From: an uncultured Dehalococcoidales bacterium
GTDB lineage: Bacteria; Chloroflexota; Dehalococcoidia; GIF9; AB-539-J10
Length of the DNA: 27,670 bases
Reading direction: 5' to 3'
Assembly (NCBI GenBank): GCA_964499375.1
Contig: CAZCKW010000001.1
Span: 1-27,670, forward strand
Within the stretch, counting starts at the first letter, position 1; each line of letters begins with the position of its first letter. Of this stretch, positions 1-27,670 are shown in pieces. The notes under the pieces are model-generated. The model did no database searches, was not told where the DNA came from, and saw nothing but the letters and a program-made list of their open reading frames with translations. The position numbers and the translations under genes are program-made.

Positions 1-63
1 TATATCTACCATCGCCCGGTCGTCCGGTTCAAATACCTGTACCCGTATGACAGGGATAATTAA
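1..63 (+). CDS. Probable 3' end of an upstream CDS (partial, unknown product)
   Basis: Frame 1 is open from base 1 (YIYHRPVVRFKYLYPYDRDN) to TAA at 61-63, followed by AT-rich intergenic sequence. No family recognised. Confidence 0.3.
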   Translation, partial: YIYHRPVVRFKYLYPYDRDN

Positions 64-183
64 CTAAAAGCACTTGGATTGAGGGAAAATAGAATCACGG
101 ACTATTAGCTGGCGTGAAAATTGTTATATTACCCAGCAAGCAGAGGAGCTTGAAGTTCTAATCAAGCAGAGGGATTACTTCCC

Positions 184-2082
184 ATGAATAAGGTAATTAA
201 ATTAGCAGACAAAGCCACAAATGCCGTTACCTCGGTAACAGGTCAAATATCATCGTGGCTGTTAGTGATAGTTGCTCTTTTCGTTTTCGTTAACGTAGTC
301 AGCAGGTTTATCGGGACACCTTTGCCCTGGCTTTTTACTGCTACCTGCTACGGAGTGGTAGCCTGTACCTTCATTGGTGCCAGTTATGGCCTCAGGGAAG
401 GCGTACATGTCCGCGTAGAGCTCTTCAGAGAACATTTGCCTGAAAAGACTAATGCAGCCCTGGATGTTTTTATATACATAATTGCCATAGTTTTCTTTAT
501 CATCCTGGGCTGGAAAGGGGCTCTATGGACCCATAGCAGCTATGTTCTTGGTGTAACCAGCGTCACCGCTGTTTTGAAAATCCCAAAGTGGATAATCATC
601 GCAGTAGTTCCTTTGGGATGCCTTTTACTTAGTGTACAGTCCCTCAAAATAGTAGTCAGCAGCGCTCGTCAACTATTCAATGCTTCACTCAAGCCTTCGC
701 CCTCGAGATTAAGGGACAGGCCAATTGTAACTCTTTCCTTAGTAGCAGTAGCGCTCGTTATAGGCGCAATACTGCTTATTTATGTGCATCCGCTTATTGG
801 GCTGTTTATCATTCTTCTGACCCTCTTGTTTACCGGGATGCCTGTTGCTTTCGCGCTGGGTGCTGTAGGATGTCTGGGCATATACTGCCTCTTTGGTAGT
901 TCACAGTTCATTCAACTTCCTCTTACCGCTTTTAAGCAACTTAACTCATTTCCCCTAACTGCAGCGCCGCTTTTTATACTGGGCGGTATATTAATGAGTG
1001 ATGCCGGACTGGCCGAAAGGATTTTCTCATTTGTCGAAGTCTGGCTCAGGCGTGTTCCCTCTCCACTGTTGATAGCAACTGTACTATCGGGCGGCATCTT
1101 CTGCGCCATAACCGGCTCTAGCGTGGCTGCCACAGCCGCTATGTCTGCCATCTGCCTACCCCTGTTGTTTGCCCGGGGTTACAATAAAGAGCATTCATGT
1201 GGTGCCGTTGCCGGCTCAACTGTTGGAACACTAATCCCTCCTTCCGCTGGATTTATTCTGTACGGGATAATAGTAAGTGAATCAATAAGTCGGCTATTTA
1301 TGGCTGGAGTTATGCCTGCCTTACTTCTATTCTCCCTTTATATTGTATTCATTGTCTTGCGACCACGCTTTCTTAAAAAAGATAAAAAAGAGCAACTCGC
1401 ACCCCTTCCACCAACCTCAATGAAAGAAAAGCTTGTGTCTCTAAAATCAGGAGCCTGGGGGCTAATTACACCGATCGTTGTGCTTGGCGGTATTTACCTT
1501 GGATTGTTCACACCGACAGAAGCAGGAGGGATTCTGGTAGCATATGCTCTTATAGTAGGTGTATTTATACTTAAGACTCTTACCTGGCAAGAGTTAAAAA
1601 AGAGTATCCTGAAAAGTACCCAGCTCAGCTTAATGGTCCTATGTATCGTGGCTTTCGCGGCAATTTACGGGTCTGTAATCTCACAAAACCAAATCATGCA
1701 TAGCGTGCTTGCAGCGGTTGAGGCAGCAAACCTGACCCCAATAACCTTTTTATTAATTGTTTTCTTCATACTGCTCATCCTTGGGATGTTTATGGAATGT
1801 ATCTCCATTATGTTAATTACCCTTCCCCTTACCTTCCCCATTGCTATGGCATTGGGCATTCATCCCCTCTGGTTTGGTGTTTTCTATATTCTGAATGGTG
1901 AGATAGGACTGCTTACACCACCTGTAGGTCTGAACCTGTTCGTTATCAAGGGGATAACTAAAATGCCACTTGGCAGTATTGTGCGTGGTACCATACCATT
2001 CTTGATTATAATGGTGCTAACTCTGGTATTAATATACCTCTTCCCACAAATAGTCTTATGGCTACCAGGCACTATGTTCTAA
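184..2082 (+). CDS. dctM: TRAP transporter, fused small+large permease (DctQ-DctM)
   Basis: 632 aa, highly hydrophobic. N-terminal DctQ-like region (FIGASYGLREGVHVRVE). DctM motifs GMPVAFALG, PLFILGG, GSSVAATAA, LIPPS, TPTEAG, TPPVGLNLFV. Confidence 0.92.
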   Translation: MNKVIKLADKATNAVTSVTGQISSWLLVIVALFVFVNVVSRFIGTPLPWLFTATCYGVVACTFIGASYGLREGVHVRVELFREHLPEKTNAALDVFIYIIAIVFFIILGWKGALWTHSSYVLGVTSVTAVLKIPKWIIIAVVPLGCLLLSVQSLKIVVSSARQLFNASLKPSPSRLRDRPIVTLSLVAVALVIGAILLIYVHPLIGLFIILLTLLFTGMPVAFALGAVGCLGIYCLFGSSQFIQLPLTAFKQLNSFPLTAAPLFILGGILMSDAGLAERIFSFVEVWLRRVPSPLLIATVLSGGIFCAITGSSVAATAAMSAICLPLLFARGYNKEHSCGAVAGSTVGTLIPPSAGFILYGIIVSESISRLFMAGVMPALLLFSLYIVFIVLRPRFLKKDKKEQLAPLPPTSMKEKLVSLKSGAWGLITPIVVLGGIYLGLFTPTEAGGILVAYALIVGVFILKTLTWQELKKSILKSTQLSLMVLCIVAFAAIYGSVISQNQIMHSVLAAVEAANLTPITFLLIVFFILLILGMFMECISIMLITLPLTFPIAMALGIHPLWFGVFYILNGEIGLLTPPVGLNLFVIKGITKMPLGSIVRGTIPFLIIMVLTLVLIYLFPQIVLWLPGTMF

Positions 2083-2172
2083 AAATTACCCCAGTAAGTG
2101 ATAAAAGATGGAGTAACTACGGTGGACTAAAATCTTACACAGGGAAGAGAAAATTAACGGAGGTTTAAAACA

Positions 2173-3399
2173 ATGGCAGAAGGGCTAATGTTGAAAGACA
2201 TGGAAAAGCATATTAAGGAGAATTATGTGGGCAAAGAGGTGAGGGAAATGAGACTTCCTGAGCCCTTTCCTTTAGACTGGATCAGAATAAAGTTTTACTG
2301 CGACGGTATAGGTGACGATAATCCGCTCTTCACCGACCCCGCCTATGGTCCAAAAACTAGATGGGGATGCCTAATCGCTCCCCCGACTATCATTTCTGCA
2401 GTGAGATATCCCCAGCCCCATTCTGGGTGTTTTGATAAACCTTGGAGAGTGCTGAACTTTGTTGGAGGCAATGAGCTTGAGTGGGTCGATGTATTTCGAG
2501 CCGGGGATAGATATACAACTAGTCTGGTACTCAAGGATGTTTGGATGAAGCATGGGGGAAAGGGCGATTTGCTTTTCCTGATTGCCGAAGGGGGAGTGTG
2601 GAATCAACATGGTGACCTCATAGGTAAACAGGATGCAATGCAGATCCAAGTGGACATGCCTGAAGAGGCGAAGGCCGGGGAGTCGGGGTATATGCTCTAT
2701 GCAAAAGAAGAGCCTTATAAGTATAGCCAGAAGGAAATAGAGGAAATTACAACCGCCTACGATGCCGAGACACAACGCGGTAGTAAAACCCTCTATTGGG
2801 ATGAGGTAAATGTCGGCGATAAATTGCCCAAAATGGCCAGAGGGCCATTAACCCTGTTGGAGCAGATTACATATCGCGGTCATGGATTATGCATGGCTAT
2901 AGCCTGGCCGGGTACATTCAAGATAGGGTATAAGGTTGGAAAGGCACAGTTCGGTTAGTACGCATTGCGTACTAACCCTACGACCAATTGGCCATACGAG
3001 AGTGCCGAGGCTGAGCATAACGATATAACCTTAGTCCGAGCCAGAGGTCTGGGTTTACCTTTCGACTATGGTGCCCAGAGATATGAAATGGCGGGAACTC
3101 TAATTACTAACTGGATGGGAGACGACGGTTTCTTGAGACGCATGAATGTACAGATACGGAAACCCTGCAATTTAGGAGATACGACCTGGTTTAGCGGGGA
3201 AGTAGTCAAAAAGTATAAGGTGACCGAGGGGGAAGTTGAATACGGTGCGGTTGATATTAGAATTGATGGGGTAAATCAGCGTGGCGAGATGACTACACCT
3301 GGAACTGCCACCACTTATCTTCCGTCACCTGGCCGTGAGGTTACAGTGCCTATACCAGTTAAGGTCGATGTAATTGGCTCTACGTCAACAATACAATAA
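2173..3399 (+). pseudogene. Double hot-dog / MaoC-like acyl dehydratase family gene interrupted by a single in-frame TAG (2956-2958); pseudogene, read-through or sequence error
   Basis: ORFs 2173-2958 and 2965-3399 share a frame (…TTC GGT TAG TAC GCA TTG CGT…). SD GGAGG at 2159-2163. MaoC-N-like motif FYCDGIGDDNPLFTDPAY in the first half; FDYGAQR…TNWMGDDGFL…GDTTWFSGEV hot-dog motif in the second. No SD before 2965. Confidence 0.75.
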
Positions 3400-3463
3400 C
3401 CCCAAAGTAATCCTCCAGCTCTATCTGCCCCTGATCTCTAACAAAATGATCTTGTTCAGATAG

Positions 3464-4162
3464 ATGAGAGACACATACAGGAAATCACGACTTATGACAA
3501 AGCCAAGGTTTGTTCCGCTTGCGAATTACCGCGAATACCCTGTAGAGGAGATGAAGCAACGGGCGGCTACTTTCTACGCAGACATGCAACGGAGACGCAC
3601 GGTACGTCACTTTTCGGACCGACCGATACCACTTAAGATAATAGAGAATTGCCTGCGCGCATCTTCAACCGCACCCAGTGGTGCTCACATGCAACCATGG
3701 CATTTTTCGGTTGTCACCGACCCTGCGGTAAAGCGGCAGATTCGGGAAGCAGCCGAAGAACGTGAGCATGAATTCTATAAAAAATATGCCCCCCAAGAAT
3801 GGCTGGAAGCCCTGTTCCCTTTAGGTACCGATGAGCATAAGCCTTTTCTGGAGACCGCGCCATGCCTGATTGTTATTTTCGCACAGCGTTACGGGCTGTC
3901 ACCAGACGAAGGAATAATCAAGCACTACTATGTCTCTGAATCAGTCGGCATCGCGACCGGTATACTTATTACAGCAATTCACCAAGCCGGTCTCGTTTCG
4001 CTCACCTATACCCCCAACCCGATGTATTTCCTGAGTGATATCCTCGGTCGACCTGCCAACGAGAAACCGTTTCTAGTCCTGGTGGTCGGCTATCCTTCTG
4101 ACGATGCAGTGGTGCCTGACCTTCACCGGAAGTCATTGCAAGAGATAGCCTCATTCATTTGA
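3464..4162 (+). CDS. iyd: Iodotyrosine deiodinase-like flavoprotein (nitroreductase superfamily); start may be ATG 3494
   Basis: FMN-binding RRTVRHFS and [13 protein letters not shown] lid signature E-x3-Y (EHEFY) plus [32 protein letters not shown] and LTYTPNPM carry the IYD-type Thr. Confidence 0.85.
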
Positions 4163-4380
4163 GATATTATAAGCTTAACCGATGTCCCTCTCCTTGCAGG
4201 ACCTTAATAACCTGACTTCCTTCAAGGCAGTCTACAAACATAGAGATTGGGCAATCGAGAGCTCAATATGGGTTTAAGGGGCTCTATCCAAAACAAAAAC
4301 ATAATTCTTGAGCCCTGAAGAGGCCTTTGTAGCTTTTCCTGTACAACTACTGATAGAAGCGTGGGTGCCTATCAAACCCT

Positions 4381-4421
4381 AAAAAGAGGCGCCACACCGC
4401 GACAAGTCACAGTATGGCGCC
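4381..4421 (-). terminator. Intrinsic terminator of dctP
   Basis: Minus strand: GGCGCCATACTGTGA-CTTG-TCGCGGTGTGGCGCC, a 15-bp stem with 3 G-U pairs that form only on this strand, then TCTTTTT. Lies ~20 nt after the dctP stop. Confidence 0.85.
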
Positions 4422-4441
4422 ATAAGATTGCCCTGGAAAAC

Positions 4442-5518
4442 TTACTCGCCAAATAGCGCTAAAAGTGCCTTAGCTGTATCCCCCTCTCCAGCATCCGTAC
4501 ATACCGATAAATACTTGGCGTAAGCTGACCTCGATGTCTCTTTCCATATTGCCGCCTCTTCAGGCGTAAATACCTTAACGTTCATTCCGTGGCCCCTGAG
4601 TTCTTCTCGAGCTGCCTCATCAACTGCCCTTTGCCCGGACATACCCAGATCATGAGCATTCTTAGCAGCCTCTGCGATAACCGCCTGAACATCCGGTGGC
4701 AATCCATCCCATACTTTTTTATTCATAAAGATTCCCCACATAGAACAACAGACTGTGCCGAAAACATAGTCTGAAATGTCATACCACTTTCTTGCTGTAA
4801 CGCTCTGCCAGCTTGACATTATTCCCTCAAGAGCCCCTTTAGCACAAGCATCGTATGCCTCATCAGGACTCATAGCCGCCGGAATTCCTCCCCAGGCTTC
4901 AATGTCATGAAAGAATGGGTCTGACATCCCCCTGATTCTAAGTCCTTCACAATCCTCCGGCCATTCAACAAGAGTGGTGGTTGCCACACAACTGGAACTA
5001 TAAGGAACGAAGGCAAGGCGCTTTACCCCTACTTCCTCCCATAAAGGGTCTACAATGGGAATTATCTGAGCCTCATATTCTTGAAACATGGGGATATCCT
5101 TAATCAGGAAAGCATAAAGGGTGAAACCGAAGACCGGGCTATATCCAGTCCAGTGGTCCGTGGCACTGAATGACATGTCAACAGCCCCTAATTGTACTGC
5201 TTCTGCACCATCTATATGCCCATAAAGCTCTTTCCCGGGATAAAGCTCTACAGTAACCCTCCCATTAGTTTTTTGCTCAATCTCCGCTTTGAATTTGGGA
5301 AGTATATCCGTATTCTGAAAGACCGTTGGAGCCAAGCCATTACATAATCTCAATGTAATGGCTTCTGGTTCTGGCTCTGGCGCCGGTGCTGGCGCAGGTG
5401 CCGGCGTCGGTGCTGGCGCAGGTGCCGGCGCTGGTGCTGGTGCCGGCTTGGCACAACCACTAAAGATCAATCCCGCCATCAACATAACTATTACTGGAAT
5501 TAATAAAAATCTCTTCAT
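4442..5518 (-). CDS. dctP: TRAP substrate-binding lipoprotein (DctP family)
   Basis: Lipoprotein signal MKRFLL…LIFSGC, Pro/Ala linker, then DctP motifs (TNGRVTVELYPGKELY, GLRIR with the conserved Arg, WDGLPPDVQAVI). SD AAGGAG upstream. Confidence 0.9.
   Translation of the reverse strand: MKRFLLIPVIVMLMAGLIFSGCAKPAPAPAPAPAPAPTPAPAPAPAPEPEPEAITLRLCNGLAPTVFQNTDILPKFKAEIEQKTNGRVTVELYPGKELYGHIDGAEAVQLGAVDMSFSATDHWTGYSPVFGFTLYAFLIKDIPMFQEYEAQIIPIVDPLWEEVGVKRLAFVPYSSSCVATTTLVEWPEDCEGLRIRGMSDPFFHDIEAWGGIPAAMSPDEAYDACAKGALEGIMSSWQSVTARKWYDISDYVFGTVCCSMWGIFMNKKVWDGLPPDVQAVIAEAAKNAHDLGMSGQRAVDEAAREELRGHGMNVKVFTPEEAAIWKETSRSAYAKYLSVCTDAGEGDTAKALLALFGE
5363..5446 (-). repeat. Low-complexity (PA)n/(PE)n linker repeat in DctP, including a perfect 23-bp direct repeat (5384-5406 and 5408-5430)
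   Basis: Encodes PAPAPAPAPAPAPTPAPAPAPAPEPEPE right after the lipobox Cys. Confidence 0.9.
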
Positions 5519-5662
5519 CCTTCGTTATAACTCCTTTCTTTAAATTTTTGGTATACGAAGACCTGCTTGATTACTTTGCTATATTGGCATACGCATCACC
5601 CCCTTGATATAGCTTAACTCAAAGTATTTAACTTCTATTCCCCGACCTAACTGCAGAAAAAT

Positions 5663-5691
5663 AACTTATAGCATTACCTCTCGTTTGTCAA
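5663..5691 (-). promoter_or_regulatory. Sigma70-type promoter for dctP
   Basis: Minus strand TTGACA (5686-5691), 17 nt spacer, TAAGTT (5663-5668). Confidence 0.65.
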
Positions 5692-5880
5692 TACCCCGCT
5701 GGCTACAAGGTAGAATGATACCTTCATACACAAACAAACATGATATCTATAGTATGCTCCCCCGCTCAATATAATTACCTTCATCACAGAAAGACACTTT
5801 AATAGATCAGCCAGATAAAGAATATGGTGCTAAAACCTTAGAACATTTCTAAAGAGTCTTGACATACCAAAAAGTCGAAT

Positions 5881-5910
5881 TTGACACTTCCATTCCTAGT
5901 ATGTTACAGT
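5881..5910 (+). promoter_or_regulatory. Sigma70-type promoter of the str/S10 superoperon
   Basis: TTGACA (5881-5886), 18 nt spacer ending in TGn, TACAGT (5905-5910); ~146 nt upstream of rpsL. Confidence 0.7.
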
Positions 5911-5916
5911 ACAAAG

Positions 5917-6030
5917 CTGGTGTCTACTAAGAAGTAAACAGGTATAGAGCTAGGAAAACCGGCCAGTTAAAGCCGAGAAGCATTGTTGAAGGTAAGTAGA
6001 CCGGTATTTGACTAGACGGCTTTTTTATTG
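5917..6030 (+). promoter_or_regulatory. Candidate structured 5' leader of rpsL
   Basis: Complementary pairs GTCTACT (5922-28)/AGTAGAC (5995-6001), AAAGCCG (5969-75)/CGGCTTT (6017-23) followed by a T-run, and ACCGG (5958-62)/CCGGT (6001-05). Confidence 0.4.
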
Positions 6031-6056
6031 CCCAGAAATAACGGGAGATTGCGGAA

Positions 6057-6473
6057 ATGCCAACGATTAATCAGCTTGTTCGTAAAGGGCGGCAGAAGTT
6101 CCATAAGCGAACTAAGGCTCCTGCATTGCATTACAGACATAATGCTATGACAGGTGAAACCAAGTGGACTTCAGGATCGCCTCAGAAACGCGGCGTTTGT
6201 ATTCAGGTCAAGACCGTTACACCCAAAAAGCCAAACTCGGCGCTACGCAAAATCGCTCGTGTAAGGCTAACCAATGGTATGGAGGTAAACGTCTATATCC
6301 CCGGCGAAGGCCACAATTTACAGGAACACTCTGTAATCTTGATTCGTGGTGGCAGGGTTAAGGATGTTCCTGGTGTTCGCTACCATGCCATCCGTGGCAC
6401 ATTAGATACTGAAGGCGTAGCTGGACGGAAGCAATGTCGCAGTAGATATGGTTGCAAGAAACCACAAAAATAG
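6057..6473 (+). CDS. rpsL: 30S ribosomal protein S12
   Basis: [35 protein letters not shown]; N-terminal insertion typical of Firmicutes/Chloroflexota S12. Confidence 0.99.
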
Positions 6474-6485
6474 TGAGGACACCAG

Positions 6486-6959
6486 ATGCCAAGAAGAGCT
6501 AAAAAAGCATTAAAAAGAGTATTGCCACCTGATGCTAAATATAGCAGCATTACTGTAAGCAAATTCATTAATAAGCTTATGTTAAGAGGGCAGAAAGCTA
6601 CGGCTGAATATATTACCTACAATGCTACTCAGCTTGCCAGTCAACAACTCGATATCAGCCCTGTGGAGGTTTTGGAACAGGCTATCGAGAATAGCACGCC
6701 ACTTGTCCGTGTCAAGGCACGCCGAGTTGGAGGTGCCACATATCAAGTTCCTATTGAGGTAGAGAGGGATTCTGGACGTTCCATGGCTATGCGCTGGCTT
6801 ATTACCTCAGCACGGGCACGCAGCGGAAAATCTATGGTGGACAAACTAACAACTGAGTTAATCGACGCTGTTAAAGGTCAGGGGGCGACAGTTAAAAAAC
6901 GTGATGATATCCACAAGATGGCTGAAGCCAATAAAGCCTTCGCCCACTATCGCTGGTAA
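6486..6959 (+). CDS. rpsG: 30S ribosomal protein S7
   Basis: RRVGGATYQVP, HKMAEANKAFAHYRW. Confidence 0.99.
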   Translation: MPRRAKKALKRVLPPDAKYSSITVSKFINKLMLRGQKATAEYITYNATQLASQQLDISPVEVLEQAIENSTPLVRVKARRVGGATYQVPIEVERDSGRSMAMRWLITSARARSGKSMVDKLTTELIDAVKGQGATVKKRDDIHKMAEANKAFAHYRW

Positions 6960-7004
6960 GAGATTATAGTGAAAACAGTACTTGCGATAAAGGATAAACC
7001 TACA

Positions 7005-9080
7005 ATGAGAACCTTCCCTTTGGAAAAGATACGAAATATAGGAATCATCGCTCATATAGACGCTGGTAAAACCACCGCCACAGAGAGGATTCTCTATCAT
7101 ACAGGGCATACCTATAAAATAGGAGGGGTGGATGAAGGGACAGCAGTAATGGATTGGATGCTGCAGGAACGAGAGCGCGGCATTACTATCACCTCAGCCG
7201 CCACTACCTGTCACTGGGATAAGCATCGCATCAATATTATCGACACTCCAGGACATGTGGATTTCACTGCTGAGGTTGAACGTAGTCTCCGAGTACTGGA
7301 TGGTGGGATTGTAATCCTTGATGCTGTAGCCGGGGTAGAAGCTCAATCAGAGACTGTTTGGCGCCAGGCGAATAAATATAATGTTGCCAGGATCTGCTTT
7401 ATCAATAAAATGGATAGGATTGGCTCAGATTATTATCACACAATCAACATGATTCAGGAGCGATTGCGAGCCAATGTATTACCAATACAGCTCCCACTGG
7501 GTACAGAGAGCTCTTTTCGGGGCATTATTGACCTTGTAGAGAACAAGGCAATTATCTTCCCTGACGACCCCCAACTGTTGCCAGCGGAGGACTCTATACC
7601 TGAAAGTGACAGGGCTATTGCGACTAAATACCGTCAATCGTTGATTGAGAAATTAGCCGAGAACGATGACCAGATCATGCTTGAATATCTGGAGGGTCAC
7701 GAAATTCCCGTTTCTCAACTCAAAACAGCCATAAGAAGACTGACTATAAATAACCTAATAGTACCCATACTGTGCGGTAGCGCTTTAAAAGGTAAGGGGA
7801 TTCGACCCTTGCTTGATGCCACTGTAAATTACCTTCCTTCACCTTTAGATATTCCTCCTATTCAAGCTATCAATCCCAGGAATGGGCAGAACCTCTTTTG
7901 CCTGGCAAACGACGAAGAACCTCTTGCTTGTCTAGCTTTTAAGGTTGTTTCCGACCCATTTATGGGCCGATTAACCTTCCTGCGAGTATATTCAGGCAAA
8001 GTGAAGTCTGGAGTACAGGTTCTCAACTCCACCAGGAGTGAGAAGGAACGCGTGGGAAGGTTATTTATTATGCATGCCAATCATCGAGAAGAACTCGATG
8101 AAGCCGACACTGGTAGCATTGTAGCTACTGTAGGTTTTAAGAAAACATCCACAGGTGACACTCTTTGCGACACTATTCGGCCGGTACTTTTTGAGGCCAT
8201 ACATTTTGCCGAGCCAGTACTTTCAATGGCTATTGAACCCAAAAGTAAAGCTGACCAAGATAAGTTAGGGGATACTCTTAGCAAGCTTGCCGAAGAGGAT
8301 CCCACCTTTAAGTTCCACAATGACCCAGAAACAAGTCAGATGCTTATCTCAGGAATGGGTGAACTACACCTTGAAGTAGTGGCAGAACGTATATCCAGCG
8401 AGTTTGGCGTGAAAGTAAAGGTGGGCGAGCCTCAAGTAGCTTATAAAGAAACGATTACTGCACCTGTAGAATCTGAAGGAAGGTTCATCCGCCAATCTGG
8501 CGGCAAAGGACAATATGGGCACGTCTGGCTCAAGCTTGAGCCTGGCGAGAGAGGAAGCGGGTTCGAGTTTAATAACCAAATCCGGAGTGGAGCTATACCC
8601 AAGGAATTTATCTCACCAATAGCAAGCGGAGTTAAGGACGCTCTGCAAAATGGGCCGATGGCTGGTTATCCAACGGTAGATATTAAAGTGAGTTTATATG
8701 ACGGCAGTTATCATGAGGTTGATTCTTCCGACCTGGCTTTCAAGATAGCAGGTTCCATTGCTACTAAGAACGGTATGGCGAAAGCAAACCCCATTCTTTT
8801 AGAACCTATTATGAAGGGCGAGATATTAACTCCATCACAATTCTTGGGAGATATTATCGGCGATTTGAATTCTCGGAGGGCACGTATCGATAACGTTGAA
8901 ACTAATGAAGGTTCTTCTGTTATCCGCTGCTTTATTCCTCTGGCCAGGACTTTTGGTTTTGTTAGCGACTTGAGATCACTCAGTCAAGGGAGAGCGACCT
9001 ACGCTATGGAGTTTTACCGCTATGAAGAGTTGCCGCATGGTTTGGGTGAGCAAATTGCGGCTAGCTCCAGGATACGATAA
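7005..9080 (+). CDS. fusA: Elongation factor G (start reassigned to ATG 7005; track uses GTG 6969)
   Basis: [38 protein letters not shown]; purine-rich AAGGA before 7005. Confidence 0.98.
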
Positions 9081-9388
9081 TGAGCAGTAATAAGGTTCGT
9101 GTTAAAATCAAGGGCTTTGATCACAGGTTAGTGGATCAATCAGTTAAGCAAATAATAGAAGCAGTAGAACGTACGGGAGCCATCATTACCGGTCCTGTAC
9201 CTTTGCCTACACACATAGAGAAATTCTGTGTCATACGCTCTTCAAATATTGATAAAGATTCAAGAGAACAATTTGAAATTCGCACTCATAAACGGCTTAT
9301 CGATATTTTACGGCCAACTTCTAAAACTATAGACGCCTTGACTCAAATTGATTTGCCTTCTGGCGTAAAGATAGATATAAAGTTATAG
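9080..9388 (+). CDS. rpsJ: 30S ribosomal protein S10
   Basis: [25 protein letters not shown]; TAATG overlap with fusA. Confidence 0.99.
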
Positions 9389-9395
9389 TAAAGCT

Positions 9396-10013
9396 ATGTT
9401 TTCAGGTATTATTGGCAGGAAAATAGGTATGACGCAGGTCCCTCTGGAAAGTGGGGAGATGGCAGCAGTAACTGCCATAGAAGCGGGACCTTGCTTGGTT
9501 ACTCAAATAAAAAATCAAGCCAAGGATGGTTATTGTGCTGTCCAGTTAGGTTTTATGGAAACTAAGCGCCTTAATGCTCCACAAAGAGGGCATCTAAAAG
9601 GACTAGATAAAATGAGGTATCTCCATGAATTCAGGATTGAGGATACAGGGCCAGTTAAACATGGTGATAAGGTAGATGTTGGTTTTTTAAACTCAGGTGA
9701 TCTTATTAAGGTAAGCGGATTATCCAAGGGCAAGGGCTTTGCCGGTGTGGTGAAACGTTACCACTTTGCCGGTGGACCGAAAACTCACGGGCAATCTGAT
9801 CGGCATCGTGCTCCAGGTTCAATCGGCGCCACTACCTACCCAGGTCGAGTGCTCAAAGGGAAACGCATGTCAGGACACATGGGAAATAGGAAGACCACTG
9901 TACGTAATCTTGAGGTGGTTAGAGTTGATACAAGCCAGAATTTACTTCTGGTTAGAGGAGCAGTGCCCGGAGCTAAAAGGGGCCTGCTAATTATCCAAAA
10001 GGCGGGTAAATAG
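9396..10013 (+). CDS. rplC: 50S ribosomal protein L3
   Basis: GRKIGMTQ, SKGKGFAGVVKRYHF, THGQSDRHRAPGSIG. Confidence 0.99.
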   Translation: MFSGIIGRKIGMTQVPLESGEMAAVTAIEAGPCLVTQIKNQAKDGYCAVQLGFMETKRLNAPQRGHLKGLDKMRYLHEFRIEDTGPVKHGDKVDVGFLNSGDLIKVSGLSKGKGFAGVVKRYHFAGGPKTHGQSDRHRAPGSIGATTYPGRVLKGKRMSGHMGNRKTTVRNLEVVRVDTSQNLLLVRGAVPGAKRGLLIIQKAGK

Positions 10014-10016
10014 TAA

Positions 10017-10664
10017 ATGCAGGTTCCCGTTTATAGTTTAAAAGGGGAAATTGTGGACCACGTAGATATTAGTGAGGATGTTTTCGGCATCCCCCTTAAC
10101 AAAGCAGTGGTTCAGCAAGCAATGGTGAGGCAACTAGCTAATAACAGGCAAGGAACCGCATCCACAAAGAGCAGGTGCGAAGTCAAAGGAAGTACGAGGA
10201 AACTCTATTCCCAGAAGCACACTGGAAGGGCAAGGAGAGGGAATATAAAATCACCACTGCTCAGAGGAGGTGGGGTGGCTTTCGGGCCTAAACCACGGTC
10301 ATATCGCCAATCTATGCCCAAGAAAATGAGACGTTTAGCCTTAAGGTGTGTTCTTTCCTCTAAAGCCAGAGAAGAGGATTTAAAAGTAATAGAAGAACCT
10401 TTCTTCGAAAGACCCAAAACGCAAGGCATGATTGATATTCTATCGGCACTCGATATTAATTCCACTGCTCTAATCGTTACCGAGCGTTCCTATCCCAATC
10501 TAGTCAAATCAGCACGTAATCTGGCTGATACTAAAGTTCTACCATCAGATCTAATTAATGTGCTGGATCTACTTTCTTATAAAGCATTGATAATCACCAT
10601 TTCCGCACTTCATAATATGGAGAAAATTTGGGGAAGAGAGGGAATCAACAGTGCATCTCTATGA
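10017..10664 (+). CDS. rplD: 50S ribosomal protein L4
   Basis: RQGTASTK, QKHTGRARRG, RGGGVAFGPKPR. Confidence 0.99.
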   Translation: MQVPVYSLKGEIVDHVDISEDVFGIPLNKAVVQQAMVRQLANNRQGTASTKSRCEVKGSTRKLYSQKHTGRARRGNIKSPLLRGGGVAFGPKPRSYRQSMPKKMRRLALRCVLSSKAREEDLKVIEEPFFERPKTQGMIDILSALDINSTALIVTERSYPNLVKSARNLADTKVLPSDLINVLDLLSYKALIITISALHNMEKIWGREGINSASL

Positions 10665-10935
10665 GGTAATGCGCCGCCCTCTCATTACAGAGAAGGCGAC
10701 CATGCTTAAGGAAGAGAATAAATATGTATTTGAAGTAGCCAGGAAGGCTACCAAGCCTCAGATTAAGGAAGCAGTTGAAAAAGCCTTTAAAGTGAAAGTG
10801 ACTAAAGTCAATACTATAACCGTTCCAGGAAAGACAAGGAGGAGGGGCAGAAAAGAAATAACAAGTCCAACCTGGAAGAAAGCAATAGTTGAATTAGAGC
10901 CAGAGGCTAAGATCACCTTCTTTGAAGGTGTCTAA
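10651..10935 (+). CDS. rplW: 50S ribosomal protein L23
   Basis: RPLITEKA, NKYVFEV, WKKAIV; GTG start overlapping rplD. Confidence 0.98.
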   Translation: MHLYEVMRRPLITEKATMLKEENKYVFEVARKATKPQIKEAVEKAFKVKVTKVNTITVPGKTRRRGRKEITSPTWKKAIVELEPEAKITFFEGV

Positions 10936-10964
10936 TTTATTATATACTGTATGTGAGGTAAGTT

Positions 10965-11060
10965 TTGGGATCAGTTATTAAGTGGAGAAAGAAAAAGATG
11001 TCCAAGCATCAACATAAGAAACTTCTTAAGAAAACTCGTTGGCAAAGAAGGCATCCATGA
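10965..11060 (+). CDS. Small ribosomal protein bS22 / mS38 homolog (AURKAIP1/COX24 domain), 31 aa; not in the ORF track
   Basis: TTG start 5 nt after SD GAGGT (10955-59). MGSVIKWRKKKMSKHQHKKLLKKTRWQRRHP aligns ungapped to mycobacterial bS22 as recalled ([33 protein letters not shown]), about 20/31 identical. Confidence 0.88.
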   Translation: MGSVIKWRKKKMSKHQHKKLLKKTRWQRRHP

Positions 11061-11090
11061 TGTTAGCGCAAATGTATGAGGTGATATGTA

Positions 11091-11912
11091 GTGTTAAAAA
11101 CCTATAATCCAACATCTCCGGGCAGGAGAGGCAAGGTTAGCACCACCTTTGATGAACTTAGCAAAGTGCCTCCTGAGAAATCGCTGCTTTTGCCACTTAA
11201 AAGGAACGCAGGACGGAATAGTCGAGGCGTGATAACAGTGCGTCATCGAGGTGGAGGAAGCAAGCGTAAGCTTCGCATTATCGATTTCAGCAGGAATAAG
11301 CTGGGTGTTCCTGGAAAGGTAGCCTCCATTGAGTATGATCCCAACCGTTCAGCCAGAATTGCCCTAATCCACTATGTTGATGGGGAAAAGCGTTATATCC
11401 TCTCTCCTTTGGGCCTAACTTCAGGCGATACCATAGAGGCAGGTGAAGAAGTCGACATAAAACCAGGAAATAGCCTGCCATTGAGCTCAATCCCTGTGGG
11501 CACTTTAGTTCATAATATCGAGCTTGAGCCCGGCAAAGGAGGACAGCTTGCTCGCAGCGCTGGCAACGCTGCCCAAATTATCAGTAAAGAGGGTAAGTAT
11601 GTTTTGCTCCGCCTACCATCAAGAGAATTGCGTAAATTTCACTATAAATGCAAGGCTACTATCGGTCAGGTGGGTAATGTTGACCACGAGAATATAAAAT
11701 TTGGCAAAGCTGGATCCAAGAGGTGGCTAGGCATACGTCCTACAGTTCGAGGATCTGCCATGACACCTCGAGACCATCCTCACGGTGGTGGTGAAGGTAG
11801 ATCCCCAATAGGATTAAAACATCCCAAAACGCCCTTGGGGAAACCAGCCCTGGGTTACAAGACCCGTAGCCGCAAGAAATCAAATAAAATGATAGTTAAA
11901 CGGAGGAACTAA
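11091..11912 (+). CDS. rplB: 50S ribosomal protein L2
   Basis: [45 protein letters not shown]; SD GAGGTGA. Confidence 0.99.
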
Positions 11913-11913
11913 G

Positions 11914-12204
11914 GTGTCTAGGTCACTCAAGAAAGGGCCATATTGTGATGCTAAATTGCTTAAAAAGATAGAGGCGCTTAATAGTTCGGGGGAAAAAACA
12001 GTGCTAAAGACCTGGTCCCGCGCCTCCACAATTTTTCCACAGATGATAGGACACACCATTGCCGTACATAACGGCAGGAAACACATAGCCACTTTCATCA
12101 CAGAAAACATGGTAGGCCATAAACTGGCTGAATTCGTACCCACCAGGACATTTAGAGGGCATATCACTAAAGCCAAAGTAACTGTGCAGGATAAAAGGAG
12201 CTAA
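11914..12204 (+). CDS. rpsS: 30S ribosomal protein S19
   Basis: [25 protein letters not shown]. Confidence 0.99.
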
Positions 12205-12211
12205 GTAAAGG

Positions 12212-12547
12212 GTGAATGTTAAAGCTGTAGCTAAAGATATCGGTATTTCACCTCAGAAGGTTCGCCTGGCGATAGACATGGTTAAAGGTAAGAAAGTTGA
12301 CGAAGCCTTAACTATTCTCAGCTTCGTGCCCACCCCAGCAGCCGAAGCTGTGGCCAAGGTTATTAAATCAGCGGCTGCTAACGCTGAAAACAATTTTCAA
12401 ATACCCTCTGATAACCTTAAAATCTCCAGTGTCTTTGCTAATCAAGGACATACTTTAAAAAGGTTTCGTCCTCAATCAAGGGGTAGAATAAGCCCTATTT
12501 TGAAGAGGTCCAGTCATATTACAGTTTTCGTTAAGGAGGGAAACTAA
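12212..12547 (+). CDS. rplV: 50S ribosomal protein L22
   Basis: ISPQKVRL, SAAANAENN, KRSSHITV. Confidence 0.99.
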   Translation: MNVKAVAKDIGISPQKVRLAIDMVKGKKVDEALTILSFVPTPAAEAVAKVIKSAAANAENNFQIPSDNLKISSVFANQGHTLKRFRPQSRGRISPILKRSSHITVFVKEGN

Positions 12548-12549
12548 TC

Positions 12550-13230
12550 TTGGGACATAAAGTTCATCCTCAAGGCTTCAGGTTAGGCATTACACACGAT
12601 TGGCAAGCTAAGTGGTATGCAGAAGCCAACTATGCAAAGTTTTTACTTGATGATCTGAAACTACGTAACGCCATCGAAAAACAATGCACTGGTGGAGGTG
12701 TGGCTCGAGTAGAAATCGAACGAACGGGCAACGAGCTATGCCTGACCCTATATTCTGCCCGCCCTGGCATTTTGATTGGCAGGGGAGGTCAAAACGTGGA
12801 ATTACTGCGTTCGGAGATGGAAAGGGTTATTGGCAATAGGGTTAGATTAACCATCAGAGAAGTTGAGCATCCTGAACTTGAAGCTTGTCTGGTAGCCCGA
12901 AATATAGCTGACCGGATCGAAGGCAGAGTGCCTTTCCGTCACGCTATGAAGCAAGCTACTTTTCGAACCATACAGGCTGGTGCTAAAGGAGTAAAGGTAA
13001 GATGCTCTGGAAGGCTTGGTGGACGCGAAATTGCCAGATCTGAGGGCATGCATCTGGGCCAAATGCCCTTACATAAATTATGCGCTGATATCAGTTATGG
13101 TTTTACTGAAGCTCACACTGTCATGGGGCGCATTGGGGTAAAGGTATGGATTTATAGAGGGGATATTGTTTCCGAGGTAAGAAGAGAGAATGTTACAACC
13201 AAAACGAGTGAAATACCGCAAAGTTCATAG
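12550..13230 (+). CDS. rpsC: 30S ribosomal protein S3
   Basis: [36 protein letters not shown]; TTG start. Confidence 0.99.
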
Positions 13231-13609
13231 AGGGCGACTAAAAGGAGCAGCTCACAGTGGGGATACTATTTCCTTCGGTGATTTTGGTCTAAGAGCTGAG
13301 GAATCCGCCTGGATAACAGCAAGGCAAATTGAGGCCACTCGCCGAGTCTTCGTGCGCTATTTGCGACGTGGCGGAAAAATGTGGATACGCATTTTCCCAG
13401 ACAAATCCGTAACCAAGAAACCAGCGGAGACCAGGATGGGTAGTGGTAAAGGAGCCCCCGATCATTGGGTAGCTGTGGTTAAGCGAGGCAGAATCATGTT
13501 TGAATTGAGCGGTCTAAGCAAAGAGACAGCTCAACAGGCAGTGCATCTCGCCTCCTACAAACTTCCCATTACTACTAGCTTCGCAGCAAGAGAGGCAACA
13601 AAAAGTTGA
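13190..13609 (+). CDS. rplP: 50S ribosomal protein L16
   Basis: [18 protein letters not shown]. Confidence 0.99.
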
Positions 13610-13803
13610 AAGTTGACCAAATTCGCGCCCTCGGTAAAGAGGAATTATTAAGAAAGTTGGAAGAGTCTCATGAAGAGCTTTTCAATCTCCGCTTTCGCCT
13701 GGCAACCCGTCAGCTGATAAACTACCATGAGATTAGCAGCGTCAAGAGAATAATTGCCAGGATGGAGACTATTTTAAAGGAGAGGGAGCTTGACTTAAAA
13801 TGA
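13606..13803 (+). CDS. rpmC: 50S ribosomal protein L29
   Basis: ELFNLRF…IARMETIL; position after rplP. Confidence 0.97.
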
Positions 13804-14111
13804 GTTACACCGGAAAGAGAAAAACTAAAATCGGGCAGGTAGTGAGCAATAAGATGGATAAAACTGTTGTAATAGCCACACAAACCATAAGACATCACCC
13901 ACTTTATAAAAAGGCTATTAAACACACTAAAAAGTATAAGGCTCATGATGAGGGTAATGCCTGCGAAATAGGAGACAATGTCAGAATCGTTGAAACACGT
14001 CCCCTTTCTAAGGAGAAGCGCTGGCGTGTAATGGAGATAGTATCCAGAAGGGAATTAATAAAAACACCAGATAAGGCAGACACAAATGATACAAGCTTAC
14101 ACCAGGCTTAA
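13800..14111 (+). CDS. rpsQ: 30S ribosomal protein S17
   Basis: [28 protein letters not shown]. Confidence 0.99.
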
Positions 14112-14454
14112 AGTAGCTGATAATACAGGGGCCAAGCAAATTATGTGTATTAATGTGCTTGGCGGGACCAGGAGAAGATATGCATCTGTCGGTGATGTTA
14201 TTGTGGCTACAGTAAAACGAGCCATGCCACGCGGAATGATAAAAGGTGGTGAGGTGGTAAAAGCTGTAGTGGTGCGTGTTGCCAAACCTTATCGCCGTCC
14301 TGATGGCTCCTATATAAGATTTGATGAGAACGCAGCAGTTATTCTGGGTGATAAAAATAACCCCAAGGGGAGTCGTATTTTCGGCCCCGTAGCCCGAGAG
14401 CTTAGAGACAAGAACTTTACTAAGATAATATCTTTAGCCCCAGAGGTTCTTTGA
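14086..14454 (+). CDS. rplN: 50S ribosomal protein L14
   Basis: [25 protein letters not shown]. Confidence 0.99.
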
Positions 14455-14455
14455 A

Positions 14456-14767
14456 ATGAAGATCAGAAAAGGCGATACTGTTATTATCACCAATGGTAAA
14501 GATAGGGGGAAAAAGGGGAAAGTGCGCCGTGTCTTCCATAAAGAGAACAGGATAATGGTGGAAGGGCTTAACATGGTCAAACGTCATTCCCGTACCCACG
14601 CGGGAGCTCGACAGGCTGGCATAATTGAGCTCGAAGCACCACTTCATGTATCCAACGTAATGTTGCTCTGCGCCAAGTGTGGTAAACCGACGCGAGTCGG
14701 GTTTCGCCTACTTGACGCTGGCAACAAGGTACGGATTTGCCGCTCCTGTCAGGAGGTAATTGATTGA
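14456..14767 (+). CDS. rplX: 50S ribosomal protein L24
   Basis: [26 protein letters not shown]. Confidence 0.99.
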
Positions 14768-14778
14768 GTGGAGTTAAT

Positions 14779-15324
14779 ATGAGATCTAGGTTAAGAGAGA
14801 AATATTTAACTGAATTAATCCCCCAACTGAAAGCTGAACTTGGCATTGATAACGTAATGCAGCTACCAAAGCTGGAAAAGATTGTGGTTAGTATTGGCTT
14901 AGGCGAAGCAATACAAAACCCTAAAGCACTTGAAGCAGCGGATGTAGACCTGGCAACAATCTCCGGTCAGCACCCGGTAATAACACGAGCCAGGAAATCC
15001 ATCGCCTCCTTTAAGGTAAGAACAGGTATGCCTATTGGAATGATGGTAACAATGCGAGGTCAGCGAATGTATGCCTTTTTCGATAAATTAGTTAATGTTG
15101 TTCTACCACGTCTCCGCGACTTCCGAGGAATCTCAACGGACTCCTTTGACGGTCAAGGTAACTATAATTTAGGCATAAAAGAGCAGATAGTTTTCCCAGA
15201 AATCAATTATGATAAAATAGACAAGATTCGTGGTCTTCAAGTAACCGTGGTCACTACGGCCAAGAAAGATGATGAGGCAAAGCTCCTGTTAAAACTCTTG
15301 GGCATGCCCTTCAGGAAAGGTTGA
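14779..15324 (+). CDS. rplE: 50S ribosomal protein L5 (start reassigned to ATG 14779)
   Basis: [24 protein letters not shown]; SD GGAG before 14779. Confidence 0.98.
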
Positions 15325-15325
15325 G

Positions 15326-15511
15326 ATGGCAAAAACGTCCAAAATCGTACAATCAAAGCGACCACCGAAATTTAAAGTGCAACAACGAAACCGCTGTCAG
15401 TTGTGTGGCAGGCCGCGTGCTTATATGCGTAAATTTGGCCTATGTCGTATTTGCTTTCGTAAACTCGCTGTAACTGGCGTTATACCAGGGGTAAGGAAAT
15501 CAAGTTGGTAA
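15326..15511 (+). CDS. rpsZ: 30S ribosomal protein S14, type Z (Zn-binding)
   Basis: 61 aa with CxxC…CxxC (CQLCGR…CRICFR), PGVRKSSW. Confidence 0.98.
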
Positions 15512-15520
15512 GGAAATTTA

Positions 15521-15916
15521 ATGAATATTACTGATCCAATCGCTGATATGCTGACTCGAATTCGCAATGCCATCATGGTAAGTCATGATGATGTGCTGGT
15601 GCCCTCATCTCAAGTAAAGCTCTCTATTGCTAAAGTTCTTAAAGAAGAGGATTTCATTAATAATTTCGAGATTCTCAAGGATAAAACCCAGCAGACAATA
15701 AGAATTCGGCTTAAATACCTAGATAGCCAGCCAGCGCTACTGGGCTTAGAGAGAGTAAGCAAGCCTGGCCTCAGAATCTATGTTGGAAGACACGAAATTC
15801 CACGAGTCTACGGAGGCTTAGGCATCGCTATTTTATCTACACCCCAGGGCATTATGACCGGACAAGAGGCATGGCGGCGTCACCTCGGTGGCGAAATTCT
15901 ATGTTACATATGGTAG
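15521..15916 (+). CDS. rpsH: 30S ribosomal protein S8
   Basis: [29 protein letters not shown]. Confidence 0.99.
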
Positions 15917-15935
15917 ATTAACTAAGGAGCAATAA

Positions 15936-16484
15936 ATGTCTCGAATTGGTTTACTCCCCATTCCTATACCTCAAGATGTCGAGGTGAGGATTGAGGGGAA
16001 TGAAGTAACAGTAAAAGGTGAAAAGGGAGAACTTCATCGGTGTTTCTCTCCAGATCTTTCCATTGCCCTAGAAAATGGGAACTTGCTGGTGAGGCGACCC
16101 AGCAATAGCAGAACACACCGTTCTTTACATGGGCTTACTCGCACCCTCCTGGCCAATATGGTTGAAGGGGTAATTAAAGGATTCGAACGAGTTTTAGAAA
16201 TAAATGGCGTAGGTTACAGAGTACAGAAGGTCGGTGATAAGTTGGTATTTCAGATTGGATATAGTCATCCTGTAGAGTTCCAACTACCCGCTGATATCAA
16301 TGCAACCGTTGAGGGGACAAATCGTATTCACATCTGGGGTATTGATAAAGAAAATGTCGGAGAGGCAGCAGCTAAGATACGGGCTATACGCCCTGCTGAC
16401 CCTTATAAAGGGAGAGGAATTAAATACGCTGAGGAGAAGCTACACCTTAAACCTGGCAAGGTAGGCAAAGTATCCAAGGCATAG
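15936..16484 (+). CDS. rplF: 50S ribosomal protein L6
   Basis: MSRIG, GVGYR, PYKGRGIKY. Confidence 0.99.
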   Translation: MSRIGLLPIPIPQDVEVRIEGNEVTVKGEKGELHRCFSPDLSIALENGNLLVRRPSNSRTHRSLHGLTRTLLANMVEGVIKGFERVLEINGVGYRVQKVGDKLVFQIGYSHPVEFQLPADINATVEGTNRIHIWGIDKENVGEAAAKIRAIRPADPYKGRGIKYAEEKLHLKPGKVGKVSKA

Positions 16485-16493
16485 TGGAATGTA

Positions 16494-16859
16494 ATGGCTA
16501 AAGCAAATTCACAACTAATTCGAAAAGTACGGCATAAGCGAACGAGAAAGAAGATAGCAGGCACTGCTTCGCGCCCCCGATTATGCGTCTTCCGAAGCTT
16601 AAATCATATCTATGCTCAAGTTATAGATGATTCTATAAGCCAAACCCTGGTTTCGATAAACACTCTAGATACTGAGGCAAGAGATAAGACCAATCAAATG
16701 ACGAAAACCAAGCAAGCTGAGTTTGTAGGTTCACTACTTGCTCAAAGAGCTTTAGATAAGGGAATTAATGCCGTGGTTTTCGACCGAGGTGGTTTTAAGT
16801 ACCATGGCAGGGTTAAGGCTCTTGCTGAAGCTGCCAGAAAAGGCGGGCTTCTATTTTAA
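16494..16859 (+). CDS. rplR: 50S ribosomal protein L18
   Basis: [29 protein letters not shown]. Confidence 0.99.
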
Positions 16860-16860
16860 G

Positions 16861-16965
16861 ATGGTACACCCTATAATGTCGCTGCTGGTAAAAACGGTGG
16901 AGGATTTTGTAGAAATTCAAAAACAGTTTAAACAGGAAAGAGATTTGAAGGGGGATAGGGAGTGA
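16861..16965 (+). other. Possible 34-aa small ORF in the rplR-rpsE insert (MVHPIMSLLVKTVEDFVEIQKQFKQERDLKGDRE)
   Basis: ATG one base after the rplR stop, open to TGA 16963-16965. No recognised homology. Confidence 0.25.
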
Positions 16966-17011
16966 CTTCCCCCCTCTTGCCTTACCTGCTAGGAGAAAAG
17001 AGGTTTAGTAT

Positions 17012-17560
17012 ATGAAAGCTATTACGCGGGTAATCGGTAAAAAGGCCAGGATTGATGCTTCGGAGCTAGAATTCGAGGAGAAATTAATAGCTGTTAATCG
17101 CGTAACCAAGGTGGTCAAAGGCGGCAAACGGCTTCGTTTCCGAGCCCTGCTGATAATTGGTGATGGCAAGGGACATGTGGGAGTAGGCTTAGCCAAAGCA
17201 ACCGGTGTTGCTGAAGCGATACGTAAGGCCAGCGCGGCAGCACGGAAAGAGCTAATCGAGGTACCAATTGTTAACAATACCATTCCCCATGAAATTTTAG
17301 CCAAGTACGGGGCATCTAAGCTTTTACTTAAGCCAGCAGCATCTGGCAGCGGTATAATCGCCAGCAATACTGTCCGCGCAGTAGCCGAATTGGTTGGCAT
17401 AAAAGACATTATTGGCAAATCTCTTGGTAGTTCTAACCGAATTAATGTAGTCAGAGCCACCATGCTTGCTCTAGCCAGTCTGAAGAAACCTAAAGAGTCT
17501 ATAATTGAAGGCAAAACTGACTTTGAAATTCAACAGGATGAAGCAAATGAGACAGAATGA
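17012..17560 (+). CDS. rpsE: 30S ribosomal protein S5
   Basis: NRVTKVVKGG, SLGSSNRINVVRAT; SD GAGGT upstream. Confidence 0.99.
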   Translation: MKAITRVIGKKARIDASELEFEEKLIAVNRVTKVVKGGKRLRFRALLIIGDGKGHVGVGLAKATGVAEAIRKASAAARKELIEVPIVNNTIPHEILAKYGASKLLLKPAASGSGIIASNTVRAVAELVGIKDIIGKSLGSSNRINVVRATMLALASLKKPKESIIEGKTDFEIQQDEANETE

Positions 17561-17990
17561 ATTGAGCCCTCCTCAAGGTGCCACGCATAAGCCAAAACGT
17601 GTAGGTCGTGGAGACGGTAGCGGTCATGGTACTTATTCAGGACGAGGTTGTAAAGGGCAAAAATCTCGTTCTGGCGGTGGCGTCCGTCTCGGTTTCGAGG
17701 GCGGTCAATTGCCTCTTATAAGACGGCTTCCCAGAAAAAGAGGGTTTACCAATATCTTTAAAACCAAATACAGCGTTGTAAACGTTGGTAGCCTTGCAAT
17801 CTTCCCCGCAGCGAGTGAAGTGAACCCAGAGAGTCTGCTTAAAACAGGACTAATCAGGTCACTCAAACAACCTGTGAAAATTCTTGGCTATGGCGATATT
17901 CATCAGCCTGTGGTAGTTACAGCTGCTAAATTCTCTGCAGCAGCAGAGAAGAAAATCCTTGCTGCTGGAGGAAGTGTGCAGAGAGTTTAG
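17547..17990 (+). CDS. rplO: 50S ribosomal protein L15 (start reassigned to ATG 17547)
   Basis: KRVGRGDGSGHG, GFEGGQLPL, LPRKRGF. Confidence 0.98.
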   Translation: MRQNELSPPQGATHKPKRVGRGDGSGHGTYSGRGCKGQKSRSGGGVRLGFEGGQLPLIRRLPRKRGFTNIFKTKYSVVNVGSLAIFPAASEVNPESLLKTGLIRSLKQPVKILGYGDIHQPVVVTAAKFSAAAEKKILAAGGSVQRV

Positions 17991-17991
17991 A

Positions 17992-19317
17992 ATGCAGCTA
18001 CGCAAGGAAAGTCAACCACGCCTTATCCAGGCAATGATAGATATTTTTTCATTGCCGGACTTGAGGCACAGACTCCTGTTTACTCTGGGCATACTGGTTG
18101 CTTTCCGTTTCCTGGTCCATGTTCCTTCGCCTATAGTAACTCCTGAAATTTTACAAAAGCTCAGCGAGGCATTCGAACAGAATCAACTTTTGGGTATGCT
18201 CAATCTCTTCAGCGGTGGCGCTATGAAGAATTTCAGCGTAGCTGCCTTAGGTGTTTATCCTTACATAACTGCCTCTATTATTATGCAGCTACTGGTTCCA
18301 GTTATTCCCAAACTTCAGGCTATTGCCCAAGAAGGAGAAGCTGGTCAACGTAAAATCAACCGTATTACTCATATGGCAACTGTGCCACTAGCAGCTTTAC
18401 AAGGTTATTCACAGATTGCCTTGTTGCGTAGTCAAAATATAGTTGGGACCATTGAGACACCGATTATTGCCACCACCATAATATCGATTATTGCAGGTAC
18501 TATGTTATTGGTCTGGATGGGCGAATTGATCACTGAGCGAGGCATTGGCAATGGAATATCTATAATTATTTTCGGTGGTATTGTAGCCAGTTTATCAGAG
18601 ACAGTTGGACGTGGCCAGCTAGCTTATAACGAAGACCCCCTGGGTTTTATAACTTTCATTGTTATTGGTCTAATTACCCTGGTATTAATAGTCATGTTCA
18701 TCGAAGCCCATCGCCGTATTCCTGTTCAGTATGCACGTAGCACTTTTCGCGCTGGTCGTATGTACCGACAGTCTGGCTCAACCTATATTCCACTGCGGGT
18801 GAACACGTCGGGAATGATTCCCCTTATTTTCGCCATTGCCCTAATGCAGTTTCCAGGTCTAATAGCCAGCTACTTCGCCAATCCAGCAGATCCTAATCTG
18901 GCAGATAAAATCATGTACCTCTTTAACCCCCAGACAGCCCCTCCCGCAGGCTTAATTTACCAGGGATTATACTTCGCCTTAGTAATCGGCTTTACCTTTT
19001 TCTACACTATGGTGATATTCGAACAAATGAAGTTACCTGAGACTTTGCAACGGCAGGGTGGCTTTATTCCCGGTGTCCGGCCAGGAAAAGCGACTGCCGA
19101 TTATCTAAATCGAGTTATAAAACACCTTACCTTTGGTGGTGCACTCTTCTTAGCTACAGTTGCGATGATACCCTTCATCGCACGAGCATTTACAGGCGTT
19201 ACAGTGCTGACAATTCAGAGCACCGCTTTACTTATCGCCGTCGGGGTCGCCCTGGATACCATGAAACAGCTGGAAGCCCAGTTGACCATGCGCCGTTATG
19301 AAGGTTTCTTGAAGTGA
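17992..19317 (+). CDS. secY: Preprotein translocase SecY (start reassigned to ATG 17992)
   Basis: LGVYPYITASII, GIGNGISIIIF, FIPGVRPGKAT. Confidence 0.98.
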   Translation: MQLRKESQPRLIQAMIDIFSLPDLRHRLLFTLGILVAFRFLVHVPSPIVTPEILQKLSEAFEQNQLLGMLNLFSGGAMKNFSVAALGVYPYITASIIMQLLVPVIPKLQAIAQEGEAGQRKINRITHMATVPLAALQGYSQIALLRSQNIVGTIETPIIATTIISIIAGTMLLVWMGELITERGIGNGISIIIFGGIVASLSETVGRGQLAYNEDPLGFITFIVIGLITLVLIVMFIEAHRRIPVQYARSTFRAGRMYRQSGSTYIPLRVNTSGMIPLIFAIALMQFPGLIASYFANPADPNLADKIMYLFNPQTAPPAGLIYQGLYFALVIGFTFFYTMVIFEQMKLPETLQRQGGFIPGVRPGKATADYLNRVIKHLTFGGALFLATVAMIPFIARAFTGVTVLTIQSTALLIAVGVALDTMKQLEAQLTMRRYEGFLK

Positions 19318-19331
19318 GAGTAACAGGTAGA

Positions 19332-19982
19332 ATGTATATCGTCATACTTGGTGCTCCAGGTGCAGGGAAAGGAACCCAGGCAGATACTATTTGCAAAGAG
19401 ATGACTCTACCCCATGTTGCCTCTGGTGACCTATTTCGGAAAGCGTTAGCCGAAAAAACCGAATTAGGACTCCTGGCCAAAAGCTATATGGAAAAGGGGA
19501 AATTGGTTCCTGATGAAATAACAATCAATATGATTCTGGAAAGAGTAAGTTCGCCTGATTGTGACGCAGGATGCCTTTTTGACGGTTTCCCCCGAACTTT
19601 GAAACAAGCCCGAGCTTTGGATAACGCTTTGACCAAGCAAGGAAAAAGCATAGATAAAGCAATATATATTGAAGTGGAGGATGAGGAACTTGTGAATCGC
19701 CTCAGTGGACGTTGGATTTGCTACAGTTGTCAAACACCTTATCACTTAATAGCTTCACCACCTAAAATACAGGGGAAATGTGACAAATGTGGTGGTGAGT
19801 TATATCAGCGTCCTGATGATAAAAAGGATACGATAAGGGAACGCTTGAAGGTTTTTTATGAACTCACTATTCCCATCCTTGATTATTACCGGAAGCAGAA
19901 TAAATTAATAGAAATCGATGGCAATCTTGGAATACCCGAGGTAGCGCAAGAAATACTGTCTATACTTAAGGCTGGAAGATAA
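19332..19982 (+). CDS. adk: Adenylate kinase with Zn-lid (start ATG 19332 or GTG 19314)
   Basis: GAPGAGKGTQ P-loop, DGFPR, lid CxxC…CxxC. Confidence 0.98.
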   Translation: MYIVILGAPGAGKGTQADTICKEMTLPHVASGDLFRKALAEKTELGLLAKSYMEKGKLVPDEITINMILERVSSPDCDAGCLFDGFPRTLKQARALDNALTKQGKSIDKAIYIEVEDEELVNRLSGRWICYSCQTPYHLIASPPKIQGKCDKCGGELYQRPDDKKDTIRERLKVFYELTIPILDYYRKQNKLIEIDGNLGIPEVAQEILSILKAGR

Positions 19983-20720
19983 GTGATCATCATTAAATCC
20001 TCTGAAGAGATAGCTATTATGCGGCAATGCGGTGGGATTCTAGCAGCTATTCTGGATAAATTAAGAATACAAGTGAAGCCGGGAATTTTAACTGAGCAGC
20101 TGGATATTATAATGGTTGAAGAATCAAAGAGGAGAGGAGTCAAACCATCTTTTAAGAACTATCATGGTTTTCCCTCCAATCTGTGTGTCTCTGTGAACGA
20201 TGAGATAGTTCACGGCATTCCTGGCAAGAGAGTACTAGAGGATGGAGATATTGTCTCCTTGGATGCAGGAGTTATTTACAGGGGATTTCACACAGACTCA
20301 GCTATAACTGTCGGTGTGGGAGAGATAAAGCCAGAAAACAGGGAACTTATAGAAGTTACCGAAAATAGTTTGAAGGCTGGCATTGCTCAGGCTAATTGTG
20401 AGGCGCATATTGGAGATATTTCGGCTGCTATCCAAGATTATATTGAATCGAGAGGGTTCTCTGTGGTTAGAGAGTATACAGGGCATGGAGTAGGAAGAAG
20501 TTTGCATGAGGACCCACAAGTCCCCAACTTCACCTTTAAAAAAGGGAGCCTGCTCCGCAAGGGAATGACTTTAGCCATCGAGCCAATGGTCAATGCCGGT
20601 GACTGGCATACCAGATTGGCTCCCAACCGATGGACGGTACTAACAACCGATGGAGGCTTTTCAGCGCACTTTGAACATACCATCGCCATCACCGACGACA
20701 AAGCTGAGATACTTACTTGA
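19983..20720 (+). CDS. map: Methionine aminopeptidase type I
   Basis: SVNDEIVHGIP, GHGVGRSLHEDP, AIEPM, HFEHT. Confidence 0.98.
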   Translation: MIIIKSSEEIAIMRQCGGILAAILDKLRIQVKPGILTEQLDIIMVEESKRRGVKPSFKNYHGFPSNLCVSVNDEIVHGIPGKRVLEDGDIVSLDAGVIYRGFHTDSAITVGVGEIKPENRELIEVTENSLKAGIAQANCEAHIGDISAAIQDYIESRGFSVVREYTGHGVGRSLHEDPQVPNFTFKKGSLLRKGMTLAIEPMVNAGDWHTRLAPNRWTVLTTDGGFSAHFEHTIAITDDKAEILT

Positions 20721-20735
20721 ATATTAAAGGAACAA

Positions 20736-20954
20736 ATGCCCAAAAAAGAAAAGATAGAGGTTGAAGGTAAAGTAACTGTATGTTTGCCCAACACGATGTT
20801 TCGGGTGGAGCTAGCTAATGGCCATATTGTATTGGCTCACATTTCAGGAAGGATGAGAAAGCATTATATCAAGATTCTGCCTGGGGATAGGGTGTTAGTG
20901 GAGCTCTCTCCCTATGATCTAAGCCGTGGGAGAGTTACCTATCGGCTTAAATAG
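20736..20954 (+). CDS. infA: Translation initiation factor IF-1
   Basis: [28 protein letters not shown]. Confidence 0.99.
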
Positions 20955-20963
20955 GCGCTACCT

Positions 20964-20992
20964 TTGACAGAATGAGTAAAAAAGTTTATCAT
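20964..20992 (+). promoter_or_regulatory. Internal sigma70 promoter for rpmJ and the alpha operon
   Basis: TTGACA (20964-69), 17 nt spacer, TATCAT (20987-92). Confidence 0.8.
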
Positions 20993-21020
20993 AGTAGGGT
21001 TTTATTGCTGGTAATTAGAA

Positions 21021-21134
21021 ATGAAAGTAAGTGCTTCAGTTAAGCGCCGTTGTAATAAGTGTAAGATTATCAAAAGGAAGGGAGTCGTTAGAGTCATCTG
21101 TGAGAATCCAAAGCATAAACAGAGACAAGGTTAA
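21021..21134 (+). CDS. rpmJ: 50S ribosomal protein L36 (Zn-binding form); not in the ORF track
   Basis: [37 protein letters not shown], 37 aa. Confidence 0.99.
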
Positions 21135-21140
21135 CAAATC

Positions 21141-21530
21141 ATGGCACGCATCGCTGGTATAGACCTTCCCAAGAATAAGCCAGTTAAAGTGGCGTTGCAA
21201 TATATTTATGGCATTGGGCCTACGTTAAGTAATAAGATTTTAATTACTACTGGCATTGACCCAGATACCAAGGTCAAGGATCTCGCTGAGGAACAAGTTA
21301 GCGTGCTCCACAGCGTTATTGACACACAGTATAAAGTGGAAGGTGACCTCCGAAGGGAGGTTCAATTTAATATTAAACGCCTTATCGACATCGGTAGCAT
21401 ACGAGGGATGAGGCATCGCATGAACTTGCCAGTTCATGGCCAAAGGACACGCACTAATGCTCGCACTAAGAGGGGTGCGAGAAAGACAGTAGCTGGCAGA
21501 GGCCAGAGGCGAGGCGTAGCCAAAAAGTAA
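21141..21530 (+). CDS. rpsM: 30S ribosomal protein S13
   Basis: [22 protein letters not shown]. Confidence 0.99.
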
Positions 21531-21549
21531 AAGAGGTTTTATATAACAA

Positions 21550-21942
21550 GTGCCAAAGAAGAGAAAAACCAGGACAGGTAAAAAAATACGCAAAGGGATT
21601 GTTGAAGGCAGGGCTTATATCCAATCCACTTTTAACAATACTATTATCACCATCACCGACATTGAGGGCAATGCCATTTCATGGGGAAGCTCAGGCGCAG
21701 CCAGGTTTAAAGGATCCAGAAAGGGTACCCCATACGCTGCCCAATTAGCTGCTCAAGATGCAGCGCGACAAGCAATGAATGATGGCTTACGTAAAGTAGA
21801 AGTCTACATTAAAGGTCCTGGTAGTGGTCGCGAGGCAGCTATCCGTGCCTTACAGGCCTCCGGGCTCACTGTTACCAGCATCAGGGATGTGACCCCTATT
21901 CCTCATGACGGTTGTCGCCCACGTGGAAGGAGAAGGGTATAA
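21550..21942 (+). CDS. rpsK: 30S ribosomal protein S11
   Basis: [30 protein letters not shown]. Confidence 0.99.
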
Positions 21943-21943
21943 A

Positions 21944-22573
21944 ATGGCACGTTATATAGGACCCAGCTGTCGCTTATGTCGTCATCTTGGCGAGAAGCTG
22001 ATGCTCAAAGGAGAAAAATGCCCTAGTCCCAAGTGCCCCTTAGAAAGAAGGAGTGCTCGCTCAAAAAAGGGACGCTTTTCCAGCCGACAGAGGATTTCCG
22101 ATCGTGGGCTTCAATTGCGAGAAAAACAAAAAATCCGCTTTAGCTACGGTGTTCTGGAGCGGCAATTTCGCAAGATTTTTGCCAAGGCCATGAAAGCCCC
22201 AGGTAGCACCAGTGATAATCTTATGATACTGCTGGAAATGCGCTTGGATAACGTAGCCTACCGCTTGGGTTTTGCTGAGTCGCGCGCTCAAGCCAGACAA
22301 ATAGTTTCGCATGGCCACATCTCGGTTAATGGGCGCAAGGTGAACATACCTTCCTCCTTTATAAAATCGGGAGATATGATCGAGTGGCGAGAAACAAGCA
22401 CTGATACCGAATATTATAAGAGCTTGGTTGAGAGAATCAAGAATAACGTTATCCCTGCGTGGCTAAGCCTAGATGAAGAGAAAATGAAGGGTATTGTCTT
22501 AGCTCTACCTGGCTACGACGATATTGAGGATAGATTTAATGCCAAATCCGTTATTGCATATTACTCAAGATAA
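21944..22573 (+). CDS. rpsD: 30S ribosomal protein S4, Zn-binding form (start reassigned to ATG 21944)
   Basis: MARYIGPSCRLCR…C…C, LEMRLDNV, RAQARQIVSHGH. Confidence 0.99.
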   Translation: MARYIGPSCRLCRHLGEKLMLKGEKCPSPKCPLERRSARSKKGRFSSRQRISDRGLQLREKQKIRFSYGVLERQFRKIFAKAMKAPGSTSDNLMILLEMRLDNVAYRLGFAESRAQARQIVSHGHISVNGRKVNIPSSFIKSGDMIEWRETSTDTEYYKSLVERIKNNVIPAWLSLDEEKMKGIVLALPGYDDIEDRFNAKSVIAYYSR

Positions 22574-22595
22574 TCCGAAGGAGGATCTTTTACCA

Positions 22596-23540
22596 TTGGA
22601 GCTATCTATACCAAGTATAGATTGTGTTGAAAGCGCTGGCAATTATGGGCGTTTTTTTGCTGAGCCCTTGGAGAGTGGGTTCGGCATTACCGTGGGTAAT
22701 ACACTACGCCGCATGCTACTCAGTTCTTTACCCGGTGCTGCGGTAACCTGGGTTAAGATTGAAGGGATTCAGCATGAATTCTCAACCATACCCTATGTCA
22801 AAGAGGACATAATTGAATTTTTACTGAATGTTAAAGAGCTAAGGCTTCGCCCCCTTTCCCCTAGACCTGGCAAATTAATTCTAGAGGCCGAGGGTGAAGG
22901 CAGCGTTTGCGCAGCCGATATTAAACAGACAGTAGGTTTTCAGATTACAAATCCGGAGCTGTATCTGGCGACACTTGATTCTTCCCAAGCCAAACTTTAT
23001 GTTGAATTTAATGTGGAACTGGGGAGGGGTTATTCGCCTGCTAAGTCGGCTGACGGCTCGCCGGTGGGAGCAATACCCCTAGATGCTATCTTTACCCCAG
23101 TGCATAAAGCGAATTTCTCGGTGGAACCTATCAGACCCGGGGAAGGAAAAAGCCCAGAAAGACTCATTCTAGAAGTTTGGACAGATGGTACTATCTCGCC
23201 AAGGGAAGCAATCAAACAAAGTGTTAGCATCTTAATTGACCAACTTACTCCCTTCAAGGAACTCAAAACCCCGGCACCTGAGCAAGTAAGTATCGGTGAG
23301 GGTTTACTGATTCCTACCGAACAGTATAACACCCCTCTGGAGGAATTAGGGCTATCAACTCGAGCTTACAACAGCCTGAGAAGAGGTGGTATTTTAAATT
23401 TGGGACAACTTGTAGAGAAGAGCGGAGAAGGCTTGCCACCGCTACCTGGCTTTGGAACGAAGTCTCGAAATGAGGTGGAGGAACTGATAAAAAAACTAGG
23501 CTTCCCTGCTACCTTGACGACGAAGAAGAAGGATAAATGA
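22596..23540 (+). CDS. rpoA: RNA polymerase alpha subunit (probable TTG start 22596)
   Basis: [49 protein letters not shown]; SD AAGGAGG at 22578-84. Confidence 0.97.
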
Positions 23541-23890
23541 GGCATCGTATAGCTGGACGAAAGCTGGGTAGGCCTGCAAGTCACCGCTGGTTGCTATACA
23601 GAAATCTGGTAACTGATCTTCTGGCCTACGAGAAGCTCACCACCACGGAAGCTAAGGCTAAAGAAATCCGTAGCCTGGTGGAGAAGATGATTACCCTGGG
23701 GAAAGAGAACAGTCTTGCGTCAAGACGACGAGCTACAGCTTTTATAACTGATAAAAAAGTAGTTAAAAAATTGTTCGATAATATTGCCCCAGAGTATGCC
23801 GAACGAAGTGGGGGTTATACCCGATTGGTGAAGCTGGGACCTCGTCACGGTGATAATGCTCCCATGGCTCAAATCGAATTGGTTAAGTAG
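23537..23890 (+). CDS. rplQ: 50S ribosomal protein L17
   Basis: [26 protein letters not shown]. Confidence 0.99.
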
Positions 23891-24663
23891 TGAGCCTCAT
23901 AAAATTTGTTTTAGTCATAGAGTACAATGGCACGCAGTATCACGGACTTCAGTGGCAGGTCGGCTTACCTACTATTCAAGCTGAATTGGAGAAAGCTATA
24001 AAAAAACTTTATGGACAAAGTAGCAGAGTTATGGCAGCTAGTAGAACGGATGCCGGCGTACATGCCAGAGAGCAAGTATTGAGTTTCTGGGCGGAGCCAA
24101 CATTGGATACGACAACATTAGTTAAAGCACTAAATTACTACCTACCCAGAGATATTGCTGTCAAAGCAGCTCACAGGGTAAGCAAGGATTTTAATGTCAG
24201 GCGTGATGCTATTAGTCGGGAATATCGCTACTATATTCTGAATAGAGATGTTAGATCGCCATTTAGTGAAATATTTGCTCTATTTATACCCAAGATGCTA
24301 AACATCGAGGCTATGAACAAGGCATGTCAGCTCCTGCAGGGGGAGCATGACTTTATCTCTTTCGCCACCTCTCTGGATAACGTGAAAAGCACGGTGCGCT
24401 ACGCCTATGAAGCTAAAGTTGACAAAAGAGATGAATTTGTTATTTTCTGTATAGAGGCTAATTCCTTTTTACCTCATCAAGTACGTAATACGGTGGGGCC
24501 CTTAATAAGGTTGGGTCTAACCAAAATGAACATTGAGCAATTTCATGATATTATGGAGGCGAAGAAGCTGGGTTTGGCCGGGCCTACAGCTCCAGCTCGC
24601 GGCTTGTGCCTGACCAAGGTTAATTATTCTAAACCTATCGGAGAGTGCAGTGAAAACTTATAG
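23890..24663 (+). CDS. truA: tRNA pseudouridine(38-40) synthase
   Basis: [19 protein letters not shown] (catalytic Asp), [15 protein letters not shown]. Confidence 0.97.
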
Positions 24664-25078
24664 TCCCAAAGCTAGCGATATCAGGCGAGAATGGCATATA
24701 ATTGATGCGTCAGGGAAAACTTTGGGCAGGCTAGCAACTCAGGTAGCGATCTTGCTTAAAGGTAAACATAAACCAATCTATGCTCCACACATAGATACTG
24801 GTGACTATGTTATAGTGATTAACGCTACTAAAGTAAAGGTGACTGGAAGGAAAACCGAGCAGAAGATTTACTACAGACACTCTGGATATCCCGGGGGTTT
24901 GAAACACCCAGCTTATAAAGATGTATTTAAGAGCCATCCAACTCGTGTTATCGAACTCGCTGTTAAAGGGATGCTGCCCCATAATCGTTTGGGCAGAGCC
25001 ATGTTCAGGAAACTTAGAGTTTATCCCGAAGATGAGCATCCTCATCATGCCCAGACTGTGGAAAGGAAGGACAATTAA
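24650..25078 (+). CDS. rplM: 50S ribosomal protein L13
   Basis: [27 protein letters not shown]. Confidence 0.99.
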
Positions 25079-25081
25079 GCT

Positions 25082-25477
25082 ATGAGTGCTGATAAATATA
25101 GTTATGGAACGGGCAAACGTAAGTGCGCTATAGCGCAGGTCAGGCTTTTCCCTGGTGATGGAGAGATAACAGTTAATGATAGACCTTATACAGAGGTCTT
25201 CACCCGTCTTTTGAACCGCCATGCGATTGAATCCCCCTTCCTGGTCAGTGACAACATGGGTAAATTTCGTACTTTGGTGAAAGTCAAAGGTGGTGGTATT
25301 AGTGGGCAGGCTGAAGCCATTCGATATGGTATTGCCAGGGCTCTTGTCAGGGAAAACGAGCTGTTTAAGCCCGTACTACGTAAGGAAGGCTTACTTACAC
25401 GAGATTCCAGGGTTAAAGAGCGCAAGAAGTACGGTCTCAAGCGGGCTCGCAAGGCACCACAATTTACTAAACGCTGA
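25082..25477 (+). CDS. rpsI: 30S ribosomal protein S9
   Basis: GGGISGQA, LLTRDSR, KKYGLKRARKAPQFTKR. Confidence 0.99.
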   Translation: MSADKYSYGTGKRKCAIAQVRLFPGDGEITVNDRPYTEVFTRLLNRHAIESPFLVSDNMGKFRTLVKVKGGGISGQAEAIRYGIARALVRENELFKPVLRKEGLLTRDSRVKERKKYGLKRARKAPQFTKR

Positions 25478-25519
25478 TTCCCAGGCTGCTACACACCTCC
25501 CCAATGGTCAATAGTAGAG

Positions 25520-26158
25520 TCACCTTATTCTGATTCGAATCAATATGTGTCCAGACTGGCCATCAGTTATCTGGCGAGCATCACTGAGTCTGACCTCACT
25601 GCCTTTCCCCACCCCTGGAGGAATCTTAACCTCTACACTTATTCCTCTCCTTCTCAGTAGCTTTACTGTTCCCTGTGAAGCCTCCTTGGACGTAATTGTG
25701 AGTTCGTAGCGGATATCCTGGCGTTTGACTTTCCTGGTCTGGCCAAATATCTCATATCCATCAATCCCTGCTCCTGGCTGAGTAAAATTCCCGAATGAGA
25801 ACGAGGAACCTCTATTCCTCATGAAACCAGAAAATATGTTGTCCAGAAAATCAAATCCAAGGCCAGCTCCCCTGAAATCCTTCATCATATCCTCGAAGGT
25901 TGTCCTGGTAAAGGGACTTCCAAAAATATCGCCAACATTACCAACTATGCCAAATTGGTCATATTGTCTTCTTTTCTGGGGATCACCGAGGACTCCGTAG
26001 GCTTCGTTTATCTCTTTGAATTTTTCATTAGCCCACTTTTATCTCCCCCTGTTGCGATCAGGGTGATATTGCATAGCCAGTTTTCTATAAGCCTTCTTAA
26101 TTGCATCATCAGAAGCGCTCCTCGGCACTCCCAGAATTTGATAGTACTCTCGAGCCAC
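25520..26158 (-). pseudogene. J-domain (DnaJ-like) gene, 212 codons, interrupted by an in-frame TAA at codon 40 (26039-26041)
   Basis: Minus strand from GTG 26158 (SD GAGGA): [11 protein letters not shown]…[50 protein letters not shown], continuing in frame into the track ORF 25520-25888 (DnaJ C-terminal-like, VKIPPGV). Confidence 0.85.
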
Positions 26159-26268
26159 TCTTATCCTCTAAATTTGAGCATATTCAAAAGAGAGCTATTG
26201 AGTTTGTTTGACCTGTGGGGAACTTCACCTGTCAACACGCGTTCCAAACCTGTCCATCACCACCAGAG

Positions 26269-26829
26269 TTACTCTTTTACCATTGGCTTCTGACGCCTGG
26301 AACGGCGTTTACCCGACCACAATCCTTGAAAAAATTTCTGGTTCAGCGGATGCCTGTTATCCGCCACATCTAAGAGATCTTTAGATACATTTCTTTCAAA
26401 GTAAGCCACTTCTATATGTTTGCCCATATTCTTCACAGCTTGAAGTGCATAAGCGAAATCAGCATCCCCACTAACCAACACCGCCACATCATAGAGGTTA
26501 ATCCAGGCAAAACGTAGCAGGTCGGTAGCCAGCATAACATCTATTCCTTTTTCAACCTGAACACCCTGCGACATCTTGGTGCCCCCCAATCGAACCTCCA
26601 GATATGGCGTTTTACGAAGTGTGTCAAGAAACTCCTGCTGTTCACGGTAGACATCAGGCCACTGTGCCGCATCCTGTAAGATGTTGTAATAATATACTCG
26701 GAATAACTGCCTCGAACCAGTGAGCTTACTGGCAAACTCTGCAAAGTTAAGATCGTGTCGTTTGAAGTTACTATGTAGAGCATGATATAAATTGCTTCCG
26801 TCTATAAAAATTGCAACCCTGTCACTCAT
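26269..26829 (-). CDS. NYN domain protein (LabA/DUF88 family, PIN-like fold); start reassigned to ATG 26829
   Basis: FIDGSN, EKGIDV…D, LVSGDADF, GKHIEV; SD AGGAG upstream. Confidence 0.92.
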   Translation of the reverse strand: MSDRVAIFIDGSNLYHALHSNFKRHDLNFAEFASKLTGSRQLFRVYYYNILQDAAQWPDVYREQQEFLDTLRKTPYLEVRLGGTKMSQGVQVEKGIDVMLATDLLRFAWINLYDVAVLVSGDADFAYALQAVKNMGKHIEVAYFERNVSKDLLDVADNRHPLNQKFFQGLWSGKRRSRRQKPMVKE

Positions 26830-26888
26830 AACCTTCTCCTTAAGCTTAAACAATATCTTCGAGTATTATTTAATCCTTTTCGAAACCC

Positions 26889-26918
26889 ATTATACAGCAG
26901 CAAGTCTTTCTATTTCAC
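26889..26918 (-). promoter_or_regulatory. Probable promoter for the NYN and J-domain genes
   Basis: Perfect TATAAT on the minus strand (26889-26894); weak -35 GTGAAA 18 nt upstream. Confidence 0.45.
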
Positions 26919-27031
26919 CTTTTCCCAGGTGAATCTTGTGCGTCTTATACATACAATGCTAGTATTGAGTATTAAGTCGGCAGGTTACCGTTTAAGAAAG
27001 CCTTTCCCACAAGGGACTCAATTCCTTCCAT

Positions 27032-27075
27032 TTATTGGTGTGTAGTATATTAATTATTGGTGTGTAGTATATTAA
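27032..27075 (+). repeat. Perfect 22-bp tandem duplication (TTATTGGTGTGTAGTATATTAA x2)
   Basis: Copies at 27032-27053 and 27054-27075, ending 3 nt before the MFS ATG. Confidence 0.95.
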
Positions 27076-27078
27076 GCG

Positions 27079-27670
27079 ATGCTTCTGAGTTGGAAACCTA
27101 CTAAAATATTCTACGGGTGGTGGATTGTTGCGGCGTCTTTAGTGATTGCGCTATATGCGGGAGGGGTTACCTTCTATGGGTTTACGGCCATTTTTGAGCC
27201 TATAGCGAACGAGTTCGGCTGGAGTTATACCCAAATTTCACTTGCGGCTTCGCTACGCGGCCTGGAGATGAGCTTTCTCGCACCTATAACCGGGAGGCTT
27301 GTAGACCGCTGGGGACCGAGGAGGCTGATATTCGGTGGGGCGATAATTATCTGCCTGGGGTTGATACTTCTCAGCCATACGACCTCCATTGGTATGTTCT
27401 ACGGAGCCTTCGCCTTGATAGCTATAGGCCTGGGTACCTGCACCAGCACAGTACTGATGACAGCAGTGGCTAACTGGTTTCGAAAGAGAGTAGGAACAGT
27501 AAGTGGTATTGTTGCTTCAGGTTTCGGTTTTGGTGGCTTACTAGTCCCGGTAATCGTTAACTTAATAGACACGCACGGGTGGAGAACGGCGATAAATACG
27601 CTAGCCTTCGGCATGCTGGCCATAGTTGTGCCACTATCGCTACTGTTTCGCCACAAGCCCGAACAGTACG
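27079..27670 (+). CDS. MFS transporter (OFA/monocarboxylate-porter-like), 3' truncated by the window; not in the ORF track
   Basis: Open frame to the window end: KIFYGWWIVAAS…EFGWSYTQIS…GRLVDRWGPRR (MFS motif A)…ANWFRKRVG…LFRHKPEQY. Confidence 0.9.
   Translation, partial: MLLSWKPTKIFYGWWIVAASLVIALYAGGVTFYGFTAIFEPIANEFGWSYTQISLAASLRGLEMSFLAPITGRLVDRWGPRRLIFGGAIIICLGLILLSHTTSIGMFYGAFALIAIGLGTCTSTVLMTAVANWFRKRVGTVSGIVASGFGFGGLLVPVIVNLIDTHGWRTAINTLAFGMLAIVVPLSLLFRHKPEQY

What the first reader, a model, noticed from the sequence alone, without database searches (positions are those of the whole stretch)
10965..11060. Hidden bS22/mS38-like ribosomal protein gene inserted inside the S10 operon (rplW-[bS22]-rplB)
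Seen: the normally tight rplW-rplB junction is 155 bp and holds an SD plus TTG-start ORF, MGSVIKWRKKKMSKHQHKKLLKKTRWQRRHP. The SD contexts before it and before rplB are similar (TGTATG-TGAGGT and TGTAT-GAGGT), and a TATACT -10-like box lies at 10943-48. Established: bS22 (homolog of mitoribosomal mS38; AURKAIP1/COX24, PF08213) was seen in mycobacterial and a few other 30S structures near h27/h44/h45 and is absent from E. coli-type ribosomes. Inference: this lineage makes bS22 co-regulated with core r-proteins. I do not know of this operon position being described, and 31-aa TTG genes are commonly unannotated.
Basis: partly seen in the sequence, partly recalled or inferred. Interest (0 to 1): 0.82.

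Follow-up and report, generated by a model that had tools for sequence, protein, structure and literature searches.

The report
bS22 ribosomal gene inside S10 operon
The 31-codon reading frame between the L23 and L2 genes is a real, strongly conserved gene for the tiny, already known ribosomal protein bS22 in an uncultured Dehalococcoidia bacterium; only its position inside the S10 ribosomal operon, shared by one group of Dehalococcoidia, is unusual.

Summary
rplW ends at 10935 and rplB starts at 11091, a 155-nt spacer. It carries a Shine-Dalgarno site (GTGAGGT, 10953-10959) and a TTG-started 31-codon ORF at 10965-11060.

The peptide matches NCBIfam NF047430 (ribo_bS22, equivalog) at 64.1 bits against a cut-off of 34, and Pfam PF08213 at 37.2 bits against 23. 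Its best solved-structure matches are bS22 chains of actinobacterial ribosomes. The genome has a single copy.

- **Own order:** 40 of 41 genomes have bS22, and all 20 relatives' loci examined read L4-L23-bS22-L2-S19.
- **Rest of the class:** only four other Dehalococcoidia families share this position. 26 sampled class genomes keep bS22 elsewhere and 27 have none.
- **Other lineages:** in other Chloroflexota and in the Nitrospirota, Desulfobacterota, Acidobacteriota and Actinomycetota loci sampled, bS22 lies among unrelated genes.
- **Selection:** crude pN/pS is about 0.14.
- **Origin:** an AU test does not reject a single origin of the operon position.
- **Expression:** metatranscriptome contigs identical to the window bridge both junctions. 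DNA carry-over is not excluded.

NCBI already names relatives' copies "AURKAIP1/COX24 domain-containing protein". This scan found the same arrangement in at least 14 other genomes. It is a known protein with a modest gene-order novelty.

The parts
10651..10935 (+). rplW (uL23), 94 aa, GTG start, TAA stop
   Evidence: ORF list. Relatives' L23 are 55-82% identical and lie directly upstream of bS22.
10936..10964 (+). 29-nt spacer with the Shine-Dalgarno site GTGAGGT (10953-10959). It also holds TATACT (10943-10948), which has no -35 partner.
   Evidence: The promoter scan finds no hexamer pair here. The spacer RNA has no special fold (z = 0.05).
10965..11060 (+). bS22 gene (rpsV-like, AURKAIP1/COX24 family). 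31 codons, TTG start, TGA stop; 9 K, 4 R and 3 H with no acidic residue; pI about 12.
   Evidence: NF047430 64.1 bits (cut-off 34). PF08213 37.2 bits (cut-off 23). PDB bS22 chains 8crx_X, 9e16_x, 32nj_x/5o5j/5o61. Single copy in the genome. Conserved in 40 of 41 order genomes. Composition.
11061..11090 (+). 30-nt spacer with the rplB Shine-Dalgarno site TGAGGTG (11077-11083)
11091..11912 (+). rplB (uL2), 273 aa, GTG start
   Evidence: Relatives' L2 are 61-84% identical and lie directly downstream of bS22.
9080..13609 (+). Surrounding S10-type operon: rpsJ, rplC, rplD, rplW, bS22, rplB, rpsS, rplV, rpsC, rplP, all on the + strand and tightly packed, downstream of fusA (6969-9080)
   Evidence: ORF list. 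L4, L23, L2 and S19 were matched by tblastn in relatives. The other names come from the recognisable translations and were not run against HMMs.

Best explanation
Window 10965-11060 encodes ribosomal protein bS22, the roughly 30-residue, very basic, single-helix small-subunit protein homologous to the C-terminal domain of mitochondrial mS38/Cox24/AURKAIP1.

**Function (by homology).** In solved actinobacterial and Bacteroidota ribosomes this protein sits between 16S rRNA helices h44 and h45 near the decoding centre and touches H70 of 23S rRNA. The same role is inferred here from sequence alone.

**Position.** In this organism, an uncultured member of class Dehalococcoidia (Chloroflexota), the genome's only copy has been moved into the S10 operon between rplW and rplB. 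It has its own Shine-Dalgarno site and a weak (TTG) start.

**Expression (inferred).** It is most likely transcribed on the same polycistronic mRNA as the core ribosomal proteins and translated independently from that Shine-Dalgarno site, so its synthesis would be tied to theirs.

**History.** The position is a derived state. It is shared by the whole order and by four further Dehalococcoidia families, and is compatible with a single relocation event. Elsewhere in the class, the phylum and the other phyla sampled, bS22 is a stand-alone gene among unrelated neighbours, or is absent.

**Shown:** family membership, conservation, purifying selection, the gene order and its phylogenetic distribution.
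**Inferred:** incorporation into the 30S subunit, co-transcription, and a single origin.
For: - **Family match:** NF047430 ribo_bS22 (equivalog) 64.1 bits against cut-off 34, profile positions 1-30 of 31. PF08213 37.2 bits against 23.
- **Solved structures:** the best PDB sequence matches are bS22 chains of ribosomes (8crx, 9e16, 5o5j/5o61, 6dzi), followed by mS38.
- **Copy number:** one copy in the genome.
- **Own order:** present in 40 of 41 genomes; the one without it is 67% complete. All 20 relatives' loci read L4-L23-bS22-L2-S19.
- **Gene features:** the 26 in-operon copies are all intact at 30-31 codons, with starts varying between TTG, GTG and ATG, and an SD-like purine run upstream in most.
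- **Selection:** crude Nei-Gojobori pN/pS is 0.14 over 325 pairs. Within the family pN is 0.014-0.07 while pS is 0.19-0.86.
- **Junction size:** the L23-L2 gap is 119-407 nt where bS22 is present and mostly 2-100 nt in 53 Dehalococcoidia loci without it there.
- **Rest of the phylum:** of 40 phylum loci outside the order only one has the operon position.
- **Species-genome scan:** of 46 loci only the 6 Dehalococcoidia-type ones have it.
- **Neighbours elsewhere:** variable and non-ribosomal, including GHMP kinase, PAC2, HIT, thiolase and UbiA.
- **Single origin:** the AU test does not reject one clade of all in-operon rows (p = 0.87; the constrained tree is 57 lnL better than the quick free tree).
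- **Expression:** metatranscriptome contigs identical to the window cover 10831-11007, 10978-11142, 10992-11173 and 10917-11068.
- **No competing RNA element:** no Rfam family and no unusual RNA fold in the spacer.
Against: - No physical evidence exists that the protein is in this organism's ribosome, and no ribosome structure exists for any Chloroflexota that I could find.
- Position 16 is Gln in this family, where M. smegmatis has the Lys16 reported to contact the h44 backbone (bioRxiv 10.1101/2023.03.31.535098). Most other Chloroflexota copies keep Lys there.
- The RNA evidence consists of short unstranded contigs at depth 2-5 from libraries that may contain DNA. The runs were chosen because they hold this stretch.
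- The three-protein tree is poorly resolved (25 of 76 branches open). The free tree splits the in-operon rows into 4 groups, so a single origin is allowed rather than shown.
Confidence: 0.93

Rival explanations
1. It is a genuine bS22 gene but is transcribed from its own internal promoter (the TATACT box at 10943-10948), so it is not simply co-regulated with the S10 operon.
For: TATACT is present 17 nt upstream of the start. A terminator-like hairpin at 10914-10930, followed by a T-rich run, lies at the end of rplW.
Against: - The scan found no -35/-10 pair there, and the total number of promoter-like and terminator-like sites in the region is within the shuffled expectation.
- The hairpin is made of the conserved C-terminal codons of L23 (..TFFEGV).
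- The upstream sequence is not conserved in relatives, where the L23 stop to bS22 start distance is often only -1 to 25 nt, too short for a promoter.
- An RNA-library contig identical to the window runs from 105 nt inside rplW into the ORF.
Confidence: 0.07
2. The ORF is a chance open frame or a short regulatory upstream ORF for rplB, in a spacer whose real function is RNA-level regulation.
For: The frame is very short, uses a TTG start and lies just upstream of rplB. In E. coli, ribosomal protein operons often carry regulatory RNA elements (PMC3616713, listed).
Against: - HMM E-values are 9e-18 and 3e-9, above the curated cut-offs.
- The same peptide is conserved at loci far from any ribosomal gene in other lineages.
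- pN/pS is about 0.14.
- There is no Rfam match, and the fold z-score is 0.05.
Confidence: 0.01
3. It is a bS22-family peptide that no longer acts as a stoichiometric ribosomal protein in this lineage, for example one used only under some conditions or having another RNA-binding role.
For: bS22 is non-essential in M. smegmatis. It is absent from many Dehalococcoidia, including complete single-contig genomes. Lys16 is replaced by Gln in this family.
Against: Placement inside the most conserved ribosomal operon, strong purifying selection and retention in reduced genomes of about 1-2.4 Mb all argue for a core ribosomal role.
Confidence: 0.04

Closest known systems
Actinobacterial bS22 (M. smegmatis MSMEG_0945, M. 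tuberculosis Rv0550B, Cutibacterium acnes; PDB 5o5j, 5o61, 8crx and others)
   Same: Same family by the NCBIfam equivalog model and by Pfam. The alignment over residues 1-29/30 is ungapped, with the shared signature MGSVIK.R.K.M.K..H.KLL..TR.QRR. Size is similar (31 against 33 aa), as is the extreme basicity.
   Different: The gene lies inside the S10 operon here. In the Actinomycetota loci sampled it sits among GHMP-kinase, PAC2, peptidase C26 and aminotransferase genes. The window protein has Trp7, Gln16 and Trp26 where the mycobacterial protein has Lys7, Lys16 and Val26. There is no structural or biochemical evidence for the Chloroflexota protein.
Bacteroidota bS22 (F. johnsoniae Fjoh_1533, P. 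gingivalis; PDB 7JIL; PMC7797042, PMC12123416)
   Same: A basic helix of about 30 residues, assigned to the same ribosomal site between h44 and h45 and contacting H70.
   Different: The Bacteroidota proteins were recognised by structure and differ in sequence. They did not appear among the sequence hits. The window protein is a clear sequence relative of the actinobacterial type.
Mitochondrial mS38 / AURKAIP1 / yeast Cox24 (PF08213)
   Same: The window peptide aligns to the conserved C-terminal domain of mS38, residues 129-155 of the 199-aa human protein (E = 0.006), and passes the Pfam gathering score.
   Different: The eukaryotic proteins are 110-500 aa with long N-terminal parts. The bacterial protein is the bare domain.
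bS22 genes of other Chloroflexota (Anaerolineae and most Dehalococcoidia families)
   Same: 52-87% identical peptides of 29-32 aa, one copy per genome in all but one genome sampled.
   Different: These are stand-alone genes with variable, non-ribosomal neighbours. The window's clade has the gene between rplW and rplB.

Membership tests
bS22 (NCBIfam NF047430, equivalog) | Whole-protein score above the curated cut-off of the equivalog HMM | tested here: met
   64.1 bits against a cut-off of 34, E = 8.9e-18, profile positions 1-30 of 31. The six-frame genome search gives 59.2 bits.
bS22 / mS38 C-terminal domain (Pfam PF08213, COX24_C, formerly DUF1713) | Score above the Pfam gathering threshold | tested here: met
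   37.2 bits against 23, E = 2.7e-9, profile positions 1-29 of 33.
bS22 | Length of about 30-33 residues, very basic (pI above 12 reported for the known members), no acidic residues | tested here: met
   31 aa; 9 Lys, 4 Arg, 3 His, 0 Asp/Glu; computed pI 12.0. Reference values: pI 12.75 at 33 aa and pI 12.7 at 30 aa.
bS22 | Sequence similarity to chains modelled as bS22 in solved ribosomes | tested here: met
   8crx_X E = 1.1e-6, 9e16_x E = 2.5e-6, 32nj_x/5o5j/5o61 E = 2.6e-6, all ungapped over residues 1-29/30.
bS22 | Lys16, reported to contact the h44 backbone in M. smegmatis. This is a functional residue, not a formal family criterion. | tested here: not met
   The window has Gln16, as do 6 of the 7 own-family relatives examined (the seventh has Arg). 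Other families of the order and most Chloroflexota keep Lys16. The neighbouring basic residues Lys14, His15, His17, Lys18 and Lys19 are kept.
bS22 | Physical presence in the 30S subunit between h44 and h45 | not testable with these tools
   Needs ribosome purification with mass spectrometry or cryo-EM from a clade member. No Chloroflexota ribosome paper mentioning bS22 was found.
S10 operon member (co-transcribed ribosomal protein gene) | Same strand, short intergenic distances and no terminator or promoter between the flanking ribosomal genes, with an arrangement conserved across relatives | tested here: met
   Spacers are 29 and 30 nt in the window and -1 to 89 nt and 8 to 77 nt in relatives, with one 301-nt exception. 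The order is conserved in 20 of 20 order relatives' loci and in four further families. No promoter pair was found.
S10 operon member (co-transcribed ribosomal protein gene) | A single transcript spanning rplW, bS22 and rplB | tested here: inconclusive
   Contigs from three metatranscriptomic libraries, identical to the window, bridge the rplW/bS22 and bS22/rplB junctions. They are short, unstranded and low-depth, and DNA carry-over was not controlled.

The most novel reading that the evidence does not exclude
In one clade of Dehalococcoidia a lineage-restricted accessory ribosomal protein (bS22) was captured once by the otherwise near-invariant S10 operon. It thereby became a stoichiometrically co-expressed core component, and some descendants later lost it, leaving relics such as the MGSQVKRRVKKRSK frame in the rplW-rplB spacer of family f17. 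This would be a rare, datable case of an accessory protein being recruited into the conserved core operon, and a usable phylogenetic marker for these uncultured orders.
Probability: 0.35. Interest if true: 0.4.

Novelty: new member of a known kind. Interest (0 to 1): 0.27.

Why it matters
bS22 is a recently recognised, patchily distributed ribosomal protein that lies next to the decoding centre and the aminoglycoside site. So far it has been studied only in Actinomycetota and Bacteroidota.

This work shows that the protein is widespread but patchy in Chloroflexota: 63 of 301 genomes sampled. One Dehalococcoidia clade has placed its only copy between rplW and rplB, one of the most conserved gene junctions in bacteria.

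- It gives a clean gene-order marker for these uncultured lineages.
- It gives a natural case of an accessory ribosomal protein being wired into core ribosomal gene expression.
- It is a reminder that annotation pipelines must keep calling 30-codon genes with TTG or GTG starts.

It does not reveal a new protein family or mechanism.

Tried and rejected
- **Structured RNA in the spacer:** no Rfam family in the whole window at gathering score, and the fold of 10900-11100 is no better than shuffles (z = 0.05). Rejected.
- **Internal promoter or terminator:** the consensus scan gives no promoter pair before the ORF. The terminator-like hairpin at 10914-10930 lies within a count that matches shuffles and is built from conserved L23 codons. 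Not supported.
- **A conserved 'ancestral' neighbourhood for bS22 outside the operon:** clustering of flanking ORFs over 79 out-of-operon loci found only small, lineage-local clusters. No common context emerged.
- **Sequence signature of the in-operon copies:** Ala/Ser13 with Leu20 is typical of them, but Leu20 also occurs in some copies elsewhere. It is not diagnostic.
- **Relics of bS22 in long rplW-rplB spacers without the gene** (L121, L142, L147, L157, L137): none found. Only L109 and L113 (family f17) give weak, non-significant matches (E = 0.04 and 0.11 at Z = 1000).
- **Start-codon contrast:** the in-operon copies use 13 TTG, 4 GTG and 9 ATG, against 21 ATG of 22 in class copies elsewhere. 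However, TTG and GTG are also common in bS22 genes of other Chloroflexota classes, and relatives are not independent, so I draw no inference.
- **Literature on the operon position:** searches found nothing.
- **Structure prediction:** not run. A 31-residue helix would add nothing to the HMM and PDB matches.

Full report
**1. What is in the sequence**

The window carries a typical S10-type ribosomal operon on the + strand: fusA 6969-9080, then rpsJ, rplC, rplD, rplW, rplB, rpsS, rplV, rpsC and rplP.

- rplW is 10651-10935, with its TAA stop at 10933-10935.
- rplB starts with GTG at 11091, so the two genes are 155 nt apart.
- The spacer holds GTGAGGT at 10953-10959 and, 5 nt later, a TTG-started ORF of 31 codons at 10965-11060 (TGA stop).
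- A second Shine-Dalgarno site, TGAGGTG at 11077-11083, lies 7 nt before the rplB start.

**2. What the ORF is**

The peptide has 31 aa, 9 Lys, 4 Arg and 3 His, no acidic residue, and a pI of about 12.

- It scores 64.1 bits against NCBIfam NF047430, '30S ribosomal protein bS22', an equivalog model with a cut-off of 34.
- It scores 37.2 bits against Pfam PF08213 (COX24_C), whose gathering score is 23.
- Against all PDB chains, the best matches are the bS22 chains of actinobacterial ribosomes (8crx, 9e16, 5o5j/5o61, 6dzi), aligned without gaps over residues 1-29/30. The C-terminal domain of mitochondrial mS38 follows.
- The genome, a 1.15-Mb MAG in 201 contigs and 81% complete, has exactly one copy.
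- There is no Rfam family anywhere in the window, and the spacer RNA folds no better than shuffled sequence (z = 0.05). A structured-RNA reading has no support.

**3. Conservation and selection**

- 40 of 41 genomes of the same order have a bS22 match above the cut-off. The one without it is only 67% complete.
- In all 20 relatives' loci fetched the order is L4-L23-bS22-L2-S19.
- The 26 in-operon copies I collected are all intact at 30-31 codons. Starts are 13 TTG, 4 GTG and 9 ATG, and most have a purine-rich SD-like run upstream.
- A crude Nei-Gojobori count gives pN/pS of about 0.14 over 325 pairs. Synonymous sites are near saturation between families. Within the window's family pN is 0.014-0.07 while pS is 0.19-0.86.

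This is a translated gene under purifying selection.

**4. Where the arrangement occurs**

Record titles place the relatives in Dehalococcoidia, Chloroflexota.

*Across the phylum.* bS22 is patchy, present in 63 of 301 sampled genomes. Of 40 loci from outside the order, only one (G151, same class) has bS22 between L23 and L2.

*Across the class.* I surveyed 201 genomes and then located rplB in the 50 bS22-bearing genomes from outside the own order.
- bS22 lies directly upstream of rplB in the own order (families f1-f5) and in families f9, f78, f80 and f100.
- 26 other sampled genomes have it on another contig or far away.
- Many families have none, including complete single-contig genomes of 1.4-1.9 Mb.

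*The junction itself.* The L23-L2 distance is 119-407 nt where bS22 is present. It is mostly 2-100 nt in the 53 loci where it is not.

*Other phyla.* In a scan of one genome per species, only the six Dehalococcoidia-type loci had the operon position. The loci from Anaerolineae, Nitrospirota, Desulfobacterota, Acidobacteriota and Actinomycetota did not.

*Neighbours outside the operon.* They are variable and non-ribosomal: GHMP kinase, PAC2, HIT, thiolase, UbiA, peptidase C26 and aminotransferase.

Every genome but one has a single copy. The in-operon state is therefore a relocation, not an extra paralogue.

**5. One event or several?**

I built a quick maximum-likelihood tree of L23+L2+S19 (79 rows, 460 columns).
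- It recovers the own order as one group, all in-operon (SH-aLRT 90).
- It leaves the backbone unresolved. The in-operon label needs 4 changes on that tree, but starred branches force only 1.
- Constraining all 26 in-operon rows to one clade gives a tree 57 log-likelihood units better than the short free search. The AU test does not reject it (p = 0.87).

A single relocation is therefore allowed, and mildly favoured, but not shown. The group was defined by the trait, and the markers flank the insertion.

**6. Expression**

Public runs holding this stretch come from lake-water, sediment and cold-seep metagenomes and include metatranscriptomic libraries. Contigs from three RNA libraries are identical to the window:

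| Run | Window span | What it covers |
|---|---|---|
| X7 | 10831-11007 | 105 nt of rplW into bS22 |
| X7 | 10978-11142 | bS22 into 52 nt of rplB |
| X16 | 10992-11173 | bS22 into rplB |
| X17 | 10917-11068 | end of rplW and the whole ORF |

This is what co-transcription predicts. However, the contigs are short, unstranded and at depth 2-5. The runs were selected for holding this stretch, and DNA in the libraries was not excluded. I rate co-transcription as likely but unproven.

The consensus scan finds no promoter pair before the ORF. The terminator-like hairpin at 10914-10930 is built from the conserved last codons of L23, within an overall count no higher than in shuffles. In relatives the L23 stop to bS22 start distance is often under 25 nt, which leaves no room for a promoter.

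**7. How it most likely works**

By homology, the peptide should form the single basic helix that inserts between h44 and h45 of 16S rRNA near the decoding centre and reaches H70 of 23S rRNA. This is what is seen in M. smegmatis, F. johnsoniae and P. gingivalis ribosomes (PMC7797042; PMC12123416; bioRxiv 10.1101/2023.03.31.535098). Its place in the operon should tie its synthesis to that of the core proteins.

One difference is worth noting. The window's family has Gln at position 16, where the mycobacterial Lys16 is reported to contact the h44 backbone. Other families of the order keep Lys.

**8. Comparison with what is known, and novelty**

The protein is a clear member of a known family with a curated equivalog model. 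Orthologues in related MAGs are already named 'AURKAIP1/COX24 domain-containing protein' at NCBI. The window's exact peptide is not in the 15-billion-protein collection, so this copy may be uncalled.

I found no paper linking bS22 with Chloroflexota, Dehalococcoidia or the S10 operon.

This scan has noted the same arrangement in at least 14 other genomes. Earlier follow-ups reached the same verdict, and I re-derived it independently here.

The finding is real but ordinary in kind: a known small ribosomal protein with an unusual, clade-specific and apparently unpublished gene position.

**9. Verdict**

- Observation confirmed.
- Interpretation supported, except for the internal-promoter hint and the 'hidden' claim.
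- Novelty class: new member of a known kind.
- Interest: about 0.27.

Noticed in passing
L109:1411-1500 (G278, family f17) and L113 (G293, same family), rplW-rplB spacer: In a Dehalococcoidia family with no bS22 match anywhere, the 86-nt rplW-rplB spacer of L109 holds an ATG frame reading MGSQVKRRVKKRSK, which runs into rplB out of frame. It resembles the bS22 N-terminus. L113 has a stop-ridden version of it. These were the two best of 178 spacer segments against a bS22 profile, but the matches are weak (E = 0.04 and 0.11 at Z = 1000). It may be a decayed relic of an in-operon bS22.
   Followed up: partly
L017:1594-1897 (G023, same family as the window): A 301-nt insert lies between bS22 and rplB. 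It has A/T-rich imperfect inverted arms of about 50 nt (74% complementary) flanking a G/C-rich core with its own palindromes, and looks like a small MITE-like element inside the S10 operon.
   Followed up: partly
window 11010-11012 (codon 16 of bS22): Gln16 replaces the Lys16 that contacts h44 in M. smegmatis bS22. 6 of the 7 own-family relatives examined also have Gln; one has Arg.
   Followed up: partly
window 10914-10930: A 7-bp hairpin, CACCTTC-TTT-GAAGGTG, followed by a T-rich run lies at the very end of rplW. It is formed by the conserved ..TFFEGV codons, and the total number of such sites in the region is no more than in shuffles.
   Followed up: partly
G504 (class Dehalococcoidia): C156:6711-6803 and C218:1855-1947: This is the only sampled genome with two bS22 matches, both outside the S10 operon. 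It could be a paralogue pair or a mixed bin.
   Followed up: no
window 17547-17560, 2956-2958 and 3464-4162: Other first-reader notes on this window were listed: absence of rpmD (uL30) between rpsE and rplO, an in-frame TAG in a double hot-dog gene, and an iodotyrosine-deiodinase-like gene. I did not examine them.
   Followed up: no
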